Below, piece by piece: positions 1-64,000 of a stretch of 64,000 bases of DNA. The notes under the pieces were generated by a model that was not told the origin of the DNA, did no database searches, and worked only from the letters and a program-made list of their open reading frames with translations. Source of the stretch: an uncultured Anaerolineales bacterium. Its GTDB lineage: Bacteria; Chloroflexota; Anaerolineae; Anaerolineales; UBA11858. The number at the start of each line of letters is the position of its first letter. Position 1 is the first letter of the stretch. The stretch is taken from positions 12,819 to 76,818 of the forward strand of contig CAYORF010000001.1 in assembly GCA_964406305.1 (NCBI GenBank). Reading direction: 5' to 3'. A program made the translations under genes and the position numbers.

Positions 1-312
1 AGCACCAACCGCTACCTGCTCGAACACGGTCATGACAACTCTGAAAAGGCTGCCCAACGCATTGGTGTTCATGTTATCCCACCGGTCTTCATCCACCCGG
101 AAGCAGAGGTGGAATCTTCTGTGATAGGACCCCATACTACGGTGGAGGCCGGCTGCAAGATCTTAAGCAGCGTTATCCGTAATTCGATTATTGAAAAAGG
201 ATCCCAGGTTGAGGATGTGTTATTGAATGGGTCTTTGATCGGGCAGAACACAGTCGTTAAGGGAGGATCAACCTCTATTAACGTCGGAGATAATACCGAA
301 ATTGAAATCTGA
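1..312 (+). CDS. sugar-phosphate nucleotidyltransferase, C-terminal hexapeptide-repeat (left-handed beta-helix) part; 5' end outside the window
   Basis: Frame 1 is open from base 1 to the TGA at 310-312; the track reports only the GTG-initiated tail 109..312. The tail ...SSVIGPHTTVEAGCKILSSVIRNSIIEKGSQVEDVLLNGSLIGQNTVVKGGSTSINVGDNTEIEI has the hexapeptide periodicity of GlmU/long-RmlA type enzymes. Confidence 0.5.
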   Translation, partial: STNRYLLEHGHDNSEKAAQRIGVHVIPPVFIHPEAEVESSVIGPHTTVEAGCKILSSVIRNSIIEKGSQVEDVLLNGSLIGQNTVVKGGSTSINVGDNTEIEI

Positions 313-339
313 AGGTAAATTGCAAACCCAAGGAGTTCC

Positions 340-1503
340 ATGCCCCGAGACTTTATAGCCAAACGAGTAGCTGAACTAAAACCATCTGGAATTAGGAAAT
401 TCTTTGACATCGTTGCAACTATGGACGATGTGATCTCGCTGGGGATTGGAGAACCAGATTTCACAACCCCAAAGCCGATCCTGGAAGCTGGCATCGAAGC
501 GCTCCGGCAGGGAGAGACCCACTATACATCCAACGCTGGGATCTATGAGCTGCGAGAAGCTATTGCTGATATGCTGGAAGAGAAATATCAGATAAGCTAC
601 AACCCGACAGACGAGGTGGTGGTTTCGGTTGGAGTTTCTGAAGCTCTATATTTGGCATTGACCGCGGTGACCAATCCAGGAGAAGAGATCATCATTCCCA
701 CACCCTGTTTTGTTTCCTACCAGGCGGAAGTCCTGCTGGCCGGTGGAGTACCAATTGAGGTCCCAGGTACTTTTGAAAATGGTTTTCAGCCTGAACCCGA
801 ACTGATTAAGAAAGCCATCACGCCCAAAACCAAGGCCATCTTTATTGGCTTTCCCAATAATCCTACAGGGGCGGTTGCCACCAGGGAAAACCTTCTGGAA
901 ATTAGTAAGATCGCAGAAGAACATGACCTGCTGGTGATTTCAGACGAGATTTACGACAGCCTGGTATATGGAGTGGAGCATGTTTGTTTTGCTGCACTGC
1001 CTGGTATGAAGGAGCGCACCATTACCCTGGGTGGATTTTCTAAAAGCTATGCCATGACAGGCTGGAGGGTGGGATATGCTGCTGCCCCGGCGAATATCCT
1101 GGCCGGTCTGGTGCGGATCCATCAATACACGGTAATGTCAGCCCCATCCGTTTCCCAGCTGGCAGCGCTGGTTGCTATCAATAAAGGAGCGGACGCTGTT
1201 GAAGAGATGCGATTGAAATATGATCGCCGCCGAAATCTGATTGTCACTGGTTTAAATGAGATTGGCCTGGAAACCTTTCTGCCTCAAGGAGCTTTCTATG
1301 CTTTCCCCAAAGTTAGCGGGACAGGAATGGATGATGAGGAATTTGCCCAGCGGCTGTTGGATGAGGAAAAGGTCGCCGTTGTGCCAGGTTCAGCTTTTGG
1401 GTCTGGGGGAGAAGGATTTGTGCGCTGCTCCTATGCCACCAATTACACCAAGATCGAACAAGCCCTGGAGCGCATCGCGATTTTTGTGAAAAACCACAGC
1501 TGA
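340..1503 (+). CDS. pyridoxal-phosphate-dependent aminotransferase, class I (aspartate/aromatic type)
   Basis: 387-aa ORF with an AAGGAG SD upstream. It carries the class-I blocks FPNNPTG and the PLP-lysine block GGFSKSYAMTGWRVGY. Confidence 0.9.
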   Translation: MPRDFIAKRVAELKPSGIRKFFDIVATMDDVISLGIGEPDFTTPKPILEAGIEALRQGETHYTSNAGIYELREAIADMLEEKYQISYNPTDEVVVSVGVSEALYLALTAVTNPGEEIIIPTPCFVSYQAEVLLAGGVPIEVPGTFENGFQPEPELIKKAITPKTKAIFIGFPNNPTGAVATRENLLEISKIAEEHDLLVISDEIYDSLVYGVEHVCFAALPGMKERTITLGGFSKSYAMTGWRVGYAAAPANILAGLVRIHQYTVMSAPSVSQLAALVAINKGADAVEEMRLKYDRRRNLIVTGLNEIGLETFLPQGAFYAFPKVSGTGMDDEEFAQRLLDEEKVAVVPGSAFGSGGEGFVRCSYATNYTKIEQALERIAIFVKNHS

Positions 1504-1531
1504 TTTGTTTGAGGTTAGAGAAATGAAATGG

Positions 1532-1563
1532 AAACCGCTCGCCAGTTGACGAGCGGTTTTTTT
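1532..1563 (+). terminator. rho-independent terminator (possibly bidirectional, between convergent genes)
   Basis: AAACCGCTCG - 8-nt loop - CGAGCGGTTT stem followed by a T run (1557-1563). Confidence 0.75.
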
Positions 1564-1615
1564 ATGGGATACCTGATCAGTTTTCTGAATAGCTAGAACA
1601 GAACTTTATGTCTAT

Positions 1616-2107
1616 TTAATCAAACTCAAATTTTGTGGTGTCTTTCATAAAAGCTGTCCAGGCTAGGGCTTTGGTTAGACGGATCTCATATAAAACACCG
1701 TTTTCCCACATTTCAGGAGTAGGTGAGTATCCCAGACCAGCGTATTTCTGAGTATAGGCTTTAGCAACTTTCTCTCTGAGGTTTGGGGGCGGGTTATTGA
1801 TTGCTGATGCTTTGCCTTCCCCGATCACAGCATCAGCGCCGCTTTCCAAATGAATTGCTACACTTGGATTAACGGCGATGTTTTTTGCGTGGCGGGTTTC
1901 CGGACTGCCGTCAAAATAGATCTTCCCTTCTACCATCACCGCCCATTTTGGAACCACATGAGGTCTTCCATCTGGGTATACAGTGCAAAGCCAGTAATGG
2001 ACAGCTTCGGTAAGTTTGTCCTCAACAAAATCCCAAGATAAAAGTTCCCCTGGATCCTGAATATAACCTTCGGGTAAGTGTGGACGGCTTCTTTTGACGT
2101 CTTTCAT
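1616..2107 (-). CDS. pyridoxamine 5'-phosphate oxidase family (split-barrel FMN-binding) protein
   Basis: 163-aa ORF. The central block HYWLCTVYPDGRPHVVPKWAVMVEGKIYFDGSPETRHAKNIAVNPSVAIHL resembles the PNPOx-like fold signature. Confidence 0.65.
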   Translation of the reverse strand: MKDVKRSRPHLPEGYIQDPGELLSWDFVEDKLTEAVHYWLCTVYPDGRPHVVPKWAVMVEGKIYFDGSPETRHAKNIAVNPSVAIHLESGADAVIGEGKASAINNPPPNLREKVAKAYTQKYAGLGYSPTPEMWENGVLYEIRLTKALAWTAFMKDTTKFEFD

Positions 2108-2175
2108 AAATATACCGTTGTGTCCTCCTCACGTCATCGGTCAGGACGCGATGCGGCCGCCGGTCATCGGTCTCT

Positions 2176-2979
2176 TTATTCTATGACCACGCCGCTCAGA
2201 TCATCCTCTGCTTCCGGGTAAGACATATTCAGGTTTTTGAGCTTCTCAATGATGATCGAAGAGATCACCAGGTTACGGTACCACTTCCGGTTGGCGGGAA
2301 TCACATACCAGGGGGAGGACTCAGTGCTGGTTTTTTCCAGAGCGTCTTCAAAAGCAGCTGTATACTGATCCCATAACTTGCGCTCTTCCAAATCTCCCAG
2401 GCTGAACTTCCAGTTTTTTTGCGGTTCGTCTAGCCGGGCCTGAAGGCGCTCTTTTTGCTCATCCTTATCGATATGCAAATAGAACTTCAAGATTGTAGTA
2501 CCTTCATCAGCCAGGGTTTTTTCAAAAGCAGATATGTGCTCATAGCGCTTGGACCATACCGCTTCCGGGACCAGATCGTGAACACGGACTACCAGCACAT
2601 CTTCATAATGGCTGCGGTTGAAAATTACTATCTCACCTTTTCCTGGAGTGTGCTTATGGACTCGCCATAGATAATCGTGGGCAAGTTCTTTCCGGGTTGG
2701 TGCTTTAAAACTTGCCACTTTCACTCCCTGTGGATTAACACCCTCAAAAACATGGCGGATAGTGCCGTCTTTTCCGCCTGTATCCAAGGCCTGAAGCACG
2801 ATTAAGATCTTGTGCTTCCCCTCCGCAAAAAGCAGTTCCTGCAGTGTTTCCAGTTCGCTATTCAGTTGGTGCAGATGTTCCTTGCCAACTTTTTTCCCCA
2901 TCGGGAATATGCTCTTATCATTAGGATCCCACTTGCTGAGATCCACTTTCTCTCCGGGTATTACGCGATATCGTTCCAT
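2176..2979 (-). CDS. ppk2: polyphosphate kinase 2 family (polyphosphate:nucleotide phosphotransferase)
   Basis: 267 aa with a P-loop-like block LQALDTGGKDGTIRHV. It also has FNRSHYEDVLVVRVH and the WYVIPANRKWYRN C-terminal block typical of single-domain PPK2. Confidence 0.85.
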   Translation of the reverse strand: MERYRVIPGEKVDLSKWDPNDKSIFPMGKKVGKEHLHQLNSELETLQELLFAEGKHKILIVLQALDTGGKDGTIRHVFEGVNPQGVKVASFKAPTRKELAHDYLWRVHKHTPGKGEIVIFNRSHYEDVLVVRVHDLVPEAVWSKRYEHISAFEKTLADEGTTILKFYLHIDKDEQKERLQARLDEPQKNWKFSLGDLEERKLWDQYTAAFEDALEKTSTESSPWYVIPANRKWYRNLVISSIIIEKLKNLNMSYPEAEDDLSGVVIE

Positions 2980-3036
2980 TTGATCTCCGAACTATTAAAC
3001 ACATCATGGTTTTGAATAAACAGATCCGGCCGAGAT

Positions 3037-3630
3037 TTATTTTAGATGAAGAATAAAAGTATACCCCTCTCCCGCAAATGATGCACCTTCCTCGAGGGGA
3101 AAGTCTAAATCAATTGTATGAGTCCCCTCCCAGGGATATTCTCCCTGAAATCCGTCCGAGATTACTACGACCAATTGGTTTCCAGTCATTTCAACTACCA
3201 GGACCAACTCTCCGCCGTTTCCATCAGCATCACACTCGCCGGTAATTACAAAATCCAGGTTCATTGTGACTTCGTATGTTCCCCATTCTTCTGCTAATAA
3301 ATCACTGTAATCAATTCCTCCACCACCTTGTATGAGATAAGGTGTTTCTCCCGTTGTCACGGCGAATGGGATATTTCCGACAGCATGGGGTTCTAACCCA
3401 ACAACCTCAGCGGGACCGACCAGCATCTGGACCTCTAACTCTCCTACCAGACCAGCACATTTGGATGGAATTTCTGTAGATGTTGGTGGGACTACCTGCA
3501 TTACTTTTGTTGGGGTAGGTGTAACAGTAGGATCCTCACTGGCTGCGGGTGCGCTGTTGCAGGATGATAATGTCACCAGTCCTATGAGGATTATTGCACT
3601 GAATAATGATTTATTTTTATTGCCCGTCAT
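3037..3630 (-). CDS. lipoprotein of unknown function
   Basis: AAGGAGAG SD. It has a signal peptide with lipobox LSSC followed by a Pro/Thr-rich linker. I recognised no catalytic motif. Confidence 0.6.
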   Translation of the reverse strand: MTGNKNKSLFSAIILIGLVTLSSCNSAPAASEDPTVTPTPTKVMQVVPPTSTEIPSKCAGLVGELEVQMLVGPAEVVGLEPHAVGNIPFAVTTGETPYLIQGGGGIDYSDLLAEEWGTYEVTMNLDFVITGECDADGNGGELVLVVEMTGNQLVVVISDGFQGEYPWEGTHTIDLDFPLEEGASFAGEGYTFILHLK

Positions 3631-3708
3631 CTTTCTCTCTCCTTTATGATAATTTTTCTATTTATAATTCCGGAAAATCAGTCTTCTGTCTTCCGTCAAC
3701 TTTCATTA

Positions 3709-6300
3709 TTAGAGTATAACCGGCGGATCCACTTCCACGATCCACTCCGGTCCAGGATGGTGGTTTCGTATCAGCGCCAGTGGGTTAGGTCCCTTGACCA
3801 GGATCTGCCAGCGCCATTCGCCACGGATCTTGCTAAAATAAGCTGGTGTGGGTCCGACGAGGCGGGTGGACCGAAAACCTTCCTTCTCAATCCAGCCTTG
3901 CAGGGTCACTGCATATACCCTAGCTTTTTTCTCAGCTGAATTGGGGTTTTTATCCCGGATCTCAAGCCGGATGATCTTCAGGAAGGGTGGATAACCTAAA
4001 TCACGCCGAAACTCCAGTTCTTGCTGGTAAAAATCCTCATAGTCATGGCCAGCAGCAGCCTGGATCACATAATGATCAGGATCAAAGGTCTGCAAGACTA
4101 CTTCGCCACCCAGGGGACTGCGCCCTGCTCTCCCCGCCACCTGGGTCAGGACCTGAAAGGTACGTTCAGATGCCCGAAAATCCGGCAAATTCAAACCGCT
4201 GTCTGCCAGCACAACTCCCACCAGGGTTACCAATGGCAAATCCAAACCTTTGGCCAGCATCTGTGTTCCGATTAACACATCAGCCTGATGAGTGGAAAAT
4301 TTCTCCATGATATCCCAATGAGCGCCCTTTTTCCTAGTTGTATCCCTGTCCCAACGCAAAGTGCGAACATCAGGAAGGAGTTCTTTGAGGGCTGACTCAA
4401 CCTGCTGGGTGCCAGTTCCCAAATGGCGGATACGTTGAGATCCGCATTTTGGACAGGTTTTTGGGATATTCCTGCGGTAACCGCATAGATGACAGCGCAG
4501 CTCGTGATCCGAATGGTGGGCAGTGAGTGATGTCTCACAGTGGGGGCAGCGCAGGGAATATCCGCAATCCCTGCAGAAAATATAGGTGGCGCTGCCGCGC
4601 CGATTCAGGAACAGGATTGCCTGTTGGTTCTTAGCTAATGTTTCAGCCAGTTTTTCCTGGAGCTCGCGGCTGAAGATGGAGCGATTTCCGGCTTTTAATT
4701 CTGTTCGCATATCAATTACATTCACCGAGGGCAGATCTGCCATCAGGAGGTCTTCATCCAGATCTTGATAGCGAGAGAATGTGGGATCATGAGCTGCCTG
4801 ATTCAACTGCACCTGGATGGATTCTCTGTGAGCCAGAATGCGTTCTGGGAGGGCCAGATAATTCCAATTACCGCGCTCGCCCTGGTATCGGCCGGTCACA
4901 TCAGGAGTGGCGGAACCTAAAATGCAAACCGCGCCCGACACTTTGGCATAGTAAATGGCAGCATGGAGAGCATGATAGCGGGGGGATATATCTCCCTGAT
5001 AATAGGAATCGTCATGACACTCGTCCACCACGATCAACCCTAGGTCCGGGAATGGAGTGAAAATAGCGCTGCGGGGTCCTACCACGATGTCCAGGGCACC
5101 ATGCCGGGCTAGGCGCCAGGTATCGTAGCGCTCTCCGGGAGAGAGTTCTGAATGTAACACACCAACCCGGTCAGGGAAACGGCTCATGAAGCGAGTCACC
5201 GTCTGGGGGGTTAATGCGATCTCCGGTACCATGATGATGGCTTGTTTACCGGCTGCGATGGTTTCTTCAACCGCCCGTAAATAGATCTCTGTTTTTCCAG
5301 ATCCGGTCACGCCATGCAGGAGATAAGGTTTAGAACTGCTACTTTGAAATCCTTCCAGGATCAACTGCCAGACTTCTTTCTGCCCAGGTGTTAGGTTGGG
5401 AGCTGATTGGGGAGTGATGACCAGGTCAGCAAGTGGGTCTCTCAACACGGGCACTTCAATGATAACGGCCAATTCCCTTTGGATAAGTATCTTGAGGTCA
5501 TTCAGATTGGCGCCGGTCTTATCGTAGATACCTGAAAGAGGAACGGGCTCTGGCTGATCCATGATCAACTGTAGGGCTCGCTGCCTGCGGGCTAATGCTT
5601 CAGGATAGCCTTTCCGGGCCAGATCATCCATTTGATCGTGGGCGGATTCTAAATCCCCAATGAACTGAAGTCGTCGTTCATACTTGGGTTTAACACTAGG
5701 GTCTGCCAGGGTGGACTGGCTCTTTATAATTCCCCTCCGGGTCAGCGAGCCAGCTGTTTTTCGCCAATTTTTCTGAGGTAGAGCCCGGTCAATCTGTCTG
5801 CCGCGAAGCGGGCCCCGTTTAACGAGGAGGTCCAATAACCGGGATTGCGATGGAGATGGTTCTGGAAGCAGGGGCTGGCCTTCTTCAAGTAATATCTCGC
5901 TCTCGCCTGTAAGACGATACGTGCTATCCGATTGGACGCTCAGTCCTGCCGGGATCATTGCTTGAAGGGTGACTCCCAGAGGAGACAATGTCTCTCTGGA
6001 TATATATTGAGCTAGTTCGATCTGCCCCGGTGTAACAACAGGGGTTGGGTCCAATATTTTCTGGATGGCTTTGGTTTGAGTGACGGCAGGTTTTTCGGGA
6101 AATTCAATGATCACTCCCTGAACCGACTGTCTTCCAAAGGGCACCTCTACTAACTGACCCAGCCTGAAATTTTCTTGGGTTTTTTCTGGTAGGTGATAAT
6201 CGAAAATTCCCTGCACGTGTGGAACGTTGACAGCAATACGGGCGTAAAGAAGAGTTGTCCTGTTTTCTGAAGGCATGGTGGAGTGGTTGTAGTTAATCAC
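3709..6300 (-). CDS. priA: primosomal protein N' (replication restart helicase PriA)
   Basis: 863 aa with Walker A GVTGSGKTE and a DExH box VVDECHD. The Cys-rich zinc insertions are CRDCGYSLRCPHC...CHLCGY...CPKCGS. The C-terminal block is PPF..IIRLE. Confidence 0.92.
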   Translation of the reverse strand: MINYNHSTMPSENRTTLLYARIAVNVPHVQGIFDYHLPEKTQENFRLGQLVEVPFGRQSVQGVIIEFPEKPAVTQTKAIQKILDPTPVVTPGQIELAQYISRETLSPLGVTLQAMIPAGLSVQSDSTYRLTGESEILLEEGQPLLPEPSPSQSRLLDLLVKRGPLRGRQIDRALPQKNWRKTAGSLTRRGIIKSQSTLADPSVKPKYERRLQFIGDLESAHDQMDDLARKGYPEALARRQRALQLIMDQPEPVPLSGIYDKTGANLNDLKILIQRELAVIIEVPVLRDPLADLVITPQSAPNLTPGQKEVWQLILEGFQSSSSKPYLLHGVTGSGKTEIYLRAVEETIAAGKQAIIMVPEIALTPQTVTRFMSRFPDRVGVLHSELSPGERYDTWRLARHGALDIVVGPRSAIFTPFPDLGLIVVDECHDDSYYQGDISPRYHALHAAIYYAKVSGAVCILGSATPDVTGRYQGERGNWNYLALPERILAHRESIQVQLNQAAHDPTFSRYQDLDEDLLMADLPSVNVIDMRTELKAGNRSIFSRELQEKLAETLAKNQQAILFLNRRGSATYIFCRDCGYSLRCPHCETSLTAHHSDHELRCHLCGYRRNIPKTCPKCGSQRIRHLGTGTQQVESALKELLPDVRTLRWDRDTTRKKGAHWDIMEKFSTHQADVLIGTQMLAKGLDLPLVTLVGVVLADSGLNLPDFRASERTFQVLTQVAGRAGRSPLGGEVVLQTFDPDHYVIQAAAGHDYEDFYQQELEFRRDLGYPPFLKIIRLEIRDKNPNSAEKKARVYAVTLQGWIEKEGFRSTRLVGPTPAYFSKIRGEWRWQILVKGPNPLALIRNHHPGPEWIVEVDPPVIL

Positions 6301-7138
6301 GGGTTAGAACAGCAGAAGTATATCCCACCACGCTGGTATTGTCGCCAGTAATATCACCTGAATGGGCATAATTTAATATATGAGCCGTAGCGCTTCCACC
6401 TGTTTTTACAGCCCAGATCACAGCCGCTAATGCTCCCAACCCGCAGGCAGATCCTTTGTTTTCCTGCTGGGCTTGATAAAGGCTCTCTGGATCCAGTGAC
6501 TGAATGCCCTGGATGATGGTCTGGTCCAGTTGATTGGCTTTTTCAGCCGTTTGGAAATGGGATAGATCTGTGCTGGCGACTAATAATCCTTTCCTGGAAA
6601 ACATAAGTTCTGCCAGGACCTCGCCCAATGACTGCATCAGGTCAGGGTCTTGCTGGCGGAGCATTAATGGGAGAATTGTAAATTCACTCTGCAGGGCTCG
6701 CTGCAAAAAGGGCAATATGATCTCAACTGCATGTTCACTATCGTTGCGGACCTCGCTCAACTCCACCCCGGATTTTTCTCGCAGTAACTGATTAACAAAT
6801 TCTATACTACCCCGGTCCACGGGGACCTTTCCCAGGGGCGTTTGATAGGCTTGATGCCCGCTGGTCAGGATGGCACCCGGATGATACTGATGGAAGGGGG
6901 ATAAGATCACAACTAGCTCAGGATGCAGCCTTGCGATACTTTTGAATGCATATCCAGCAACCGGTCCGGAATAGAGATGCCCGGCATGAGGGGAGATCAG
7001 GGCCAAGATCTCTCCCTTGATCTCAGGGATCTGAGCCGCCTGGATGTAGCCGTCTACTGACTCCGCCAGTTTTTTAGGATGGGCGGGATACCAGCGGCCT
7101 GCCAGGGGAGATGGTCGTATATCTGTGATTTGGTTCAT
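6293..7138 (-). CDS. amrB: AmmeMemoRadiSam system protein B (MEMO1 family)
   Basis: 281 aa with the MEMO-type blocks ISPHAGHLYSGPVAGYAF, ASTDLSHF and GSACGLG. The stop overlaps the priA start by 8 nt. Confidence 0.8.
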   Translation of the reverse strand: MNQITDIRPSPLAGRWYPAHPKKLAESVDGYIQAAQIPEIKGEILALISPHAGHLYSGPVAGYAFKSIARLHPELVVILSPFHQYHPGAILTSGHQAYQTPLGKVPVDRGSIEFVNQLLREKSGVELSEVRNDSEHAVEIILPFLQRALQSEFTILPLMLRQQDPDLMQSLGEVLAELMFSRKGLLVASTDLSHFQTAEKANQLDQTIIQGIQSLDPESLYQAQQENKGSACGLGALAAVIWAVKTGGSATAHILNYAHSGDITGDNTSVVGYTSAVLTRD

Positions 7139-7219
7139 AGGTCTATTCCGATTGTAGCACAGGTATTTCTTTGACGCTGAACATAAAAAGATGGCCCAAA
7201 AAACCCTCCGATTCCCTTG

Positions 7220-7228
7220 TGTTATACT
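7220..7228 (+). promoter_or_regulatory. extended -10 promoter element (TGtTATACT)
   Basis: TGTTATACT lies 34 nt upstream of the ATG at 7262. An AAGGGAG SD lies between them. Confidence 0.4.
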
Positions 7229-7261
7229 TCTTTGAAACCGATTCTAAGGGAGATTTTTAAT

Positions 7262-7513
7262 ATGTGTAAGATATCCATTGAATTTTGTGTGCCTTGAAAT
7301 TACCATCCTCGAGCTTTCAGTTTGGAAGCTGCATTTAAAAAACAATACCCAGATATTATCTCTGAAATTGAGTTGATAGAATCTGCCGGGGGAGCTTTTG
7401 AGATCAAGGTTGATGGGGACTTGATCTATTCGAAATTGGAAACCGGCCGCCATGCGGATCCGCCAGAAATTTTAGGTTTGTTTAAAGCGTATATTGAGGA
7501 GCAAGTTGAATGA
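7262..7513 (+). CDS. SelW/Rdx-family selenoprotein (CxxU), in-frame UGA at 7295-7297
   Basis: The ATG at 7262 (SD AAGGGAG) is in the same frame as track ORF 7322..7513. Translation gives MCKISIEFCVP-U-NYHPRAFSLEAAFKKQYPDIISEIELIESAGGAFEIKVDGDLIYSKLETGRHADPPEIL... TGA falls in CVPU, where Rdx proteins carry CxxC/CxxU. The GGxFE(I/V).VDG.LI(Y/W)SK..GR block is the family signature. The stop overlaps the trpS ATG (ATGA). Confidence 0.8.
7312..7330 (+). promoter_or_regulatory. candidate bacterial SECIS hairpin
   Basis: The stem is AGCUUUC / GGAAGCU (7 pairs including one G-U) with loop AGUUU. It starts 14 nt after the UGA, and a G is at loop position 2. It was found by eye only. Confidence 0.4.
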
Positions 7514-8511
7514 CAGCTAAAAAAGGCAGGGTTTTCTCAGGCGCTAGGCCGACAGGCCGACAGCATCTGGGCAATTACTTGGGCGCGATCAAAAATTATG
7601 TGGCCATGCAGGAGGATTACCGCACTGTTTATTGCATCGTGGATATCCATGCTCTGACCACAGTTGAAACCACCAAAGATCTGGCGTTTAATACACAGGA
7701 AATGGCCCTGGATTGGCTGGCGGCGGGTATGGACCCCAAACAAAGCATTATTTTCATCCAGTCCCATGTCCCGGAAGTTACGGAATTACATACTATTCTG
7801 TCTATGGTGACCCCCTTGGGAAAGTTGACCGCCCTTCCGACCTTTAAGGAAAAAGTGCGTGATAACCCCGATAATGTGAACTATGGATTGGTTGGTTATC
7901 CTGTTTTGATGTCTGCCGATATTTTGCTTTATAAGGCGGATGCAGTGCCAGTGGGCACGGATCAGATTCCACACCTTGAGTTTGCCAGGGAAGTGGTGCG
8001 TTCATTCAATTTCCAATACGGGACTGACGTTCTGGTCGAACCCCAGGCGGTGATTACCAAAACACCTAAAGTTCTGGGTATTGATGGCGAACGCAAGATG
8101 AGCAAAAGTCTCAATAATCACATCGAGCTGGCTGCAACTCCCGAAGAAACAGAAAAACGGGTCATGAGTATGGTGACCGATCCTCAACGGCAGCGCCTCA
8201 GCGACCCGGGTAATCCTGATGTCTGTAATGTTTACACGCTACACAAAATCTTCTCGCCGGCAGATGAGGTTGAGGGCATAAACAAGGACTGCCGCAGTGC
8301 GGATATTGGATGTGTGGATTGTAAACGGATGTTGGCAGCCAATTTGAATAAACACCTTGAACCTTTCAGGGCCAAAAGAAAAGATCTGGAAGGGGATCCG
8401 GATTACGTCAGGGATGTCCTTCTGGACGGCGCCAAGCGAGCCAAAGTGATCGCCTCTGAAACCATGGCAGAAGTGCGGGAAGCGATCGGGTTTTATAGTA
8501 CTAAGGGATAA
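7510..8511 (+). CDS. trpS: tryptophan--tRNA ligase
   Basis: 333 aa class-I aaRS with a HIGH-type block (TGRQHLGNYLG) and KMSKS. Overall architecture is TrpRS-like. Confidence 0.95.
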   Translation: MTAKKGRVFSGARPTGRQHLGNYLGAIKNYVAMQEDYRTVYCIVDIHALTTVETTKDLAFNTQEMALDWLAAGMDPKQSIIFIQSHVPEVTELHTILSMVTPLGKLTALPTFKEKVRDNPDNVNYGLVGYPVLMSADILLYKADAVPVGTDQIPHLEFAREVVRSFNFQYGTDVLVEPQAVITKTPKVLGIDGERKMSKSLNNHIELAATPEETEKRVMSMVTDPQRQRLSDPGNPDVCNVYTLHKIFSPADEVEGINKDCRSADIGCVDCKRMLAANLNKHLEPFRAKRKDLEGDPDYVRDVLLDGAKRAKVIASETMAEVREAIGFYSTKG

Positions 8512-8514
8512 AAA

Positions 8515-8952
8515 TTGAAAGCGATCCTTCAGCGGGTTCAGTTAGGAAGTGTCTCGGTAGGTGGGAAAAAGATAGCCGAGATCCAGGCTGGCCTGGTGAT
8601 CCTGCTGGGAGTTGGCCCTTCTGATACAGAGGTCGAAGCGAATAAGTTGGCCCTGAAATTGGCCCAGATGAGAATTTTCCCGGACGAGAATGGGAAAATG
8701 AATCTCTCTCTGCTGGATGTAGGCGGAGAGGCCCTGGTTGTGCCTCAATTTACCCTATTCGCAGACACCAAAAAAGGACATCGGCCCTCATTTGTCAGTG
8801 CCGGTCCTTCGGAAATCGCTAAACCACTCACAGTTTATTTTGCTTCGGTGCTTCGAGAGCTGGGGGTTCCCACTCAAGAGGGAGAGTTTGGAGCTCATAT
8901 GTTGGTCGAGATCCACAATGATGGACCAGTGACGATTGAGGTGGAGATATAG
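8515..8952 (+). CDS. dtd: D-aminoacyl-tRNA deacylase
   Basis: 145 aa. The N-terminus MKAILQRV, the SQFTL-like block VPQFTLFADTKKGHRPSF and the C-terminal NDGPVT match Dtd. Confidence 0.9.
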   Translation: MKAILQRVQLGSVSVGGKKIAEIQAGLVILLGVGPSDTEVEANKLALKLAQMRIFPDENGKMNLSLLDVGGEALVVPQFTLFADTKKGHRPSFVSAGPSEIAKPLTVYFASVLRELGVPTQEGEFGAHMLVEIHNDGPVTIEVEI

Positions 8953-9048
8953 CGGATGCTCTGCATCCGGACCGGAGTGAAGCTTCGCTTCATGACCGAT
9001 GACGGTGGACGGGAAGAGAGTTCATCCGGAGAAATATTTGATATATAG

Positions 9049-9075
9049 GGACGACGCACCGCGTCGTCCTTTTTT
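9049..9075 (+). terminator. rho-independent terminator of the selW-like/trpS/dtd operon
   Basis: GGACGACGC-ACC-GCGTCGTCC stem followed by TTTTTT. Confidence 0.8.
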
Positions 9076-9108
9076 CTTAAGTTGAGATATTGAGGAGTGA
9101 AGATCAAA

Positions 9109-9159
9109 TCTCTGAGCGGAGGCCCTGAGTACAATCGAAGGGCCGCAGTCGAAGAGCCC
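9109..9159 (+). repeat. short dispersed intergenic repeat (family 1: GAGCGGAGG...AGTCGAAGAGC)
   Basis: It shares the exact 9-mer GAGCGGAGG and the exact 11-mer AGTCGAAGAGC, in the same order, with the reverse complement of 39611-39652. It contains an internal TCGAAG(G/A)GCC duplication. Confidence 0.45.
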
Positions 9160-9167
9160 ACTTTTTT

Positions 9168-9204
9168 GTCATCCTGCCTAGAACGTAGAGAAAGGGAAGG
9201 ATCC
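9168..9204 (+). repeat. short dispersed intergenic repeat (family 2: GTCATCCTG...AAAGGGAnGGAnCC)
   Basis: GTCATCCTG-N14-AAAGGGAAGGATCC compared with the reverse complement of 30011-30048, GTCATCCTG-N15-AAAGGGATGGAACC. Confidence 0.4.
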
Positions 9205-9337
9205 ATAGAGTGATGGGTTTCTCGTATTATAAACTTGGAAAGGCCTATACCTCGCGTGATTATCAGTCCTGGGAGAGCTGTTTTTCTCCCTTGAGAGCGC
9301 GGTTATTTTTTAGTCTCCTGGTGACGCGGTAGCGAGC

Positions 9338-10354
9338 GTGCAAAACCCACATAATGGTAAAATCACTTCCATGGTTGTCAAGATTACCAATCACCCCGGA
9401 GCTCTTCCCATTCGGGATTTTGATGTGCGAACGGACTTACTTTCAGTTTCTGATCTAGTGGAGCTGTGTTTTGCGGATCGTCTCTCTCCTGACGGGGAAG
9501 CCTTGCTGCGAAAAATGCGCTCCTCAGCTCATAACAAACGTTTTCAGGAATGGGCTTATTTAATGGCAGGCCGAGTATCGATGCCTTTCACAGGGTATGT
9601 CTGGGAAGAAGGGGGAGAGATCATTGGTAATCTCAGTTTAATACCCTATCATGTGAGCGGCAGACAATATTATATGATCGCTAATGTGGCGGTCCATCCA
9701 GATTACCAACGCAAAGGTATCGCCCACTCGCTGGTCAGCCAGGCCCTAAATTTCCTGCTTCCCAAAAGACTGGACGGTATTTGGCTTCAAGTGGATCAAG
9801 GCAATCAGGCAGCGGTGGACCTCTATATACGGCATGGTTTTGTTGAAGTTTCCCGCCGTACCACATGGATGTTAAGACCAACCGATATCCCTCAGGCATT
9901 CCTTGATTGGCGCGTGCCTGGATTCACAGTGGAAGAGCACAGATCTAAACATTGGCCCCTGCAGCGCAGATGGCTGGAGAATAACTATCCCCCTGAAGTG
10001 CGCTGGCATTTGCCTCTCCGTCCAGAATATTTGCGAGCAGGATTAGCAGGCCGGTTTTCTCGCCTGATGCTACTGGACCCCAAGATATCTCAGTGGTCTG
10101 TTATGGCTGAAAATGAATTGATCGGTGTGGTTTCCTGGCAATCTTCCAAGACCCAGGCCGACTGGCTTTGGATCGCCTCTTCTCCAGAAACGGAAGGTGT
10201 CCTGTTAGATGCCTTTTTGCCACACTGGATGAATGGGCCTGGCTTCAAACGATCCCTAAGGTTGAATTTCCCGGCCAGGAAAACCAATCTCAGTCTCGAA
10301 ACCCACTGGTTTAAACCAACCAGAACTTTGATCTGGATGACATACGAACACTAA
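9338..10354 (+). CDS. GNAT family N-acetyltransferase (N-terminal GNAT domain plus C-terminal extension)
   Basis: 338-aa ORF with a GTG start; an alternative ATG is at 9371. The acetyl-CoA motif-A block is VAVHPDYQRKGIAHSLVSQAL. Confidence 0.75.
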   Translation: MQNPHNGKITSMVVKITNHPGALPIRDFDVRTDLLSVSDLVELCFADRLSPDGEALLRKMRSSAHNKRFQEWAYLMAGRVSMPFTGYVWEEGGEIIGNLSLIPYHVSGRQYYMIANVAVHPDYQRKGIAHSLVSQALNFLLPKRLDGIWLQVDQGNQAAVDLYIRHGFVEVSRRTTWMLRPTDIPQAFLDWRVPGFTVEEHRSKHWPLQRRWLENNYPPEVRWHLPLRPEYLRAGLAGRFSRLMLLDPKISQWSVMAENELIGVVSWQSSKTQADWLWIASSPETEGVLLDAFLPHWMNGPGFKRSLRLNFPARKTNLSLETHWFKPTRTLIWMTYEH

Positions 10355-10480
10355 AGGTTGAACGTTTGTCAGTTCAATATTTTATCGTATGTAAATACTG
10401 AATCCGGCCTAAATTCACTCCCTTATTACGACTTGTAATTACCTCGTAACTGAATACTCACTTGCACCCCTGGAGGAGAA

Positions 10481-11809
10481 ATGAAACTTGATTGGAAAAA
10501 AACATTCCTGATCGGCTTTGGTTTCCTTGGTATTTCGGCCCTTTGGCAGATCTATAATGCCTTTGTGCCCATCTTTTTACAAACTGGACATCCTGGTTTT
10601 GCCAGCTCCAGGGAGATTCTGGGTTTTGGTTTAAGTGCATCTGCCACCGGTGCCATCATGGGGATAGATAATTTGGCAGCGATCTTTATCCTGCCTATGA
10701 TCGGCATCTGGAGTGACAGGATAAAGACCCCGATTGGCCGCCGCTATCCGTTTATTCTCACAGCCGCACCCCTGGCCGCGCTGGCTTTTATTGCCATGCC
10801 GATAGCCGCTGGCTTGATCAAGCCTGAGCTCAATGGCACTATTGCCGGAAATACCGGAGCCTTTTCGCTCTTTATGGTTGCTACTGCAGTTGTGCTTCTA
10901 GCAATGGCAATATTGCGAACCCCTGTTATCTCACTCATGCCTGACTTGATTCCATCACCCCTGCGCAGTAAAGCCAATGGAGTGATCAACTTTATGGGCG
11001 GAGTTGGTTTTATCATAGGTGCTTTTGGCCTGGCCCTCCTGTTTGATATCAAACCTATTTATCCGTTCATTGGCGGATCCGCAATTTTGATTCTTGCAGT
11101 AGTTATGTTATATACCACCACTAAAGAACCAACTGTGGATGATCTACCCCATCCGGAAGAGCACCTCCAAAGTGAAGAGGAACAGGCAGTTGAAGCCCTG
11201 AAATCCGTTTCTGTGGTTCCTAAAAAATATCGAAAATCTTTATTCTCTTTGCTTGCCGCCATTTTTCTCATGTTTATTGCTTATGAAGGCATAGGGACTT
11301 TCTTTACCTCCTATGCAGTGAACGAGCTCGGAGTCAGCGAAGGTTTTGCACCGACACTCTTCGGGTTGGCGGGAGTGACCTTTATTTTATTCGCAATCCC
11401 GGCAGGATATATTGGTGCGAAATTCGGCCGCCGCAAGACCATCATTGCGGGTATCTTGCTGTTTGGAATCGATATGATGCTGGGATACTTTGTAACCAGC
11501 TCGACCCAAATGGGCATTGTTTTGGCGATCAGTGGGATTGGCTGGGCATTGATAAATGTCAACACTCTGCCGATGGTGATCGATACTTCTGAAGATGAAC
11601 GCTTGCTGGGAACCTACACAGGTCTTTATTATCTGGCATCCCAGGTCGGGGCTGCTATCGCCCCCCTGATGATGGGAACAGTGATTGATCTGTTTGGTAG
11701 TAATTTTAAGACTATCTTCCTTACTGGCCCAGCGTTCTTTGTGCTTGGATTGATTGCCATGACTATGGTAACCCGGGGTGAAGCTCACATTAAAGAACCA
11801 GCGGTCTAA
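10481..11809 (+). CDS. MFS transporter
   Basis: 442 aa with a GGAGGAG SD. It has about 12 hydrophobic segments with a central hydrophilic loop, plus D-R-x-x-x-P-x-G-R-R type loops (WSDRIKTPIGRRYP, GAKFGRRK). Confidence 0.85.
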   Translation: MKLDWKKTFLIGFGFLGISALWQIYNAFVPIFLQTGHPGFASSREILGFGLSASATGAIMGIDNLAAIFILPMIGIWSDRIKTPIGRRYPFILTAAPLAALAFIAMPIAAGLIKPELNGTIAGNTGAFSLFMVATAVVLLAMAILRTPVISLMPDLIPSPLRSKANGVINFMGGVGFIIGAFGLALLFDIKPIYPFIGGSAILILAVVMLYTTTKEPTVDDLPHPEEHLQSEEEQAVEALKSVSVVPKKYRKSLFSLLAAIFLMFIAYEGIGTFFTSYAVNELGVSEGFAPTLFGLAGVTFILFAIPAGYIGAKFGRRKTIIAGILLFGIDMMLGYFVTSSTQMGIVLAISGIGWALINVNTLPMVIDTSEDERLLGTYTGLYYLASQVGAAIAPLMMGTVIDLFGSNFKTIFLTGPAFFVLGLIAMTMVTRGEAHIKEPAV

Positions 11810-11831
11810 CATAGAGATAAACGGTATATAT

Positions 11832-12689
11832 ATGGAAAAGATCATTTTTGATTGCGACAATACAATGGGCGTTCGGACCAAGGAAATTGATGATGGACTG
11901 GCCCTGTTCTACCTGTTGGGTCGTCCTGATGTTAGCCTGGTTGGAGTTACGACTACCTTTGGGAACGGAACTATCGACCAGGTCTACCCTCAAACCCAGA
12001 AAATGGTCACGGATTTAGGCCGACAGGATATCCCAGTAATAAAAGGAGCTGGAAAACGCTTAGAAGAGCCAACTGGGGCTGCCCGTTTCCTGGCAGATAA
12101 GGCTGCAGCTTGTCCAGGTGAAATAACCATCCTGGCGACCGGCCCACTAGGAAATTTACGCGGCGCCACGGAGCTCGACCCAAATTTCTACTCAAATCTG
12201 AAGGCAATTGTCTGTATGGGCGGGTATTTACATCCCATCAAGGTTGGCAGGAGGGATGTAAAAGAACTGAACCTGTCTGCGGATCCCGAAGCCTCCTTCG
12301 ATGTACTGAATGCGCCCTGCCCGGTCACCCTGATGAATGCCCAGATTTGCTTGCAAGCCCCGTTCCGGTGGAGGGACTATTGGAAACTGGATTTTTGGAG
12401 CCGGAAAACTCGCTGGATGGTGCGGGACTGGCTGGTGTTGCATGCTGTATTTTGCGGTATTCCAAATTTTTACTTGTGGGATTTGCTGCCAGCAGTATAC
12501 GTGACTCATCCCGGTCTATTTTATGATTATAAGGTGATGATCCAATCCACTGTAAATGACCTCGAGGATGGCACCCTGCTTCCCGAGGACTCAGTCGGGG
12601 GCCGGGGTGTGAATATGCCGGTCCTTATCAATGACTTGGACAGGTTCATAGAAATCCTTTTTGAGGCCTGGCGGAGGATCTTTGTTTAG
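11832..12689 (+). CDS. nucleoside hydrolase (inosine/uridine-preferring family)
   Basis: The N-terminal aspartate cluster IIFDCDNTMGVRTKEIDDGLAL matches the DxDxxxDD motif. The start was moved to the ATG at 11832, after the MFS stop. The track start at 11778 overlaps the upstream gene. Confidence 0.75.
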   Translation: MEKIIFDCDNTMGVRTKEIDDGLALFYLLGRPDVSLVGVTTTFGNGTIDQVYPQTQKMVTDLGRQDIPVIKGAGKRLEEPTGAARFLADKAAACPGEITILATGPLGNLRGATELDPNFYSNLKAIVCMGGYLHPIKVGRRDVKELNLSADPEASFDVLNAPCPVTLMNAQICLQAPFRWRDYWKLDFWSRKTRWMVRDWLVLHAVFCGIPNFYLWDLLPAVYVTHPGLFYDYKVMIQSTVNDLEDGTLLPEDSVGGRGVNMPVLINDLDRFIEILFEAWRRIFV

Positions 12690-12696
12690 CTAATTG

Positions 12697-12725
12697 TTGA
12701 CTTTATTTTTAAAACGGCGTATACT
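12697..12725 (+). promoter_or_regulatory. sigma-70-type promoter (TTGACT-17-TATACT)
   Basis: TTGACT at 12697-12702, an exact 17-nt spacer, and TATACT at 12720-12725. Confidence 0.55.
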
Positions 12726-12797
12726 GTTTTGGAAGTAAAGGTGGTCCATTATGGGATTGTCAGGCTTAAAAAGAATAACTGAAAGATAGTACTCAAT

Positions 12798-12826
12798 GCA
12801 CGCTTGCTAAGGCAGCGTGCTTTTTT
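12798..12826 (+). terminator. rho-independent terminator (possible attenuator upstream of the SWIM gene)
   Basis: GCACGCT - 9-nt loop - AGCGTGC followed by TTTTTT. It lies about 70 nt after the putative TSS and 25 nt before the SWIM-gene ATG. Confidence 0.75.
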
Positions 12827-12851
12827 ATTTCAAGATTAGTGGAGGGTTATT

Positions 12852-13091
12852 ATGGATTCCGGAATGATCGGAAAGATTCAAAAATCAAAACAATATGCTT
12901 CAGAACCGGAACGGATCAAGATCAATTCCCTTTCGGTGACTTTTCAGGGTCAGAACAACCCCCACCAGGTCACTTTTCAGGACGGCAAGTGGAAATGTGA
13001 TTGTGAATTTTTCCAGACCAGAGAGCGCTGCAGCCATACGATGGCGTTAGAACGTATCCTGGTCCAGGATGCTGACTTAACGTTTGGGTAA
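12852..13091 (+). CDS. SWIM zinc-finger protein (small)
   Basis: 79 aa with a GGAGGG SD. The C-x-C-x(n)-C-x-H pattern is CDCEFFQTRERCSH. Confidence 0.7.
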   Translation: MDSGMIGKIQKSKQYASEPERIKINSLSVTFQGQNNPHQVTFQDGKWKCDCEFFQTRERCSHTMALERILVQDADLTFG

Positions 13092-13210
13092 ACCCTTCTA
13101 TATAACGAATAACTTTTAGAGTAAATCCGCTCCCTGAAAAGGCGCTGCCTTGGAAGGGGGCGCTTTTGTTAAATTATTCTCAACTTGACGCTTACCATTC
13201 AACCGATATA

Positions 13211-14539
13211 ATGACAGCCATGAAATATTACATGTGGACATCAGGATGCCAAATGAATGTGGCGGATTCCCGTCGAGTGGCATCTGCCCTGGAAGGTTTA
13301 GAATATCAACCAACCGATCGCGCAGAAGACGCTGATGTGGTTGTATTAAACACTTGCGTGGTTCGCCAGAGTGCCGAAGACAGTGCTGTGGGCCGGATCA
13401 GCTCGTTGAAAAATTTAAAAAAACACCGCCCTGATGTTGTTATCAATGTGATGGGCTGCCTGGTAGGTATTAAAGGTACCAGGGATTTAGAAGAACAATT
13501 CCCCCATGTGGACGTGTTTTCAGCTCCCTCGGATCCTGGCCCGTTGATGGCATTTCTGACCCAGGACGACAGTAAGGAATGGGAACAGGAAACTACCTCG
13601 CGGCGTTTCGCCTATATGGATGGAGAATTGACTCTGCCCGCAGCAGATCAAAACAAACTGGTTTCGGCATTTGTGTCGATAGTACTGGGTTGCTCCCATG
13701 CCTGCACCTATTGCATCATTCCTTATCGCCGTGGAGTCGAACGCAGCCGTCCGGTTGAAGATGTGGTTAAAGAGGTACGTTCCCTGGCTTCTCAAGGAGT
13801 CAAGGAGATCACTCTGTTGGGCCAGATCGTTGACCGCTATGGGTTGGATCTGCCAGACAAGTCTTCTCTGGCAGCTTTACTGCGGTTGATCCATGATGTG
13901 GACGGCCTGGAACGGATCCGCTTTTTAACCTCACACCCCAACTGGATCAACACCGATTTGATGGATGTGGTTGCTGAACTCCCAAAACTCATGCCCCATA
14001 TTGAGGTCCCCCATCAGGCTGGGCATGATGAGGTGTTAAAAGCTATGAAGCGTGAGTACAGCGTCGATCAATACCGACAACTTGTTCATGATATTCGTGA
14101 TCGTATCCCGGGTGTGAGTATTGCTACGGATGTGATTGTGGGCTTCCCGGGAGAAACTGATGAGTATTTTCAGGGTTCATATGACATCTTGAAAGAGTTG
14201 AAGTTGGACGTTGTGCACCTGGCTCGATATTCAGTCCGACCCGGAACCGTTGCTTCGCGGAAAATGGAAGACGATGTTACGGATGAAGAGAAATGGCGCC
14301 GTTTTAGATTGATCGAGGAGCTTCAGAAAGGTATTTCTGGCGATATCAATAAGGCTTACCAGGATCAAACCGTAGAGGTCCTGTTCGAGGGACTTAATAA
14401 AGGACGCTGGCGGGGCAGGACACCAACAAACAAACTTGTATTCGTGGAAAGCGACCAGAATTTATTAGGAAAACTATTGCCTGTTTCCATTACCTGGACC
14501 GGCCCCTGGTCCATGCAGGGACGGTTGCTAGAGAACTAG
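13211..14539 (+). CDS. miaB: tRNA-i6A37 methylthiotransferase MiaB
   Basis: It has the UPF0004 N-domain (TSGCQMN), the radical-SAM motif CSHACTYCIIP and a C-terminal TRAM domain. The start is uncertain (13166 TTG, 13211 or 13220 ATG). Confidence 0.9.
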   Translation: MTAMKYYMWTSGCQMNVADSRRVASALEGLEYQPTDRAEDADVVVLNTCVVRQSAEDSAVGRISSLKNLKKHRPDVVINVMGCLVGIKGTRDLEEQFPHVDVFSAPSDPGPLMAFLTQDDSKEWEQETTSRRFAYMDGELTLPAADQNKLVSAFVSIVLGCSHACTYCIIPYRRGVERSRPVEDVVKEVRSLASQGVKEITLLGQIVDRYGLDLPDKSSLAALLRLIHDVDGLERIRFLTSHPNWINTDLMDVVAELPKLMPHIEVPHQAGHDEVLKAMKREYSVDQYRQLVHDIRDRIPGVSIATDVIVGFPGETDEYFQGSYDILKELKLDVVHLARYSVRPGTVASRKMEDDVTDEEKWRRFRLIEELQKGISGDINKAYQDQTVEVLFEGLNKGRWRGRTPTNKLVFVESDQNLLGKLLPVSITWTGPWSMQGRLLEN

Positions 14540-14558
14540 AATAGAGAAAAGGCTTGAT

Positions 14559-14987
14559 ATGAAATCACAAAAACAATATCCTGAACCCACTGTTGGCGCT
14601 TTGATCTTTAATGATAAGAATCAGCTTCTGATCGTTAAAACCCATAAATGGAAGGGTAATTACACTATCCCGGGTGGACATGTGGAATTGGGCGAACGGC
14701 TTGAGGAAGCTGTCAAAAGGGAGATCTGGGAAGAAACCGGTTTAAAAATGACCAGGGCGGATTATCTCTGCCACCAGCAATTTATCTACGATGACAGTTT
14801 TTGGGAAAAGAGACATTTTATCTTTTTTGATTTTGTCTGCCGCGTTGAAAAAGGCGAGATCCGGTTAAATGAAGAAGCTGAGGAGTTCGCCTGGGTGGAC
14901 CTTGATGAGGTCGATAACTACCCGGTAGATAAATACTTGAAGTATGCATTGGGCCGAGTTCAGGCTAATCCGCGCATCCTCGAATGA
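14559..14987 (+). CDS. NUDIX hydrolase
   Basis: The Nudix box is GGHVELGERLEEAVKREIWEETGL. Confidence 0.85.
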   Translation: MKSQKQYPEPTVGALIFNDKNQLLIVKTHKWKGNYTIPGGHVELGERLEEAVKREIWEETGLKMTRADYLCHQQFIYDDSFWEKRHFIFFDFVCRVEKGEIRLNEEAEEFAWVDLDEVDNYPVDKYLKYALGRVQANPRILE

Positions 14988-15026
14988 CTTGTGGGGGATG
15001 ATTTGCGGGTACAATAAAAATCACTC

Positions 15027-16220
15027 ATGGGCCAGAAAAATAGAAGACGTGCATTTTCCCTAACATATATTTTAGTATTCATCTTGGGCGCCTGCAACCT
15101 GCCGGACGAGAGTATTGGGTTGGAAGGTAAACCGGGCGCTTTATATACTGAGGCAGCAATGACTGTCTCGGTCCAACTGACTGCAGTTGGAATCGACCTC
15201 TCGAACACTACCCAGTTATCTGAAACACCAGCGCCAGATGGACCTCAAGGGGCGGATCCAATCTCAACCTTTGAGTTTCCAACTTTCACGCCGGAAGGAG
15301 TCGTGGATGCGACCTCCGAGGTCTGCGATCAAGTGAAGTTTGTCAAAGACGTCACCATTCCGGATGAAATGGATATCGCTCCAGGGGAAAGTTTTACAAA
15401 AACCTGGCGCCTTCAAAATGCCGGCTCCTGCCCCTGGGGAATTGGCTACCTGCTTTATTTTGAAACCGGTGATATCATGGGCGGCCCATCATCCCAGGAC
15501 CTGACTTCTGAGACCATCCATCCAGGTGAAGACCTGGATATTTCTGTTGATCTGGTGGCACCTGAGGAAACCGGAAGCTACCAGGGTTTCTGGAAACTTC
15601 GTAATGTAAGAGGTGAGGGTTTTGGTGTGGGGGAATATTCAAAAGGTTTCTGGGTGAAGATCAATGTGGTGGAGGGGGTTGGAATGATGTTAGATTTTAA
15701 CGTCCGGGCTGATGAAGCTGCTTGGGGTAGTGGATCTGTACCGGTCGATTATGCTGATTTAGGTGGAGATATTCTCAATTTTGATCACCCTGGAGATCCA
15801 GAGGATCCCTATGTAGCGCTGTTGGATCAACAGTTCCTGGAAGGTGGGCGGATCTCAGGGATCCTGCTTGCTGCTTACCCACCACAAGGTGCGGGAAAAT
15901 ATATCATTGGCCGTTTCCCCGGTTATAAAGTTAACGGAGGGGATCTGTTATTCGGCCGAGTTGGCCTTTCAACGAATGCCAACGGTGTCTGCGGAGATGG
16001 GGATGTGAAGTACCGAATCAACCTGATGGTAGGAGAAGATCCAGAAACTATGGTCACTCTCTGGGATTGGAATGAGGTCTGTGATAATAAGATGAAATCT
16101 TTTGAGATAGATCTGGATGATTTTAAAGGGGAGGAGGTGAAGATTTTTCTGGTTGTGATAGCAAATACTGACTCTGTAAAAAACTTCGCTGTTTGGGATT
16201 CGCTCTCGATCCATCGCTAG
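15027..16220 (+). CDS. lipoprotein with NBR1-like Ig domain
   Basis: Lipobox LGAC. The block FVKDVTIPDEMDIAPGESFTKTWRLQNAGSCPW...ISVDLVAPEETGSYQGFWKL is typical of the NBR1-like Ig fold found in many secreted bacterial proteins. Confidence 0.6.
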   Translation: MGQKNRRRAFSLTYILVFILGACNLPDESIGLEGKPGALYTEAAMTVSVQLTAVGIDLSNTTQLSETPAPDGPQGADPISTFEFPTFTPEGVVDATSEVCDQVKFVKDVTIPDEMDIAPGESFTKTWRLQNAGSCPWGIGYLLYFETGDIMGGPSSQDLTSETIHPGEDLDISVDLVAPEETGSYQGFWKLRNVRGEGFGVGEYSKGFWVKINVVEGVGMMLDFNVRADEAAWGSGSVPVDYADLGGDILNFDHPGDPEDPYVALLDQQFLEGGRISGILLAAYPPQGAGKYIIGRFPGYKVNGGDLLFGRVGLSTNANGVCGDGDVKYRINLMVGEDPETMVTLWDWNEVCDNKMKSFEIDLDDFKGEEVKIFLVVIANTDSVKNFAVWDSLSIHR

Positions 16221-16290
16221 ATCCGTTCTGTGCTAGCCCTCCGAAATTAAGGTAGAATTAATTTGAACGAATAGAAGAGAATACCTCAGA

Positions 16291-16299
16291 TGGTACAAT
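16291..16299 (+). promoter_or_regulatory. extended -10 promoter element (TGgTACAAT)
   Basis: TGGTACAAT lies 30 nt upstream of the SD-supported ATG at 16330. Confidence 0.4.
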
Positions 16300-16329
16300 G
16301 AGTGCTCAATGCAGGAAGGAAACGATCCT

Positions 16330-17094
16330 ATGAGTAAACAAGAATCAACTAAAGAGATCATAGACTCTTACCGGAAGAAACAAGGCCAATCTTGGCAGAA
16401 TATCGCCATGTTTGTAGGAGCTGCGCTTTTAATTATCTTGGGAGCTGCTCTTATGATTACTTGGCTGACTGGCGCCCAGTTGGATATTGGCGGGATTTTT
16501 GCTTCTAAGACTCCCACCCCCACAATAACATTTACGCCCAGCCCGATTCCACCCACAGCCACGATCACATTAACACCAACAGAATCGCTTCCGACAGATA
16601 CTCCTGTTCCTAGCCCAACAGCAACTCGTTCCGGAGCGGTGATCTATATTGCTGAAGAAAATGACACCTTCGCTTCTATTGCCGAGCGTTTTGACATGGA
16701 TATCTTCACCCTGCTGGTTTATAACGCCGGGGAAGACCGATTAGACTTTGATATGTCCAATCCGATCCTGTTTGTAGGTAATGAGGTGTTAGTGCCAGCA
16801 CCTGGTGCGACCGTGCCGACACCCACTGCTATCCCATCTGACGTACTACCCGGATTCCGGGTGGAATATATGGTACGACCCGGGGATTCAGTTGGATCGA
16901 TCGCCTACCAGCTGAATAGCACTGTGGACGACATCCTGGAATACAACGAGCTGGAGGATTTAAACACCATTTATCCTGGTCAGATCCTGCTGGTACGTGT
17001 CAATTTGGTCACCCCCGAGCCCACAGAAGAGGGCGCTGGCGAAGGTCCAGTAAACACTCCTGGATCGATCTCAACCCTGACACCATCGCCGTAG
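16330..17094 (+). CDS. membrane-anchored protein with two LysM domains and Pro/Thr-rich linkers
   Basis: The SD AGGAAGGA precedes the ATG at 16330; the track start at 16309 sits only 10 nt after the -10. It has one TM segment. The LysM blocks are YIAEENDTFASIAERF... and YMVRPGDSVGSIAYQLNSTVDDILEYN. Confidence 0.75.
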   Translation: MSKQESTKEIIDSYRKKQGQSWQNIAMFVGAALLIILGAALMITWLTGAQLDIGGIFASKTPTPTITFTPSPIPPTATITLTPTESLPTDTPVPSPTATRSGAVIYIAEENDTFASIAERFDMDIFTLLVYNAGEDRLDFDMSNPILFVGNEVLVPAPGATVPTPTAIPSDVLPGFRVEYMVRPGDSVGSIAYQLNSTVDDILEYNELEDLNTIYPGQILLVRVNLVTPEPTEEGAGEGPVNTPGSISTLTPSP

Positions 17095-17114
17095 TGAAAA
17101 ATACTATTAATACA

Positions 17115-17151
17115 AAGCCGAACTTTCATAGGAAGTTCGGCTTTTCGTTTT
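17115..17151 (+). terminator. rho-independent terminator
   Basis: AAGCCGAACTT - 7-nt loop - AAGTTCGGCTT followed by TTCGTTTT. Confidence 0.8.
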
Positions 17152-17408
17152 AATACTGGATGGTGATTCCTGTTATTAGGATATCGGGCAATCAATCGCC
17201 TTACTTAGAGTTCTCCCCCTGTGTTCATTATGATGAGTAGCAAAAAGCCCCAGCGGGGCGCTGTTCTCAGCCCGGTCATTCATGGCCGGGAGGTGGGGAT
17301 TTGATGTATGTTACCTGTGTATGGGAAATGGAGTATCTTCATCCCAGCAATGGAAAACAGGTTGCTCCTATTGTTTCCTCAAAGGAAACCGTATCTTTTT
17401 TAGTTAAG

Positions 17409-17417
17409 TGGTATACT
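17409..17417 (+). promoter_or_regulatory. extended -10 promoter element (TGgTATACT) of the Fur-family/metal ABC operon
   Basis: TGGTATACT lies directly upstream of the Fur-type operator. Confidence 0.5.
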
Positions 17418-17450
17418 CCTTATTGATAATGATAACCATTATCAATAAGG
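17418..17450 (+). promoter_or_regulatory. Fur-family operator (near-consensus Fur box)
   Basis: GATAATGATAACCATTATC (17425-17443) matches the classical 19-bp box GATAATGATAATCATTATC at 18/19 positions. It is embedded in a 14-bp perfect inverted repeat CCTTATTGATAATG-N5-CATTATCAATAAGG, 9 nt before the ATG at 17460. Confidence 0.7.
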
Positions 17451-17459
17451 AAATGGCCC

Positions 17460-17903
17460 ATGTCGGGAAATCTAACAACTGAACTTCTCTCAAACTGGAA
17501 AAACACGCTCCATCAGCATGGTTACAGGGTGACCCAACCACGCTTGCAGGTGATGGATATTGTTGCAGCTAGCCCAATACCACTCACCCCCCAGGATATT
17601 TTCCTTAAATCCCTGGATCTGGATTCTCCCCCGGGAATCGCCAGCGTTTATCGTACTCTGGAAATGCTGGATGTCTTGGGTCTGATCCAGAAAATCCACA
17701 AGCCTGACGGCTGCCATGGGATTTGGCCAGCAGTGGATGGCCATAAGCACCTGCTTCTGTGCAGAAATTGCGGCAAGATGCAGGTTGTTGAAGGTAATGA
17801 AGAGATCACAGAGTACATCAATAGGATAGAGAAAGAAACCGGTTATGAAGTGGATGAACATTGGCTGCAGTTATTTGGCATCTGTAATGAATGCGCGGAG
17901 TAG
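17460..17903 (+). CDS. Fur family transcriptional regulator (Zur/Fur-like)
   Basis: 147 aa with a winged-helix N-domain. It has the two CxxC pairs CRNCGK and CNEC plus an H-rich metal site region. It is followed by a metal ABC transporter. Confidence 0.85.
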   Translation: MSGNLTTELLSNWKNTLHQHGYRVTQPRLQVMDIVAASPIPLTPQDIFLKSLDLDSPPGIASVYRTLEMLDVLGLIQKIHKPDGCHGIWPAVDGHKHLLLCRNCGKMQVVEGNEEITEYINRIEKETGYEVDEHWLQLFGICNECAE

Positions 17904-17923
17904 AAACTGAAGGATATTTGGAT

Positions 17924-18889
17924 ATGAAAGGAATTTGGAAAGGAGCTTCCCGTTTTAGCTTATTTCTAGTTGTTGTATTGATGATTTCCGCCTGCGGAAG
18001 ATCTTTTGAAGGTAACCAAACTCCGTGGGAAGGCAAAACCCGTGTTGTAGTAACCACAACATTTATTTCTGATGTGGTGGAAAACATTGCAGGAGATAAA
18101 GTAGATATTTCTTCACTGCTGACAGTAGGGCAGAACCCTCATTCTTACCAACCCGCTCCTATGGATATGGTGGCAGTCACAGAAGCTGATTTGATCCTGG
18201 CTAACGGATTTGGATTGGAGGATTTCCTGGAAGACCTGCTGTCTGGTACGGATACAACCGCCGAAGTGATCGTGGTCTCTGAGGGTATCAAACCGTTATT
18301 AATGGAAGGACATATTGAAGGTGATGATGATCATAGTTTAGAAGATTCCATGGAGGCCGTGATGGGCCAGGACCCCCATGTCTGGTTTGATCCTAATAAC
18401 GTTCTAATATGGGCTGAAAACATTACCAATGCCCTGTCAGAAGAAGACCCGGAGAATAGGGTCTTTTACCAGGATAATTTTGAAACCTATCAAGGACAGC
18501 TGTTGGAGCTGGATGTATGGATTCGTGAGCAGATCGAAAAAATTCCCGAAAACCAGCGGGAGCTTGTAACGGATCATTCTACCCTGGGTTATTTTGCACA
18601 GGAGTATAGCCTGGTCCAGATTGGGGCTGTTATCCCGGCTTTGACTACCGAAGCACAGACATCGGGTATGGAGCTGGCCGAGTTAATTGATGCGATTCGG
18701 GAACATCAGACCAAGGCGATTTTTATTGGAGTGGACTTTGACCCTAATCTAGCTCAGAGGGTGGCAGACGAAACAGGAGTGGAATTAGTTCCTCTTTATT
18801 TTGGATCTCTTTCTGATGGAGAACCGGCTGGGACCTACCTCTCTTTTATGCGTTATAACGTGAGCGCCATTGTGGAGGCGCTCCAATAG
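17924..18889 (+). CDS. metal ABC transporter substrate-binding lipoprotein (ZnuA/TroA family)
   Basis: Lipobox ISAC. The block is NPHSYQP...DPHVWFDP. An acidic/His-rich loop HIEGDDDHSLEDSMEAVMGQDPH is typical of ZnuA-like proteins. The start was moved to the ATG at 17924. Confidence 0.85.
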   Translation: MKGIWKGASRFSLFLVVVLMISACGRSFEGNQTPWEGKTRVVVTTTFISDVVENIAGDKVDISSLLTVGQNPHSYQPAPMDMVAVTEADLILANGFGLEDFLEDLLSGTDTTAEVIVVSEGIKPLLMEGHIEGDDDHSLEDSMEAVMGQDPHVWFDPNNVLIWAENITNALSEEDPENRVFYQDNFETYQGQLLELDVWIREQIEKIPENQRELVTDHSTLGYFAQEYSLVQIGAVIPALTTEAQTSGMELAELIDAIREHQTKAIFIGVDFDPNLAQRVADETGVELVPLYFGSLSDGEPAGTYLSFMRYNVSAIVEALQ

Positions 18890-18898
18890 GCAGATACT

Positions 18899-19750
18899 AT
18901 GAAAAATTTTATCAATTCTTTTCGCAAGCAATCCTTCTCGCGCCGTTATGCCCCTCACGAGTTGGATGCGCCGCTGTTAGCCATGCAGGATATCACGGTT
19001 CATTATGAAACCGGGTTGGTTCTTGATCGGATCAGTTTCGATCTGAAGCCGGGATCTGCTGTTGCTGTGGTGGGGCCAAATGGGGCTGGAAAGACTACTT
19101 TATTTAAGGTGATTGCCGGCATTCTTGATCCCGGAGAAGGGATCGTCCAGATATCTGGACATGAACCGGGTGGGCATACCTGCATTGCATACGTACCCCA
19201 GCGAAGCACGGTGGATTGGACCTTTCCGGCTACGGTGGCCGACGTGGTCATGATGGGCCGGATAAACAAGATGGGCCCATTTTTATGGCCTCAGAAAGAT
19301 GACTGGGATGTGGTTTATCGCTCGCTTGATTTTGTGAATTTGTCAGATTATGCCAAACGCCAGATCAGCGAACTCTCCGGAGGTCAGCAGCAGCGAATGT
19401 TCATGGCAAGAGCTCTGGCCCAGGAAGCTGAACTGATGCTGCTGGATGAGCCTTTTAACGGACTCGATGTCCCGGCCCAGGAGAAGATTCTTGAGATCAT
19501 GGCTACGCTTAAACAACAAAATGTGACCGTGATGATCTCGATGCATGACCTGCGCCTGGCGGCCGAACAATTTGATCGGGTAATGCTTTTGAATAAAAAA
19601 TTATTGGGATTTGGCGTACCGGAAGAAGTTTTTACCAGAGACCTGCTTTTGAAAGCCTATCAGGGACACCTTCATTTTGTGGAAGGGGAATTCGATACCC
19701 TGGCCGTAGGAGACGACTGCTGTGATGGAGACCGATATGAATATCATTGA
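18899..19750 (+). CDS. metal ABC transporter ATP-binding protein
   Basis: Walker A GPNGAGKTT, signature LSGGQQQR and Walker B LLLDEP. Confidence 0.9.
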   Translation: MKNFINSFRKQSFSRRYAPHELDAPLLAMQDITVHYETGLVLDRISFDLKPGSAVAVVGPNGAGKTTLFKVIAGILDPGEGIVQISGHEPGGHTCIAYVPQRSTVDWTFPATVADVVMMGRINKMGPFLWPQKDDWDVVYRSLDFVNLSDYAKRQISELSGGQQQRMFMARALAQEAELMLLDEPFNGLDVPAQEKILEIMATLKQQNVTVMISMHDLRLAAEQFDRVMLLNKKLLGFGVPEEVFTRDLLLKAYQGHLHFVEGEFDTLAVGDDCCDGDRYEYH

Positions 19751-20612
19751 TCTGTTATTAACCCCCCTTAATTATTCCTTTATGGTGCGAGGTTTAACTG
19801 CAGCAGTGCTGACCGGAATTGTCTGTGCTGTGATCGGTGTCTATGTTGTGGTCCGTGGCTTGGCCTTTTTTGGTGATGCCCTGGCACACTCGATCCTGCC
19901 AGGAGTAGCTGTTGGTTACCTGCTTACAGATGGTGCTCGAGAGCCTCTCTTCTGGTGGGGAACTGGCACAGCGGTAGTGGTCTCGTTGGTGATAGGTGCG
20001 GTCAGTAAAGGTGCCAGAATCAAGCAAGATACAGCGATCGGCATTATTTTCGCCGGCATGTTTGCCTTGGGTATAGCCATAATCTCCACTGTAAAAAGCT
20101 ACACTGTGGATTTGACTCATTTTCTATTTGGAGATGTTCTGGGAGTGTCCGGGAACCAGCTGATTACTATTGCAATTTTCAGTGCCCTGATCCTGATCCT
20201 GGTGATCGCCTTTTACAAGGAGTTTCTGGTTATGACATTTGATCCCACCCTGGCAGCCACCCTTCGCATCCCCACCCAGTTTTTTGAATATCTGCAGCTT
20301 GTATTAATTGCCCTGACTGTTGCGGTTTCATTCCAGGCTGTGGGAGTGGGATTGATGGTTGCTATGTTGATCACTCCGGCCGCGGCGGCCTATCTACTCA
20401 CTAAACGCCTGCCAATAATGATGATCCTGGCAGCGATCATAGCTTCCGCTTCTGGTGTAATCGGGCTTTATTTTTCCTATTATGTCAACGTGGCATCCGG
20501 GCCAGCAATTGTGCTGGTCGCAACGGGGTTCTTTGTGATCGCCTGGGGGTATTCTAAATTGCGTACCCGTAGGATGATCTTGGGTTCCAAACAAGAAATT
20601 AAGCCAGTTTAA
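19737..20612 (+). CDS. metal ABC transporter permease (ZnuB/TroC-like)
   Basis: Polytopic membrane protein with the family block FFGDALAHSILPG. The ATG at 19737 overlaps the end of the ATPase gene. Confidence 0.9.
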   Translation: MNIIDLLLTPLNYSFMVRGLTAAVLTGIVCAVIGVYVVVRGLAFFGDALAHSILPGVAVGYLLTDGAREPLFWWGTGTAVVVSLVIGAVSKGARIKQDTAIGIIFAGMFALGIAIISTVKSYTVDLTHFLFGDVLGVSGNQLITIAIFSALILILVIAFYKEFLVMTFDPTLAATLRIPTQFFEYLQLVLIALTVAVSFQAVGVGLMVAMLITPAAAAYLLTKRLPIMMILAAIIASASGVIGLYFSYYVNVASGPAIVLVATGFFVIAWGYSKLRTRRMILGSKQEIKPV

Positions 20613-22056
20613 TTTTCAGTCTGGATTCAATAAACCAGAGGAGGCTAGCGAGTAGACCCAGGAATAGAACCAGGTAGATCACTACCAAACCCAGACTTGT
20701 CCCATTCACCCAGGTTCCATATAACAAACCCGCTATCGTACTGAACAAGGCTACCCAGCCCACATAGACCCAGGCTTTTAGCCGTCCGATAATTGAGGAC
20801 GTGATCAGAATGCTTTGCAAGCTGAGTTCCGGATCTGAGATCAGGTAAGCTAATAGTGGCCCCCGGTGCATTCCCAAATCTAGGAACATCTGGGCGATTG
20901 GTACTTCAACCAGGGTCGGGAAGTACATAAAAACGCCAAAGATCACTCCTGCAAAATTACCCAGAACTGTATTTTCGCCAGCGATAGCCTGGATCCATTC
21001 TGGTTTGATCAGTTCACGGATCACACCAACAGCAAATACTCCTAAGATCAATAGAGGAAAGATCTGTTTTACAAAACGCCAGCTTTCCCACAAGAAATCC
21101 CTGGTTTCAATCCGGGTTAATTGAGTTGGGATCATCCAGGTTAAAACACCGATCACTATTAGAACCCCGAAGAACTTGCCAGTCAGGAGCAAAGTTACTC
21201 CTCCGGCATAGGAATTAATTCCCAGGCTTGCGAATATCAGAGTTAAACCCACCAATATTGTAGAAAGCCAGGTCCAACCAGTTATCCCGTCATGGATCTT
21301 TTCAATTCCTTTCCAGGCAGCTAGACCGATCAGAGCCAGCATGCTAATTAAGAAGAGCCCCTGAACTGTAACCCCTTCTTCTCCCCTGGAGGGATCAAAA
21401 GGCACAAGTTTAAATAGTTTTTCCTGGAGGGGATGGATTCCGGGGATTGAAAGGTCTATTTGGTAATAAACAGATTTGAGGATGTCGATCTGAAACGTGC
21501 CTACGATCAGTAAGGCAACCAGTACTAGCAGGAAAATGACAGCGGCTTTTCTCATTTTGGCTTGGCCGGCGAATAGTGCGTCCGTTCTCTTGTCATGTTC
21601 AGCATCAGCCTTCCGGAAGATCAAAGCCATGATGATGCCCACACCAATGCCGAATGAGATCGATAATAGCAGTCGGGCGATGGCCAGGTCGATACCGAGA
21701 ACTGTCCCGGTATAGGTTAGTGCCAGGATATTGACGGCGGGCGCCACAAAAAGGAATGTGATGGCGGGTCCCAATCCGGCACCCTTCTTGTGGATACCTG
21801 CGAAGAGTGGGATTACTGTACAGGAGCAGATGGCAAGCAGAAAACCCGCTGCAGCAGCGGCAGGGTAGGAAATGTATTTGGGTGTATTTCTGCCCAGGTA
21901 GCGGGTCACTGTTTCTTTTGGGATCAGAGTGGTCATCGCGCCTGCAATCACAAAAGCAGGCAGCAAACAGAGCAGAACATGAGCGGCCAGATAGGATGTC
22001 AGGTTGCTCAGACCACTGAAGAACAGGTCGTAAACTATTGTTAGGATTGATTCCAT
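20599..22056 (-). CDS. predicted permease (DUF318/ArsP-type family with CxC motif)
   Basis: 485 aa and polytopic. The block LAICSCTVIPLFAGIHKKGAGLGPAITFLFVAPAVN matches the predicted-permease family that usually pairs with ArsR and a small thioredoxin-like protein. It is longer than the roughly 300-350 aa I associate with this family. Confidence 0.7.
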   Translation of the reverse strand: MESILTIVYDLFFSGLSNLTSYLAAHVLLCLLPAFVIAGAMTTLIPKETVTRYLGRNTPKYISYPAAAAAGFLLAICSCTVIPLFAGIHKKGAGLGPAITFLFVAPAVNILALTYTGTVLGIDLAIARLLLSISFGIGVGIIMALIFRKADAEHDKRTDALFAGQAKMRKAAVIFLLVLVALLIVGTFQIDILKSVYYQIDLSIPGIHPLQEKLFKLVPFDPSRGEEGVTVQGLFLISMLALIGLAAWKGIEKIHDGITGWTWLSTILVGLTLIFASLGINSYAGGVTLLLTGKFFGVLIVIGVLTWMIPTQLTRIETRDFLWESWRFVKQIFPLLILGVFAVGVIRELIKPEWIQAIAGENTVLGNFAGVIFGVFMYFPTLVEVPIAQMFLDLGMHRGPLLAYLISDPELSLQSILITSSIIGRLKAWVYVGWVALFSTIAGLLYGTWVNGTSLGLVVIYLVLFLGLLASLLWFIESRLKIKLA

Positions 22057-22074
22057 AATGTGCGATTTCCTTGT

Positions 22075-22100
22075 AATATATTCAGGAATTTGAATATATT
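22075..22100. promoter_or_regulatory. palindromic operator AATATATTCA-N6-TGAATATATT upstream of the permease gene
   Basis: Perfect 10-bp arms. The core ATATTCA-N6-TGAATAT is identical in arms and spacing to the site at 22777-22796 on the ArsR start. Confidence 0.55.
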
Positions 22101-22103
22101 AGT

Positions 22104-22125
22104 AAAAAACCCTGCCGTAGCGGGG
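22104..22125 (-). terminator. rho-independent terminator after the thioredoxin-like gene
   Basis: On the minus strand, CCCCGC-UACG-GCAGGG is followed by UUUUUU. Confidence 0.6.
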
Positions 22126-22146
22126 AAAATTTATAAATGAATTTGT

Positions 22147-22392
22147 TTATTCTAATGTGGTGGTCAGAAAAGAGATCAATTCATTTTGGGAGGGAATCCT
22201 GCCGCTGGAGACGACTTTATCATTGATTACCAGGCCGGGAGTACTGAGTACATCATAGTCCATGATCTTCTGGAAATCGGTGACTTTTTCGAATTCGGCC
22301 TCGACGGCTAGATCCTGGGCGGCTTTTTTAATCTCCTGCTCCAATTTATTGCAGTTAGAGCATCCTGTGCCGAGAATTTTTATTTTTAACAT
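22147..22392 (-). CDS. small thioredoxin-fold protein (redox-active disulfide protein 2 type, CxxC)
   Basis: 81 aa, MLKIKILGTGCSNCNKLEQ..., with an AGGAG SD. Confidence 0.8.
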   Translation of the reverse strand: MLKIKILGTGCSNCNKLEQEIKKAAQDLAVEAEFEKVTDFQKIMDYDVLSTPGLVINDKVVSSGRIPSQNELISFLTTTLE

Positions 22393-22400
22393 GATGACTC

Positions 22401-22784
22401 CTACTTATTTGATGGTACAGGTTCAGGAATACAGTGGGGACAATCACACTTAACGTGTTTTTTTGTTTCGGTGATTTTAGGGATGGAGTTCTCTGGGAGG
22501 TTGAGGATATCCGCGGCAGATTCCAGGATCTCAAATAGATCACGATTGGCTGCGCGATAGTAAATATACTTTCCGTCGCGCCGTGTGTCCAGGATGCCAG
22601 CGTCTCGCATCACCATCAAGTGCTGAGAGATGAAGGCCTGTCGTTTGTTAAGAACTGTTTCCAGATGACAAACGCAGGCTTCTCCATAACCAATGATATA
22701 TAAGATTTGGATGCGGAAAGGCGATCCAAGGATTTTGAAGTATTCAGCGATACGGGATTCCCCGCCATTTTTATTCATATTCAT
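22401..22784 (-). CDS. ArsR/SmtB family metalloregulator with Cys-rich C-terminal tail
   Basis: The HTH block is FKILGSPFRIQILYIIGYGEACVCHLETVLNKRQAFISQHLMVMRDAGIL, and the tail is KCDCPHCIPEP. The start was set at the ATG at 22784 (MNMNKNGG); the track start at 22823 is an upstream extension. Confidence 0.85.
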   Translation of the reverse strand: MNMNKNGGESRIAEYFKILGSPFRIQILYIIGYGEACVCHLETVLNKRQAFISQHLMVMRDAGILDTRRDGKYIYYRAANRDLFEILESAADILNLPENSIPKITETKKHVKCDCPHCIPEPVPSNK

Positions 22785-22797
22785 AATAATGAATATG
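22776..22797. promoter_or_regulatory. palindromic operator CATATTCAT-N4-ATGAATATG overlapping the ArsR start codon
   Basis: Perfect 9-bp arms. It contains ATATTCA-N6-TGAATAT (22777-22796), the same core as 22078-22097. Confidence 0.55.
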
Positions 22798-22872
22798 TTA
22801 CTTCTGGCGAGACAGATTGTCAACCCCCTGACCTAATCACTGAACTGATCTGTGTAAACTGGAAGAAGCAGA

Positions 22873-24147
22873 TTATCCGGTTTCAAAAACCCATTCTCCC
22901 TTTCTCATTAAGGGATGTGCTTCGCCGTTTTGATCATATCCGTCTACATCTATCTCAGCGGATCCAATCATAAAATCATAATGGACCGTGCTGTGATTGC
23001 CTCCAGCCGCCACAAATTCTTCTGTACTCATATCATCAGCCCCGCTTAAACATTCCCGGATGCCCCTTCCGAGGGCGATATGAATGGATGCGTTCTCGTC
23101 CAGCAGGGTGTTGTGGAAGATCACTCCAGCCCGGGAAATTGGAGAACTGTGCGGAACCAGGGCGAGTTCTCCCAGTCGGCAGGAGCCTTCGTCGATTTCA
23201 ATGGTCTTTTTAACGAACTCCTCTCCGGTCTTGGCTTTGACTTTGGTGACCTTACCTTCCTTAAATTCCAGATAGAGTCCCTCCACGAATCCGTCACCCA
23301 TGGTGAATGGTTTAGTAGAGGAAACATAACCATCAACTCCCTTCCGGTCCGGTAAGGTGAAAACCTCTTCGGAGGGCATGTTAACGGCGTTATCCCGTCC
23401 CTCTTTGTCCTTAAATACAGCGGTTTTCCAGCGATGGCCTTCTGGGAGCCGAATCTTCAAATCAGTTCCTGGGCTTTTTAGTTGGATGTATTGAAAACTG
23501 TTATTCGTCAGGCTGTCAGCGCGATCGATCAGGGAAGAAAAATGCTCCTCCCAATATTTAATGGGATCATCCTTATCCAGCCGATAGAATTTGATCATGT
23601 ATTCTGAAATCTTTTCTACCGCATCTTCCGGAGAAAGATCTGGAAAGACGGCTTGAGCCCAGGGGGTAGTGGGATACAGGATGATGATCCAGGGTGTTGG
23701 ATTCAAAACCATGTATTCATTTGCTTCCCTGAAGGTTTCAGAACGGCTTTTCTGCATCTCGGAAAGCAAGGAGCTGTCAATATCCTTAAACATATAGGGG
23801 TCGGATCCCCCGATATAGATCCTGGCATCTTTCCTTTTGGCAGCCTCTACAATTTCACCGACAGACCAGGTAGGCATTTCCTGGAAGGATTCTCTAGGGG
23901 CATTCTTATATCGGACTAAATCGAGTTCTGGATCTCCCCAAAATACCTCAACCAGAGGTGCCCCCAACTGATAAGCCTTGGCAGTGAGCTTCCTCACCAG
24001 AGGAGCGGCTTCCAGCGGGGTATAGAATCTGGCAGACCTGCCTGGTAAAGCCCCTATCCTGATCCGCTGACCAGTTTTATAGTTCAATCCGACTTTCATG
24101 ATCAGTTCGGCATAACTATCTAGATACTTTTCGAACATCTTGGCCAT
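22873..24147 (-). CDS. aminopeptidase, M29 (AmpS/PepS) family
   Basis: 424 aa. The N-terminal block YAELIMKVGLNYKTGQRIRI and the C-terminal blocks HIALG...GGNHSTVHYDFM match thermophilic metalloprotease M29. Confidence 0.85.
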   Translation of the reverse strand: MAKMFEKYLDSYAELIMKVGLNYKTGQRIRIGALPGRSARFYTPLEAAPLVRKLTAKAYQLGAPLVEVFWGDPELDLVRYKNAPRESFQEMPTWSVGEIVEAAKRKDARIYIGGSDPYMFKDIDSSLLSEMQKSRSETFREANEYMVLNPTPWIIILYPTTPWAQAVFPDLSPEDAVEKISEYMIKFYRLDKDDPIKYWEEHFSSLIDRADSLTNNSFQYIQLKSPGTDLKIRLPEGHRWKTAVFKDKEGRDNAVNMPSEEVFTLPDRKGVDGYVSSTKPFTMGDGFVEGLYLEFKEGKVTKVKAKTGEEFVKKTIEIDEGSCRLGELALVPHSSPISRAGVIFHNTLLDENASIHIALGRGIRECLSGADDMSTEEFVAAGGNHSTVHYDFMIGSAEIDVDGYDQNGEAHPLMRKGEWVFETG

Positions 24148-24201
24148 CTTAATTCTCCTCTGGAAATACTATTGACTATTCAGACTTTATTCTTTTAATG
24201 A

Positions 24202-25266
24202 CTACCGGGCACTAAAACCCCCGATCTTCTTTAAGGCCCAGGCAGCGGCTCCCCGTATCAGGGGCTCATCGTCCTTTTGGGCTGTTTCCAGGGTGGGGAT
24301 AGCATCCTTTTCCCCGCGGTTACCGAGTGCAATTGCGACATTCCGCAAATATCCCCGGCGTTTGCTCCTTTTGATAGGGCTTCCCTTAAAACGGGCGCTG
24401 AAACCCTCCTGGCTGAGTTCCATTTCATCAATGAGGTCAATGTCTGTCAGCTCTATGCGCGGCTGCAGCGCCGCTAGTATGGAATGCGATTGCTCCCCGG
24501 GTTTATTCCAGGGGCAGACTATTTGGCAGATATCGCATCCAAAGATCCAATCACCCATCCTGGGTCGCAGTTCCCCTTGGATTTCCGCCCGGTGTTCGAT
24601 AGTAAGGTACGAGATACAGCGATTGGCATCCAGGGTATATGGTTCTTTGAGGGCGCCAGTTGGACAAGTGTCCAGGCATCGTGTGCAGGTGCCGCAGAAG
24701 GTTTCAGTGATCGGTGGATCAGTGATCAGTTCCAGACCAAGCAGGATCTCAGAGAGGAAGAAATATGACCCATGATCGCGGTTGATCAGGGTGGTATTTT
24801 TACCGATCCAACCCAAACCGGCCCGCATGGCTAGCTCCTTTTCAAGAACAGGACCAGTATCGACATACCAGCGGTTAGGTACGGTTTCTCCGATCAATTC
24901 CTCGATGGTTTCCATCAATTTCTTCAAGCGCTTCTCGAGCACTTCGTGATAATCCTGATTTAAGGCATAGGAGGCGATGTTGCCGCCCTTGACGTTGCCT
25001 CTCGGCGCTGGATATGGGCAGGCGAGGACCAGGATCGATTGGCACTCCGGCAAGATCTTTCTCGGATCTGAACGCCGCTCAAGGGAGCGTTCATTCCCGA
25101 TCCAATCCATGGATGCGTTAAATCCTGAATCCAACCAGTCCTGGAAGAAATCCAGGTGATCAGGTGGGTCGGCTGTGGTTACACCCACCAAGGGAAATCC
25201 TAGCTCGATAGCTTTGATTTTGATCTTCTGAGTCAGTGCACTTTTATCCATTTTCAGGGAACCCAT
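24202..25266 (-). CDS. queG: tRNA epoxyqueuosine(34) reductase QueG
   Basis: The 4Fe-4S blocks are CGTCTRCLDTCPTGA and CDICQIVCPWN. It has a C-terminal HEAT-like repeat (DEPLIRGAAAWAL). An alternative start is at 25251. Confidence 0.9.
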   Translation of the reverse strand: MGSLKMDKSALTQKIKIKAIELGFPLVGVTTADPPDHLDFFQDWLDSGFNASMDWIGNERSLERRSDPRKILPECQSILVLACPYPAPRGNVKGGNIASYALNQDYHEVLEKRLKKLMETIEELIGETVPNRWYVDTGPVLEKELAMRAGLGWIGKNTTLINRDHGSYFFLSEILLGLELITDPPITETFCGTCTRCLDTCPTGALKEPYTLDANRCISYLTIEHRAEIQGELRPRMGDWIFGCDICQIVCPWNKPGEQSHSILAALQPRIELTDIDLIDEMELSQEGFSARFKGSPIKRSKRRGYLRNVAIALGNRGEKDAIPTLETAQKDDEPLIRGAAAWALKKIGGFSAR

Positions 25267-26717
25267 CCCGGCTGGAAACCGTTAATGATCAGGCGTAGGG
25301 GCTCGCCGCCGGTGGTGTCGATCAACCAGATCTCAGGGGGGTCAGAAAGAGCTGCCTGGTTGTAGCGCACATAGGCTAACAACTTCCCGTCCGGGTGCCA
25401 GGCGAAGGAAGTGTGTTGATAATCTATAACTTCTGATAGTTGAGTGTTTTCACCATTAATTATATTCAAAACCCAGAGCTCCCGTCCCGGAGTCCACAGG
25501 GCGGGATCGAGGGATTTGTGACTGTAAGCTAAGGTCAAACCCGAAGGAGCGAAGCTGGGGTTGAGGTCCTCAGGGTAGCTGCCGCGTGAAAGATCCAGGG
25601 TGGTGTTTTCCTTTAAGTCATAGAGTTGAAGATGGCGAGGTGCCAGGGTGTCGCTCAGGAACAGGATTTCAGAGCAGACGAAATAACGCCCATCAGGAGA
25701 CCAGCTGCCATCCCCACCGGTTTCGTTGGGGAGTAATTGAGTCTCACCGGTAACGGGATTCCAAAACTGGTAGCCTTTCCCGGTTTGGTTGTAATAGGCA
25801 AGCCACCCTGAAGGGGACCAGAGTGGTTTTTCAAGGTACTGATTTTTTTCTCCCAGATCAATTTGGGTCATGACTTCGATGTCCAAAACCTTGACTGTGG
25901 GACGCTTTCCAGGTTCTATGGGAATGTATTCATAGGCCAACAAATACCCGTCAGGAGATATCCTGGGAGTGGTGCATAGCCCATCAGAGCAGGATGTAAT
26001 TTGTCCAGAAGCCCCGGTTAATCGATCAAGGACCATGATCCTGCCCGTGCCGTCCTCACTGGTGGAGCTGTAATAGATCTGTTCACCGTTAGCCGAAATG
26101 GAATAATCCAGGACCCCGTTGAGTTCTTCTGTCAACGTCTGACTCTCCCCGCTAACAGGATTGACCAGATAGAGATTACTTGTATTATCTGCTGGCCACA
26201 GATATGTCAGCAGAATTGGGCTGACAGTCATTTCAATACTGAATTTACCCAGAAGGGGCAGCCTGATCCGTGACCGGGACCAACTCTTTAGCTGGAGGGT
26301 GATGATCTCTCCTGCTGGCCAGGATTTATTGGGTGTGAATGTGAGCTGATTGTTATCTTCGCTCCAGTTATATTCGCCTGGTTGAGATGGCTCCAAGTCT
26401 AACCGGCTTTCTACGCTATCACCATACATGGCTCTGGTGAACCGTATCACCAGAGGTTGCCGGCCGTGCAGTTCTCCTTCTGATGGCTCAATTCCTTCAA
26501 TCCGGGGCGCAAGCTGCCAGCCGATCAATACCAATATCAGCAGAACAACAAAGCCCAGGACCAGCCCGATTTTCCATCTCATGGCCCAATTATAATCGAC
26601 ATCATTCAGCAGTTGTTTTTCTCTAACTGGGTTCGGAAAGGTTGATTTTACAGCTTTGAGAGGAAAGATTATCGGGGATTGGTTCATGTTAGAATGATAG
26701 CTATGAAACGCTGGCAA
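25254..26717 (-). CDS. membrane-anchored TolB-like/PD40 beta-propeller protein with N-terminal Ig-like domain
   Basis: It has one TM segment followed by repeated blocks of the S-P-D-G..LAY / W-S-P-(D/S)-G type (ISPDGYLLAY, WSPSGWLAY, WSPDGRYF, HPDGKLLAY). Confidence 0.7.
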   Translation of the reverse strand: MPAFHSYHSNMNQSPIIFPLKAVKSTFPNPVREKQLLNDVDYNWAMRWKIGLVLGFVVLLILVLIGWQLAPRIEGIEPSEGELHGRQPLVIRFTRAMYGDSVESRLDLEPSQPGEYNWSEDNNQLTFTPNKSWPAGEIITLQLKSWSRSRIRLPLLGKFSIEMTVSPILLTYLWPADNTSNLYLVNPVSGESQTLTEELNGVLDYSISANGEQIYYSSTSEDGTGRIMVLDRLTGASGQITSCSDGLCTTPRISPDGYLLAYEYIPIEPGKRPTVKVLDIEVMTQIDLGEKNQYLEKPLWSPSGWLAYYNQTGKGYQFWNPVTGETQLLPNETGGDGSWSPDGRYFVCSEILFLSDTLAPRHLQLYDLKENTTLDLSRGSYPEDLNPSFAPSGLTLAYSHKSLDPALWTPGRELWVLNIINGENTQLSEVIDYQHTSFAWHPDGKLLAYVRYNQAALSDPPEIWLIDTTGGEPLRLIINGFQPGWVP

Positions 26718-27728
26718 TTCTGGGTTGGACTGGCTTTAAGCGCTGTCTTCCTCTACTTCGCGCTGCGCGGTCTGGAGATCAACGAGATTTGGGAGCCGTT
26801 AAAATCCGCTCAGTATTGGTGGCTTTTACCCGGAGTAGCCGTATATTTTATCGGTGTCTGGGTCAGAGCCTGGCGTTGGCACTATCTGCTCCGTCCCCTT
26901 AAACCTGTTCCTACAAAGAAGATGTTCCCTATTGTTGCCATTGGATATATGGGCAATAATATCTACCCCGCCCGGGCAGGTGAAGTCCTGAGAGCAGTGG
27001 TTCTGAAACGCAAAGAAGAGATTCCAATTTCAGCATCCCTGGCAACCGTGATCGTAGAGCGTATTTTTGACGGCGTGGTCATGCTGGGTTTTGTATTCCT
27101 TAACCTGTCCGAACTGGCCACTTTAACCGGAACATCCGGTTTTATTGGCAATATCAAGACACTGGCTTTATGGGGGTCAGCCGCATTTTTAGGGGCATTG
27201 GCGGTATTCATGCTGGCAGCCATGTTCCCCGTCCAGGCTGAAAAAGTGATTGCCAAGTTGATTGAGATCTTCCTACCGGAACGATTCCGAGAAAAAGTAC
27301 AGGAGATTGTCTTAAAATTCTTACACGGCCTGGAATCGTTGCGCTCACCTCGAGATGCTGTGATGGTTCTGCTGACTTCGGTGGTGATCTGGCTCCTGGA
27401 AACCGGAAAATATTGGTTTGTTATGCAAGCTTTTGATTTCCAGGTCAGCTTTTTTGCTTTGATGTTAATGAACGGTATTGTCAACCTGGCTACTACCATT
27501 CCCTCCGCCCCAGGTTATGTGGGCACCTTTGATGCCCCAGGTATTGCAGTCCTCTCGGCATATGGTGTAGATCAAGGAATGGCAGCTGGCTATACTTTAG
27601 TTTTACATGCTGCTTTGTGGTTCCCGATCACTTTGCTGGGCGCATATTATATGGTGAGGGAAGGCATCCGTTGGAAGGGGGGTGAAGTGGTTGACCAGCA
27701 GGTTGCAAGCGAAGAAGTAGCTGATTAA
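26703..27728 (+). CDS. flippase-like membrane protein (UPF0104 / lysylphosphatidylglycerol-synthase TM-region family)
   Basis: Polytopic, with the family block GNNIYPARAGEVLRAVVLKR. The start was moved to the ATG at 26703. Confidence 0.7.
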   Translation: MKRWQFWVGLALSAVFLYFALRGLEINEIWEPLKSAQYWWLLPGVAVYFIGVWVRAWRWHYLLRPLKPVPTKKMFPIVAIGYMGNNIYPARAGEVLRAVVLKRKEEIPISASLATVIVERIFDGVVMLGFVFLNLSELATLTGTSGFIGNIKTLALWGSAAFLGALAVFMLAAMFPVQAEKVIAKLIEIFLPERFREKVQEIVLKFLHGLESLRSPRDAVMVLLTSVVIWLLETGKYWFVMQAFDFQVSFFALMLMNGIVNLATTIPSAPGYVGTFDAPGIAVLSAYGVDQGMAAGYTLVLHAALWFPITLLGAYYMVREGIRWKGGEVVDQQVASEEVAD

Positions 27729-27796
27729 TTTAGGCATTATAATAACAGCAAGACATTCTTTGTATCAAAAAGGGTCTTTTCGAAGGAGCACAATTT

Positions 27797-28438
27797 ATGA
27801 ATCAGGCTAAAAAATCACCCTATCGCGTATTGATCGCTGACGATGTCCTGGAAACTCGCCGGAATACCCGGCTAATGCTGGCTGATAATCCTATGGTGGA
27901 TATTGTTGCTATAGCCCATAACGGTCGTGAGGCGGTTGAGCTGGCTAAAAAACACCAGCCGGATATTGCCTTGTTAGACATCAATATGCCAGAGATGAAC
28001 GGCTTTGAAGCTTTTCAAGAAATGTACAAGATCTTCCCTACTATGGCCTGTGTGATCATCTCGGCCGAGGATGACAATCAATCCTTCCGGACAGCCATGA
28101 ACGTAGGAGCAAGGGAGTACCTTGTAAAACCATTTACGGTATATCAATTGAACAATGCAGTAAAACGCGTGGGAGATATTGTGAAAGCCGAACGGGACAA
28201 AGCGGAGGTAGCTGGCCGACTTAAAGAGCAGCGGGCTTCATTTCTGCTACAGTTGGCAGCAGAATATTCTAAAACCAGGCGGACGGATGATGAGGCGGTA
28301 GAGGTCTTTGAACAGTTGGCGGCAAATCCCAAGTGTGAAGTGCGTTGGCTGCGGACCCTAGCCATGTTGTATATCATTCGCCAAGATTGGATGAGACTTC
28401 AGGTGCTGGCAGGACGACTGGCTCGTCAGTTTGGTTAA
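27797..28438 (+). CDS. response regulator (receiver domain plus about 90-aa helical C-terminal region; no recognisable DNA-binding domain)
   Basis: AAGGAG SD. The receiver motifs are LIADD, DIALLDINMP and the conserved K in LVKPF. Confidence 0.85.
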   Translation: MNQAKKSPYRVLIADDVLETRRNTRLMLADNPMVDIVAIAHNGREAVELAKKHQPDIALLDINMPEMNGFEAFQEMYKIFPTMACVIISAEDDNQSFRTAMNVGAREYLVKPFTVYQLNNAVKRVGDIVKAERDKAEVAGRLKEQRASFLLQLAAEYSKTRRTDDEAVEVFEQLAANPKCEVRWLRTLAMLYIIRQDWMRLQVLAGRLARQFG

Positions 28439-28462
28439 TCTTCAATTTCAAAGGAAATCTTA

Positions 28463-29734
28463 ATGAAAACTGCAGTTGTTGGCGCTGGATATGCTGGATT
28501 ATCGGCAGCCTACGATTTAGCGCGCGCCGGACATGACGTGGTAATCTATGAAGCCTCGGACCGGACAGGTGGCCTGGCTGTGGGGTTTAAGGAGCCCAAT
28601 TGGGACTGGTCAGTAGAAGGTTATTACCATCATTGGTTCGCTTCCGATGGACACATGCTGGGCTTGATTGACGAACTGGGTTTCTCTGAGAAGGTCCGTT
28701 TCCCAAGGCCATATACAGTAATGATGCATAAAGGGAAATGGTATCCCTTCGATTCTATCCTGCAGGCTTTAATGTACCCGGGATTGGGTTGGGGAATCAA
28801 TAAAGTCCGATTTGGTTTGGTTGGCCTTTACCTGCGATTGACCAATAACTGGCAGGCGATGGAAAAAACTACCGTCGATGCTTGGATGCGAAAATGGGCG
28901 GGCAAGAAGGTTTATGAAACTATGTGGGAACCGATGATGAAGGGAAAATTCGGTCAGCATTATAAAGATGTCAATATGGCCTGGATGTGGGCCAGGATGC
29001 ACGCTCGCACTTCGCGGTTGGGCACATATGTAGGAGGCTTTCAAGCTTTTACGGATGACATGGTTGGTGTTCTGGAAGAACTTGGTGTTGAGATTCGCCT
29101 CAAAACCCCGGTGAAAGAGATCACGAACAGTCTAGAGATTACCTCCGACTCCGGTAAGGAAAAATATGAGCGTGTTCTGGTAACCACATCTCCTGGTCTG
29201 TTGTCCAGGATGGTACCAGCCCTTCCGGACAGCTACCAATCCGGGTTGAAGGATCTCAAGAGCATGGGAGCGATCGTGCTTACTTTGTCGATCACCAATC
29301 AACTTTCTACTCAGGGTTACTATTGGTACAACATCCCCAAAGTACAGGGATATCCTTTCCTGGCTGTGGTGGAGCATACTAATTATCTCTCCCCTGAATA
29401 TTTCGGTGGAGACCACATCATTTACTGCGGTGATTATAGAGATGCAGATCATCCCTATTTTGAGATGAGTAAAGAACAGATTGTGGAAGAGTTCTTGCCG
29501 TCGTTAAAAAGGATCAATCCTGATTTTGATCCAAGCTGGGTTAAAAAATCCTGGCTTTACCGAACTAAATACGCCCAACCAGTACCGGAGTTGAACCATT
29601 CCACCCGAATCCCACCCATCCAAACGCCTATTCAGGGACTATATTTTGCCAGTATGAGTCAGGTTTACCCCTGGGACCGGGGAACCAATTTCGCCGTTGA
29701 GATAGGCCGCCGGGCTGCGGGGATGATGGTGTAA
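28463..29734 (+). CDS. NAD(P)/FAD-dependent oxidoreductase (amine oxidase/phytoene desaturase superfamily)
   Basis: The dinucleotide-binding motif is [33 protein letters not shown]. Confidence 0.8.
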
Positions 29735-29763
29735 GGGTAAACGAACCAATCGATTCACAGATT

Positions 29764-29799
29764 AGGATCCAGATTCCTCAGAGAGAACTGGATCCTTTT
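29764..29799 (+). terminator. stem-loop terminator
   Basis: AGGATCCAG - 15-nt loop - CTGGATCCT followed by TTTT. Confidence 0.55.
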
Positions 29800-29903
29800 G
29801 ATTTAATCACTGTCTGTCTCCTCGCTGGCCTTCAATACTGGGGCCGGAAACTGCCCCTGACGAATCAGAATATTTACATTCACAATACATCCTCGAATGT
29901 AAT

Positions 29904-29936
29904 TCTGACATTGAGCGGAGCGAAATGGAAGAATCC
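29904..29936 (+). repeat. family-2 repeat copy (left arm of an inverted pair)
   Basis: TCTGACATTGAGCGGAGCGAAATGGAAGAATCC shows 24/33 identity, including the exact 12-mer CTGACATTGAGC, with the reverse complement of 30011-30043. Confidence 0.45.
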
Positions 29937-30010
29937 ATATTGGCAATCAAAGCAAACTAGATATCGAGAGCCAGGGCGAAGGAGAAGTAAAAGTAAAACA
30001 ATGGTTTGAT

Positions 30011-30048
30011 GGTTCCATCCCTTTTACTTTGCTCAATGTCAGGATGAC
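30011..30048 (-). repeat. family-2 repeat copy (right arm of the inverted pair)
   Basis: The reverse complement reads GTCATCCTGACATTGAGCAAAGTAAAAGGGATGGAACC. It is related to 29904-29936 and to 9168-9204. Confidence 0.45.
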
Positions 30049-30135
30049 AATCAATTGTGTATCTGAACATTGAAAACTAGACGCTGACCCCTGAATACTG
30101 ATTATTCCTCCCTCAAATACTTTCCGACAACCCAT

Positions 30136-30170
30136 TTACACCTTACTACTTACCACTTACTGTTTACTGC
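30136..30170 (+). repeat. five tandem heptads TTAC-N3
   Basis: TTACACC TTACTAC TTACCAC TTACTGT TTACTGC. TTAC recurs at an exact 7-nt period, about 150 nt upstream of the cNMP-binding gene. Confidence 0.7.
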
Positions 30171-30321
30171 CCGATGGACTCAGTGTGAAACCTCCCCCTA
30201 TTCTTATGAGCTTCGCCACTAAAAAAGGTTCCGTGAATTGAGTATATTAGGGTAACTATTGGTACAGATTCCATTTTTAGGGGGTAAACCGGGATTATTC
30301 TTAGCTGGTGAAGCGGTTTTT

Positions 30322-30786
30322 ATGGATAGTGAATTATTGGCCCGTTTTGCATTAATCGAGGACTTTTCAGAGGATCAACTCGAGGTCTTAAAGCCGATCA
30401 TCGAGGATGTCAGGTTTGATATCGACCAAGTTGTCTTTAATCAGGGTGATCCGGCGGATTATCTGTATTTTGTGCTAGGCGGCAAAGTGTCAATTCGCTT
30501 TAAACCCGAAGATGGCCCGGAATTAACGGTCTCAGAGGTGGATCAGGGTGATGTATTTGGATGGTCTTCTGCCCTAGGTTCACACAGATATACTTCTTCA
30601 GCAATTTGTTCAGAGTGTGGGTTGTTTATCCGTTTAGAAGGAGAGGATTTAAAAAACCTTTGTCAGGAACATCCTGAAACGGGTATACTAATATTGAATC
30701 GCCTGGCGGGAGTGATAGCCAAGAGATTACGGGGTACTCACGAGCAAGTTTTGGCGCTGCTCCGTCGGGGATTGAATGATAAATAA
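30322..30786 (+). CDS. cyclic-nucleotide-binding domain protein (stand-alone)
   Basis: The cNMP-binding beta-roll blocks are VFNQGDPADYLYFVLGGKVSI and GDVFGWSSAL. No output domain is present. The start was moved to the ATG at 30322. Confidence 0.75.
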   Translation: MDSELLARFALIEDFSEDQLEVLKPIIEDVRFDIDQVVFNQGDPADYLYFVLGGKVSIRFKPEDGPELTVSEVDQGDVFGWSSALGSHRYTSSAICSECGLFIRLEGEDLKNLCQEHPETGILILNRLAGVIAKRLRGTHEQVLALLRRGLNDK

Positions 30787-30803
30787 CCCGGAGGGTTGTT
30801 AAG

Positions 30804-31049
30804 ATGAAAGAAGTTGAGAAAAATTTACGAACAGAACAAATGCAGAACTTGATCAAAAGTCTCAGCGCTTATATTGAACAGTATCACGGCGGTTCAGCAG
30901 AATTGGTTTCTTTTAAAGATGATGTTGTAAAAGTAAGGCTGGGCGGCGCCTGCCTTGGCTGCCCATTATCAACAGCTACATTAAACGGGTGGGTCCAGGG
31001 CACTATTCACCAATTTTTCCCGGGAGTATCGGTGGAAGCCGCTGATTAG
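30804..31049 (+). CDS. NifU-like (C-terminal Nfu-type) Fe-S cluster domain protein
   Basis: 81 aa with a GGAGGG SD. The CxxC block is LGGACLGCPLSTATL. Confidence 0.8.
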   Translation: MKEVEKNLRTEQMQNLIKSLSAYIEQYHGGSAELVSFKDDVVKVRLGGACLGCPLSTATLNGWVQGTIHQFFPGVSVEAAD

Positions 31050-31085
31050 CTGAGACAAGACCTGTTCCAAAAGGAGAAAATAGAT

Positions 31086-31373
31086 ATGGATTATTTCTAC
31101 CAAACCATTGAGATCATAGGCTTATTTGTTCAAATCTTAGGTCTGGTTTTATTTGGTGTCACTGTGGGTTGGTTTACTCTACATGTCACCAATCAGCCAG
31201 AAAAGAGCTGGCAGTTGCAAAGTATTGTATACAGTGTTTTCCTGGTATTCATTGGGTTAATGGTCAGATACCTCAACCCGGGCGCATTGGGCGCATTATT
31301 GGTGGGATTATCCGGGGCCATGATCTATTGGGGGCTGATTAAAAACCGAGTGAAAACACCGAAAAAGAAATAG
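31086..31373 (+). CDS. small membrane protein (3 TM segments, basic tail)
   Basis: AAGGAGA SD and three hydrophobic segments. No motif was recognised. Confidence 0.55.
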   Translation: MDYFYQTIEIIGLFVQILGLVLFGVTVGWFTLHVTNQPEKSWQLQSIVYSVFLVFIGLMVRYLNPGALGALLVGLSGAMIYWGLIKNRVKTPKKK

Positions 31374-31458
31374 AAAATTATCAGACACTGTGATTGGGTT
31401 TCTTGCCAGCCAAAAACGAGCTTGTAAATCCTACCCTAACAGCGCCACATGGAAACCT

Positions 31459-31486
31459 AGCCCCCTTTTAGGGGGCTGTTTGTTTG
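31459..31486 (+). terminator. rho-independent terminator
   Basis: AGCCCCC-TTTTA-GGGGGCT followed by GTTTGTTTG. Confidence 0.7.
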
Positions 31487-31524
31487 TAAATTTATTCGAT
31501 CAAAGCAATACACTGGAGCAAAGA

Positions 31525-32682
31525 ATGGAAATTAAAGTTGACAGAGAGTTCATTCAAAAAGTATTGATCCAACTGGTTCAGACGGATTCCAGAAATCCCT
31601 CAATGGTGGCTGACGCCCCTGGGGAGGAAAATATTGGATCGATTTTTGCTGATTTGATAAAGGAAATGGGATTAAAGGTTACAACATTCACCCTTGCTCC
31701 AGGCAGAGTGAATGTTGTGGGTGTGCTGCCAGGAACAGGTAATGGGCGATCGCTGATCCTGAATGGACACTTGGACACAGTTGGTGTGGATGAGATGAAA
31801 GATCCTTTCTCGGGGAAGGTAAAGGAAGGACGCCTGTACGGTCGGGGGAGCCAAGATATGAAAGGAAGTTTGGCTGCTATGCTAGGATCTATCAAGTCTC
31901 TGGTAGATGGTGGCGTAACCCTGGGTGGTGATTTGATCATCACAGCTGTGGCGGATGAAGAAAACCAGAGCCTGGGAACCATAGAATTGGTCAAATCTCT
32001 CAAGGCAGATGCGGCGATCGTTACTGAGCCGACCGATCTTCAGGTAGTGTCTGCCCATCGGGGCTGGATTTGGTATGAGGTCGAGGTAGAGGGAAAAGCA
32101 GCCCACGGCAGCCGATTCCAGGACGGCAAAGATGCTATTCTCTTGATGGGGAGATTTCTGGTTGAACTGGAAAAGCTCAGTTCAGAGTTAGTTCTAAGAT
32201 CGGGGCATCCTCTGACCGGTCCCCCCTCTATTCATACATCCTTGATTAAGGGCGGGTCAGATATGTGCACCTACCCTTCCCGTTGTACTGTCAGTATCGA
32301 ACGCCGAACGGTTAGCGGAGAATCTGAAAACCAAGTTACTCAGGAGATTCAGGAGATTGTCAACCATCTCAATGAAGAGGACCTGTCATTTATTGCTAAG
32401 TTAAATTTGATTGCGGAGCGTTCTCCCCTTGATACTGATTCTAATTCCGGGATCATGAGAGCCTTGAAAGAGGCTTATCAAAACCAACAGGGCAAACCTG
32501 CCCAAGTCACTGGCGCTGCTTATTGGACGGACGCCGCTCTCCTGGCAGAAGCTGGCATGGATTCTGTTTTAATCGGTCCGTCTGGAGAGGGTTTGCACTC
32601 CGCCGAGGAATGGGTTGAGCTGGAGTCTGTTTATGATCTGGCTGAGATTCTGGCGGCAACGGCAATTTTGTATTGTAAATAA
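31525..32682 (+). CDS. M20 family metallopeptidase (ArgE/DapE/acetylornithine deacetylase-like)
   Basis: The metal-ligand blocks are LNGHLDTVG, GRGSQDMKG and ADEE. The SD GGAG precedes the ATG at 31525. The track start at 31390 runs through the terminator and was rejected. Confidence 0.85.
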   Translation: MEIKVDREFIQKVLIQLVQTDSRNPSMVADAPGEENIGSIFADLIKEMGLKVTTFTLAPGRVNVVGVLPGTGNGRSLILNGHLDTVGVDEMKDPFSGKVKEGRLYGRGSQDMKGSLAAMLGSIKSLVDGGVTLGGDLIITAVADEENQSLGTIELVKSLKADAAIVTEPTDLQVVSAHRGWIWYEVEVEGKAAHGSRFQDGKDAILLMGRFLVELEKLSSELVLRSGHPLTGPPSIHTSLIKGGSDMCTYPSRCTVSIERRTVSGESENQVTQEIQEIVNHLNEEDLSFIAKLNLIAERSPLDTDSNSGIMRALKEAYQNQQGKPAQVTGAAYWTDAALLAEAGMDSVLIGPSGEGLHSAEEWVELESVYDLAEILAATAILYCK

Positions 32683-32685
32683 TAA

Positions 32686-32718
32686 AGGGACGTAGTCCTT
32701 TGGAAGGACTACGTCCCT
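32686..32718. terminator. 15-bp perfect hairpin between convergent genes (bidirectional terminator)
   Basis: AGGGACGTAGTCCTT-TGG-AAGGACTACGTCCCT. Confidence 0.75.
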
Positions 32719-32758
32719 AATAAATTTGAAGGTCAAGGACCCCGCATCCTCACGGTGA

Positions 32759-33550
32759 TTACAATCCCAGTGTTTTATCCATCATGGCGGCAACTGCCAT
32801 GTAAACAGGGGAATCATCTCCCAGTTCAATCAGTGGCTTCCCGGTGACATCATATTCCATCACATTCTGGTCCATCGGCACAGGTCCCAGGAATGGGACA
32901 TCGATTTTATCGATCCGTTCCTGGAGAGGTGCAGGGATCTCCCCCGGTACGCGATTGAGAATGAAGTAGGAGTTTTTTACATTAATCTTAAGGTCATCTT
33001 TTAACTCCACAATGTTGTCAGCAGCAGAAAGGCCGCGCTGCGTGGGACCACTGACAATGAATAGATGATCCACATCCTGGGTGGTTCTTCGGCTGAGATG
33101 CTCCATGCCGGCTTCGTTGTCCATCACAATGTAGGGATAATTATGGCTCAGTTTGTCCAGGATATCCCGCAGATTGTGGTTCACTGCACAGTAGCAACCG
33201 GGGCCTTCCGACCGGCCCATGGCGATCAGATCAAATTTCTCACTCTCGATCAAGGCGCTGTGGATTTCATAATCCAAATAATCGTGTTTAGACATGCCCC
33301 CGGCAATGCTGCCCCGGGCAGCCCCCGTGACATTCTGGGCACTCTGGACCTGTTTTAACATATCCTCGCGGATGCCGCCAACTGTGCTGTCCAGATCCAC
33401 ACCCAGGACCATGTTCAGGTTAGCACTGGGGTCAGCATCGATAGCCAAAATGGGTTGTTTTCCTTTATTGATCAAGTATTTTATGATCATGGCTGAAACG
33501 GTGGTTTTTCCTGTTCCGCCTTTTCCTGCCAGGGCAATGGTAGTGGTCAT
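32759..33550 (-). CDS. CooC/AcsF-type MinD-family metal-insertion ATPase (second paralogue)
   Basis: The deviant Walker A is AGKGGTGKTT. Other blocks are AIDADPSANL, the CxC motif GPGCYCAVN, and MDNEAGMEHL. Confidence 0.8.
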   Translation of the reverse strand: MTTTIALAGKGGTGKTTVSAMIIKYLINKGKQPILAIDADPSANLNMVLGVDLDSTVGGIREDMLKQVQSAQNVTGAARGSIAGGMSKHDYLDYEIHSALIESEKFDLIAMGRSEGPGCYCAVNHNLRDILDKLSHNYPYIVMDNEAGMEHLSRRTTQDVDHLFIVSGPTQRGLSAADNIVELKDDLKINVKNSYFILNRVPGEIPAPLQERIDKIDVPFLGPVPMDQNVMEYDVTGKPLIELGDDSPVYMAVAAMMDKTLGL

Positions 33551-33557
33551 AATTGGT

Positions 33558-34352
33558 CTACTCCTCTAAATATTTCTCGGGATATGGTTCCAATAAAGTA
33601 GCAGCAATCCCTTCTGATGCCTTGAATATTGCAGGTACGTGGTCATAAACTGGTTTTCCCAGCCGATCCGCATCCAGTACACCCAGGTCCATAGGTAGGG
33701 TGCCCAGCAGTGGAATACCCGGGGAATTCTTTTCTAAGAAATCTCTTTCTTCTTCAGTGCGGACTTTGTTGCCCACCAACCAGAGACGGTTTAATCCGAT
33801 ATCCTTGGACAGGTCCTTGATCTGAGCCGCTGTTCCCAGACTGCGCTGCGTGGGTTCGACGACAATGACCATAGCATCAACAAAATCTACAGTGGCCCGT
33901 CCCAGATGTTCTACGCCTGCGTACATGTCGAGGATCAATATATCATCTTCCCGGAACATCAAATGTGTGAAGAGGGTTTTTAACATGGCGCTCTCTGGAC
34001 AAATACAACCAGAACCGCCCAGGTCAACACTTCCCATTTCTAACAAGCGGACACCTCGATGAGTTACGCTGAAACGTTCAGGGATATCGTCTACGCGGGG
34101 ATTGAGTGTAAAAAATCCACCCACTGTCCCAGGTTTGGCGCCAGTGCGGTCTTCTATCAGCTGGTCCATTTCAGCAATCGGGCTTAATTTTGCCTGTAAA
34201 TCTTCCGGAAGGCCTAATGCGCCAGCCAAACAGGGTGAGGGATCGGCGTCCACAGCCAGGACATCTCTGCCCTGGTCCGCATAATATTGGGCTAATAAAG
34301 CTGACAGGGTTGTTTTTCCAACTCCCCCTTTTCCACTGATTGCTAATTTCAT
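33558..34352 (-). CDS. cooC: CooC-type nickel-insertion accessory ATPase homologue
   Basis: The blocks are SGKGGVGKTT, AVDADPSPCL, LNPRVDDIPERF, the CxC motif GSGCICPE, and DMYAGVEHLGR. It is collinear with what I recall of Rhodospirillum rubrum CooC. Confidence 0.85.
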   Translation of the reverse strand: MKLAISGKGGVGKTTLSALLAQYYADQGRDVLAVDADPSPCLAGALGLPEDLQAKLSPIAEMDQLIEDRTGAKPGTVGGFFTLNPRVDDIPERFSVTHRGVRLLEMGSVDLGGSGCICPESAMLKTLFTHLMFREDDILILDMYAGVEHLGRATVDFVDAMVIVVEPTQRSLGTAAQIKDLSKDIGLNRLWLVGNKVRTEEERDFLEKNSPGIPLLGTLPMDLGVLDADRLGKPVYDHVPAIFKASEGIAATLLEPYPEKYLEE

Positions 34353-34391
34353 GTCCTTCTCCTTGCTTTATCTGTGATATACGGCAAAATA

Positions 34392-35024
34392 TTATTCTGC
34401 GATCAATTTTCCAACTAGCATACTTCCCAGGATTGCGCAGCCGTCGGTGGGTAAGTGGTAATCCGCGATATCCTCAAAAAGGATCTTGTAGGAAGGAGGA
34501 AATTCATCGTCTCCTTTCCAATACACGATCAGGATTGCGATCTGGGGGAGGATCTGGTAGCGGAATGCCCCATCTCCAAAATCGACTTTGATTCCACACA
34601 GAGCATCATTCCTGGTTTCAAACTTATCATAATCCGTCTGGAAATATTGAGTCAGTTTCTGAGCAGTATATCCCTGAAATGCGGAATTATAAAATTGCCC
34701 GTCTGCCAATTCTGAAAAAGAGATCCAGTTTCCTGTAGGAGGAGATCCTTTGGAGGAATGGAAGTAGTACATGATCATGGCTTGATGAATGGGGGGAAGG
34801 GGGTGTTGGGATTCAGTGTCCCTGGCTAGAAAATCCCGGCTGAATAACTGAACAGGTTTTCCCCAAAAGAGAAAATTAAAAAAACTCTCCCCATCCTCTG
34901 ATCGCAGAGTGGTCCCCGTTAATTCAGCCAGTTGGTTCACATCCCTTTGAAAGAGATCTTCCCGGAGTTCATCGCTCCGGCGCTCTAAAGGCTCCTGGTC
35001 TTTGTTCATGACAAAATCGCTCAT
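34392..35024 (-). CDS. DUF3786-like protein of unknown function
   Basis: 210 aa. Blocks such as WISFSELADGQFYNSAFQGY and GDGAFRYQILPQIAILIVYWKGDDEFPPSYKILFED resemble DUF3786 as I remember it. The start overlaps the stop of the upstream selenoprotein gene (ATGA). Confidence 0.55.
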   Translation of the reverse strand: MSDFVMNKDQEPLERRSDELREDLFQRDVNQLAELTGTTLRSEDGESFFNFLFWGKPVQLFSRDFLARDTESQHPLPPIHQAMIMYYFHSSKGSPPTGNWISFSELADGQFYNSAFQGYTAQKLTQYFQTDYDKFETRNDALCGIKVDFGDGAFRYQILPQIAILIVYWKGDDEFPPSYKILFEDIADYHLPTDGCAILGSMLVGKLIAE

Positions 35025-35647
35025 GATATGTTGTCCTCTTGGAGATGTTTCTGAATGGCTCGTTTTAACTCACCTGGTTTAAAGCCAAAAGGTCCTAATC
35101 CTCCGGCATAGACTACAAGCCCGTTTTTGTCGATCAGAAATAAACGGGTTGGCCAGGCAGCATAATTTTTGTTCACCTGGTCATTCATTTCGTCCACATA
35201 TGTCTTAACCCCATACTGGAGGGATTCTGCGCAATCTCCTGCGGCATTGCGTCGTTCCTCAATGGTTGTGGGGTCGTAGATCTCCCAAGAAACCTTTGAG
35301 CCAGAGAGCCGCAGTAAAATGTTCATAAATCCTTTACCGAACCACCAGCCATCTATTGGATGGGCTTCCCGGATGTAAACTTTTATAAATTGGATTTGCT
35401 CCTGAAAGGACTGGTAGATTTCATTGAGACTCACGGTCCCGTTAACATAGGGTGGTCAGGTAAAACTCCCAAAAATCAGGACAACAGGTTTTGCTCCTTG
35501 AAAGCTGCTTAATAGAATGGGATTTTCACCATTGATATCTCTCAGCTCAAAATCAGGGGCTGGATCGCCAATCTTGGGTGCGTCGGCATCGTATTTCTTT
35601 TGCCAGGAAGTTGCTTCCTGACGGTTTTTTATCGTAGCCATAATCAC
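35021..35647 (-). CDS. iodothyronine-deiodinase-family (thioredoxin-fold) selenoprotein; in-frame UGA at 35456-35458
   Basis: Track ORFs 35456..35647 and 35021..35434 share one frame and are separated only by TGA plus 7 sense codons. The junction reads ...PVVLIFGSFT-U-PPYVNGTVSLNEIY... It is followed by FIKVYIREAHPIDGWW and RLFLIDKNGLVVYAGGLGPFGF, the three hallmark deiodinase blocks. The gene has 208 codons with Sec at codon 64. Confidence 0.85.
35426..35440 (-). promoter_or_regulatory. candidate SECIS hairpin (weak)
   Basis: mRNA GGGAC-CGUGA-GUCUC forms 5 pairs including one G-U. The stem starts 15 nt after the UGA, and a G is at loop position 2. It is short, so confidence is low. Confidence 0.25.
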
Positions 35648-35653
35648 TTCGCC

Positions 35654-35668
35654 TGATAATTATTATCT
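35654..35668. promoter_or_regulatory. Fur-family 7-1-7 box in the leader of the selenoprotein/CooC operon
   Basis: TGATAAT-T-ATTATCT matches the 7-1-7 consensus TGATAATnATTATCA at 14/15 positions. The core GATAAT-N-ATTATC is a perfect palindrome. It lies between the putative -10 (35682-35690) and the start codon. Confidence 0.5.
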
Positions 35669-35681
35669 CTAGTAAAAATGT

Positions 35682-35690
35682 ATCATACCA
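35682..35690 (-). promoter_or_regulatory. extended -10 promoter element (TGgTATGAT) for the selenoprotein operon
   Basis: On the minus strand, TGGTATGAT lies 35 nt upstream of the GTG at 35647. Confidence 0.4.
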
Positions 35691-35777
35691 CGACCGATAA
35701 GAGGGCACTTTTCCACCTGGTAGTTATCATATATTTCTAATATTAAACCGATTGATGATGTCTTCCAAAACTGGCTC

Positions 35778-35806
35778 TTGACCTGATAATTGGCTAATGT
35801 TACACT
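35778..35806 (+). promoter_or_regulatory. sigma-70-type promoter (TTGACC-17-TACACT)
   Basis: TTGACC at 35778-35783, a 17-nt spacer, and TACACT at 35801-35806. Confidence 0.5.
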
Positions 35807-35943
35807 AACGACCGGTCAAATTTAATTACCGAGGAAATTATGAACAAGCTCAATGTAAAAATCTTTTCTTCCTGCGGATACGCAGAATTATCTGGGAGGT
35901 TTCCCATTGCTTGAGCTTGTCTAACGAAATATGACATTACTTA

Positions 35944-35977
35944 AGCTCCGGGATCCTATATCCCCGGGGCTTTTTTT
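35944..35977 (+). terminator. rho-independent terminator/attenuator in the MFS leader
   Basis: AGCTCCGGG - loop - CCCGGGGCT forms 9 pairs including one G-U, followed by TTTTTTT. It lies 84 nt upstream of the MFS ATG. Confidence 0.75.
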
Positions 35978-36060
35978 CTTAATAGGATCAGGTCTCGGGT
36001 AACTCCCGCGGCCTGTTTTTTATACAGGCAACAAGTCATCAATAAGCACAAGGAATTAAA

Positions 36061-37320
36061 ATGTTGTTCAGTAATTCAATGAAGAGAGTAAATTCGATCT
36101 ACCGAGAATACCCCAAGCAGTTCTGGGTTATTGTTGGTTCAAATTTTATCGACCATGTCGGCGCCGCCTTGATCTTTCCTTTCTTCGCGCTGTACATCAC
36201 CATGAAGTTCCAGGTGGGCATGACAGAAGTGGGATTGTTGTTTGCTCTCTTCTCTGTTACGGATATGATCGGGAATATGATCGGCGGGGCGTTAACTGAT
36301 TTCCTCGGCCGAAAGACCATGATCATAATGGGCTTGATCATCAGCGCACTAACAAGCCTGGGAATGGGTTTTGTTAACCAGCTGGAATGGTTTTATGTCA
36401 TGGGAGCGGTATCTGGATTATTTGCGACTGCAGCGGGTCCAGCCCATGAGGCGATGTTGATCGATATCCTTCCGGAAAAGAAAAGATCTGAAGGATTTGG
36501 CGTGATGCGAGTAGCAATGAACCTTTCGGTTGCGATTGGTCCTGCAATAGGCGGATTCCTCGCGTCAAGGTCATACCTGATCCTGTTTATTGCGGATACG
36601 GTCACCAGCTTGATCACAGCCTTGATCGTTTATCTAGTGGTTGAGGAAAGCATGCCTGAAGAAAAGGAATCAAAAGTCAAAAAGGGCTTCAAAGATACCT
36701 TTATCGGGTATGGTGATGTATTAAAGGACAGGAAATTCATGTTGTTCGTGGTGATTTCGACGATTGCTACATTAGTTTACTCCCAGATGTACAGTACTCT
36801 GTCGGTTTTCTTAAGAGATGTGCACGGTGTTCCTGAGTCAGGCTATGGCTGGCTGATGACACTGAGTGCGGGGATGGTGGTCTTGTTCCAATTCATGATC
36901 ACCCGCAGGATCTCAAAACAACCACCGATGTTAATTTTGGCCCTGGGATCACTGCTGTATGTGATCGGCTTTGGCATGTATGGTTTTGTGGATGTTTACT
37001 TGATGTTCATGTTGGCCATGGTGATCATTACCATCGGAGAAATGGTCACAATTCCAGTTGCCCAAGCTTATGTTGGCAATGCGGCGCCGGAAGATATGCG
37101 GGGGCGTTACTCTGGAGTGATGAGTTTTTCCTGGATGATCCCCTGGATGATCGGACCGCTGCTGGCCGGATTGATCATGGATAACGGAGATCCAAACTGG
37201 GTCTGGTATGGAAGCGCCATTCTGGGAATGATTGCCACTTCGGGATTCCTGTGGCTCCGCAAGAGCCATGATCGGGATTGGACGCCTTTGATAGAGGATT
37301 CGGAATTGGAAACGGGTTAG
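36061..37320 (+). CDS. MFS transporter (drug/H+ antiporter-like)
   Basis: 419 aa with an AAGGAA SD and 12 predicted TM segments. The motif-A-like loop is GALTDFLGRKTM. Confidence 0.85.
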   Translation: MLFSNSMKRVNSIYREYPKQFWVIVGSNFIDHVGAALIFPFFALYITMKFQVGMTEVGLLFALFSVTDMIGNMIGGALTDFLGRKTMIIMGLIISALTSLGMGFVNQLEWFYVMGAVSGLFATAAGPAHEAMLIDILPEKKRSEGFGVMRVAMNLSVAIGPAIGGFLASRSYLILFIADTVTSLITALIVYLVVEESMPEEKESKVKKGFKDTFIGYGDVLKDRKFMLFVVISTIATLVYSQMYSTLSVFLRDVHGVPESGYGWLMTLSAGMVVLFQFMITRRISKQPPMLILALGSLLYVIGFGMYGFVDVYLMFMLAMVIITIGEMVTIPVAQAYVGNAAPEDMRGRYSGVMSFSWMIPWMIGPLLAGLIMDNGDPNWVWYGSAILGMIATSGFLWLRKSHDRDWTPLIEDSELETG

Positions 37321-37333
37321 AATAAGGAAAGAA

Positions 37334-38368
37334 ATGATGAAAAAGAAATTACCAATAAACTACACTTCTCGCCAGGCGGTGATGAATGACGTGCCTGAGA
37401 TCCACCGCCTGGAGGAAAAGAAATCACTTCATTATAGCGGTGTGCCGGGGTTTTCTCTGGAACGGTTGAGAAATGAGTATGAGACTCCAGGATTTGACAT
37501 TAATAAGAGTGTTCATCTGGTGGAGAATCAACAGGATAAACTTGTAGGTCTCGTGGAAGTCTGGGAACACTCCGATCCCCCGGTACATCCTTACGTGTGG
37601 ATCGCCGTGGACCCCGATCTAGAGAATCAGGGTATTGAAGACTACTTGATGGGTTGGGCAGGAGAACGGGCTTTACAAGTTATTGACCGGGTTGATCCGG
37701 ACCTTCGCGTGGCGATCCGGGCTCATACAAACCAGGCAATTGAATCCGTAGCGAAAACGCTAAAATCTGCGGGGTTAGTGCAGATCAGGCACACCTTCCG
37801 GATGCGAATTGAAATGGAGGGTGAGCCTGACGCCCCTGTTTGGCCTGAGGGTATATCCATGCGCCCTTACAATCCCGATCAGGATGCCAGGGCTATCTAT
37901 GAAGCGGATGAAGAAGTCTTCCAGGATCATTTTGGATTTATCAAAGAAGATCCAGATGAGGGCTTTAAAAAGTTTATGCACCATATGACGGGCGACGATT
38001 CATACGATCCGTCGTTATGGTACCTGGCAGTAGATGATAATGATGAAATCGTAGCTATCTGCCTTTGCCGCCGGTAAGGAGCGGAGGAAAAAGAGACGGG
38101 TTTTGTCTCCAGTCTGGGTGTAAAACGTCCCTGGAGGCGTCAGGGCATCGCCCAGGCCCTTTTACTGGAGGCTTTTGGCGAGTATTACAAACGCGGCAAG
38201 AAAAAAGTGGATCTTGGCGTTGATGCCGAATCGCTTACTGGAGCGACCGATCTGTACAAAAAAGTGGGTATGTTTGTCCTGCGCCAGTATGACATGTATG
38301 AAAAAGTACTGCGTCCGGGTAAGGATGTAAGTGTTAATGCCCTGGAACCGTCAGAAGAGTCTATGTAA
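37334..38368 (+). pseudogene. two-domain GNAT acetyltransferase interrupted by an in-frame TAA (38075-38077)
   Basis: The frame of ORF 37334..38077 continues directly after the TAA for 96 further sense codons: GAEEKETGFVSSLGVKRPWRRQGIAQALLLEAFGEYYKRGKKKVDLGVDAESLTGATDLYKKVGMFVLRQY... This stretch contains the acetyl-CoA-binding motif (R-x-x-G-x-A) that the truncated product lacks. Confidence 0.7.
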
Positions 38369-38381
38369 ACAAAGGAGATCA

Positions 38382-38990
38382 ATGATCCAAACAATCATAT
38401 TTGACCTGGGCGGGGTGTTGGTTCGCACAGAAGACCGGATACCCCGCCAGCTTCTGGCTGAAAAATTCGGTATGACATACGAAGAGATGGATAGCTTGGT
38501 TTATGGCTCTCCGACTTCAAAAGAGGCTGGAGAAGGCAAGATCAGCGCGGAACAGCACAAGGAAACCGTGTTGAAGACCCTGGGTTTGCCGTTGGATTCG
38601 TTTAAATCCTTTGGTGATGAGTTCTGGGGAGGCGACCGGTTGGATAAAAAACTGGTTGAGTTCATCGAGGGCTTGCGGGGGGAATATACCACAGCTCTGC
38701 TGAGTAATGCCTGGGACGATCTGAGGCCTTTGCTGGTGAATTTGTGGAAGATCGATGGTATCTTCGATCATATCTTCATCTCAGCCGAGGTGAAGCTGGC
38801 CAAGCCCGATCCAAGAATCTATCAGCATGTGATCAATGAACTCCAGCAAGATCCTTCAGAAATGATCTTCGTGGATGATTTTATTGAAAACGTCAAAGCT
38901 GCCAAGGCAGAAGGGCTGCATGCGATCCATTTCCGCTACAGGGATCAGGCCTTGAATGAGCTGGCAGAGTACCTTGATAGTGATCTTTAA
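38382..38990 (+). CDS. HAD family hydrolase
   Basis: AAAGGAG SD before the ATG at 38382. HAD motif I is IIFDLGGVL, motif II is LLSN, and motif III/IV is K...FVDD. Confidence 0.85.
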   Translation: MIQTIIFDLGGVLVRTEDRIPRQLLAEKFGMTYEEMDSLVYGSPTSKEAGEGKISAEQHKETVLKTLGLPLDSFKSFGDEFWGGDRLDKKLVEFIEGLRGEYTTALLSNAWDDLRPLLVNLWKIDGIFDHIFISAEVKLAKPDPRIYQHVINELQQDPSEMIFVDDFIENVKAAKAEGLHAIHFRYRDQALNELAEYLDSDL

Positions 38991-39009
38991 TTGATCAAGG
39001 TTATCATTT

Positions 39010-39600
39010 ATGACAAATAAACTTATTTTTTTAATGTCCTATTTATCTAGAAATCCCCCCTGGGATACAGGAATCACTCCCCCTGAGGTTATTGAGTTCC
39101 TGGAAGAAAAACCCCCGGGAAGGGCGCTGGATCTGGGCTGTGGGACCGGAACCAATGTAATAACACTGGCGGAGCATGGATGGCACGCAGAGGGAATCGA
39201 TTATGTGGCCCGGGCAGTGAGAGCTGCCAGGAGAAAAGCCCAAAAGAGCAACCTGGATGACAGGGTTGAGTTTCAGGTCGGGGATGTTTTATCTCCAGAG
39301 TTCTTCCGGGGGGAATATGACTTGATCCTTGATATCGGTTGTTTTCACAATATCTCAATCGATAAGGCTGATCAATATCTGGTGAATGTTCACTCTCATC
39401 TAGCTGTTGGCGGCAGCTTGCTGATTTATGCACATTTGAACGAATTTCCAGAATCTGGACATGGGGCATCTGAAGCCAGCTTAACTAAACTGGGGAAAAA
39501 GTTACAACTAGTGAAGCGAGTTGACGGAGAAGAATCCGACAGGCCTTCAGCATGGCTGGAGTATATAAAGGATCCAAATCATCGAGCGGGCTCCGAGTGA
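39010..39600 (+). CDS. class I SAM-dependent methyltransferase
   Basis: Motif I is ALDLGCGTGTNVITLAEHG. The acidic post-I residue lies in EGIDY. Confidence 0.8.
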   Translation: MTNKLIFLMSYLSRNPPWDTGITPPEVIEFLEEKPPGRALDLGCGTGTNVITLAEHGWHAEGIDYVARAVRAARRKAQKSNLDDRVEFQVGDVLSPEFFRGEYDLILDIGCFHNISIDKADQYLVNVHSHLAVGGSLLIYAHLNEFPESGHGASEASLTKLGKKLQLVKRVDGEESDRPSAWLEYIKDPNHRAGSE

Positions 39601-39610
39601 AATCGAGGAG

Positions 39611-39634
39611 GAAGTCGAGACGCTCTTCGACTTC
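39611..39634. terminator. 8-bp hairpin between convergent genes (no U tract); also part of repeat family 1
   Basis: GAAGTCGA-GACGCTCT-TCGACTTC. Confidence 0.4.
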
Positions 39635-39663
39635 GGCCCTCCGCTCTGAGACCTGGTTTGATT

Positions 39664-40623
39664 TCATTCTAATTGTTCAAAAATTTCCCTCACCTGCTCT
39701 TTGAATTTCCTCCCGTCGGTTTCCATCAGCAATTCTCTTCTTTGCTCTCTCTCAAGGCCATAGGGCTCTAAATACCCTGCTGCAAATTTCCGGAAGAGAA
39801 CCAGCCCCTTCTCGGATCCGTAAAAAGATAGTGATCGATCCAAATGGTCCAACATTAGATTTATGACCTCGGTTGAGTTGATCTCCTCGCGATCGCGCCC
39901 GGAAAAGATCCAGGGATTGAGTACAGCTCCCCGGCCGATCATTACACCGTCACAATTTGTGGCGGTGATCATGGTTTCGATATCTACTGCCTTGCGGATG
40001 CCGCCGTTACCTAGCACTGGAATCTGTAATAGGTCTTTGATATCGGCCAGAGCGTCGAGGTCTGGCTGGCCTTTGTGGCCTTGTTCCTTGGATCGCGCAT
40101 GCACGGCTACCAGGGATCCTCCAAAAGATTCGATGATCTGGGAAAGAAGCATCCCGTTCTGGCAGTCCTTCCAGCCCAGCCGGATCTTGGCAGTGACCGG
40201 CACATCTAGAGAGTTTTTTAATGTTTTGATAATCCGGGCAGCTTTGAGTGGGGTACGTATTAACCCGGCACCAGCTCCCCGCCCGGCGATGGACCGGTTG
40301 GGACATCCCATGTTAATATCGATCGCATCAGGTCCGGTCTCCTGCAGGATCAGGGCTGCCTCCAGGATTGTGTCTGCCCGGTTTCCATAGATCTGGATGA
40401 ACACCGGACGCTCAGACTCTGTGAAATGGATCTTTTCTTTGATGTAATGAGGCCGCTGGAGCACGTCTTCTGCTTTTACAAACTCTGTATAACTGATAGC
40501 TGATCCGAGTTCACGGCAAATGGAACGAAATGGCCAATCAGTATAGCCGTCCATTGGGGCTAGAATCAGGTTTCCATTGATTTCTAGATCATTTACCAGG
40601 AAAGTGGGTTGGTTTCCAGACAT
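39664..40623 (-). CDS. dus: tRNA-dihydrouridine synthase
   Basis: 319 aa with the blocks LAPMDGYTD, DINMGCP and the FMN-binding TIM-barrel pattern. Confidence 0.9.
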   Translation of the reverse strand: MSGNQPTFLVNDLEINGNLILAPMDGYTDWPFRSICRELGSAISYTEFVKAEDVLQRPHYIKEKIHFTESERPVFIQIYGNRADTILEAALILQETGPDAIDINMGCPNRSIAGRGAGAGLIRTPLKAARIIKTLKNSLDVPVTAKIRLGWKDCQNGMLLSQIIESFGGSLVAVHARSKEQGHKGQPDLDALADIKDLLQIPVLGNGGIRKAVDIETMITATNCDGVMIGRGAVLNPWIFSGRDREEINSTEVINLMLDHLDRSLSFYGSEKGLVLFRKFAAGYLEPYGLEREQRRELLMETDGRKFKEQVREIFEQLE

Positions 40624-40624
40624 C

Positions 40625-42025
40625 TTATTTTTTGACCAGGGCTTCTTTTAAAGCAAGGCTTAAAGAGCGCACTTCGATTATATTGATATCTTTTGGAAAA
40701 TCAAAACCTCCGCTGCGCAGTCGTTTGGGAATGATGGCGGACTTAAAACCAAGTTTGGCTGCTTCGCTTAATCGGTCGCTCATTCGACTAGCCATGCGCA
40801 GCTCCCCAGAAAGACCGATTTCACCGATCAGGATAGTATCTGCTTTGACAGGTACGTCTTTGATGGAGCTGGCGATGGCAGCGGCAACTGCCAGGTCGGC
40901 GGCCGGTTCACTAATCCTCAGTCCTCCAACTACATTGACAAAAACATCCTGATCTGTGAGTTTATATCCCGCCCGGCGGGTCAATACGGCTGTGATAAGA
41001 AGTAAGCGGTTGAACTCGATCCCGTTCGGTGTTCGCCGGGGATTGCCAAATGTAGTGGGATTGGTTAATCCCTGGATTTCTACCAGGATGGGTCGTGTAC
41101 CTTCCATGGTGACTGCGATCGCAGATCCTGGGGCATTGATCATGCGCTCGGCCAGGAAGGCCTCAGAAGGGTTGGTGATCTCGATCATGCCCTGCTCCTG
41201 CATTTCAAAGACTCCCACTTCTGAAGTTGCACCATAGCGGTTCTTTACGGAGCGAAGCAGTCGGTAAGCTTGGTAGCGATCGCCTTCCAAGTATAAAACC
41301 GTATCCACAATGTGTTCCAGGACTCGAGGTCCTGCGATATTGCCTTCTTTGGTGACATGGCCGATCAGGAAAATGCTGGTCCCGGTGCGTTTCGCGTATT
41401 CCCGGAGATGAGATGCGCACTCCCGGACCTGAGAAACAGAACCAGCAGAAGATTCAAATTGGGGTAAGTAGCTGGTCTGAATCGAATCAACGATCAGCAG
41501 TTTGGGTTTGATCTCTGTGGAGTGGTCGAGTATTGCATCTAGATTGGTTTCTGTTACCAACAGCAGTTTGGAGGGAAGATTAGGTACCTTGCCATCCTGA
41601 TCGCGCTGCAAACGGTCAGCCCGCATTTTGATTTGTCTTTCGGATTCTTCGCCAGAAACATACAAAACTGTTTCGTTTTCGGCAATCTCCAGAGCAATTT
41701 GCAGTAATAAGGTTGATTTGCCAATTCCGGGATCGCCGCCGATTAAGTTGATTGAGCCAGGAACCAGGCCCCCGCCCAGCACACGGGAAAACTCCTGGTG
41801 TTTAAGCCGCATTCTTTTTTCTTCGTCAGAATGGATATCCTGGATCGACCGCGGCACGGATGTTGCATTAAAACGAGCAGAGGAAGCGGATGAGGACGGG
41901 CTGCTTTTTTCAATTCGTTCTTCCGCCATGGTGTCCCAGTTGCCGCAGTTAGGGCATCGTCCCAGGTAGCGGGGATTGGAATAGCCACAGTCCTGACAAA
42001 TGTATTGTGTATAAGATTTAGCCAT
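40625..42025 (-). CDS. radA: DNA repair protein RadA
   Basis: It has an N-terminal C4 zinc finger (CQDCGY...CPNCG), Walker A GDPGIGKSTLLLQ, a KNRYG motif and a Lon-like C-terminal domain. Confidence 0.95.
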   Translation of the reverse strand: MAKSYTQYICQDCGYSNPRYLGRCPNCGNWDTMAEERIEKSSPSSSASSARFNATSVPRSIQDIHSDEEKRMRLKHQEFSRVLGGGLVPGSINLIGGDPGIGKSTLLLQIALEIAENETVLYVSGEESERQIKMRADRLQRDQDGKVPNLPSKLLLVTETNLDAILDHSTEIKPKLLIVDSIQTSYLPQFESSAGSVSQVRECASHLREYAKRTGTSIFLIGHVTKEGNIAGPRVLEHIVDTVLYLEGDRYQAYRLLRSVKNRYGATSEVGVFEMQEQGMIEITNPSEAFLAERMINAPGSAIAVTMEGTRPILVEIQGLTNPTTFGNPRRTPNGIEFNRLLLITAVLTRRAGYKLTDQDVFVNVVGGLRISEPAADLAVAAAIASSIKDVPVKADTILIGEIGLSGELRMASRMSDRLSEAAKLGFKSAIIPKRLRSGGFDFPKDINIIEVRSLSLALKEALVKK

Positions 42026-42099
42026 AAGGAAATTATAACGCCTTCATTTTATAGTAGGGTTTCCGTAAATTTAAAAATTAGGTTAGTTTGGCACCGCTC

Positions 42100-42127
42100 T
42101 TGCAAAATAAGAAATAACCGCTATAAT
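42100..42127 (+). promoter_or_regulatory. sigma-70-type promoter (TTGCAA-16-TATAAT)
   Basis: TTGCAA at 42100-42105 and TATAAT at 42122-42127. Confidence 0.55.
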
Positions 42128-42133
42128 GATTAT

Positions 42134-42147
42134 AGAACAAATGTTCT
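42134..42147. promoter_or_regulatory. LexA-type SOS box (GAAC-N4-GTTC)
   Basis: AGAACAAATGTTCT is a perfect palindrome of the Gram-positive/Chloroflexi-type LexA box. It lies 7 nt downstream of the TATAAT. Confidence 0.6.
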
Positions 42148-42173
42148 GCTTGACAAGGGATAGGGAGAATTAA

Positions 42174-42458
42174 ATGGATATTGGCATGTTGTGGTTTGAT
42201 AATGATAAAAAGTCCAGCATACCCAGCAAGGTTGAGAAAGCCGCCCGCTATTATCAAAAGAAATATGGCAAGAATCCTGATGTATGTTATGTACATCCAA
42301 AGATGGTTAAAGGGGAAAACGGGAAGAAAAATGGATCGAAGAAAATTGCAGAGGGTAATCCGCTCAAAATAGGAAAGGTCCTGGTGCTAAAAAACGACAA
42401 AGTCCTCCCGGACCATTTCTGGATCGGTATTCGCACCATGGAAGATAGGATTAGTTAG
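42174..42458 (+). CDS. hypothetical protein (94 aa), candidate SOS-regulated
   Basis: GGGAG SD. The protein is lysine-rich and I recognised no domain. A promoter and LexA-type box lie directly upstream. Confidence 0.6.
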   Translation: MDIGMLWFDNDKKSSIPSKVEKAARYYQKKYGKNPDVCYVHPKMVKGENGKKNGSKKIAEGNPLKIGKVLVLKNDKVLPDHFWIGIRTMEDRIS

Positions 42459-43302
42459 GGTGGGTGATATAGATTTCCCAGCTGCCCCAGTAGGAATCGT
42501 CTGATTCAGTTAGGCAGGTAGGTACTTCAATATCGGTAATGACCAAACCGCTGTCAGGAACTTCAAGTTGATAGGTCAACCCCGGTTCTGCCAGATAGTC
42601 TGCGTACCCCAATCCCAATTCCGGCTTTAAACCTGTATAAAATACCTCTGTTGGGTCTGTTCCCAATGAAATTTTCATTGTAATTCCAGGTACTCCTCCT
42701 CCAGAGCCATCTGTAGCGATAATTTGGATTAACGTCTCCCCCAGGGTGGGATCGCAAATTGGAGAAGAATCCTGCAGGATAAATGGAGGGGATGTAGTAG
42801 GTGATGGCGTTGGCGATGTGGGTGCTTCGCTAGTAGGTTCCCGAGTTGAACTGGCAGTATCCTGACTATTGTTTTCAGAACCGCTGCCATTATTGGATGT
42901 GCTGGAAATCTCTTCCTCTGGTATTGCTGTAACTGTAGGCGGGATAGGAGTTGCTGCCGGTCCAGCTGCAATCTGAAGCTCAGCGGAGAGATTGGCAAGC
43001 ACTTTGGCCATCTCGGTATCTCCGTTTTCAGCCAGGAATCGCTGGGCCTGGGCCGCCAAAGCCAGGGCAGGATCATCGTCTCCAATTAGTTCCAGGCGTG
43101 CTTCTGCACGTGGTAGATTGCCGTTTGCCTGGTAAGCGCGGGAGATCAATGAGCGGTAAATATCTTTGTAATCATCCCGGAGTAAATTGGGATGGGTGTC
43201 CACTTCTGTGATAGGAGAAATAACCCAAGCGTATATCATCCCCAGGGCCAGACCGAGGATCAATCCCGTCAGTAGATACCAATTACCCCGATTCTGTTCC
43301 AT
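42451..43302 (-). CDS. membrane-anchored protein with helical domain, Ser/Thr/Pro-rich linker and C-terminal beta-rich domain
   Basis: The N-terminal TM plus helical region is paralogous to the upstream gene. The start is either the ATG at 43302 or the TTG at 43314. Confidence 0.6.
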   Translation of the reverse strand: MEQNRGNWYLLTGLILGLALGMIYAWVISPITEVDTHPNLLRDDYKDIYRSLISRAYQANGNLPRAEARLELIGDDDPALALAAQAQRFLAENGDTEMAKVLANLSAELQIAAGPAATPIPPTVTAIPEEEISSTSNNGSGSENNSQDTASSTREPTSEAPTSPTPSPTTSPPFILQDSSPICDPTLGETLIQIIATDGSGGGVPGITMKISLGTDPTEVFYTGLKPELGLGYADYLAEPGLTYQLEVPDSGLVITDIEVPTCLTESDDSYWGSWEIYITHPN

Positions 43303-43306
43303 GGGA

Positions 43307-43639
43307 TTAATCAAGCTCCTTTAATGCGTTATGAAGATCCCGCAGCAGGAACATGTCCGGAAGAGTGTATTCTGCTTGTGAGGCGAACTTTAGTGCATTT
43401 TCAACACTGACTATGGGAGATTTATCCTCGAGTAATGTCAATCGGTTCAGAGCCCAATCCAGATCTCCTTCCTGGTGATAGACTTCAGCAACCATCAAGG
43501 TGTAATCAGTTTGATAATCTTCTCTTAAGCTGTCCAGGGTTGTGTCTTGATAACTGATTGGATTGACCACCCAACCATATACCAGCCCCAGCCCCAGCCC
43601 AAGCAGCAGAATTAGGATAAACAAGGTCCAACGAGACAT
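43307..43639 (-). CDS. membrane-anchored helical protein (short paralogue of 42451..43302)
   Basis: The SD AAAGGTGG lies 3 nt before the ATG at 43639. The sequence is MSRWTLFILILLLGLGLGLVYGWVVNPISYQDTTLDSLREDYQTDY... In the neighbour the matching stretch is WYLLTGLILGLALGMIYAWVISPITEVDTHPNLLRDDYKDIY... Confidence 0.55.
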   Translation of the reverse strand: MSRWTLFILILLLGLGLGLVYGWVVNPISYQDTTLDSLREDYQTDYTLMVAEVYHQEGDLDWALNRLTLLEDKSPIVSVENALKFASQAEYTLPDMFLLRDLHNALKELD

Positions 43640-43782
43640 AAACCACCTTTGAAAAATCTCTCCTAATTGTGCCATAGAGGGATAGAACGGACAAGCCATC
43701 CTATCTGAAATGATTCGAAAAAGTCCTCAAACAGCCTAAATATCAATAAAATTAAGGTTTTATTAATCCCGCAGGCCGTTTC

Positions 43783-43811
43783 TTGACGTGAATTGTGGCA
43801 GGTGATATAGT
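43783..43811 (+). promoter_or_regulatory. sigma-70-type promoter (TTGACG-17-TATAGT)
   Basis: TTGACG at 43783-43788, a 17-nt spacer, and TATAGT at 43806-43811. These are followed by the SD GAGGAGG (43816-43822) and the ATG at 43831. Confidence 0.55.
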
Positions 43812-43830
43812 TGTCGAGGAGGCTTCACAA

Positions 43831-45015
43831 ATGGAAAACGAACACCAAGATGATCAACTGGAAGACAATAAAGATGAACAGGTATACGGGATCTTCACTC
43901 CTTTTCGTGATCTGATACGAGATCTAGTGGCAAGAGAAAATGGTCGTCGGATACTGACCATTGGGGGTGTTGTCCTGCTGGTTATCGTTGTTATAGTTGT
44001 AATTAGAGCTTTTTATCCCCAATCTCAGGATATTCAGCAAACACTTCAGGTATTTGAGGACCAGTCCTCGGCCGAAGAATCCACCCCAGACCAGAGCATC
44101 CTGGAAATGCCCAGTTTTGTCCAGGATCAAACTTCCTTGACCAGGGGTATCCACCGGGCGGCTGTTATTCATACTACTATCCCAACCAGGGCCAGGGTGG
44201 ATGTACTGAAATATGAGGTGGAACAAGGCGATTCTTTATTTGCTATCGCGGAGGCTTTTGGTTTAAAACCTGAAACACTCCTATGGGGAAATTTCGACAT
44301 TTTAGCTGATAATCCGCATACTCTCCAGCCCGGACAAGAGTTAAATATCCTCCCGACAAATGGTACTTACCATGAATGGAGGGATGGGGAAAGCCTGCTC
44401 AAGGTGGCTGATTATTATGGAGTGGAACCGCTGGAAATTGTTCAATACCCAGGCAACAAGATTGATATCTACGATTTTGATCTAGATAATCCTTCCTTTG
44501 ATATCGGACAGATGTTGATCGTCCCAGGTGGAGTAAGAGAATTAGTGGATTATGGCCCACCGGCAATTACCAGGAACAACCCTGCTATTGCTGCTACCTA
44601 CGGGCCTGGTCATTGTGGCACAATTTATACTGGATCTGTGGGAGTGGGCGTTTTCCTATGGCCTACTACTGAACGTTGGATTTCAGGCTACGATTACAAT
44701 CCCGGCGCCAATCACTCAGCCATTGATATTGCAGGAAGTATTGAGAATCCGGTTTGGGCCGCGGACAATGGGGTGATTGTATACGCCGGATGGAGCAACT
44801 ACGGATATGGAAACCTGTTAGTAATTGACCACGGCAACGGTTGGCAAACTCTCTATGCTCACTTGAACTCCATCAGCGTTGGTTGCGGGCAAAGTGTTAA
44901 CCAGGGCCAGAGAATTGCCGGGTTGGGAACCACAGGAAATTCTTCAGGAGCCCACCTGCATTTTGAAATGATTTATGCGGGAGTAAAGGTGAATCCCTGG
45001 AACTTCCTGCAGTAG
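43831..45015 (+). CDS. LysM domain-containing M23 family peptidase
   Basis: It has a TM anchor and the LysM block YEVEQGDSLFAIAEAFGLKPETLLWGN. The M23 blocks are HSAIDIAG and GNSSGAHLHFE. The start was moved from the GTG at 43795, which lies inside the promoter, to the ATG at 43831. Confidence 0.85.
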   Translation: MENEHQDDQLEDNKDEQVYGIFTPFRDLIRDLVARENGRRILTIGGVVLLVIVVIVVIRAFYPQSQDIQQTLQVFEDQSSAEESTPDQSILEMPSFVQDQTSLTRGIHRAAVIHTTIPTRARVDVLKYEVEQGDSLFAIAEAFGLKPETLLWGNFDILADNPHTLQPGQELNILPTNGTYHEWRDGESLLKVADYYGVEPLEIVQYPGNKIDIYDFDLDNPSFDIGQMLIVPGGVRELVDYGPPAITRNNPAIAATYGPGHCGTIYTGSVGVGVFLWPTTERWISGYDYNPGANHSAIDIAGSIENPVWAADNGVIVYAGWSNYGYGNLLVIDHGNGWQTLYAHLNSISVGCGQSVNQGQRIAGLGTTGNSSGAHLHFEMIYAGVKVNPWNFLQ

Positions 45016-45037
45016 TTTTTGAATATAAGAGTATATA

Positions 45038-45069
45038 AAAGCAAGGTACAGTTCTGTACCTTGCTTTTT
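45038..45069 (+). terminator. rho-independent terminator
   Basis: AAAGCAAGGTACAG-TT-CTGTACCTTGCTTT with a T run. Confidence 0.85.
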
Positions 45070-45110
45070 GTTACAATAAGGTAATTATCCACTACCATGG
45101 TATTCTAACA

Positions 45111-46580
45111 ATGAAACACTACCAGAGAATTTATCAATTGCTGTTCATAATAATATTCATTGCCCTGCTGACAGGTTCTTGTGATCAAATTTCAAATAAT
45201 GATTCAGACCTGAAGTCGACGTCAGTGTTGGTTCAAACTATCCACCCAGCAACACTAACGGCGATCAGCGCTGCAGCACAACCTAGCCAAACACCTATTC
45301 CTGAACCGATGGGTTTGCCTTGGTCATCTGTTGAAAACGTGGAATTGGATTTCTGGTATATGTGGGATCGGGACCAGCCTGGCATAGGCATGAATGCGAT
45401 TGTGGATCGTTTTAATCAAGAGAATGAATGGGGAATTGTAGTTAATCCTGTTGATCAGGGCTTGGTTCTTGACCCCCTCAACTCAATGGAGATGGCCTTT
45501 GAAGCGGGGCTTGTGCCCCACCTTCTGCTCAGTGATGCTTCAGCAATAACCAGCTGGTACCAAGATGGATTAACGTTGGATTTGAGCCCACTCTTGGATG
45601 ATCCGGCGGCAGGCTTATCTGTTAAAGACCAAAAGGATTATTACTCAGGCCTTTATGACGGTTTTACTATTGAAGGATCGATCCGTCCGGGCCTTCCCTT
45701 TACTCAAACCATTCAGGTGATCTATTACAATCAGAGCTGGGCGAAGGAGCTGGGGTATTCCACTTCACCTAACACTCAGAGTGATCTGGAGCAACAGGCC
45801 TGCTCTGCTGCGGGGGATCGTGGATTATCACCGAGTTCCCTGCCCCAGGCGACAGGGATTCTGTTATCACCTGAAGCGGCCAATATCGCTTCAGCGATAT
45901 ATGCTTATAATGGAAATTTCCTGAACTTGGATGGGGATGGGTACCTATTCAACTCTCCCGAAGTTCAGCAGGTGGCGGAGGATTGGCAGGGAATGCTTCG
46001 GGAGGGCTGCGGGATGACTTTTTATTCATATCCCGATCCGATGTCGAATGAGCTGGCCATAGAAAATTTCAACCAACGAAAGACCATGATGATGGTGGGC
46101 TCATCTCAATTGATGGATTATGTTAATACCGGAGCCAACCAGACTGGGAGAGCTGATGACTGGATGATGCTCCCATTTTTAGGTCCAGAAGGTAATAAAG
46201 CAGTTTCATCAGAGATCCAATCGGTCGTGATCTTCCATACTACTCCGGAAGAAGAACTTGCATCTTGGTTGTTTTTAAAATACCTAACCTCCCCGGAAAC
46301 CCAGGCGGAATGGGCGCAGTTCAGTAGATATTATCCGACCCGAAAGAGTAGCCTGCGTTTTTTGAGGGACTTCCGTGCAGAGAATCACCATTGGTCGCAG
46401 GGTTTGAATTTGTTAAAATTCAGCATTGGAATGCCGTTGGATCCGTCTTGGAATACTGTAAAATTATCCGTTGGTGATGCATTTGAAGAAATCCTTCTTG
46501 ATGGAACGCTGGAAGTCACGGGGCAGCTGATAGCTCTGGATCTGCTGGCCGCAGAATTGTGGGAATATACCCAAGAATAA
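45111..46580 (+). CDS. ABC transporter extracellular solute-binding lipoprotein (orphan; no permease/ATPase adjacent)
   Basis: 489 aa with lipobox LTGSC. The size and composition fit a family-1 sugar-type SBP. Confidence 0.7.
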   Translation: MKHYQRIYQLLFIIIFIALLTGSCDQISNNDSDLKSTSVLVQTIHPATLTAISAAAQPSQTPIPEPMGLPWSSVENVELDFWYMWDRDQPGIGMNAIVDRFNQENEWGIVVNPVDQGLVLDPLNSMEMAFEAGLVPHLLLSDASAITSWYQDGLTLDLSPLLDDPAAGLSVKDQKDYYSGLYDGFTIEGSIRPGLPFTQTIQVIYYNQSWAKELGYSTSPNTQSDLEQQACSAAGDRGLSPSSLPQATGILLSPEAANIASAIYAYNGNFLNLDGDGYLFNSPEVQQVAEDWQGMLREGCGMTFYSYPDPMSNELAIENFNQRKTMMMVGSSQLMDYVNTGANQTGRADDWMMLPFLGPEGNKAVSSEIQSVVIFHTTPEEELASWLFLKYLTSPETQAEWAQFSRYYPTRKSSLRFLRDFRAENHHWSQGLNLLKFSIGMPLDPSWNTVKLSVGDAFEEILLDGTLEVTGQLIALDLLAAELWEYTQE

Positions 46581-46613
46581 GATCCAAGATCATGACAAAT
46601 TTAAGAGGAAGTT

Positions 46614-47063
46614 ATGGCTAATAAACCGCATGTGACCATTTACACGGATGGGGCTTGTTCAGGAAACCCGGGACCTGGGGGTTGGGGCGCACTGCTCCGG
46701 TTCGGGAACCAAGAAAAAGAGCTTTCTGGATCAGCGAAGGAGACCACAAATAACCGGATGGAGATCACGGCTGCGGTGATGGCCTTTCGAGCCCTTAAGG
46801 AACCCTGCCAGGTGAATATTTACACTGACTCGGAATATCTAAAGAAGGGAATTACCGATTGGATCCATAACTGGAAAAAACTAGGTTGGCGGAGAGGATC
46901 ACCCGGTAAGACCAAACCGCTGGCCAATGCAGATCTTTGGAAGGAACTGGACCAGGCGATCATTGATCACCAGGTATCGTGGCATTGGGTGCGGGGACAT
47001 ACTGGTCATACAGAAAACCAACGCGTTGATAACCTGGCTGTATCAGCAATGAAAAATCGCTGA
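46614..47063 (+). CDS. rnhA: ribonuclease HI
   Basis: 149 aa with the blocks [33 protein letters not shown]-like and HTGH..N..D. Confidence 0.9.
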
Positions 47064-47119
47064 TCTGTTCCTATTAAGGGGGAAACTGAAGGCCATATCT
47101 CTACGGTATAATCCTCACT

Positions 47120-47452
47120 ATGGAAGCGCCAAAACTGCAAATTAAAGAAGAATTACTACTAGCAAAACAATCCCGCCTGGAAGGCAATGAAGGTCGGGCA
47201 AGGGTTTGTGCTCGGCGAGCAGCAGGCGCTGCTGTTAAAGAACATCTAGTAAAAATGGGAATAACACAAAAACAAGAGAATGCCATCCAATCTATGCTAA
47301 TTTTAGCGCAAAAAGAAACGCTTCCTGCCAGGGTTCAAGAGGCTATTGATTGGCTTGTCCAGAGGGTGAACCAGGATCACAATTTGCCTCCAGAGGTGGA
47401 TTTGATCCATGAAGCTGGGGTTGTTATTAAGTTTATCGAAACGGATGAATAG
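47120..47452 (+). CDS. hypothetical helical protein (110 aa), possibly leaderless
   Basis: TATAAT (47107-47112) lies 7 nt before the ATG, and no SD is present. Confidence 0.5.
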   Translation: MEAPKLQIKEELLLAKQSRLEGNEGRARVCARRAAGAAVKEHLVKMGITQKQENAIQSMLILAQKETLPARVQEAIDWLVQRVNQDHNLPPEVDLIHEAGVVIKFIETDE

Positions 47453-47476
47453 AAGTTTCTCATACACCTTGAATCT

Positions 47477-48994
47477 ATGAAAATTATCCAGAAGGCTCCT
47501 GCCTGGTTGGTTATACTCGGATTGATCTTGGTTGCTGCAGGCTGCAATCCGACAGAAATCTCGGCGGTTATATCTACCAATACTCTAACGCCTACAAATC
47601 CACTCCCTCAAACGACTGCCCAGGAAGTTACACAATCTTTACTAACCCCAACTCCGGGGGCAACCCCCCAACCGACGGCTGTTCCACTTGAGAGGACTAA
47701 ATACTCTCTTGCGGTGGTATTGGATTACCCAAATCAGAGATTGGACGTGGAAGAAAGAATTCTCATTCCGCATCCTTCGACAAACGTACTGAATAACATA
47801 GATCTGGTTGTCCCACCAAACAGCTGGTCAGGGGTATTTTCTATACAGGAAATTACCGCGGGAGATTTGTCTGTGAAAGGTTATGGAACTTCAGGTGTAG
47901 TTTTGAACATTGCAATTGGTAGCCCTGGTTGGCAACCTGGAGAAATTCTTGATCTCCTTATCAGATATTCACTGGATCTTCCGCAGCAAAACGTCCGGGA
48001 AGGATTTGGACCCTCTCCATTTGGGTACACTTATCTTCAGACAAACTTAGTGGATTGGTATCCTATGGTCCCTCCCTATCAGGATGATCTGGGCTGGATC
48101 ATTCATGATCCCTGGTTATTTGGGGAATATCTGGTCTATCCTGCGGCCGATTTTGAGATCAGCCTGAAGCTGGGCACAGCTGGATTAATTGCAGCTGCAA
48201 GTTCAGCTCCTTTGAACGAAGGAGACCCTTTGAATTACTCCTTGGAAGCTGCTCGGAATTTTGTATTTTCCATTAGTCCATCATATGTTGTTTTGGAAGA
48301 AGAAGTAAACGAGACAAAGGTTTTTGGATATATCTTCCCAGGTTATCAAATTCCCGGTCAGGCAGCTTTTGATGCCACAGTGGAAGCGCTAGTTTTATAT
48401 TCTGAATTATATGGCCCTTATGGGCAGTCCAGTTTATCCATGGTCCAGGCAGATTTTAATCATGGCATGGAATATGAAGGTATGTATTTTCAGAGCCGAG
48501 GATTCTTCGATACCTATGGTGGCTCGGAGCAAAGTTATCTGATAGCGATTGCGGCTCATGAAACAGCCCATCAGTGGTGGTACGGGAAGATATCCAACGA
48601 TCAGGCTTTTGAACCCTGGCTGGATGAAGCACTCTGCACTTTCAGTGAATTGGCTTATTATGAACATCTCTACCCGCAGTCCGTAGATTGGTGGTGGGGG
48701 ACTCGGGTTAACTATTATGACCCAGATGGATGGATCGATCGCTCCATTTACGATTTTCAAGAATATATCGATCAATACTTGAGTTATCGCAATGCCACTT
48801 ATTTACAAGGGGCGAAATTTATGGCTGCACTGAAAAATGAATTGGGAGATGAGCAGTTATACGATTTCTTGCAGGAATATGCAACAAGATATCAAGATCA
48901 AATAGTTACTAGTGAGGACTTTTTCGGTTTATTGGGGGAATATATAGAAGTTGGCAGCTTAGTGTGGCTGGGGGAATATTTCGAGTTGGAGTGA
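47477..48994 (+). CDS. M1-type (gluzincin) metallopeptidase-like lipoprotein
   Basis: Lipobox AAGC. The HEXXH-X18-E motif is HETAHQWWYGKISNDQAFEPWLDE. Confidence 0.7.
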   Translation: MKIIQKAPAWLVILGLILVAAGCNPTEISAVISTNTLTPTNPLPQTTAQEVTQSLLTPTPGATPQPTAVPLERTKYSLAVVLDYPNQRLDVEERILIPHPSTNVLNNIDLVVPPNSWSGVFSIQEITAGDLSVKGYGTSGVVLNIAIGSPGWQPGEILDLLIRYSLDLPQQNVREGFGPSPFGYTYLQTNLVDWYPMVPPYQDDLGWIIHDPWLFGEYLVYPAADFEISLKLGTAGLIAAASSAPLNEGDPLNYSLEAARNFVFSISPSYVVLEEEVNETKVFGYIFPGYQIPGQAAFDATVEALVLYSELYGPYGQSSLSMVQADFNHGMEYEGMYFQSRGFFDTYGGSEQSYLIAIAAHETAHQWWYGKISNDQAFEPWLDEALCTFSELAYYEHLYPQSVDWWWGTRVNYYDPDGWIDRSIYDFQEYIDQYLSYRNATYLQGAKFMAALKNELGDEQLYDFLQEYATRYQDQIVTSEDFFGLLGEYIEVGSLVWLGEYFELE

Positions 48995-49132
48995 GACAAA
49001 GGTAAAGAGACGGTTGAGAAGAAACAGGGATGAAGAGATGGGTTGTCACGATGAGAACCTACAATGTCCAGGAATAAAATCCTATCTCCAGGCTGATTCC
49101 TAATAATTGAATATCAATGGTTATAAGAAAAG

Positions 49133-49157
49133 AAAAAAATGTCCCTGAAGAGGGACG
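49133..49157 (-). terminator. rho-independent terminator (minus strand)
   Basis: On the minus strand, GUCCCU-CUUC-AGGGAC is followed by AUUUUUUU. Confidence 0.6.
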
Positions 49158-49301
49158 TTCAGCTTTGCCAGTACAACGACTTCAGTCGGGTACCCCCCCA
49201 ACCCCCTAACGGAACTGATAACTGCAAAGGATAAGATTTAAGCTATGATGGATTTAACGAAGATATTGAAGACACATTCATTTCTTCTCCTCCTTAGATA
49301 A

Positions 49302-49339
49302 GCACTCACCTCACCGCGGGCAGCCGGTGAGGTGAGTGC
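49302..49339 (-). terminator. 15-bp perfect hairpin directly downstream of tRNA-Cys (terminator or processing signal)
   Basis: GCACTCACCTCACCG - 8-nt loop - CGGTGAGGTGAGTGC. Confidence 0.5.
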
Positions 49340-49354
49340 CTTTAAAAGAGAAAG

Positions 49355-49425
<71 letters not shown>

Positions 49426-49497
49426 CTGATATAAAGAAGCTGATGGTTTCCGGCTGATAAATTTCAGCCATCAGCCACCAGCCGGTATTCTGGAAAG

Positions 49498-49569
<72 letters not shown>

Positions 49570-49576
49570 TTGAAAG

Positions 49577-49649
49577 TGCCGAGAGCCAGACTCGAACTGG
49601 CGACCCTTTGATTTTCAGTCAAATGCTCTACCAACTGAGCTATCTCGGC
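49577..49649 (-). tRNA. tRNA-Phe (GAA)
   Basis: Manual cloverleaf: GCCGAGA TA GCTC AGTTGGTA GAGC A TTTGA CTGAAAA TCAAA GGGTC GCCAG TTCGAGT CTGGC TCTCGGC A. Confidence 0.9.
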
Positions 49650-49711
49650 CTGCTGTTTATCCCTAGTAATGCAACGCCAATTTTACTCGTTCGATATGGC
49701 ATTGTCAAGCT

Positions 49712-50167
49712 TTAGGCCTTTGTGGAAAGAAAAGGCATATAAAGAATGAAGCCAATAGCGATGGTTATTTCTCCAACGATCACTCCAGTAGCTTGGGTGG
49801 GGCCGAAAAATGGTGGAGCGGGCCAGGATTGGGTGCCAAATCCGAACACATCAGCCATCCCTGAGATCAATGCGATCAGATAACCGGTCGCGACTAAGCG
49901 TACACCAATATCCTGGGCCAAGGATTGAATACTGTCTGCTTGCTGACAGGCTCTAAAGCTGAGAAAACCCCCCAGGCATAACATTGCTAGCCCAATTGAA
50001 AACGTTGCAATTTGCACAAAACCTATGTATAGACTACGATCGAGTCCGACTATGGCAGGATCTGCGCCTAAAAGAAAGATCAAAAAACCACTGATGGTTA
50101 AGCCGAGGCCGATATTGATTCTCGTATTAGAAAATCTGTGATTGGATTTATTGCCGTTATTATTCAT
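49712..50167 (-). CDS. small integral membrane protein (4 TM segments)
   Basis: 151 aa with hydrophobic segments. No motif was recognised. Confidence 0.55.
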   Translation of the reverse strand: MNNNGNKSNHRFSNTRINIGLGLTISGFLIFLLGADPAIVGLDRSLYIGFVQIATFSIGLAMLCLGGFLSFRACQQADSIQSLAQDIGVRLVATGYLIALISGMADVFGFGTQSWPAPPFFGPTQATGVIVGEITIAIGFILYMPFLSTKA

Positions 50168-50181
50168 GATAGGAATACGGA

Positions 50182-50484
50182 TTATAACTGAAATCCTGTT
50201 TGAGCTGGAATCACTTTGTATGAGAAATTTTCTACGAATTTTAATAAGTTTTCAAGCAACAACTGCCATTCCTTGGAAGCCATAACAACATTAAGTGAGG
50301 CCTGACTTTGTGTTTTGGCAGCCACCATGATTTGCGGTTGATCTCCATACATGGTGTACCAGGCATCCACGGGGCGAATGCCTAACTGCTTAATCTCTGG
50401 GAGGAACTCACTTATCACAAACTCAAAGTATTCCTGTTCTAGATTGGGCAAGATATCCCAGGTCAAGAGTAGTTTAACGGTCAT
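50182..50484 (-). CDS. hypothetical protein (100 aa)
   Basis: ORF packed tightly between the neighbouring minus-strand genes. No motif was recognised. Confidence 0.5.
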   Translation of the reverse strand: MTVKLLLTWDILPNLEQEYFEFVISEFLPEIKQLGIRPVDAWYTMYGDQPQIMVAAKTQSQASLNVVMASKEWQLLLENLLKFVENFSYKVIPAQTGFQL

Positions 50485-50495
50485 GCAGGACTCCT

Positions 50496-51155
50496 TTATT
50501 CGGATTCCTGAGCATATTCCAGAACGACTACGTTTGTTTCACTGCTTGATCGGCTGCTGGTTATATTGAGTTCTGGCCGAGGTTCCACTTTGTCGAGCCC
50601 CATTTCCTTAATGAATTTCTGCAGAGATTCCAATTCCAGCTTGCATTCCTTGGTTTGGTAGAACATGGGGATGGCGTAACTCGGCTCAAGAATACGAATG
50701 GCCTCAACTGCCTTGGAAGCGGTTAAGCTGCCAGCACCACCAACCGGTACCAGCGCTACATGGATATCTCCCGCGATGGACTTGACATCAGACTGGTTGG
50801 GAACTCGGCTTAAGTTCCCCATGTGAGCGACCAGGATGCCGTTGTAATCAAAGATATACATGATATTCCGTAGATCATCTTCTTTGCTCTTATGATTGGT
50901 GCGGATACCGGTAATAAAGACTTCACCAATTTCATATTCACCTGGTCCAGTGAGGATATGTTGGCCATCCTTTCTTTTTTTAATGACCTTGGTGTGGTTA
51001 TGTCCGGGCGCATCATGACTGACAGTAATAATATCTGCGGATAAATTAAGCTCGTCATAGCCGATTTTTTTATGGTTATAGGGGTCAGTTACCACTGTCG
51101 CCATTCCCCTTTCTGTCAATCGGAAACATGAATGCCCATGCCAAGTGATCTTCAT
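50496..51155 (-). CDS. MBL-fold metal-dependent hydrolase (UPF0173-like)
   Basis: 219 aa with the blocks MKITWHGHSCF, ITVSHDAPGHNH and HMG. Confidence 0.8.
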   Translation of the reverse strand: MKITWHGHSCFRLTERGMATVVTDPYNHKKIGYDELNLSADIITVSHDAPGHNHTKVIKKRKDGQHILTGPGEYEIGEVFITGIRTNHKSKEDDLRNIMYIFDYNGILVAHMGNLSRVPNQSDVKSIAGDIHVALVPVGGAGSLTASKAVEAIRILEPSYAIPMFYQTKECKLELESLQKFIKEMGLDKVEPRPELNITSSRSSSETNVVVLEYAQESE

Positions 51156-51390
51156 TAAGCCTCCTGCTGGCTTTTGTTTTTTTATTGATTTTGAGCGTCT
51201 CCTGCAAAATGTGATTATACTTCAATCTGCTCAAAACTCATAGCTTCCAAACGCTCACCGCGCCAGCTGGAAGGAAATTCAATGATCATGATTGATGCTG
51301 AAAAACTGGGTTTTTCTATCCCCTTTTTGGGTAGATTTTATTAGAACATCGTTAGTTTTCGGCGCTTTAAATATGTCTATGTATTGTTGT

Positions 51391-51399
51391 TGGTATAAT
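51391..51399 (+). promoter_or_regulatory. extended -10 promoter element (TGgTATAAT) upstream of uvrA
   Basis: TGGTATAAT lies 70 nt upstream of the uvrA ATG. Confidence 0.45.
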
Positions 51400-51468
51400 G
51401 TCCGATATTATTTCCGGATCTCCAGGGATTCGGTTAAATCTTAAATCCAGAACGAAATCAAAATAATT

Positions 51469-54366
51469 ATGGAAAAGAAGATCAAAGTTGTTGGGGCCAA
51501 AGTTCATAACCTAAAGAATATCACCGTGGAGATTCCCCGTGATAAATTTGTGGTCATTACCGGCCTGTCAGGATCTGGTAAATCTTCCCTGGCATTTGAT
51601 ACGATATTTGCAGAGGGCCAGAGAAGATACGTAGAATCCCTTTCCTCTTATGCCCGCCAGTTCTTGGGACAAATGGATAAACCGGACGTGGAATATATCG
51701 AAGGTTTGTCTCCAGCGGTGTCCATTGACCAGCGCGGCACTTCTCAAAACCCGCGATCGACTGTGGGTACAGTAACAGAGATCTACGATTACTTGCGTTT
51801 GTTATACGCCCGGGCTGGAGTTCCCCACTGTCCGGAATGCGGTCGAGAAGTAACCACTCAGTCTGCCCAGGAAATTGTTGACCATATCGAAAATCTTCCG
51901 GAAGGAACCAAGTTTAATATCCTTGCTCCGGTTATTCGAGGTAGGAAAGGGGAACATCAGGGCATCCTGGATGAGATCCAGAAATCCGGTTTTGTGCGGG
52001 CTAGAATTAACGGAGAGATCCGCCGCTTGGAAGAGGATATCAAGCTGGAGCGCTATCAACAGCACACCATAGAAGCAGTAGTTGACCGGCTGGTAATTAA
52101 CAAACCTGAAAACGAAGAGGAAATGAATAATTTCCGGTCCAGGCTGACGGATTCTGTGGAAACTGCCCTGAAATATGGGGACGGCTACCTGACAATCTTT
52201 GATGTTACTGATCCAGATAACCCTGTCACCACAAATTACTCCGAACATTTGGCTTGTCCCGTTTGCGAGACCAGTTTCCCGGAAATTGAACCCAGGACCT
52301 TTTCATTTAATACTCCCCATGGGGCCTGTCCAACTTGCGAGGGAATCGGGACCAAACTAGAAGTGGACGTCAATTTGCTGGTTCCAGATAAAACCCTCTC
52401 GATCACTGAGGGAGCAATTGATGCCCAGGAGTGGGGTGGTCCCAAGGCTCAGGGTGGTTACTATTGGAAAGCCTTGGTAGGCGCGGCCGATAAAAACAAG
52501 ATCTCCTTGGATAAACCCTATAAGACGCTTACAGCTGAACAGGAACAGGTCATCCTGTATGGAACCCAGGGAGATGAAGTATCGATGACCTATACGGACA
52601 AGGAAGGACGGGAGTACGAGTTCTTCCGGGAATTTGAAGGTGTAGTCAATAACCTTGAACGCCGATTTAAAGAAACACAATCGGAATATATGCGTTCCCG
52701 GATCATGGGATATATGAATGACAATCCCTGTCCGTCGTGTCACGGTGCCCGTTTGCGCCCGGAAGCTCTGGCAGTGACTATAAATGATATTAACATCGTT
52801 GAAATATCCTCTTGGCCGATTAAGAAAGCTCTTGAGTGGATCAATCTCTTAAACAGCAAGGATTCTCCGCTCACGGAACGCCAGCAGATTATTGCTGACC
52901 GGATCCTGCGCGAACTGACAGAACGCCTGGGATTCCTTGTAAATGTTGGACTGGATTATTTGACCCTGAACCGAAACGCGGGAACGCTCTCGGGAGGGGA
53001 AGCCCAACGAATCCGCCTTGCAACCCAGATCGGGTCCCACTTGATGGGTGTGTTATATGTGCTTGACGAACCATCTATTGGATTGCATCCCCGAGATAAT
53101 GGACGGCTGCTGCGGACGCTGGAAGGGCTGCGCGACCTGGGCAACACAGTTATGGTTGTGGAACACGATGCAGAAACTATTGAAACAGCGGACTGGATTC
53201 TGGATCTCGGTCCCGGCGCAGGTGAACACGGCGGAGAGGTAGTTGTCGCTGGAACCATCAAGGATATCCTGGCTCATCCAACTTCCTTGACTGGCGCTTA
53301 CCTTTCCGGTCGATTGAAAGTGCCCGTCCCGGATGAGCGGCGGGAAGGTTCAGGAAAATCAATTCAGATCCTGGGGGCCAGGGAACACAACCTCAAGGAT
53401 ATTGATGTAACTATCCCGTTAGGACAATTGGTTTGCATCACCGGAGTTTCGGGTTCTGGCAAATCAACCCTGATGATCGAAATCCTTTATAAAGCGCTGG
53501 CGCGGGAATTGAACCGGGCCAAGACCAAACCTGGTGATCACGATGCCATCAAGGGCATCGAAAATATAGACAAGATCGTCAACATTGACCAATCCCCTAT
53601 TGGGAGGACGCCAAGATCGAATCCCGGTACTTATACTAAGTTATTTGACCATATTCGGGATCTGTTTTCAGATCTGCCGGAGAGTAAGATTCGGGGTTAT
53701 GATAAAGGTCGGTTCTCATTTAATGTTAAGGGCGGCCGCTGTGAGGCCTGCCGGGGACATGGGCAGCTGGAGATCGAAATGCAATTTCTGCCTGATGTCT
53801 ATGTGCCCTGTGATGTTTGCCACGGCAAACGCTACAACCGGGAGACTCTCCAGGTCCGATTTAAGGGAGAATATAACATCGCTGATGTGTTGGAGATGAC
53901 CATCGATAAGGCCATGGAAGTATTTGAGGCCTTCCCAGCCATGATGAGTAAGCTGAAAACCCTTCAGGATGTTGGGTTGGGTTATATCCGCATCGGCCAG
54001 CCTTCGACAACTTTATCGGGTGGTGAGGCTCAACGTATAAAATTATCCCGGGAACTTTCCAAACGCTCCACTGGATCCACATTATATGTGTTGGATGAGC
54101 CATCAGTGGGTTTGCATGCTGCAGATGTGCACAAATTGATCGAAGTGCTGCAAAGATTGGTTGACGAAGGCAATACGGTTTTGATCATTGAACACAACAT
54201 GGATATCATCAAAGTTGCCGACTATATCATTGACCTGGGTCCTGAGGGCGGAGACGCGGGCGGCGAAGTGATCGCAACAGGACAACCCAGTGAGATTTGC
54301 AGTTCCCCTCAATCGTATACAGGTGAGTATCTAAAGTCTTATCTCAAGGCAAATCACACAAAGTAA
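51469..54366 (+). CDS. uvrA: excinuclease ABC subunit A
   Basis: 965 aa with two ABC modules (GLSGSGKSS and GVSGSGKST; LSGGE signatures) and zinc-finger insertions (CPECG, CPVC...CPTCEG, CEAC...CDVCHG). Confidence 0.95.
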
Positions 54367-54384
54367 ATTACTATGATTAAATGA

Positions 54385-54421
54385 GCAAACGGTATCCTTT
54401 TGAGGATACCGTTTGCTTTGT
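54385..54421 (+). terminator. rho-independent terminator (between convergent genes)
   Basis: GCAAACGGTATCC-TTTTGA-GGATACCGTTTGC followed by TTTGTT. Confidence 0.85.
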
Positions 54422-54460
54422 TATATAAAATATTTCTTCTCAGCTACTTTATTTTCACAC

Positions 54461-56566
54461 TTATTCTATCCGGACCCGCACGTCCACAGCAGCAGCGCCT
54501 TTCCCGGCTGGGAAAATCCGCAGAGGATTGATCTCGATCTCAGCGAACTGAGGAAAGTCATTCGCAAATTGGGCTAGACGGATCATCACATCCCGCACGG
54601 CCTTTATATCGGCAGGTGGGATATTCCTGTATCCTTCCAGTTTGCGGCCGGCCCAAGTTTTCTGAAGCATATAATCTATTTCTATTTTAGTTATGGGTGC
54701 TAGGCCGAAGGATAGATCTTTTAACCCTTCAACTTCAGTACCCCCCGAACCAAACATCATGACCGGGCCAAATTGTGGATCCTGAACTACCCCCAGGATC
54801 ACTTCTTGACCCAGGGGAACCATTTCCTGGACATAGACGCCTGTAATCTTGGCATCAGGTAGGGCGGCCTTCGCCTGGCTGGTGATCGTTTGATAACCGC
54901 CCCTGACAGATTTTTCATCAGCTAGATTTAACAGCACCCCGCCCACATCCGTTTTATGGCTGATATCCGGGGAGGCGACCTTAAGAACGACCGGCATACC
55001 AATTTCTGCGGCCAAGGCAGCGGCTTCTTCCTCATCCTTCGCCAGAGTCATTTTAGCTGTGGGAATCCCGTAGGCCTCCATTATTTGGGCGATCACTGGT
55101 CCGCTAAGATGGTTGTTTTGAATATTTTCCTTGATCAATTCCCTAACCAGATCTGTCTGAATATCCTGGCGAATGACAGGCTCCGCAGAAGCATATTCGA
55201 GCAAGCCAACTCTTTTTACTAGTGCAGCCAGTGCAGCTGCTGCACGCTCTGGAAAACGGTATTCCGGTATTCGGGCAGCCCGCAGATGTTCCACTGCTTC
55301 CTGGATCAATCGATCTCCCATGACAGAGATAACGACTGGTTTTTTGGCCTGGTGAATGATTGGGATCATAGCTTTGGCAACTGCGCCTGCTGTATACATG
55401 GGTGGTGTGGGAAAGATCACCATCACACTGTCCGTTCCAGGATCAGCCAGCAGAACCCTCAAGCAATCCGCAAATTGGATTGGCCCAGCAGCCGCAAGCA
55501 TATCCACTGGGTTATGCAAACTGGCAGCTGAAGGCAAGATCTTCTGGAGATCAGAGATAGTATCCGGGCTGAAACTTGCCATTTTCAATCCCCTGGATTC
55601 AAGGGCATCTGCAGCGGTCACACCGGGACCGCCTGCATTCGTAAGTACAGCCACGCGGTTGCCTTCTGGCAAGGGACACCAGGCTAGAGCTCTGGCCTGG
55701 TCGAACAATTCCTCGCTGGTTTCTGCCCGTAGGACTCCCGCCCGACGGAAGACAGCGTTATAGGCGCTTTCCTCGCCGGATAAAGCCCCGGTATGGGAGG
55801 CAGCTGCTCTTTGTCCGGCTTCGAACCTCCCAACTTTGAGGGCAATGATCGGCGTGTTCGGAACAACAGCACGGGCCTCATGAACAAAGCGCCGACCAGA
55901 TTTGATCCCTTCCAGATAGAGTGCGATCACATTTGTGTGCCCATCAGCTGCTGTAGGAACAAGCAAGTCGGTTTCTGTGACATCGGCCTGGTTTCCGAGG
56001 CTGATCAATCTGGAAATACCGTACCCCTGACCGCGGGCCCAATCAATGGCAGCTGCGCAGATCGCGCCAGAATGGGACAGAAATGCCACATCACCGGGAT
56101 TCGGACCTGGCGGAGGAAGAAAGGTAGTGTCCAACGGCAAGTGAGTATCCAGAAGACCAATACAGTTCGGGCCGAGCAGGCGGATGCCTTCTTCTTTCGC
56201 AACCTTCAGCATTTCCTGTTCCAGCGCTAAGCCTTCAGGCCCGATCTCTCTGAAACCACCAGCGCCTATAATGGCTGCTTTAATACCGCGCTTTCCACAT
56301 TCCCGCAGAGTGGGAATAACGAATTTTGAAGGAATAAGAACTGCAGCCAGATCTACTGGATCAGGTACATCCAAAACAGACTCATAAATGGTTTTGCCAA
56401 GCAGTGTGCCGCCTTTTAAGTTCACAAAATGAATGGCGCCTTTATAACCGCTTCTGTTGAGATTAGTTGCCAGGAGGTAGCCCAGCTTGGTCGGATCCTG
56501 GGAGGCGCCAATTACTGCAACACCTTTGGGATCAAAAAAGGGGGTCAGGGATGTTTTATCTGTCAT
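54461..56566 (-). CDS. ADP-forming acetyl-CoA synthetase / acyl-CoA synthetase (fused alpha-beta; CoA-binding plus ATP-grasp)
   Basis: 701 aa. It has the N-terminal CoA-binding block PKGVAVIGAS, the succinyl-CoA-synthetase-like blocks GPNCIG and SHSGA, and a C-terminal ATP-grasp. Confidence 0.85.
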   Translation of the reverse strand: MTDKTSLTPFFDPKGVAVIGASQDPTKLGYLLATNLNRSGYKGAIHFVNLKGGTLLGKTIYESVLDVPDPVDLAAVLIPSKFVIPTLRECGKRGIKAAIIGAGGFREIGPEGLALEQEMLKVAKEEGIRLLGPNCIGLLDTHLPLDTTFLPPPGPNPGDVAFLSHSGAICAAAIDWARGQGYGISRLISLGNQADVTETDLLVPTAADGHTNVIALYLEGIKSGRRFVHEARAVVPNTPIIALKVGRFEAGQRAAASHTGALSGEESAYNAVFRRAGVLRAETSEELFDQARALAWCPLPEGNRVAVLTNAGGPGVTAADALESRGLKMASFSPDTISDLQKILPSAASLHNPVDMLAAAGPIQFADCLRVLLADPGTDSVMVIFPTPPMYTAGAVAKAMIPIIHQAKKPVVISVMGDRLIQEAVEHLRAARIPEYRFPERAAAALAALVKRVGLLEYASAEPVIRQDIQTDLVRELIKENIQNNHLSGPVIAQIMEAYGIPTAKMTLAKDEEEAAALAAEIGMPVVLKVASPDISHKTDVGGVLLNLADEKSVRGGYQTITSQAKAALPDAKITGVYVQEMVPLGQEVILGVVQDPQFGPVMMFGSGGTEVEGLKDLSFGLAPITKIEIDYMLQKTWAGRKLEGYRNIPPADIKAVRDVMIRLAQFANDFPQFAEIEINPLRIFPAGKGAAAVDVRVRIE

Positions 56567-56583
56567 AGTACAGATTGTAACCT

Positions 56584-56614
56584 AAAGAAATCCCCCGGAA
56601 TTACCCGGGGGATT
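56584..56614 (-). terminator. rho-independent terminator after the HD-GYP gene
   Basis: AATCCCCCGG - 6-nt loop - CCGGGGGATT, followed on the minus strand by TTCTTT. Confidence 0.65.
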
Positions 56615-56651
56615 AGTGTGGTTTGAATATAGTCGGAAGAGTTTGGAACAA

Positions 56652-59108
56652 TTATCCAGTAATAGTCTTGCAGAATACATCAACAATCATGGGATCAAAC
56701 TGGGTCCCACTGGCTCGGCGTAGTTCGGCGATGGCTTCTTCATGGGTATGAGCTTCACTGTATACCCGCTCATCCCTGATGGCTACATATGCATCCACAA
56801 CAGCCAGGATCCGGGAACCGAGTGGTATATCGTTTCCTTCTAACCCGTATGGATAGCCAGTGCCGTCAAATTTCTCATGATGGGCCCGGATGATGGGTGA
56901 AACAGGGGCCAGATATTTAATCGGTTCGACTATTTGAGCCCCTGTAAAAGGATGCTCCTTCATGATGATCCATTCCTTTTTTGTGAGCGATCCTTTCTTA
57001 TTCAGAATCTGATCTGGGACACCAATTTTTCCGATGTCATGTAAAATACCAGCCCAATGCAGGATTTCAATATCCCGGGTAGAAAGTCCCATTGCTAATC
57101 CAATTCGGGACGCCATATCAGCCATTCTCTGGCTGTGGTCGCCAGTGTAACTGTCCCGGGCATCCATGGCGTTAGCGAGAGAAATGACAGTTTGTAGGAA
57201 ATTTTCTTCCAATTTATTATGCAACATTGCCCGTTGAATGGAACTTGAGGCATAGTCTGCTATAGCATTAATCAATCTTAGCTGGGAAGGTGTAAATGGA
57301 GCTGTTTCTCTGCTGTGGAATTCTCCAAGGATGAGGAGACCAATTTTGCCATCGGCGCTTATTAAAGGGCAGATGCATAAAGTCCTTGCAAAATTTATGA
57401 ATATGGCTTGTTTTTCTTCAGCTTGCCAGTCTGGATCGTTAATATCTATTACAACAATTTTTTCATCATCAAGAACCATATCATAGTAATGTTCAGCGAC
57501 TATTGGCTCAACATTTCCATATCGAAGTGGATCCATAAGATTTTTGATTGGATATATAGACTGACAATAATAATCTCCGTTATCATCCCTTATTAATATC
57601 CTGGCATATGTAATTTGAACACTTTCAACAGAGTGTTTAGTAATAATGTTTAATATGGTTTCCAAATCATCTGTATCAACAAGCTGATTGGATAGGTTGT
57701 AAAGAGTGTCGATTTCTTTCCGTCTACTCTGTTCTGCAGTATATAACCGTGCGGTTTCGATTGCAGCAGCCGTTTGATTAGCGACTGTTGTGAGGGTTAT
57801 TATTTCCTCAGAACTATATGGTTGTTCAGAGCGTTTGGGTCCCAGAATGAATATTCCAACTAATTGGGATTGCACTTTGATAGGAATGAATAATTTTGCC
57901 CTCATATCTTTCAAGAGTTGTCTTTCACTTTTCCAAAGAGATTGAAATTGCGGAAGAACTTCCATATCGTGATGGCTGATAGGATGATTTCGGTTGAAAA
58001 ACCAAAGAACTAGGGGGTGTCCCTGCCTGAATGAGTGGTTTCCAATATCATCTAATCCGATCTGGGTTGTCAGTTGGAACACTCCCGTATCTTCATCTCT
58101 GAAGAAAAACGCGGCGTCTGGAAGGTGCAAAGTAGTCGCGACTTCCGATAAAATCATGTTTGTGATTTTATATAGATCCAATGTAGAAGTAGTTTGGCTG
58201 CTCAATTTTTGAAGCATGACCTGGGAATCATATTTCTCTCTGAAGAACAGGCGGTCAATGATTGCCTGAGCCCGAACTCTAAAAGGTTCGGCTAGCAAAG
58301 CAGTAAGAACCGCCACAACCAGTGAGGTTAAGAAGATCTCTGCTTTGGAAAATAGGCCGAAGATATTAATAAACAAGGTGATGATCAAGAAGTAGGCTGT
58401 ACCTATTATTACAGTAGGGATAGAGTAAAGCATACCCTGGCGAATAACAATTCGGATATCCAGCAGCTGGTACCTTAAGATTGCATAAATAAGCAAAAGG
58501 GCACCTATGCTATTGGCCACGATATCAAAAGGATATCCCCCGAGGACAGGTATAAAATTGATAATGGAACCAATAATCATCAACAGAACGCCAAGGATTA
58601 TGTACAACAAGCGGTTTCTTTGAACTGGATCCCTTGATTTTTGGTGGAAGCGAACGAGGGCGATTAGACTTATTATGATTAAGATATATCCAGGTCCGGC
58701 GACTATTGCCGTGGTTTCAGCGAAATCATAGACAACAACCCCGTCAATTACTGAGACCGACTCAGTTAAAAGGTTCGTAAATATACTGAGTCCTATCATA
58801 ATCACGCTAAAGATGAAGACCGCGGTCCCCCGCCAATTTTCAACTTTGATTGTGGCTCTGGTGAACATGTAAATGCTCAGCATGGCACTAAGACCGGCGC
58901 CGGACATCATTCGGAACCAGAATACAGCCCTGGTTTGATCTGTATACAACAAGAATGCACAAAACGACCAGAGGGCCATAGAAAACAGGTACCACCGGAA
59001 CGCTTTGTGTATTTTGGTCTGGGGTTTCGAAACGGTAACTACTATATACAGTCCTGTATATAGTAGGAACGCCAAGCCTGAAATTACTGTAACTATAGCA
59101 AGAACCAT
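56652..59108 (-). CDS. multi-TM sensor protein with two GAF domains and a C-terminal HD-GYP domain (c-di-GMP phosphodiesterase type)
   Basis: 818 aa. It has about 7 N-terminal TM segments and two GAF-like regions. The HD-GYP blocks are GILHDIGKIGVPDQIL and HHEKFDGTGYPYGL. Confidence 0.85.
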   Translation of the reverse strand: MVLAIVTVISGLAFLLYTGLYIVVTVSKPQTKIHKAFRWYLFSMALWSFCAFLLYTDQTRAVFWFRMMSGAGLSAMLSIYMFTRATIKVENWRGTAVFIFSVIMIGLSIFTNLLTESVSVIDGVVVYDFAETTAIVAGPGYILIIISLIALVRFHQKSRDPVQRNRLLYIILGVLLMIIGSIINFIPVLGGYPFDIVANSIGALLLIYAILRYQLLDIRIVIRQGMLYSIPTVIIGTAYFLIITLFINIFGLFSKAEIFLTSLVVAVLTALLAEPFRVRAQAIIDRLFFREKYDSQVMLQKLSSQTTSTLDLYKITNMILSEVATTLHLPDAAFFFRDEDTGVFQLTTQIGLDDIGNHSFRQGHPLVLWFFNRNHPISHHDMEVLPQFQSLWKSERQLLKDMRAKLFIPIKVQSQLVGIFILGPKRSEQPYSSEEIITLTTVANQTAAAIETARLYTAEQSRRKEIDTLYNLSNQLVDTDDLETILNIITKHSVESVQITYARILIRDDNGDYYCQSIYPIKNLMDPLRYGNVEPIVAEHYYDMVLDDEKIVVIDINDPDWQAEEKQAIFINFARTLCICPLISADGKIGLLILGEFHSRETAPFTPSQLRLINAIADYASSSIQRAMLHNKLEENFLQTVISLANAMDARDSYTGDHSQRMADMASRIGLAMGLSTRDIEILHWAGILHDIGKIGVPDQILNKKGSLTKKEWIIMKEHPFTGAQIVEPIKYLAPVSPIIRAHHEKFDGTGYPYGLEGNDIPLGSRILAVVDAYVAIRDERVYSEAHTHEEAIAELRRASGTQFDPMIVDVFCKTITG

Positions 59109-59109
59109 A

Positions 59110-60720
59110 CTACCCTTTTACTTTTTTATCTCCCAGTAGCTTTTTCATCTGATCCTGTGTGGGTTTCATATGGGGCGGCTTGGTATGTGCGAGATCAGCA
59201 CCCTGACTTTGCTGGTAATCCATATACATTCCAAAAGCTCCCGGATTAAGCATCGATATTGTAAGCGCCGTGTAACCAAGCATCTTTTCTAGATCGTCGT
59301 AATCTGAATTTATTTCCCTTAAGGCAGTGCTGATTTGCTTTTCAACTTTCTTTGTGTCCAGATCAGTTACAGATTTTAGCTCAATGAAAAGTCGTAAATA
59401 TGTTTTATTATCTTTGATCTCTTTTCGCGCAACCCATTCGTAGTAATCAAGGTCGGTTTTTTCCAGAGCTAGCCAAATATCTTTTTCTGTGATCAAGGAA
59501 AATCCTGCAAGATTTATGATATCGCTATCTCTGGAATAGAACTGAACCTGCGGGAGGTCAATATCCAACTCATCATCTCTCAGTGAGATTACCTCAAAAA
59601 GATCGCCAATCCGGTAGCGTGTAAAGATTCCCCCATGGAAGTTTGTGAATACCAGCTCATAAATCCCTGGCTCTAATTCGTTATAAAGTACTGTTTTTGG
59701 CTGATAATCCGGATCTTCTTTGTTCTTCTTGTGTTCCTCATGAGGAATAAATTCCAAAAAGTCGTTTTCAGGGAAAAATGTCATTCCCTTGTAATTCCAG
59801 GCTTGCATACACAAAGATCCACCTTCAGTGCAAGCGTACCCTTCCAGTGGTTTTTTACCCCAATAGTATTCAATTTGCTTTTTATAAATGGAAGCATCTA
59901 CTCCGCCGGTCATAATACCTTTCAGTTTCCAGATATCTTTCGGTAGAACTTTTCCGCCTTTTAATTTTGCGGTAAAGTAACCTTTCATCAATCTCCAAAG
60001 TACGTCTGGTCGGAGCATTTTTGCCGTGATTTTTACTGAACCGGAACCTTTTTCAAATTGTTCACCAATTCCAACCAATATGCTCGCAAGTCCGTAGAAA
60101 AAATCCAAGCCTTCAACCATGGCTAACTTAAATCCAGATTGAATTCGGTCTCGAAAACCCATTTGATCACCCTCTTCGAGTGAAGGAAGGAATCTCAGTT
60201 TCATTTGTTCATTTGCGCTGTTAGTAATTTCTCCAGATACGTAGGGTGTTGGAGCTGTTGCCAATAGAACGGTATCGTAAGGCTCTAATAGAACCTCGCC
60301 CTTTTTTGTACAAGAGGCTAAGATCATGGAACCGGTAACAGACTCGCCAAGACGGTCATACATCTTTTTGCTATATGGAGCCCATTTCCATCTAAAAGAA
60401 CCACTCCTTCCAGAAGTGTGCGCCCAGGCAACCGGTTCGCGAGGAAGAACATCAGTTCTCTTTTCATCAAGATGCTCGTGATAATCTTGATATGTCGTAA
60501 GGGGCACATTCTTGCGGAACTCTTCTACAGTTTTTGGAATTTTATCACCCATCAACATACGCCCCATCATGCAGCTTCCTAATAATTTGATCTGTTCCAT
60601 GAGCAGGCGTTCCTGAATTTCCATGAATTCATCTATACTCAGATCAAGGAAACCCAAATACTTCGTCCAGATTTCCTTCTGTCGGCCTTGTTCAAGCATG
60701 GTATTCAGGTCAGTCATCAT
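59110..60720 (-). CDS. GH3-family (acyl-acid amido synthetase-like) adenylate-forming enzyme
   Basis: 536 aa with three adenylation-type motifs in GH3 order: HTSGRSGSFRWKW (P-loop-like), GYACTEGG and YRIGDLFEV. Confidence 0.65.
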   Translation of the reverse strand: MMTDLNTMLEQGRQKEIWTKYLGFLDLSIDEFMEIQERLLMEQIKLLGSCMMGRMLMGDKIPKTVEEFRKNVPLTTYQDYHEHLDEKRTDVLPREPVAWAHTSGRSGSFRWKWAPYSKKMYDRLGESVTGSMILASCTKKGEVLLEPYDTVLLATAPTPYVSGEITNSANEQMKLRFLPSLEEGDQMGFRDRIQSGFKLAMVEGLDFFYGLASILVGIGEQFEKGSGSVKITAKMLRPDVLWRLMKGYFTAKLKGGKVLPKDIWKLKGIMTGGVDASIYKKQIEYYWGKKPLEGYACTEGGSLCMQAWNYKGMTFFPENDFLEFIPHEEHKKNKEDPDYQPKTVLYNELEPGIYELVFTNFHGGIFTRYRIGDLFEVISLRDDELDIDLPQVQFYSRDSDIINLAGFSLITEKDIWLALEKTDLDYYEWVARKEIKDNKTYLRLFIELKSVTDLDTKKVEKQISTALREINSDYDDLEKMLGYTALTISMLNPGAFGMYMDYQQSQGADLAHTKPPHMKPTQDQMKKLLGDKKVKG

Positions 60721-61445
60721 TCCTCCAGACTATAAGTTGCTTGGATTGTCAAAGGTTCCGGGATCCAACGGTATTTTGAGGAAAGTTTGGTTATTTTGAT
60801 TTCCTCAAATCCCGCTTTTATCAATTCTTCATTCCAACCTTCAGGTGTTCTTGTGTTGCTTATTGCGACTGATTCTGCCCAGGCACGAGCAGGGTTTTTT
60901 TGTAATAGAAAGTATATAAAAATTATCACTCTGGTGATGCCGCGAATAACAGGCAATTCCCAGAAAGGAGACATGCCTACGTCAATAAATGATAATAAAC
61001 CACCGGGCTTTAGAACCCGTCTTTTTTCGGACAGCATAAGGGAAATATTCATATGATGAGAAGCCAAACCTGAAAGCACTACATCGAATGACTGCCCGGA
61101 AAAGGGAAGAGCCATCGCATCACCACAAATCAAACTGATAAACGCTTGTTTTTCTTCCTTGTGTATTTTTTCTTTGCCTTTCCTGAGCATTTCTTCGGTG
61201 ATATCCAGACCAGCGATGTGAACCCCCGAGATATTTCCGGCAGCAATTTTTCTGGGGATTATAGAAGTTCCGGTAGCGATATCAAGGATTTTTTGGCCTT
61301 CCTTGATAGGAGTTCTTATTACTAGTTCATCTAAAAACCTCTGGTAACTCCAACCCCAGAATTTGTTTAATTCCCAATCAATCGCATCTTCATAATGGGA
61401 AGAAAGTTCATTAAATGTTTCTTTGATGGCCTGTTTTTCTCTCAT
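60717..61445 (-). CDS. class I SAM-dependent methyltransferase (UbiE/COQ5-like)
   Basis: Motif I is ILDIATGTSIIP, plus the blocks GDAMALPF and LKPGGLL. The stop overlaps the GH3 start (ATGA). Confidence 0.8.
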   Translation of the reverse strand: MREKQAIKETFNELSSHYEDAIDWELNKFWGWSYQRFLDELVIRTPIKEGQKILDIATGTSIIPRKIAAGNISGVHIAGLDITEEMLRKGKEKIHKEEKQAFISLICGDAMALPFSGQSFDVVLSGLASHHMNISLMLSEKRRVLKPGGLLSFIDVGMSPFWELPVIRGITRVIIFIYFLLQKNPARAWAESVAISNTRTPEGWNEELIKAGFEEIKITKLSSKYRWIPEPLTIQATYSLEE

Positions 61446-61556
61446 ATTTCCTTGAATTTTTTTCCCAACTAAAAGACTCGATTATTAGCTATGATGTAAT
61501 TAATAAACAAAGCTGATTATACTCTTCTTTATTAATGTGTTTTTCTCAAAAGATTT

Positions 61557-62324
61557 CTAGATATAAAATCTATCTTTATCTACTTCCACCCTCAGAATCC
61601 GCAGCTCTTCAGCGCTAGGGGGTGGGTTTTCTGTGATCTCGCGAGCCAGTAAAAGTTCAAATCCAGTGTTCTCCAGGACCTGTTCAACGCTTATCCCGGG
61701 CTGAACCGATAATAGTTTCATGCGCTTCTTGTCCTCGTCATAGCCAAGGATTCCCAGGGTAGTTACAACTCTATAAGGACCGGTTCCGGGAGGCAGCCCG
61801 GCTTTTTCCCTGGCTCCCGGGCCGGAAAGATAACCTGGGGTGGTAATGAAATCCACTTTTTCCACGAAGCGCAGCTTATCATGTTTCATGATCGCAATTG
61901 TCCGCCAGCAATGTGAGCCAACATCATTGCCTCCACCGCTTCCAGGTAGGCGCACCTTCGGGTGATCGTGGTCGCCGATCACTGTTGAGTTCAGGTTGCC
62001 ATAGGGATCGATCTGGGCCCCGCCTAAGAAACCGTAATCCACAAAACCTCTCTGGGCCGTTTCTACAACATCCAGAATTCCAGAAGCAGCCAGGGCTTTA
62101 TGAAAGGTCCTCCGTTCGCCAACAGCGAGCGGAAGTTCTTCCAGGATGGCGCCTGTCCCTCCAAACTCAAAAATACTTATTAAGTTAGGAGCATGCATTT
62201 TTTGTGCCAAAGCCCCTGCCAACATGGGAATACCTGTGCCGATGAAGACCGTGGAATTGTCCTCCATTAGTCTGGAGGCCGAGCAAATCATTAACTCGTT
62301 GGGGTTGTAATTGGGTTCAGTCAT
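61557..62324 (-). CDS. CoA-transferase subunit B (glutaconate CoA-transferase GctB-like)
   Basis: 255 aa with the blocks FIGTGIP, GGAQID and GSGGGND. Its start overlaps the stop codon of the subunit A gene (ATGA, 62321-62324). Confidence 0.85.
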   Translation of the reverse strand: MTEPNYNPNELMICSASRLMEDNSTVFIGTGIPMLAGALAQKMHAPNLISIFEFGGTGAILEELPLAVGERRTFHKALAASGILDVVETAQRGFVDYGFLGGAQIDPYGNLNSTVIGDHDHPKVRLPGSGGGNDVGSHCWRTIAIMKHDKLRFVEKVDFITTPGYLSGPGAREKAGLPPGTGPYRVVTTLGILGYDEDKKRMKLLSVQPGISVEQVLENTGFELLLAREITENPPPSAEELRILRVEVDKDRFYI

Positions 62325-63298
62325 TTGGAAACCTCCGGGACCATATCCTTAATTTCCTGCAGTCGCTCACTGCCGATCAAATCCAGATAGGCCTGGTGGT
62401 CTTTCAGATCATAGATGTATTTTTGAAGATAGGCCTGGGTTGTTTCTGGATCTTTGGAGGCCTCCACCCAGGATTTGATATGGGGTTCGTCTCTCTCATA
62501 AACATAGCACATCTCCCCTGGATGCGATCCAAAGGGAGCTTCAATTACAACATCTACCAAATAGTAGGGAATGATGGTCTGGTCGGGACGTTGGCGAATC
62601 TCTTCCGTTGGAATGATTTCTTCAGTACTGATCAGTAACCGCTTGGAAGCCCGGGCCAGCTCAGAGGCAAAACCGCTGATCCCGTCGATTTGGCAGTTGC
62701 CGAATTTGTCTGCCCGATGTACGTGTATTAATCCCACATCCAGGATCAAAGCCGGCAGCAAGGCGATCGGCTCGCCGGTAAATGGGTCTTCTACCACCTT
62801 GGCTGCACTGTATTTCAGAGTATCTGTGCCGAGCATGGATCTGGTCGGTATAAAGGGCACTCCCATAGCAGCGGCTTTAAAACGCCAGGCAATGGCGGCA
62901 TTGCTCCATTCTACACAGTGTTCTACCCTTCCGCTTTCCACTTCCCTTCGCAGACAATTGGAAAGTCCGTAAACTTCCATACCGATATAAGTATGGTCAA
63001 GTGCTTTGATCAATCCGGCACCCAATAACAGGTCCAGCTCATAAACTCCCTGGCCAGCCACCCGGAGTTCCTTTTTCCCCTGGCGAATGACTTCGTTGAC
63101 CAATGACTGCGGGCAGCGGACTGTGCCATACAGCTCTGTGCCGATATAATCGCCGTCATTGATGAATTTGGCTACCGCCTCCTTTTCAGTCATCCGTTTG
63201 TCTATCAGACCACGGGGTTTAGATCGATTGTGCTCCCGGAAGTCATTCATATCGGGGGGCTGCAGCATAACCCCTTTGCCAGATGAGATCACCTTCAT
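62321..63298 (-). CDS. CoA-transferase subunit A (glutaconate CoA-transferase GctA-like)
   Basis: 325 aa. The C-terminal blocks IHVHRADKFGN, PFGSHPG and YIYDLKDHQAYLDLIG are collinear with Acidaminococcus GctA as I recall it. Confidence 0.85.
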   Translation of the reverse strand: MKVISSGKGVMLQPPDMNDFREHNRSKPRGLIDKRMTEKEAVAKFINDGDYIGTELYGTVRCPQSLVNEVIRQGKKELRVAGQGVYELDLLLGAGLIKALDHTYIGMEVYGLSNCLRREVESGRVEHCVEWSNAAIAWRFKAAAMGVPFIPTRSMLGTDTLKYSAAKVVEDPFTGEPIALLPALILDVGLIHVHRADKFGNCQIDGISGFASELARASKRLLISTEEIIPTEEIRQRPDQTIIPYYLVDVVIEAPFGSHPGEMCYVYERDEPHIKSWVEASKDPETTQAYLQKYIYDLKDHQAYLDLIGSERLQEIKDMVPEVSK

Positions 63299-63417
63299 GT
63301 ATAGATCCTCCTTGATTTGCAGGAATATCTGTTAGGCATCTTTACAGCGTGCAGGATTACCACCAAACTGCCAATATTTTGAGTTGTATGGTTATTTCTT
63401 ACATCAAGATGCAATGA

Positions 63418-64000
63418 TCAGCGATGTAAGTTAGGTGCAGCCAGGAACGACAAACCGTTTTCGGTTAATGCCCAGGCTGTTTTATTGAGGGCGATGAATT
63501 TATCCATGAAATTCCCGGTCATATGATCAAAATCGCCGGCTTTCTTGATCTCTTCTTTGTCACGGAAATAATCCAGGATATCCGAAGGGTGTTCGCGGGT
63601 CTTGTCGATTTCAGGATCCCCGCCCTCATGTTTGGCGGAGATATTGGCCACATGGTCAGCGATCTCGATTAATTCATCCCGGCGGTTATAAGGTTGGCGG
63701 ACAATACTCTTATAAGTCTCTGTGATGTGGTGTTCAAAACGGATAATATCCTCAAACCCCAGATCTTTCCGGAACTGTGCTGTGATTTCCATCGTTTGAT
63801 TATCTATTGAGTTGCTCCAGTTGAATCCAATTAACGGGGTGGTGCCGTCGTCACGAGTGAATAATTTGGCGCCCAGCAGGGTCCATAATGCGGCATAGGG
63901 ATTATCGTTCCCCATATATACAGAAATCTTAAATTCGTTATTCACACCCAGGCGATGCAGCATATATCCCAGCAGCACAGTGCCGGGATTGATATTCAAT
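63418..64000 (-). CDS. conserved hypothetical protein, 5' end outside the window
   Basis: The minus-strand frame is open to the window edge. No motif was recognised. It lies immediately upstream of the CoA-transferase genes. Confidence 0.5.
   Translation of the reverse strand, partial: LNINPGTVLLGYMLHRLGVNNEFKISVYMGNDNPYAALWTLLGAKLFTRDDGTTPLIGFNWSNSIDNQTMEITAQFRKDLGFEDIIRFEHHITETYKSIVRQPYNRRDELIEIADHVANISAKHEGGDPEIDKTREHPSDILDYFRDKEEIKKAGDFDHMTGNFMDKFIALNKTAWALTENGLSFLAAPNLHR

Follow-up and report, generated by a model that had tools for sequence, protein, structure and literature searches.

The locus examined here raises one question: does the TGA that lies in frame upstream of the ORF called from position 7322 end a short reading frame, or does it encode selenocysteine (Sec) in a gene that annotation has cut short? 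Throughout, the window means the whole 64-kb stretch of DNA that was analyzed. We put a probability of roughly 90% on the following answer: 7262-7513 would encode an 83-residue Rdx selenoprotein, with a UGA decoded through a SECIS element, and this gene would come first in an Rdx-trpS-dtd unit. The earlier note on this DNA had proposed much the same, for a selenoprotein of unknown function. The family is not of an unknown kind: SelW-like CxxU selenoproteins of bacteria have been on record since 2005, and a curated NCBIfam model covers them. The gene is confirmed as a real but ordinary SelW/Rdx CxxU selenoprotein gene of a well-known family. Its unusual trait, as read from gene order, is that it sits directly before an iron-sulfur-type trpS throughout its bacterial lineage.

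The elements on which the proposal was built (the ATG at 7262, the AAGGGAG, the extended -10, the CVPU codons, the hairpin, and the ATGA) were all found where they had been placed, and they are listed in Table 1 together with the other features of the region.

Table 1. Features of the Rdx-trpS-dtd region and of a second candidate selenoprotein gene in the window
Feature	Position	Strand	Description and basis
Extended -10-like element TGTTATACT (TGnTATACT)	7220..7228	+	Letters confirmed; promoter role proposed from conservation only
Shine-Dalgarno AAGGGAG of Rdx gene	7246..7252	+	9 nt 5' of ATG; (A)GGAG in all relatives at that site
Rdx/SelW-like selenoprotein CDS (predicted)	7262..7513	+	83 codons, Sec as codon 12; MCKISIEFCVP-U-NYHPRAF... 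(translation, profile matches)
Redox motif codons TGT GTG CCT TGA, read as C-V-P-U (CxxU)	7286..7297	+	Aligned to CxxC in PDB homologues
Candidate Sec-encoding UGA	7295..7297	+	TGA invariant in relatives
Candidate bacterial SECIS hairpin, 8-bp stem AGCUUUCA/UGGAAGCU with GUU loop (or 7 bp with AGUUU loop)	7312..7330	+	Folding, covariation
GAGGAG Shine-Dalgarno of trpS	7496..7501	+	Within Rdx C-terminal codons (..EE), 8 nt 5' of trpS ATG
trpS, [4Fe-4S]-type tryptophanyl-tRNA synthetase	7510..8511	+	Best PDB matches 2el7 and 2g36
TrpRS motif Cys239-x21-Cys261-x6-Cys268-x2-Cys271	8224-8322	+	Anticodon-binding domain; all four align to 2g36 cysteines
dtd, D-aminoacyl-tRNA deacylase, third gene	8515..8952	+	ORF; orthologues carry PF02580
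Terminator-like hairpin (stem of 11 bp, 7 of them G-C) followed by T-run	9047..9081	+	Putative; consensus scan only
Deiodinase-like gene, second missed selenoprotein gene (candidate)	35021-35641	minus	T4_deiodinase 94 bits across its TGA

By reading U as C for profile and homology comparisons, we could place the complete product in the Rdx family, as the earlier note had expected of a SelW-like gene missed through its Sec codon. The full-length protein scored 71.1 bits against Pfam Rdx PF10262 (cut-off 22.6), covering profile positions 1-70 of 74 with the extension upstream of the TGA, and 63.6 bits against NCBIfam TIGR02174 CXXU_selWTH (cut-off 34.2; positions 1-69 of 74). Starting from 7322, the ORF alone reached 41.9 bits with Pfam Rdx and matched only positions 21-70, the C-terminal two-thirds, so that the family models pass their curated cut-offs over the full domain only when the part 5' of the TGA is included. 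The 83-codon frame opened by the ATG has that TGA as its sole interruption and ends by overlapping the ATG of trpS. Eight Rdx-family structures in the PDB (2ljk, 2fa8, 3dex, 2p0g, 2obk, 2ojl, 2oka, and 2npb) align their CxxC with CVP-U; ISIEF-C-V-P-U matches YC-TQ-C in Atu0228 and YC-EP-C in MIEN1, and the motif directly follows the N-terminal beta-strand. These significant matches to solved structures suggest a thioredoxin-like beta-alpha-beta-beta-beta-alpha fold. Gene callers probably shortened the gene because it uses UGA for selenocysteine.

Every orthologue examined retains the TGA codon; these comprise 26 loci of the CVP-U clade (23/23 distinct sequences) and a further 53 Sec-form loci of other subfamilies drawn from metagenomes, and across 76 distinct sequences the site is never TAA or TAG. 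The 11 codons 5' of the TGA are maintained as protein in every orthologue while varying synonymously, and this variation in the flanking codons argues for purifying selection on the peptide upstream of the TGA. At least 12 homologues have Cys (TGC or TGT) at the Sec position. CVPC forms, found in other, more distant Chloroflexota and in haloarchaea, carry the same N-terminal strand without a break.

A SECIS-like hairpin had also been proposed, and it was found (AGCUUUC/AGUUU/GGAAGCU) with its first base 14 nt past the UGA. Published bSECIS geometry calls for an apical loop of 3-9 nt, an upper stem of 4-16 bp, G in one of the first two loop positions, a UGA-to-loop spacing of 16-37 nt, and a minimum free energy no higher than -7.5 kcal/mol (PMC13188914). 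The spacing here is 22 (or 21) nt and G occupies loop position 1 (or 2), in agreement with that geometry; the energy is borderline, being -8.2 kcal/mol in a 56-nt context and -7.0 for the isolated stem-loop, on either side of the -7.5 threshold. The hairpin is short and AU-rich, and with a z score of -0.52 against shuffles of the 56-nt region its energy alone is unremarkable. Since the generic criteria also admit 22% of shuffles and 4 of 12 Cys forms, they discriminate too poorly, and we relied on positional conservation and covariation.

Within position limits set post hoc, a hairpin at this offset was found for 70 of 73 Sec forms as against 2 of 12 Cys forms, and 5.8% of shuffles also had one. 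Run on the undivided 23-sequence alignment, RNAalifold did not recover the helix and returned an unrelated weak structure, and pair counting in one register across the stem versions gave modest support only. The stem versions are offset from one another by a register shift or bulge of 1 nt, which explains why RNAalifold missed the helix; once the sequences had been grouped by hairpin type, the difficulty disappeared. The type A helix then had 89% of cells paired, with double (compensatory) changes in 4 of 7 pairs and a covariation score of 0.448, a value reached by 0 of 500 shuffles (mean, 0.226); slid-register controls paired at most 57% of cells and scored at most 0.174. In the type B helix of the sister subfamily, 93% of cells were paired and three pairs showed double changes. 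Within the CVP-U clade there are three stem versions in which the amino acids encoded on both arms differ (F..EA, L..EG, and I..MS) and pairing is kept. Codons at the apex are frozen synonymously (Ser is AGT in 23/23 and Leu is TTG or TTA in 23/23), whereas nearby codons for Pro, Val, Tyr, and Ala are free to vary. The TTG at 7322, from which the called ORF starts, falls in this apical loop. It is comparative evidence that raises the hairpin above chance: conservation in all orthologues of the TGA, of the coding of the N terminus, and of a hairpin at this offset, together with covariation.

Whether the host could read such a codon must be judged from elsewhere in the window. No selA, selB, selD, or tRNA-Sec was detected in the 64 kb by Rfam, ARAGORN, and Pfam searches (the last on 47 long ORFs), Sec machinery genes were likewise absent from the approximately 640 kb of related DNA searched, and 21 related loci contained no tRNA genes; the Sec machinery of this genome is therefore a prediction rather than an observation. 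The sole tblastn match to SelA, SelB, or SelD, obtained in locus L089 with approximate E. coli probes, proved to be EF-Tu. A second Sec-type gene does lie in the window: the TGA of the deiodinase-like gene aligns to the active-site (catalytic Sec) position of Dio3 structure 4tr3, which argues that the genome decodes Sec and speaks against the other ground for rejection given in the earlier note, a genome lacking Sec machinery. The Sec-decoding trait has been reported for the phylum Chloroflexi (PMC5322559; PMC1794560), as has tRNA-Sec (PMC5389517); the Chloroflexi tRNA-Sec is reported to be of the 8/4 type.

Downstream, the gene order proposed for the unit (Rdx, then trpS, then dtd) is conserved. 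The order is found in every Sec-form genome locus with downstream DNA, and dtd is the gene directly after trpS in all genome loci. Among 60 metagenome loci this holds for 44; Pfam PF02580 (Tyr_Deacylase) was detected in the dtd orthologues of L001, L002, L005, and L007. Judged by this comparison of loci, an Anaerolineae-level lineage of Chloroflexota has kept the Rdx-trpS-dtd unit throughout. A TG(T/A)TATACT element occurs at about the same distance 5' of the Rdx ATG in 23/23 Sec-clade loci and may serve as the promoter; a sigma-70 (-35/-10) scan did not call it because a -35 match is absent. The hairpin that follows dtd, detected by a consensus scan, is the likely end of the operon. Every intact Rdx-linked trpS has the four-Cys motif, which is defined as C-x(21-24)-C-x6-C-x2-C; Cys236, Cys259, Cys266, and Cys269 are the cluster ligands of the Thermotoga maritima enzyme (PMC2954223).

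The claim that Rdx and trpS are translationally coupled fared less well. Its basis, the ATGA at 7510-7513 in which the stop of Rdx and the start of trpS share bases (-4), is present, but among 81 loci only this window has it, through a TAA-to-CAA change. About half of these loci have a gap of -1 to 13 nt between the two genes, and the others one of 17 to 156 nt. With the overlap unique to the window, obligatory translational coupling is not supported. Relatives retain the Rdx C-terminal ..EE or ..KE codons (GAGGAG or AAGGAG) before trpS, and since trpS has its own Shine-Dalgarno sequence, its translation should be independent of read-through at the UGA.

Four other explanations of the UGA deserve to be weighed against Sec decoding. 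If it were a true stop, the product would be a 63-residue protein from the TTG at 7322, with 7262-7297 a short upstream ORF or a noncoding leader. Annotation leans this way, in that 117 of 120 listed homologues are recorded from the downstream start (49-66 aa), and the shortened ORF still scores 41.9 bits with Pfam Rdx. Yet the DNA of these homologues extends through the TGA, so the observation the earlier note would have held against itself, homologues that begin at the 7322 Met and lack the N-terminal strand, was not made. The shortened product would also lose strand beta-1 and the CxxC/U that defines the family, and it would start without a Shine-Dalgarno sequence inside a hairpin loop. Conservation of the 11 upstream codons as protein, Cys forms that read straight through the site, and the exclusive use of TGA further leave a true stop very improbable. 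An even poorer fit is a decaying Cys-type Rdx pseudogene in which a chance TGY-to-TGA nonsense mutation has arisen. Cys forms do exist in the same phylum, and decay does occur, as in the relative L042, whose Cys-type gene is broken by an internal TAA. Nonetheless, the same TGA is present in the 26 clade loci and the 53 loci of other subfamilies at 64-93% protein identity, other stops and frameshifts are absent, the sequence on either side of the TGA is under purifying selection, and the RNA hairpin co-evolves with the TGA. Nor are the relatives one sequence assembled several times over, since they differ in flanking genes and in sequence. By these comparative data the pseudogene explanation is effectively refuted.

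Hardly more credible is an alternative code (table 4 or 25) under which UGA would be read as Trp or Gly to give, for example, CVPW. Three of the 120 listed homologues (P0002, P0015, and P0037) are in fact recorded with W at the Sec site, but their DNA has TGA there and its table-11 translation fails to reproduce the database records; the W arose from translation of the TGA with a different code. Of 48 long ORFs in the window, 8 end in TGA, the Rdx gene itself included, and TGG makes up a normal 1.5% of codons, from which it follows that the genome uses the standard code. A Trp would, moreover, destroy the CxxC/U motif conserved in Cys homologues. UGA is a near-cognate codon of tRNA-Trp, and this lends some appeal to the idea that the UGA ORF is mainly a regulatory leader, in which decoding by Sec-tRNA or Trp-tRNA(CCA), as opposed to termination, tunes trpS via the overlap. 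The ATGA and the very strong conservation of Rdx-trpS adjacency can be read in its favor. However, the Cys forms L028, L029, L031-L033, and L103 are also linked to trpS, so the linkage is independent of the UGA, and on this ground a Trp-sensing role of the UGA for trpS was rejected. The overlap is found in the window alone, with gaps of 0 to 156 nt elsewhere, trpS has its own GAGGAG, and the ORF encodes a whole conserved protein domain, not a leader peptide. We consider a leader about as improbable as a true stop.

If, as we prefer, the UGA is decoded as Sec, it would supply the second redox residue of the CxxU in an Rdx-family (SelW/SelT/SelH) protein with a thioredoxin fold. The hairpin would act as a SECIS: with the ribosome paused at the UGA, it would recruit SelB carrying Sec-tRNA(Sec) and GTP, and Sec would be inserted in place of termination. 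The mature protein would be a thiol/selenol oxidoreductase that cycles via an intramolecular Cys9-Sec12 selenenylsulfide, and transcription from the TGnTATACT promoter would make its gene the first cistron of the Rdx-trpS-dtd unit.

The recurrence of selW-like/trpS linkage in relatives, which the earlier note had proposed to look for, was found at 60 of 62 informative metagenome loci. Genes upstream of Rdx are shuffled (Memo is there in 1 of 41), and Rdx-trpS is the steadiest adjacency of the region. One could imagine that the Rdx selenoprotein is a dedicated redox partner of the downstream [4Fe-4S]-type TrpRS, a proposal that we hold to be unlikely, if less so than any of the four explanations above. 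Such a partner might keep the four Cys reduced, help to re-insert or repair an oxidized cluster, or relay redox state to the charging of tRNA-Trp. In its favor are the stability of the adjacency, the linkage of Sec and Cys forms alike, and the four-Cys motif in every linked TrpRS. The linked loci may all belong to one class (Anaerolineae), and vertical operon inheritance could therefore explain the pattern. No Rdx gene lies upstream of the Fe-S-motif trpS in the distant loci L117-L119, three loci on long contigs, or in the closer L101 and L104, and several Cys-type Rdx genes of Chloroflexota do not adjoin trpS; the Thermotogota matches available were fragments at contig ends. The literature searched, with incomplete coverage, contained no mention of a link between SelW/Rdx and TrpRS.

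To our knowledge, no function has been assigned to the SelW-like family in bacteria. The strongly conserved Rdx/Fe-S-TrpRS pairing is a testable lead on the role of a SelW-like protein and on the reason why some TrpRS enzymes have a [4Fe-4S] cluster, and if the redox-partner proposal were true, it would give both bacterial SelW-like proteins and the TrpRS cluster their first functional context. The collection of Sec and Cys forms, in which one orthologous position carries two versions of the SECIS, is also a natural data set for Sec/Cys exchange and for SECIS evolution inside coding sequence. Truncated or Trp-bearing homologue records mean that the selenoproteomes of Anaerolineae are under-counted, with the redox-active N terminus missing from protein databases; no paper on these selenoproteomes was found in the same literature, again with incomplete coverage.

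The locus can be set beside several known systems. The C-x21-C-x6-C-x2-C of its TrpRS, a predicted cluster site, aligns to the cluster ligands of the T. maritima enzyme (TM0492, 2g36); the paper on that enzyme mentions no Rdx partner (PMC2954223). With E. coli fdhF-type and consensus bSECIS elements, the hairpin shares its place inside the gene, a short way 3' of the UGA, and a small loop that begins with G and then U, its A-GUU-U fitting N1-G-[G/U]-N-N2 (PMC13188914). Compared to the classical fdhF SECIS, it is shorter and weaker (8 bp, -7 to -8 kcal/mol) and has no bulge, whereas sister versions have a 1-nt bulge. A second loop type, CGUGA, occurs in the sister subfamily and perhaps in the window's deiodinase-like gene, where the hairpin would read GGGAC-CGUGA-GUCUC.

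The protein is of a familiar kind. Its CxxU aligns with the CxxC/CxxU of solved Rdx proteins from Agrobacterium (Atu0228, 2fa8), Streptomyces (SAV_2001, 3dex), human (MIEN1/C17orf37, 2ljk), and mouse (SelW, 2npb), with profile matches over residues 3-71 at E-values of 1e-10 to 9e-3; the solved bacterial members differ in being Cys forms of about 105 aa with no known trpS linkage. The best NCBIfam model is the Campylobacter-type SelT/SelW/SelH NF041051 (SelTWH_Campy; positions 1-69 of 70), and because its score of 83.3 bits is below the equivalog cut-off of 88, the window protein does not belong to that orthologous group. The closest parallels are the bacterial SelW-like selenoproteins (PF10262; TIGR02174) known from Zhang and Gladyshev's work on the Sargasso Sea and GOS selenoproteomes, with which it shares the domain, the size (about 80 aa), a CxxU directly after strand beta-1, an in-frame stem-loop past the Sec-UGA, and the existence of Cys homologues. 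In contrast to these, the window clade comes from Chloroflexota (Anaerolineae-level MAGs), a phylum with only three known selenoproteins in a 2006 survey (PMC1794560). It has a lineage-specific motif, SIE(F/Y)CVP-U-NY ... GRHADPPEI, and it is fixed immediately upstream of trpS.

With a probability that we put at about 0.9, the gene upstream of trpS is a real selenoprotein gene, CxxU in motif and SelW-like/Rdx in type, with a SECIS element in its coding region and a place at the head of an Rdx-trpS-dtd unit. Its UGA would be decoded as selenocysteine (Sec, U) via that internal element, and Rdx would be expressed as the first gene of the unit. The start codon, Shine-Dalgarno sequence, -10 element, TGA, hairpin and trpS overlap claimed in an earlier note are each present in the sequence, and the TTG at 7322 where the mechanically called 63-aa ORF begins lies inside the hairpin loop. 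Scored with C for U, the full product of 83 residues covers positions 1-70 of the 74 in the Pfam Rdx profile (PF10262) with 71.1 bits, whereas the truncated ORF reaches only positions 21-70, with 41.9 bits. The product also scored 63.6 bits against NCBIfam TIGR02174 (CXXU_selWTH; cut-off 34.2) and 83.3 bits against the Campylobacter equivalog NF041051, slightly below its cut-off of 88. A seven-orthologue profile search matched eight solved Rdx-family structures (MIEN1 2ljk, Atu0228 2fa8, SAV_2001 3dex, 2p0g, 2obk, 2ojl, 2oka and mouse SelW 2npb), with their CxxC aligned to C-V-P-U. Because of these HMM and structure-profile matches, the protein belongs to the SelW/SelT/SelH (Rdx) family, as had been proposed, and its family suggests a thioredoxin-fold thiol/selenol oxidoreductase.

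Features of the Rdx-trpS-dtd unit and of the deiodinase-like region
Feature	Position	Strand	Basis
Promoter-like element TGTTATACT upstream of Rdx ATG	7220-7228	+	sequence
Shine-Dalgarno AAGGGAG before Rdx ATG	7246-7252	+	sequence
Rdx frame MCKISIEFCVP-TGA-NYHPRAF...	ATG 7262; TGA stop 7511-7513	+	sequence
In-frame Sec-TGA of Rdx	7295-7297	+	sequence
Hairpin AGCUUUC-AGUUU-GGAAGCU, starting 14 nt past UGA	7312-7330	+	sequence
GAGGAG of trpS, 8 nt 5' of its ATG	7496-7501	+	sequence
ATGA, Rdx stop overlapping trpS ATG	7510-7513	+	sequence
TrpRS motif Cys239-x21-Cys261-x6-Cys268-x2-Cys271	8224-8322, within trpS 7510-8511	+	sequence
Terminator-like hairpin past dtd	9047-9081		scan
Two adjoining CbiA/CooC-like P-loop ATPase genes and DUF3786 gene	32759-35024	-	directly downstream of deiodinase-like gene
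Deiodinase-like selenoprotein gene, 206-codon ORF ...KPVVLIFGSFT-TGA-PPYVNG...	35021-35641; Sec codon 35456-35458	-	TGA scan and Pfam

The TGA might instead be a true stop followed by a downstream start, the mark of a pseudogene, a sense codon in an alternative genetic code, or part of a regulatory leader for trpS; comparative data contradict all four. Existing annotation sides with a downstream start: a protein search returned 142 close homologues from Anaerolineales, other Chloroflexota MAGs and metagenomes, some already named "Rdx family protein" or "selenoprotein W-related protein", and 117 of the 120 among the matches listed start past the TGA (49-66 aa). The ATG, 11 upstream codons and TGA are nevertheless kept in every fetched locus of the CVP-U clade, the close Sec-form orthologues (L001-L023 and L025 in our set of related loci). 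The Cys and Val codons 5' of the TGA vary synonymously there (TGT/TGC; GTG/GTT/GTC), which places the peptide encoded before the TGA under purifying selection. Alignment with Cys homologues agrees with the Sec frame, as distant relatives (L024 and L026-L034, from Chloroflexota, and two haloarchaea) read an uninterrupted SIEYCVPC. The other three listed homologues read "CVPW", as if TGA were sense, but the DNA there is TGA and the W is thus a gene caller's genetic-code artefact. Since TGA works as a normal stop in this genome, closing 8 of the window's 48 long ORFs, and TGG use for Trp is normal (1.5% of codons), a TGA-sense code is excluded. For a selenoprotein gene, the practical consequence is annotation: 117 of these entries begin too late and three carry a W.

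The Pro codon 5' of the Sec-UGA (7292-7294) is CCT in 22 of 22 clade sequences having Pro there, unlike the other conserved Pro (7307-7309), for which the clade uses all four codons, and the base 3' of the UGA is always A. These fixed flanks may reflect a context requirement for recoding.

Judged from sequence comparison, the hairpin is a SECIS element, and this comparative evidence is decisive. It occurs at the same offset in 23 of 23 distinct CVP-U clade sequences, and by fold comparison its stem has three versions (GCUUUC/GGAAGC, GCCCUC/GAGGGU and GCCAUC/GAUGAGC), which keep the pairing but differ in the amino acids that both arms encode (F..EA, L..EG, I..MS). Apex codons are synonymously frozen (Ser AGT and Leu TTG/TTA, each 23/23); each adjoining Pro, Val, Tyr or Ala is encoded in three or four ways. 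Across 22 Sec forms from several subfamilies aligned on this type A helix, 89% of cells are paired, with compensatory double changes in four of seven pairs. The covariation score is 0.448, whereas shuffles average 0.226 and 0 of 500 get that high; all slid registers fall far lower (at most 57% paired, scores at most 0.174). The CGUGA-loop version in a sister subfamily (YCAV-U-HY) is 93% paired, with double changes in three pairs. A position-restricted hairpin (at least 5 bp, G at loop position 1 or 2, loop start 17-22 nt past the codon, limits set post hoc on data already seen) was found in 70 of 73 distinct Sec forms versus 2 of 12 Cys forms and 5.8% of shuffles.

The published bacterial consensus (bSECIS) asks for an apical loop of 3-9 nt, a stem of 4-16 bp, a G within the first two positions of the loop (typically N1-G-[G|U]-N-N2), UGA-to-loop spacing of 16-37 nt and a folding energy no higher than -7.5 kcal/mol (PMC13188914). 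The SECIS-like placement proposed for the hairpin fits it in geometry: the stem is 8 bp long, the apex is A-GUU-U and the loop lies 21-22 nt from the UGA. At -8.2 kcal/mol in context and only -7.0 as an isolated stem-loop, it is borderline on energy. These criteria alone discriminate poorly: they also admit 22% of dinucleotide shuffles and 4 of 12 Cys forms.

Neither selA, selB, selD nor tRNA-Sec was found in the 64-kb window or related loci, where the sole GTPase match in the Sec-machinery search was EF-Tu. Two indirect lines nevertheless suggest Sec decoding in this genome: a second TGA gene, and reports of the Sec-decoding trait and tRNA-Sec in the phylum Chloroflexi (PMC5322559; PMC1794560; PMC5389517). 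That second candidate, a deiodinase-like gene that annotation would also have missed, came from searching unannotated parts of the window for reading frames broken by one TGA. Translated with C in place of U, this gene gives a 94.4-bit match to Pfam T4_deiodinase that spans the TGA, and its ...FGSFT-U-PPY has ...FGSCT-C-PPF as counterpart in the Dio3 catalytic domain (4tr3). The Dio3 residue at this position is the catalytic Sec, which the crystallised construct carries as Cys. A weak hairpin 20 nt past its UGA (GGGAC-CGUGA-GUCUC) has the loop of the type B Rdx SECIS; the region as a whole shows no significant fold (z = +0.9). The deiodinase-like gene ends in a TGA that shares an ATGA (35021-35024) with the start of the DUF3786 gene, and these two genes and the CbiA/CooC-like pair, all on one strand, may form an operon.

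A large sister subfamily of Rdx selenoproteins (YCAV-U-HYT.RAVSL) lies directly 5' of Fe-S-type trpS on metagenome contigs (among L037-L116; e.g., L049:429-485 and L051:1630-1686). Its SECIS, GGGCC-GUGA-GCCUG with the CGUGA loop 17 nt past the UGA, is a different version, so that overlapping codons of orthologous genes hold two types of hairpin. A Pelolinea-like subfamily has undergone Sec/Cys exchange as well: L116:1665-1898 is a Sec form (YCRV-U-NF, hairpin CUGCCA-GUU-UGGCAG) and L028:3388-3606 and L103:1669-1905 are Cys forms. L028 retains a hairpin at the same offset, UGCCAG-GAAU-CUGGCA, that may be the fossil of a SECIS; with -8.4 kcal/mol it passes as a bSECIS. Another Cys-form Rdx 5' of trpS (VYCCVC, L042:1671-1916) has an internal TAA (..LLYS*LATG..), the result of either gene decay or faulty sequencing.

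The linkage, whose recurrence the earlier note had asked about, is found as Rdx, trpS, dtd in that order in every Sec-clade locus with downstream DNA, and also in five Cys-form loci (Pelolinea, Anaerolineaceae). Upstream of the Rdx ATG, TG(T/A)TATACT and (A)GGAG are conserved in all 23 loci; a simple promoter scanner run on the window did not call an Rdx promoter, so it is conservation that points to promoter function. Translational coupling to trpS, also claimed, holds for the window's own overlap and does not extend to relatives, whose Rdx genes end ...EE-TAA, with the trpS ATG 0-13 nt further on. A CAA replaces this TAA in the window, so that the protein gains QVE at its end and its stop comes to overlap trpS as ATGA. 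Over 81 loci, the distance between the two genes runs from -4 (the window alone) to 156 nt.

Scanning metagenome contigs with the window TrpRS domain gave 80 loci (63-88% identity), and Rdx lies directly 5' of trpS in 60 of the 62 with enough upstream DNA (53 Sec forms, 2 Cys forms and 5 cut by a contig end), the exceptions being L101 and L104. Memo, which flanks Rdx in the window, is present in 1 of 41 such loci and dtd directly adjoins in 44 of 60, making Rdx-trpS the most stable adjacency of the neighbourhood. Several Chloroflexota Cys-type Rdx genes do not adjoin trpS. Three distant motif-bearing trpS loci (L117-L119, 38-52% identical) have no upstream Rdx, and the pairing is therefore not universal for Fe-S-type TrpRS. 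In these three long-read assemblies trpS was called as two fragments, apparently through frameshift errors, and such split calls account for many "short TrpRS" proteins in the protein database. One MAG (MFD03804.bin.2.113) carries two Rdx(Sec)-trpS-dtd loci on different contigs, L010 and L011, the latter with trpS interrupted to a 166-aa frame; the bin may mix strains, or one of the two may be a duplicate in decay. The full PriA-Memo-Rdx(Sec)-trpS-dtd order also occurs on a contig assigned to an "uncultured Nitrosomonadaceae" bin (L016, CAXMRF010000015.1); its proteins are 70-83% identical to those of the window, and the contig is probably mis-binned Chloroflexota.

The window Rdx adds one more member to a known family, and its sole functional lead is a link to the Fe-S TrpRS, which is speculative but testable; the literature searched held no paper on such a pairing. 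In T. maritima TrpRS, an unexplained [4Fe-4S] cluster has Cys236, 259, 266 and 269 as its ligands, the motif being defined as C-x(21-24)-C-x6-C-x2-C (PMC2954223). All four window TrpRS cysteines align to cysteines of the T. maritima structure (2g36), and every intact Rdx-linked trpS encodes the four-Cys motif.

Follow-up and report, generated by a model that had tools for sequence, protein, structure and literature searches.

Four co-directional ORFs on the minus strand of the window, meaning the whole 64-kb stretch of DNA from an uncultured Anaerolineales bacterium analysed here, are arranged as a single unit in the order deiodinase-like selenoprotein, DUF3786 protein, CooC-like ATPase A and CooC-like ATPase B. 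The deiodinase-like gene (35021..35647, minus strand, with the ATG at 35641 as the likelier start), which is supported by translation, Pfam and omega, overlaps the gene of the 210-aa DUF3786 protein (34392..35024, minus strand) in an ATGA at 35021-35024, where the stop of the first meets the start of the second. The genes of ATPase A (33558..34352, minus strand; 264 aa) and ATPase B (32759..33550, minus strand; 263 aa) follow after gaps of 39 and 7 nt, respectively. The unit ends at an intrinsic-terminator-like hairpin (32686..32718, minus strand) with a 15-bp stem, a 3-nt loop and a U-rich tail, with TTATTATTTA directly after it. This layout, including the overlap, both gaps and the hairpin, had been reported in a first-pass annotation and agrees with the ORF map, translations and gene coordinates obtained here. 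A convergent M20 peptidase gene ends at 32682, with the terminator hairpin just past its end. The upstream intergenic region (35648..36060), which the unit shares with a divergent MFS transporter gene on the plus strand (36061-37320) in the ORF map, is the presumed promoter region; the sigma-70-like matches found in it are weak and no better than shuffle expectation. The locus is one operon built from two parts with different histories: the trio of DUF3786, CooC-A and CooC-B, and the selenoprotein gene.

The selenoprotein and its decoding signals

The deiodinase-like selenoprotein (~206-208 aa) has the active site FGSFT-U-PPY and a conserved second cysteine in the motif AAGDC. It matches the T4_deiodinase family of Pfam (PF00837; 8e-27; 94.5 bits, cut-off 27), with AhpC-TSA and Redoxin also given by Pfam; among solved structures, mouse Dio3 (4TR3, 5e-20) is the closest, followed by Dio2. 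Against the hypothetical equivalog deiodinase_rel of NCBIfam (NF038285) the protein scores 187 bits, below the cut-off of 250, and covers only positions 174-345 of the 347-position model. To our knowledge, the bacterial deiodinase-like selenoproteins have had no function assigned since their description in 2005.

Selenocysteine (Sec) is encoded by an in-frame UGA (35456..35458, minus strand). TGA occupies this codon in 15 of 15 intact homologues from genome loci, and each of the 78 metagenome loci in which the motif is present has it as well; the coding sequence is conserved to either side of the codon. A SECIS-like mini-hairpin, GGGAC-CGUGA-GUCUC (35426..35440, minus strand), lies 19-33 nt past the U of the UGA and consists of a 5-bp stem and a 5-nt loop. 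Among 92 distinct sequences its five pairs are 99-100% paired and three different pairs have double compensatory changes, while the third-codon-position entropy is 0.09-0.77 bits within the hairpin compared to 0.9-1.97 bits in the flanking codons. The hairpin is revealed by comparative analysis only, as the single-sequence fold is no better than shuffles, and an Rfam scan of the window returns three tRNAs and no model matching the hairpin. The conserved TGA, the compensatory changes of the SECIS-like hairpin and an omega of 0.06-0.20 where the gene is intact thus indicate that the selenoprotein is real.

The CooC-type ATPases and DUF3786

CooC-A has the motifs GKGGVGKTT, LNPRVDDIPERF and GSGCICPE (C-I-C), and CooC-B has GKGGTGKTT and GPGCYCA (C-Y-C). 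Pfam assigns both to the CbiA/ParA-type P-loop proteins, and none of the NCBIfam models scores above its cut-off for either ATPase. CooC/AcsF proteins are defined by an N-terminal deviant Walker A P-loop and two strictly conserved cysteines corresponding to Cys112 and Cys114 of CooC1 (PMC6006190). Both ATPases have the deviant Walker A of the GKGGVGKTT type, and the CxC of each aligns to GGSQCYCRE of Carboxydothermus hydrogenoformans CooC1 (3KJE), where Cys112 and Cys114 reside. In a PDB search, 3KJE is the best solved relative of both over the full length, with 4e-41 over residues 1-238 for CooC-A (runner-up 2.8e-12) and 6e-19 over residues 5-240 for CooC-B (runner-up 6e-12); by these E-values, both are closer to CooC than to MinD, ParA or ArsA. 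The CxC motif and the full-length match to CooC1 rule out generic MinD/ParA proteins, and the initial naming of the pair as CooC homologues with a CxC site is retained. By homology, each ATPase is predicted to dimerise via a metal held at the CxC and to use ATP for nickel delivery, and the two paralogues plausibly divide the clusters between them, one serving the C-cluster of CODH and the other the A-cluster of ACS, as in the roles of CooC and AcsF. CooC-B always comes after CooC-A in the Anaerolineae loci, and CooC-A retains 73-94% identity throughout the class, including in loci where that of DUF3786 drops to ~40%. Within the window's clade, omega is 0.03-0.08 for CooC-A and 0.03-0.14 for CooC-B.

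The DUF3786 protein is covered by PF12654 over model positions 1-174 of 176 (2e-41; 141.8 bits, cut-off 27). The AlphaFold2 model has a pLDDT of 94.6; Foldseek of this model finds no meaningful match in the PDB (best E 0.23, TM below 0.26), a PDB profile search with the sequence finds no match, and no conserved Cys/His metal site is found in the protein. A literature search on DUF3786 gave nothing relevant. The family is sizeable: at E up to 0.001, the window protein has matches in 1,681 clusters formed at 50% identity. The profile search with a broad alignment (A1) gives matches all within Anaerolineae, and a narrower alignment (A3) was used to scan genomes for DUF3786 loci. A solitary DUF3786 without CooC occurs in another lineage. 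DUF3786 may be a third component that acts at the same step of maturation as the ATPases, probably in the role of a chaperone or adaptor.

Ancestry of the trio and distribution of the selenoprotein gene

The trio is a conserved three-gene accessory module of the class Anaerolineae that was ancestrally the tail of a CODH/ACS operon. Of the Anaerolineae genome loci, 75 extend far enough downstream to be assessed, and in 63 of these DUF3786 lies upstream of both CooC genes, immediately so in most; the full trio is found in at least three different upstream contexts; other genes separate DUF3786 from CooC-A in 12 loci adjacent to Wood-Ljungdahl (WL) genes. In the sister clade, the trio forms the 3' end of the CODH/ACS WL operon (cooS, acsB, acsD, acsC, RACo, acsE-like and metVF). 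Locus L042 has, on one strand, cooS, an acsB/acsD fusion, acsC, RACo, a pterin-binding methyltransferase, DUF3786, CooC and CooC; in L084 the trio and cooS-acsB are transcribed divergently; and many loci end in metVF-DUF3786-CooC-CooC or are of the form mvhD-hdrA-metV-metF-hdrBC-DUF3786-CooC-CooC. Core WL genes lie within 10 kb of the trio in 34 of the 48 loci outside the window's clade versus 0 of about 70 within it. Likewise, tblastn with Anaerolineae WL proteins (cooS/acsA, acsB, acsC, acsD) gives no match in 6-10 kb of the ~70 clade loci, and in the 64 kb of the window such queries detect no homologue of CODH, ACS, corrinoid protein, RACo, MeTr or MetF, in accord with the absence of CODH/ACS noted at first.

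As the detached and the WL-adjacent trios form two cleanly separated clades in the tree of the trio, the detachment is one ancestral rearrangement in the window's family-level clade, which would have moved the trio away from its structural genes. The detached trio is still functional, because its omega (0.03-0.19) is similar to that of the WL-adjacent clade and reflects strong purifying selection; the 75-83% identity of CooC-A to its WL-adjacent orthologues, with the same motifs, suggests an unchanged function. Most likely, the trio is a nickel-insertion accessory set for CODH/ACS clients encoded elsewhere in the genome. The novelty first seen in a CooC pair with no client holds in that the window has none, and is weakened by the frequent encoding of CooC away from CODH: 62% of clade-A CODH operons carry a CooC gene, and a CooC outside a CODH operon is a known case (bioRxiv 10.1101/2025.09.14.676152).

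The selenoprotein gene has a distribution of its own. Of 32 clade genomes, 13 have an intact copy, 2 a decayed one and 17 none, with the trio intact throughout, and among the genome loci the gene is found beside none of the WL-adjacent trios. Where the gene is present, its stop either overlaps the start of DUF3786 or lies a few to ~25 nt ahead of it (30 metagenome loci and 14 loci of the DUF3786 search), and the overlap is conserved across 59-100% identity. The same arrangement thus recurs in dozens of independent contigs, so that a chance juxtaposition of the genes is ruled out, as the comparison of gene neighbourhoods proposed earlier was meant to decide. The Sec deiodinase-like gene is an optional, dispensable add-on that is tightly coupled to DUF3786 when present, and the view of it as the partner of the operon has to be given up in its obligatory form, as over half of the clade genomes either lack the gene or retain a decayed copy only. 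In deeper branches of the clade, MsrA/MsrB take the same slot upstream of the trio, and only in the window's clade is this slot re-populated by redox genes. In L032-L037, a short ORF (c48) that precedes DUF3786 was considered as a diverged deiodinase fragment and rejected; it encodes a small membrane protein.

Sec homologues also occur beside other nickel loci. A separate deiodinase-like subclade adjoins hypA-hypB-hypF-hypC-hypD in L132, L144, L149 and L151, with a 1-nt overlap or a 6-nt gap, and the same subclade precedes PocR and a [NiFe]-hydrogenase operon in L166 and L172. Because the same Sec subfamily adjoins hypABFCD or a [NiFe]-hydrogenase operon, a redox-support role of the selenoprotein in nickel-centre assembly is plausible but unproven, and the link between selenoprotein and nickel maturases suspected from the window gains independent support. 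The literature found gives no description of deiodinase-like genes in one operon with nickel-maturation genes.

The best explanation, and on balance a probable one, is a relocated CODH/ACS nickel-insertion trio joined by a dispensable redox-support selenoprotein, with the CODH/ACS clients encoded elsewhere. The idea of an accessory remnant of a C1 cluster with a recruited selenoprotein is thereby supported, the same trio ending the CODH/ACS operon of the sister clade. The gene of a Sec deiodinase-/peroxiredoxin-like oxidoreductase is placed directly upstream of the trio and translationally coupled to it, and the protein would most likely provide redox support while oxygen-sensitive nickel centres are assembled, either by keeping the metal-ligand cysteines of chaperones or apo-enzymes reduced or by removing peroxide.

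The selenoprotein may instead be a general antioxidant or thiol oxidoreductase that shares the promoter of a CODH/ACS nickel-insertion module and has no specific relation to nickel insertion, an alternative of lower probability that still deserves serious weight. The patchy and repeatedly lost selenoprotein gene with its pseudogene remnants beside a persisting trio, its absence from WL-adjacent trios, the other redox-repair genes (MsrA/MsrB) in the same slot and the occurrence of most Sec homologues outside the clade (56-69% identity) in ~15 distinct, unrelated neighbourhoods are all consistent with such a passenger, as is the description of the bacterial family only as a probable redox protein, not a deiodinating one (PMC1088965). 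It is harder to reconcile with the same Sec subfamily being found independently upstream of the [NiFe]-hydrogenase operon and directly upstream of hypA, where it is translationally coupled, with a Sec homologue 3-6 kb from a trio in L142 and L125, or with the conserved stop/start overlap; at least two nickel loci among ~19 contexts are unlikely by chance if the background is far below 1% of the genome, this background being an estimate.

A loss of CODH/ACS in the window's clade, after which the trio and the selenoprotein or Msr would have turned to the maturation or repair of another metalloenzyme, is improbable. The absence of WL genes from the 6-10 kb around the trio in ~70 clade loci, the undiminished purifying selection and the clade-specific refilling of the upstream slot with redox genes would fit such a change of client; CooC genes are nevertheless commonly unlinked from CODH (bioRxiv 10.1101/2025.09.14.676152), the conservation of CooC-A speaks for an unchanged function and no alternative client is conserved beside the trio. 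A reductive dehalogenation or deiodination module, the former suggested earlier, is very improbable; in such a module the selenoprotein would strip halogens from a substrate and depend on the ATPases for its cofactor. The reading is disfavoured, as only the Pfam name and the homology to Dio3/Dio2 catalytic domains favour it, and against it stand the dispensability of the selenoprotein for the trio, the peroxiredoxin-like fold with its AhpC-TSA and Redoxin matches, the lack of a corrinoid or reductive-dehalogenase partner, the redox function expected in bacteria (PMC1088965) and the CODH/ACS ancestry of the trio.

Significance and comparison with known systems

The comparative picture provides a concrete context for both proteins: in CODH/ACS operons, DUF3786 is a constant partner of a CooC/AcsF pair, and the selenoprotein gene is a recurrent and optional first gene of nickel-insertion operons. 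A broader proposal, put forward tentatively, assigns the deiodinase-like selenoproteins of Anaerolineae a dedicated role as redox partners of the systems that assemble nickel metallocentres, and regards DUF3786 as an unrecognised maturation factor of the CooC pair. On this view, the selenoprotein would work with CooC/AcsF in the present operon and with HypA/HypB at other loci; it might, for instance, reduce or shield the cysteines that act as ligands in chaperones or apo-enzymes. If correct, nickel-enzyme maturation in bacteria at oxic-anoxic interfaces would gain a redox-maintenance step; if not, the locus is simply a displaced accessory operon of CODH/ACS to which an antioxidant gene is attached.

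With the deiodinase-like selenoproteins of bacteria (Zhang et al. 2005, PMC1088965) and the catalytic domains of mammalian Dio3/Dio2 (4TR3, 9H48), the selenoprotein has in common the FGSxT-U-PP[FY] active site, a thioredoxin/peroxiredoxin-like fold and a SECIS of the bacterial type, whose small apical loop contains G. It differs from the known deiodinase-like proteins as a short form (~205 aa) that falls below the deiodinase_rel cut-off and matches only the C-terminal half of the model.

Similarly to the CooC/AcsF proteins of CODH/ACS clusters, such as C. hydrogenoformans CooC1 (3KJE/3KJI), the ATPases have a GKGGxGKTT deviant Walker A, a CxC metal site, a length of ~255-265 aa and similarity over the full length; as in acetogen acs clusters, there are two paralogues, and the orthologues of the pair reside in the cooS/acsB operons of sister Anaerolineae. 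By contrast, the window pair is apart from any CODH/ACS gene in the region, and pairs of this type always have a DUF3786 gene ahead, joined here by the selenoprotein gene. The combination of a CooC ATPase and a small non-ATPase accessory protein in one operon is reminiscent of cooCTJ of Rhodospirillum rubrum, which encodes the ATPase with small nickel chaperones; DUF3786 is unrelated to CooT and CooJ, has no His-rich or Cys nickel-binding motif and adopts a fold without a solved relative. HypA/HypB, which insert nickel into [NiFe]-hydrogenase and are not present in the window, are different chaperones with a different client, yet they likewise constitute a nickel delivery system driven by a SIMIBI-class NTPase and, in another Anaerolineae lineage, have the same Sec deiodinase-like gene at the 5' end.

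Operon layout and gene identities

Four genes occupy 32759-35647 on the minus strand, and the operon is closed by a hairpin with a 15-bp stem and U-rich tail (32686-32718, minus strand). The ORF list, sequence and translation reproduce the tight packing claimed in the first-pass annotation: the stop of the first gene overlaps the ATG of the second (ATGA, 35021-35024, minus strand), the second and third genes are 39 nt apart, with a purine-rich stretch read just 5' of the third-gene ATG, and the third and fourth genes are separated by 7 nt. The first gene, which carries an in-frame TGA at 35456-35458 (minus strand) inside FGSFT-U-PPY, encodes a deiodinase-like selenoprotein (Pfam T4_deiodinase, 8e-27; also AhpC-TSA and Redoxin). 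The second gene matches DUF3786 (2e-41), while the third and fourth (CooC-A and CooC-B) encode ATPases with Pfam CbiA/ParA-type P-loop domains.

The CooC family is defined by a GKGGVGKTT P-loop and by Cys112 and Cys114, which bind Zn or Ni where the two subunits of the dimer meet (PMC6006190). Both features are present in the two ATPases, with the C-I-C of CooC-A and the C-Y-C of CooC-B aligning to the CxC of Carboxydothermus CooC1. The earlier assignment to CooC therefore stands, as the closest solved structure over the full length of both proteins is CooC1 3KJE (4e-41 for A and 6e-19 for B). In three contigs among the scanned loci (L005, L010 and L026), the CooC ORFs are split into two or three frames; at a guess, these breaks are probably assembly frameshifts rather than pseudogenes. 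Of these contigs, L005 comes from an ENA metagenome and the other two from a single MAG series (MFD isolates); one MAG (CAWAOV01) has the locus twice, as L007 and L010.

The AlphaFold2 model of the DUF3786 protein (pLDDT 94.6, pTM 0.89) has no significant structural match in the PDB (best E 0.23, TM below 0.26), and no PDB sequence match was found. Aromatic or acidic residues make up most of the conserved positions (e.g., WxGDE and LPTDxCA), and the alignment shows no conserved Cys/His cluster. DUF3786 is a large family (1,681 clusters at 50% identity, E up to 0.001); one 763-aa homologue from the representative search (P0150) fuses a LacI HTH and a periplasmic-binding-protein-like domain to two DUF3786 domains, a hint that DUF3786 might bind a ligand or a partner.

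Conservation and ancestry of the trio

One genome per species was scanned with the DUF3786 alignment, giving 80 loci (38-85% DUF3786 identity), all titled Chloroflexota and mostly Anaerolineae except L011, labelled Nitrosomonadaceae. The full trio of DUF3786, CooC-A and CooC-B, with order and strand kept, was detected by tblastn in 63 of the 75 loci whose downstream DNA was long enough, and CooC-A is still 73-94% identical where DUF3786 is down to about 40%. The trio is thus a conserved unit. Solitary DUF3786 genes, with no CooC within 10 kb, occur in 12 Anaerolineae loci (L047, L052, L054-L056, L058, L060, L065, L077, L079, L080 and L085). Nine of the twelve lie in a common syntenic housekeeping context, with a 260-aa protein upstream (neighbour cluster c31), an ~860-aa protein downstream (c33), and c20 and c38-c40 beyond.

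Trio neighbours were clustered and representatives scanned with Pfam. In more distant Anaerolineae, the trio comes last in a long Wood-Ljungdahl (WL) operon whose genes all point the same way. The order at L042 is cooS (Prismane), an acsB-acsD fusion, acsC (CdhD + FeS), RACo, a pterin-binding methyltransferase and the trio. In many loci, the trio instead follows acsD, acsC, RACo, (radical SAM), methyltransferase, malic enzyme, TrxR-like and a metV-metF fusion, in others it follows mvhD, hdrA-like, metV, metF and hdrBC-like genes, and at L084 it is divergent from cooS-acsB. The L042 fusion is a single 1295-aa ORF (L042:1476-5363) joining AcsB (CODH_A_N, CdhC, ACS_CODH_B_C) to an AcsD-like CdhD domain, and L066, L068 and L070 have long ORFs of this kind. 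Certain WL-adjacent loci (L044, L049, L051, L059, L061, L066, L069, L071, L072, L074, L075 and L081) have extra genes between DUF3786 and CooC-A (formate/nitrite transporter, AsnC-like small protein, isochorismatase, TrxR-like gene and an unknown 318-aa protein), with DUF3786 remaining beside metF/hdrBC.

Core WL genes lie within 10 kb in 34 of the 48 more distant loci, and in none of the ~70 loci of the clade that includes the window. The neighbour-joining tree of the concatenated trio separates this detached clade from one WL-adjacent clade; thus, a single rearrangement took the trio from the structural genes. Since the trio moved as a unit, we infer, from gene context only, that DUF3786 belongs and works with the CooC ATPases. 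The absence of CODH/ACS proposed in the first-pass annotation is borne out, as no WL gene was found in the 64-kb window. An ADP-forming acetyl-CoA synthetase-type protein (54461-56566, minus strand; CoA_binding, Succ_CoA_lig, ATP-grasp_5) and a two-subunit CoA transferase (61557-63298, minus strand) are of acetyl-CoA/acetate metabolism, not WL enzymes. Convergent to the operon (30259-31373, plus strand) are genes for a cNMP-binding protein, an 81-aa NifU-like protein (30804-31049, plus strand) and a 95-aa membrane protein, which remain syntenic with the trio throughout the detached clade; an Fe-S carrier-like NifU gene adjoining a Ni-Fe-S maturation module could be meaningful or a coincidence.

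Selenocysteine signals and distribution of the selenoprotein

The TGA is kept in 15 of 15 intact homologues from genome loci and in 78 of 78 metagenome loci containing the motif, with coding sequence conserved on both sides. At nt 19-33 after the UGA, the 15-nt GGGAC-CGUGA-GUCUC forms a 5-bp stem and a 5-nt loop containing G. In 92 distinct sequences, each of the five pairs is formed in 99-100%, with double compensatory changes in three different pairs, and third-codon-position entropy is 0.09-0.77 bits in the stem compared to 0.9-1.97 bits in flanking codons. The hairpin fits the small, G-containing apical loop of bacterial SECIS elements in the paper first reporting bacterial deiodinase-like selenoproteins (PMC1088965), and the TGA can be read as selenocysteine with confidence. 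All eight aligned sequences share a second Cys (AAGDC), and omega (dN/dS) of the intact gene is 0.06-0.20. A tRNA cluster at 49354-49649 (minus strand) encodes tRNA-Cys(GCA), tRNA-Gly(GCC) and tRNA-Phe(GAA); no tRNA-Sec was found within the window.

Whether the arrangement is conserved, a question raised earlier, has a divided answer: the trio is retained, but the selenoprotein is intact in only 13 of 32 detached-clade genome loci, absent from 17 and a remnant in two. One remnant (L006, with near-identical metagenome copies L003/L004) keeps only the C-terminal ~46 codons with an internal stop, and the other (L014) two short fragments. Presence is scattered on the trio tree, from L033 deep in the clade up to the crown group, implying several losses, and no selenoprotein was found beside WL-adjacent trios among genome loci. 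The selenoprotein is thus an optional add-on to the trio. In deeper members (L027-L037), MsrA (PMSR) and MsrB (SelR) occupy the co-directional slot 5' of DUF3786 (e.g., 1094 to 100 nt upstream of its start in L030), a hint that genes placed here share an oxidative-repair theme.

Scanning metagenomes with the selenoprotein alignment gave 80 loci. The trio follows homologues of about 64% identity or more (58-97%) in the 30 loci with room downstream, and is not found after the homologue in 36 loci at 56-68% identity, which span about 15 unrelated neighbourhoods. One monophyletic Sec subclade (about 60% identical to the protein in the window) adjoins nickel genes of another type, either abutting hypA-hypB-hypF-hypC-hypD by Pfam, with a 1-nt overlap or 6-nt gap (L132:5986-11860, L144:5986-11459, L149 and L151), or lying 5' of a PocR regulator and [NiFe]-hydrogenase operon (L166 and L172). 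L142 has a WL-adjacent-type trio four genes upstream of the selenoprotein, and L125 a CooC fragment 5.6 kb upstream. Counted conservatively, two independent nickel-assembly associations (CooC type and Hyp/hydrogenase type) occur in roughly 19 distinct contexts, more than expected if nickel loci make up well under 1% of a genome, an estimated background rather than a computed census. Patchy presence speaks for, and this recurrence against, the selenoprotein being a mere hitch-hiker, a doubtful reading that nonetheless carries some weight.

Proposed role and relation to known systems

By homology, the two ATPases would bind nickel through their CxC motifs and load it, in an ATP-driven step, into the C-cluster of CODH and the A-cluster of ACS, possibly with a division of labour between CooC-A and CooC-B, and DUF3786 would act with them. 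In the detached clade, all three trio genes have pairwise dN/dS values of 0.03-0.19, which do not exceed those of the WL-adjacent clade; therefore, the genes are still in use. The missing WL neighbours and continued use could also be read as a clade that lost CODH/ACS and a trio with a new client, which is improbable; CODH/ACS clients are instead predicted to be encoded elsewhere in the genome. The selenoprotein may be a selenol/thiol oxidoreductase of peroxiredoxin-like fold with a conserved second Cys which, co-translated with the module, would probably keep cysteine ligands reduced, or remove peroxide, during assembly. Among solved structures it is nearest to mouse Dio3 and Dio2 (catalytic domains), while its score against NCBIfam deiodinase_rel is below the cut-off, with only the C-terminal half of the model covered; a dehalogenating module is very hard to credit.

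In a recent survey, 62% of clade-A CODH operons contain CooC, and a case of CooC encoded outside the operon is noted (bioRxiv 10.1101/2025.09.14.676152). CooC genes outside CODH operons are not unusual, and this part of the operon is an ordinary one, an accessory module that belongs to a known pathway and has been relocated. What is apparently new, being undescribed in the literature that could be searched, is the fixed DUF3786-CooC-CooC trio and the recurrent location of deiodinase-like selenoprotein genes at the start of nickel-insertion operons.

What the first reader, a model, noticed from the sequence alone, without database searches (positions are those of the whole stretch)
35021..35647. 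Iodothyronine-deiodinase-family selenoprotein hidden by an in-frame UGA (two track ORFs are one gene)
Minus-strand ORFs 35456..35647 and 35021..35434 are in the same frame. They are separated only by TGA (35456-35458) plus 7 sense codons. Read through, the junction is ...GAKPVVLIFGSFT-U-PPYVNGTVSLNEIYQSF... Downstream come FIKVYIREAHPIDGWW and YAAWPTRLFLIDKNGLVVYAGGLGPFGFKPGEL. These three blocks correspond to the hallmarks of vertebrate deiodinases: the active site FGS(A/C)T-U-PPF, then (V)YI(D/E)EAHPSDGW, then the C-terminal RLY.I..G...Y.GG.GP.GY. The TGA falls exactly on the catalytic Sec position. Deiodinases perform reductive dehalogenation of an aromatic iodide, and the role of the bacterial homologues is not established as far as I know. 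Presence of this gene implies a Sec-decoding organism (selABCD elsewhere).
Basis: partly seen in the sequence, partly recalled or inferred. Interest (0 to 1): 0.85.

Follow-up and report, generated by a model that had tools for sequence, protein, structure and literature searches.

The report
Deiodinase-like selenoprotein gene in Anaerolineales
The two adjacent reading frames are one real gene for a bacterial relative of the thyroid-hormone deiodinases whose in-frame UGA very probably encodes selenocysteine; the family has been known since 2005, its job in bacteria is still unknown, and gene callers routinely cut it in two.

Summary
Minus-strand ORFs 35456..35647 and 35021..35434 are one gene (35641..35021, 206 aa) interrupted only by TGA at 35458..35456.

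The fused product passes the Pfam T4_deiodinase threshold (94 bits against 27). Its best solved-structure matches are mouse Dio3 and Dio2. The TGA aligns with their catalytic selenocysteine.

All 84 close relatives examined keep TGA at this codon, at 52-98% protein identity. More distant relatives mostly carry Cys there (113 of 150 cluster representatives).

Fifteen nt after the UGA lies a conserved 5-6 bp hairpin with loop CGUGA. It shows compensatory changes. Synonymous-site variation is suppressed in exactly those five codons. It meets the loop, stem and spacing rules of the bacterial SECIS model, but its energy in this window is weak (-5.0 kcal/mol).

No Sec machinery lies in the window, and the rest of the genome could not be checked.

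Deiodinase-like bacterial selenoproteins were described in 2005, so this is a new member of a known kind. One new lead emerged: in 8 of 81 related genomes, in three separate clades, the gene sits next to reductive-dehalogenase-family genes on the same strand. That makes a dehalogenation role testable.

The parts
35021..35641 (-). Complete deiodinase-like selenoprotein gene: ATG 35641..35639, 206 codons with Sec as residue 62, own stop TGA 35023..35021.
   Evidence: PF00837 scores 94.4 bits over residues 19-198. The start is placed by homologue N-termini.
35456..35458 (-). In-frame UGA read as selenocysteine (U62) in the motif FGSFT-U-PPY.
   Evidence: TGA in 84 of 84 relatives. It aligns with Sec170 of Dio3. 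Cys occupies this position in 113 of 150 representative clusters.
35426..35440 (-). SECIS-type hairpin inside the coding sequence: GGGAC (35440..35436), loop CGUGA (35435..35431), GUCUC (35430..35426). The loop GUG is the 'GTG start' of the 137-aa ORF.
   Evidence: 91.5% of cells are paired, against 30-59% when the partner is slid. G-C changes to U-A in 8 sequences and A-U to G-C in 2. Loop G25 is invariant; synonymous variation is suppressed only in codons +6..+10.: -5.0 kcal/mol in the window.
34392..35024 (-). Downstream gene for a DUF3786 protein. Its ATG overlaps the selenoprotein stop (ATGA).
   Evidence: PF12654, 141.8 bits. It lies directly downstream of the selenoprotein gene only in the window's own clade; in L013, L019 and L040 a copy lies elsewhere in the locus.
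33558..34352 (-). CooC/MinD-type P-loop ATPase, third gene of the apparent operon.
   Evidence: CbiA PF01656; no equivalog reached.
32759..33550 (-). Second CooC/MinD-type P-loop ATPase, last gene of the apparent operon.
32686..32718 (-). Terminator-like hairpin of 15 pairs followed by a T-rich tail, just after the last gene.
   Evidence: consensus scan only.
35659..35686 (-). Weak sigma-70-like promoter match upstream of the start codon.
   Evidence: 9 of 12 matches. The number of sites in the region is no higher than in shuffles, so this is only a candidate.

Best explanation
One gene (35641..35021, minus strand) encodes a soluble 206-aa member of the iodothyronine-deiodinase family, which has a thioredoxin/peroxiredoxin-type fold. 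Its catalytic residue 62 is selenocysteine, encoded by UGA.

Decoding (inferred from sequence, not demonstrated). While the ribosome is at UGA, SelB carrying Sec-tRNA(Sec) would bind a minimal SECIS hairpin that starts 15 nt downstream. The hairpin has a 5-bp stem and loop CGUGA, and it overlaps codons Gly-Thr-Val-Ser-Leu. The same gene ends at an ordinary TGA that has no such hairpin.

Catalysis (inferred from homology). The selenolate attacks an electrophilic atom of the substrate. It is helped by the deiodinase-type proton relay (Ser59, Thr61, Tyr89, Glu92, His94) and by Arg166. The oxidised selenium (Se-X) is then resolved by the conserved Cys137 or by an external thiol such as thioredoxin.

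Substrate. It is unknown and is not thyroid hormone. I favour reductive dehalogenation of a small aryl halide (about 0.35-0.4) over peroxide or disulfide reduction (about 0.3).
For: Shown by tool results:
- Single frame with one TGA.
- PF00837 at 94.4 bits against a threshold of 27.
- Dio3 4TR3 at E=4.7e-20 and Dio2 9H48 at 1.4e-14, with U62 aligned to the catalytic Sec.
- AlphaFold model of a relative 76% identical (pLDDT 79.8). Its top Foldseek hits are Dio3 and Dio2, with TM-scores of 0.67-0.74.
- TGA in 84 of 84 relatives spanning 52-98% identity.
- Cys at the same position in 113 of 150 representative clusters.
- Conserved hairpin with compensatory changes.
- Synonymous-site suppression confined to codons +6..+10, at 1.4-1.8 effective codons out of 4-6. 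The flanking conserved Pro, Pro and Val codons use 3.0-3.8 of 4.
- The nearest Cys-form (TGT codon) lacks the hairpin (one control only).
- TGA is an ordinary stop for 9 of 48 long ORFs in the window, and for this gene itself.
- Ser59, Thr61, Tyr89, Glu92, His94 and Arg166 are kept in 83-84 of 84 relatives, and Cys137 in 81 of 84.

From the literature:
- The hairpin meets the loop, stem, loop-G and spacing rules of the bacterial SECIS model (PMC13188914).
- Sec decoding is documented in Chloroflexi (PMC1794560, PMC5389517).

For the dehalogenation reading:
- In 8 of 81 related genomes the gene lies close to reductive-dehalogenase-family genes on the same strand. It abuts or overlaps them in six. 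Two of those neighbours are above the TIGR02486 cutoff.
- These eight genomes fall in three separate clades of the protein tree.
Against: - No selA, selB, selD or tRNA-Sec is present in the window or in about 0.8 Mb of related loci. The rest of the genome could not be examined.
- The hairpin is weak in this window (-5.0 kcal/mol), which fails the SECIS model's -7.5 criterion. Only 32 of 83 sequences (the window plus 82 related loci) pass on the hairpin alone.
- Single-sequence folding is not better than shuffles (z=0.55).
- The hairpin overlaps conserved amino acids (GTVSL), so part of its conservation reflects protein-level selection.
- No Rfam family matches.
- Against a dehalogenase role: residues assigned to iodothyronine binding in Dio3 are not kept. 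Arg275 is Leu182 here, and His219 is Pro124 (roles from PMC11592359).
- The window itself has no reductive-dehalogenase neighbour, and 73 of 81 related loci have none either.
Confidence: 0.8

Rival explanations
1. Same selenoprotein, different chemistry. It acts as a peroxiredoxin-like or thiol-disulfide oxidoreductase, reducing peroxides, disulfides or another oxidised sulfur or selenium compound. It has nothing to do with halogens.
For: - The fold is shared with the peroxiredoxin and ResA families: AhpC-TSA at 35.7 bits, Redoxin at 35 bits, and many ResA, Bcp and AhpE Foldseek hits.
- The Arg of the peroxiredoxin-like 'RLF(L)ID' motif is invariant (R166; the peroxiredoxin role of this Arg is from my own knowledge).
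- A conserved second Cys (C137) could serve as a resolving residue.
- The original authors suggested a redox role because thyroid hormones are not expected in bacteria (PMC1088965).
- The Dio3 substrate-clamp residues are not conserved.
- Gene neighbourhoods are variable and mostly housekeeping.
Against: - The best matches by a wide margin are true deiodinases, not peroxiredoxins (E=4.7e-20 against 2e-3 for ResA).
- The deiodinase-specific relay Tyr-x-x-Glu-x-His is invariant.
- Same-strand linkage to reductive-dehalogenase-family genes appears in three clades.
Confidence: 0.3
2. The UGA is decoded, but not as selenocysteine. It would be read through by a near-cognate or suppressor tRNA (as Trp, Cys or Arg), or the lineage would use a variant genetic code.
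For: - Public gene calls for short contigs show Trp at this position.
- No Sec machinery was seen in the window.
- The base after UGA is always C. From my own knowledge, UGA-C is a leaky termination context.
Against: - The 'W' is an artefact of calling short contigs with code 4. The DNA has TGA.
- TGA terminates 9 of 48 long ORFs in this window, including this gene. The code is therefore standard.
- The codon sits exactly on the catalytic Sec/Cys position of a redox family, where Trp would be inactive.
- It is never replaced by TGG, TGC or TGT in 84 relatives.
- It is followed by a conserved hairpin of SECIS type.
Confidence: 0.04
3. The TGA is a true stop. The locus is then a pseudogene, or two separate small genes of 61-63 aa and 137 aa, as current annotations show.
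For: - Gene callers and NCBI list 134-138-aa 'hypothetical proteins' for many relatives.
- A GTG lies 7 codons after the TGA.
Against: - TGA is conserved in 84 of 84 relatives down to 52% identity. That is incompatible with a decaying pseudogene.
- The seven codons between the TGA and the GTG are conserved as protein with free synonymous change. Pro and Pro are kept in 82 of 82 and 81 of 82 sequences, using 3.0-3.3 of 4 codons.
- The 'start' Val codon is a non-start GTC, GTA or GTT in 13 of 78 relatives.
- Neither half is a complete fold. The Pfam domain and the Dio3 alignment run straight across the TGA.
Confidence: 0.02

Closest known systems
Bacterial 'deiodinase-like protein' selenoprotein family (Zhang, Fomenko and Gladyshev 2005, Sargasso Sea, PMC1088965; also listed in PMC2398784, PMC9312934, PMC13188914).
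   Same: - PF00837 homology.
- An in-frame UGA at the active site, with Cys-containing homologues.
- A bacterial-type SECIS hairpin directly downstream, with a G in a small apical loop.
- Function unknown.
   Different: - The reviews give the redox motif as UxxC for their representative. This gene and its 84 relatives have U-P-P-Y/F with no Cys at +3, as in animal deiodinases.
- The lineage here is Anaerolineales (Chloroflexota), with relatives in at least 577 species-representative genomes, rather than a few marine reads.
- The SECIS is a very short hairpin of 5-6 bp.
Vertebrate iodothyronine deiodinases Dio1-3 (structures 4TR3 and 9H48).
   Same: - Fold and Dio-type insertion.
- Active-site motif FGS-x-T-U-PP(F/Y).
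- Proton-relay residues Ser167, Thr169, Tyr197, Glu200 and His202 correspond to S59, T61, Y89, E92 and H94 here.
- C-terminal R-L-(Y/F) and GG-x-GP motifs.
   Different: - No N-terminal membrane anchor.
- SECIS lies inside the coding sequence rather than in the 3' UTR.
- Dio3 Arg275 (substrate clamp) is Leu here, and His219 is Pro.
- Dio3 Cys239 is Val here. The conserved Cys137 lies 8 residues earlier.
- Thyroid hormone is not an expected substrate.
NCBIfam NF038285 'deiodinase family protein' (bacterial, 347-position model).
   Same: The C-terminal catalytic domain matches profile positions 174-345 (187 bits).
   Different: The score is below the curated cutoff of 250, because the N-terminal half of that model is absent. 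From my reading of representatives P0126, P0128 and P0130, that half is membrane-spanning. Those proteins carry Cys, not Sec.
Peroxiredoxin and ResA-type thiol-disulfide oxidoreductases (PF00578, PF08534).
   Same: Thioredoxin-like fold and the position of the nucleophile at the N-terminus of helix 1. The Arg of the 'RLF(L)ID'-type motif is kept; its peroxiredoxin role is from my own knowledge.
   Different: Similarity is much weaker than to the deiodinases. The protein carries the deiodinase-specific insertion and the Y-x-x-E-x-H relay.

Membership tests
Iodothyronine deiodinase family (Pfam PF00837) | Profile score above the Pfam gathering threshold across the catalytic domain. | tested here: met
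   94.4 bits against 27; residues 19-198 match profile positions 70-235 of 237. Neither half alone covers the whole domain: the N-terminal part scores 14 bits (below the 27-bit threshold), and the 137-aa C-terminal part scores 58.6 bits but matches only profile positions 128-235.
Iodothyronine deiodinase family (Pfam PF00837) | Thioredoxin/peroxiredoxin-type fold closest to solved deiodinase structures. | tested here: met
   By sequence: 4TR3 at E=4.7e-20 and 9H48 at 1.4e-14. Foldseek with the model of a relative 76% identical: 4TR3 and 9H48 rank 1 and 2, with TM-scores of 0.67-0.74.
Iodothyronine deiodinase family (Pfam PF00837) | Catalytic Sec (or Cys) in the motif FGS-x-T-U-P-x-F/Y. | tested here: met
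   FGSFT-U-PPY. U62 aligns with the catalytic position of Dio3 and Dio2. Thr61 and U62 are kept in 84 of 84 relatives.
Iodothyronine deiodinase family (Pfam PF00837) | Proton-relay residues Ser, Thr, Tyr, Glu, His and a second His (Dio2 Ser127, Thr129, Tyr157, Glu160, His162, His182; PMC11592359). | tested here: inconclusive
   Five of six are kept (S59, T61, Y89, E92, H94; 83-84 of 84 relatives). The second His (Dio3 His219) aligns with Pro124, but the alignment is next to a 13-residue indel.
Iodothyronine deiodinase family (Pfam PF00837) | Iodothyronine carboxylate clamp (Dio3 Arg275 / Dio2 Lys241). | tested here: not met
   It aligns with Leu182, which is Leu in 70 of 84 relatives. The role of the residue is from PMC11592359.
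Iodothyronine deiodinase family (Pfam PF00837) | N-terminal membrane anchor, as in animal deiodinases. | tested here: not met
   Residues 1-23 (MATIKNRQEATSWQKKYDADAPK) are hydrophilic, and the Pfam match starts at profile position 70. This comes from reading the sequence; no transmembrane predictor was run.
Iodothyronine deiodinase family (Pfam PF00837) | Reductive deiodination activity. | not testable with these tools
   Needs enzymology.
Bacterial selenoprotein (Sec/Cys pair plus bSECIS criteria, PMC13188914) | In-frame UGA aligned with Cys in homologues and conserved among orthologues. | tested here: met
   TGA in 84 of 84 relatives. Cys in 113 of 150 representative clusters, with motifs CGPF, CPPF and CPPY.
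Bacterial selenoprotein (Sec/Cys pair plus bSECIS criteria, PMC13188914) | bSECIS geometry: apical loop of 3-9 nt, upper stem of 4-16 bp, G in the first two loop positions followed by G or U, and 16-37 nt between UGA and the loop. | tested here: met
   The loop is CGUGA (5 nt), with G invariant and U in more than 90% of sequences. The stem is 5 bp in the window and 6 bp in most relatives. Twenty nt separate the UGA from the loop. Covariation and synonymous-site suppression support it.
Bacterial selenoprotein (Sec/Cys pair plus bSECIS criteria, PMC13188914) | bSECIS minimum free energy of -7.5 kcal/mol or lower. | tested here: not met
   The hairpin is -5.0 kcal/mol in the window. The median across relatives is -6.5, and 32 of 83 sequences (window included) reach -7.5.
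Bacterial selenoprotein (Sec/Cys pair plus bSECIS criteria, PMC13188914) | Genome encodes SelA, SelB, SelD and tRNA-Sec. | not testable with these tools
   None is in the 64-kb window or the fetched loci. The rest of the genome is not available. The trait is documented in Chloroflexi (PMC1794560, PMC5389517).
Deiodinase-like selenoprotein as tabulated in reviews (motif UxxC) | Redox motif U-x-x-C. | tested here: not met
   The motif is U-P-P-Y or U-P-P-F in all relatives, with no Cys at +3. The 2008 GOS table lists no fixed motif for the family.
NCBIfam NF038285 deiodinase_rel | Score above the curated cutoff over the full 347-position model. | tested here: not met
   187.2 bits against 250. 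Only positions 174-345 are matched.

The most novel reading that the evidence does not exclude
The Sec-containing deiodinase homologues of Chloroflexota would be genuine corrinoid-independent aryl-halide reductive dehalogenases. They would remove iodine or bromine from natural halophenols by the same selenium halogen-bond mechanism as animal deiodinases. In some lineages they would work in one operon with corrinoid RdhA-type enzymes. That would make dehalogenation, not hormone metabolism, the ancestral function of the deiodinase family. It would also add a selenium-dependent branch to microbial halogen cycling.
Probability: 0.2. Interest if true: 0.8.

Novelty: new member of a known kind. Interest (0 to 1): 0.4.

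Why it matters
- **Annotation.** At least 577 species-representative genomes, mostly Anaerolineales and other Chloroflexota, carry this gene. Among the 120 closest database proteins it usually appears as a truncated hypothetical protein of about 137 aa. On short contigs it can appear as a spurious Trp-containing protein called with genetic code 4. Recognising it corrects those records and marks these lineages as Sec users.
- **RNA biology.** The element is a clean natural example of a very small SECIS: 5-6 bp plus a pentaloop, written into five codons.
- **Function.** What bacterial deiodinase homologues do has been open since 2005. Same-strand linkage to reductive-dehalogenase-family genes in three clades gives a concrete hypothesis that can be tested with halophenol substrates.

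Tried and rejected
- **Single-sequence folding.** Folding the 77 nt around the UGA gave nothing better than shuffles (z=0.55). The hairpin emerged only from comparison with relatives.
- **Rfam.** Searches at gathering and at permissive thresholds found no SECIS family.
- **tRNA-Sec.** ARAGORN and Rfam found none in the window or in 82 loci.
- **SelA, SelB, SelD.** tblastn with E. coli sequences written from memory found nothing in the window or loci, even at E=10. NCBIfam scans of ten ORFs of suitable size found other functions.
- **Other selenoprotein genes in the window.** A scan for same-frame ORF pairs joined by a TGA found only this gene as a credible case.
- **A UGAC/GUCA mini-helix that includes the UGA.** It appears in several MFE folds, but I rejected it because its third position varies freely.
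- **Neighbour analysis across 81 loci.** No universally conserved partner emerged.
- **DUF3786 and CooC link.** It recurs in two clades. In the second clade the genes sit 2-5 kb away inside a housekeeping block (MsrA, cyclophilin, acyltransferase). I therefore treat it as lineage synteny rather than functional coupling. A literature search for DUF3786 gave nothing useful.
- **Source contig.** Looking up the window's own 137-aa product found no record.
- **Contexts of four other homologues.** Two Sec-type and two Cys-type homologues were checked and were uninformative.
- **Interruptions in the RDH-like genes of L061, L066 and L076.** I checked whether they could be further Sec codons. They are frameshifts, or a stop aligned with His or Lys, so they are not selenoprotein candidates.
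- **Submission limits.** The fused sequence with Cys substituted could not be submitted to the representative search. Database homologues were therefore used for that search and for the structure model.
Full report
**1. The observation**

On the minus strand, 35647..35021 translates in one frame as VIMATIKNRQ...GAKPVVLIFGSFT*PPYVNGTVSLNEIYQSF...QEDNIS*. There is a single internal stop. It is TGA at 35458..35456. They are separated by the TGA and seven sense codons. Homologues start M-x-T-I-K-N-R. The real start is therefore ATG 35641..35639, and the gene is 35641..35021 (206 aa). It ends at an ordinary TGA at 35023..35021.

**2. What the product is**

I replaced the stop with Cys for the searches.
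- The fused protein scores 94.4 bits on Pfam T4_deiodinase (PF00837, threshold 27) over residues 19-198. Matches to AhpC-TSA and Redoxin are much weaker.
- The N-terminal piece alone is below threshold (14 bits).
- NCBIfam's bacterial model NF038285 ('deiodinase family protein') matches at 187 bits. That is below its cutoff of 250. The window protein has only the C-terminal catalytic half of that 347-position model.
- Against solved structures, the best hits are mouse Dio3 (4TR3, E=4.7e-20) and Dio2 (9H48, 1.4e-14). Residue 62 aligns with their catalytic Sec, which is Cys in the crystallised mutants.
- An AlphaFold model of P0001, a relative 76% identical, has pLDDT 79.8. Its top two Foldseek matches are again Dio3 and Dio2 (TM-scores 0.67-0.74), ahead of ResA and the peroxiredoxins.

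**3. Is the TGA a selected codon?**

The protein search found 1174 relatives at E <= 0.001. The 120 best listed fall mainly into two forms. Many are products of about 134-142 aa that begin just after the TGA. Some are 'full-length' proteins from short contigs that show Trp at the critical position. The DNA of one such contig has TGA there. The Trp is therefore an artefact of calling short contigs with genetic code 4.

A scan of species-representative genomes found at least 577 loci. They are mostly Anaerolineales and other Chloroflexota MAGs, and 80 were fetched. All 82 loci then in hand carry TGA at this codon. A later set of 84 sequences gave 84 of 84. These sequences span 52-98% protein identity.

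TGA is still a normal stop in this organism. It ends 9 of 48 long ORFs in the window, including this gene.

A profile search of 1.8 billion cluster representatives found 7170 relatives at E <= 0.001. Among the top 150:
- 113 have Cys at the aligned position (motifs CGPF, CPPF, CPPY);
- 4 have the code-4 'W';
- about 11 are truncated just after the position.

This is the classical Sec/Cys pattern used to define selenoprotein genes (PMC13188914).

**4. The recoding signal**

Folding the window's sequence alone gave nothing significant. The ungapped alignment of 82 sequences from the UGA onward was more informative. It shows a hairpin at columns 18/19-23 and 29-33/34, (G)GGGAC-CGUGA-GUCUC(C). In the window this is 35440..35426.
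- 91.5% of cells form standard pairs, against 30-59% when the 3' partner is slid by 1-3 columns.
- No shuffle out of 500 reached the observed pairing or covariation score.
- One pair switches G-C to U-A in 8 sequences. Another switches A-U to G-C in 2.
- Loop G25 is invariant, and U26 is present in more than 90% of sequences.

The hairpin overlaps conserved residues (Gly-Thr-Val-Ser-Leu), so I measured codon usage among sequences that share the same amino acid. In codons +6..+10 only 1.4-1.8 effective codons are used out of 4-6 (GGG, ACC, GUG, AGU, CUC). Equally conserved residues on either side use nearly all synonymous codons. Pro+1 uses 3.3 of 4, Pro+2 3.0 of 4, Val+4 3.8 of 4 and Leu+13 5.4 of 6. 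That is selection on the RNA, confined to the hairpin. Codon -1 (ACC) is also constrained.

Against the published bacterial SECIS model (PMC13188914) the element behaves as follows:
- Loop size (5 nt): met.
- Stem length (5-6 bp): met.
- G followed by U in the first loop positions: met.
- Spacing (20 nt between the UGA and the loop): met.
- Energy: not met in this window. The hairpin is only -5.0 kcal/mol, and 32 of 83 sequences (the window plus 82 related loci) reach -7.5.

The nearest Cys-form gene (TGT codon) has no such hairpin (a single control). The 'GTG start' of the 137-aa ORF is simply the GUG in the loop. In 13 of 78 relatives that codon is GTC, GTA or GTT, none of which can start translation.

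**5. What could not be shown**

The window has no tRNA-Sec, only tRNA-Cys, tRNA-Gly and tRNA-Phe at 49354-49649. It has no SelA, SelB or SelD. It has no other credible TGA-split gene. The rest of the genome is not available to me. The literature documents selenoproteins, and an unusual 8/4 tRNA-Sec, in Chloroflexi (PMC1794560, PMC5389517). That makes Sec decoding plausible, and it warns that standard tRNA finders may miss the tRNA.

**6. Catalytic anatomy**

From the HMMER alignment with Dio3, and the roles given in PMC11592359, the mapping is:

| Dio3 residue | Role | Here |
|---|---|---|
| Ser167, Thr169, Sec170 | active-site motif | S59, T61, U62 |
| Tyr197, Glu200, His202 | proton relay | Y89, E92, H94 |
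| Arg260 ('ERLY') | Arg of the RL(Y/F) motif | R166 |
| Arg275 | thyronine clamp | Leu182 |
| His219 | proton relay, second His | Pro124 (beside a 13-residue indel) |
| Cys239 | cysteine | Val145 |

The residues in the first three rows are kept in 83-84 of 84 relatives. A different cysteine, Cys137, lies 8 residues before the Cys239 position and is kept in 81 of 84. It is also the majority residue in the wider bacterial family. The N-terminus is hydrophilic, so unlike the animal enzymes the protein is probably soluble.

My inference is that the catalytic machinery of a deiodinase-type selenol reductase is intact, while the thyronine-specific binding residues are absent.

**7. Genomic context**

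In the window the gene appears to head a four-gene operon. The genes are the selenoprotein, a DUF3786 protein whose ATG overlaps the selenoprotein stop (ATGA), and two CooC/MinD-type ATPases. A 15-pair terminator-like hairpin follows at 32718..32686.

Across 81 related loci no partner is universal. The DUF3786/CooC genes are adjacent only in the window's clade. In a second clade they lie 2-5 kb away inside a housekeeping block. I read this as lineage synteny.

The more interesting pattern is in eight loci: L025, L055, L056, L061, L066, L072, L076 and L077.
- The gene lies on the same strand as genes of the reductive-dehalogenase family (TIGR02486) and close to them.
- It abuts or overlaps them in six loci. 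In four of these (L055, L056, L066, L076) they lie on both sides, with overlapping stop and start.
- In L077 a 287-nt gap intervenes, and in L025 a 242-aa ORF lies between.
- Two neighbours are above the curated cutoff of 160.35 bits (L025 at 164.6, L077 at 184.4).
- The others score 76-85 bits. Reductive dehalogenase is still their best family, ahead of QueG.
- On a neighbour-joining tree of the selenoproteins these loci fall in three separate clades.
- The dehalogenase-like genes of L025 and L077 are only 27-32% identical to the rest.

The window itself has no such neighbour. Its only relative of that superfamily is a true QueG at 24202..25266 (358.8 bits).

**8. Comparison with what is known**

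Deiodinase-like proteins with Sec, their Cys homologues and their bacterial SECIS elements were reported from the Sargasso Sea in 2005. The authors proposed a redox role, because thyroid hormones are not expected in bacteria (PMC1088965). The family appears in the GOS survey and in the reviews of 2022 and 2026. The reviews give its motif as UxxC, whereas this clade has U-P-P-Y/F.

No paper in the searchable library mentions deiodinases together with both reductive dehalogenases and Anaerolineae. The finding is therefore a correct call of a new member of a known kind. Three additions come from this work: how widespread it is in Anaerolineales, the minimal SECIS, and the linkage to dehalogenase-family genes.

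**9. Verdict**

| Question | Estimate |
|---|---|
| Real selenoprotein gene of the deiodinase family | about 0.9 |
| Sec rather than another reading of UGA | about 0.9, given a Sec-competent genome |
| Substrate is an aryl halide | about 0.35-0.4 |
| Substrate is a peroxide, thiol or disulfide | about 0.3 |

Interest is moderate at 0.4. A specialist would not be surprised by the gene. The misannotation is widespread, however, and the dehalogenase linkage gives an old open question a concrete test.

Noticed in passing
L055:4857-7556, L056:4816-7621, L066:4871-7650, L076:4859-7669, L061:6184-7430, L072:2381-4172, L025:3747-6603, L077:6000-7837: In eight related Chloroflexota genomes the deiodinase-like selenoprotein gene lies close to reductive-dehalogenase-family genes (TIGR02486) on the same strand. 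It abuts or overlaps them in six, and in four they lie on both sides. The eight loci fall in three separate clades of the protein tree.
   Followed up: partly
window 32686-35024 (minus strand): A DUF3786 gene and two CooC/MinD-type ATPase genes follow the selenoprotein gene in an apparent operon, closed by a strong terminator-like hairpin. No CODH/ACS gene is nearby, and the role of this trio is unknown.
   Followed up: partly
P0001, P0002, P0004 and others; L001:200-832: Public protein collections hold 'full-length' versions of this protein with Trp at the Sec position, because short contigs were called with genetic code 4. The same collections hold many truncated entries of about 134-142 aa, and NCBI names several of them 'hypothetical protein'.
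   Followed up: yes
window 35431-35435: The GTG that gene callers use as the start of the 137-aa ORF is the conserved GUG inside the SECIS loop. The recoding signal itself therefore creates the false start.
   Followed up: yes
window 35459-35461 (codon -1, ACC): The Thr codon just before the UGA is ACC in 69 of 82 relatives (1.8 effective codons of 4). The Ser codon at -3 is almost always AGY. This may be a sequence-context requirement upstream of the Sec codon.
   Followed up: no
window 24202-25266 (minus strand): A true epoxyqueuosine reductase QueG (TIGR00276, 358.8 bits). It is the only member of the RdhA/QueG superfamily in the window, and it lies 10 kb from the selenoprotein gene.
   Followed up: yes
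L061:6599-7440, L066:6641-7650, L076:6623-7700: The dehalogenase-like genes downstream of the selenoprotein gene are interrupted by frameshifts (L061, L066) or by an in-frame stop aligned with His or Lys (L076). These are probably assembly errors or decay, not further Sec codons.
   Followed up: yes
L020, L030, L031, L052 (record titles): Contigs carrying close relatives of this Anaerolineales-type gene are labelled Methanosarcinales, Rickettsiales and Enterobacterales MAGs. Mis-binning is the likely explanation, though horizontal transfer is possible.
   Followed up: no
window 49354-49649 (minus strand): A cluster of tRNA-Phe(GAA), tRNA-Gly(GCC) and tRNA-Cys(GCA). The window contains no tRNA-Sec.
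   Followed up: yes
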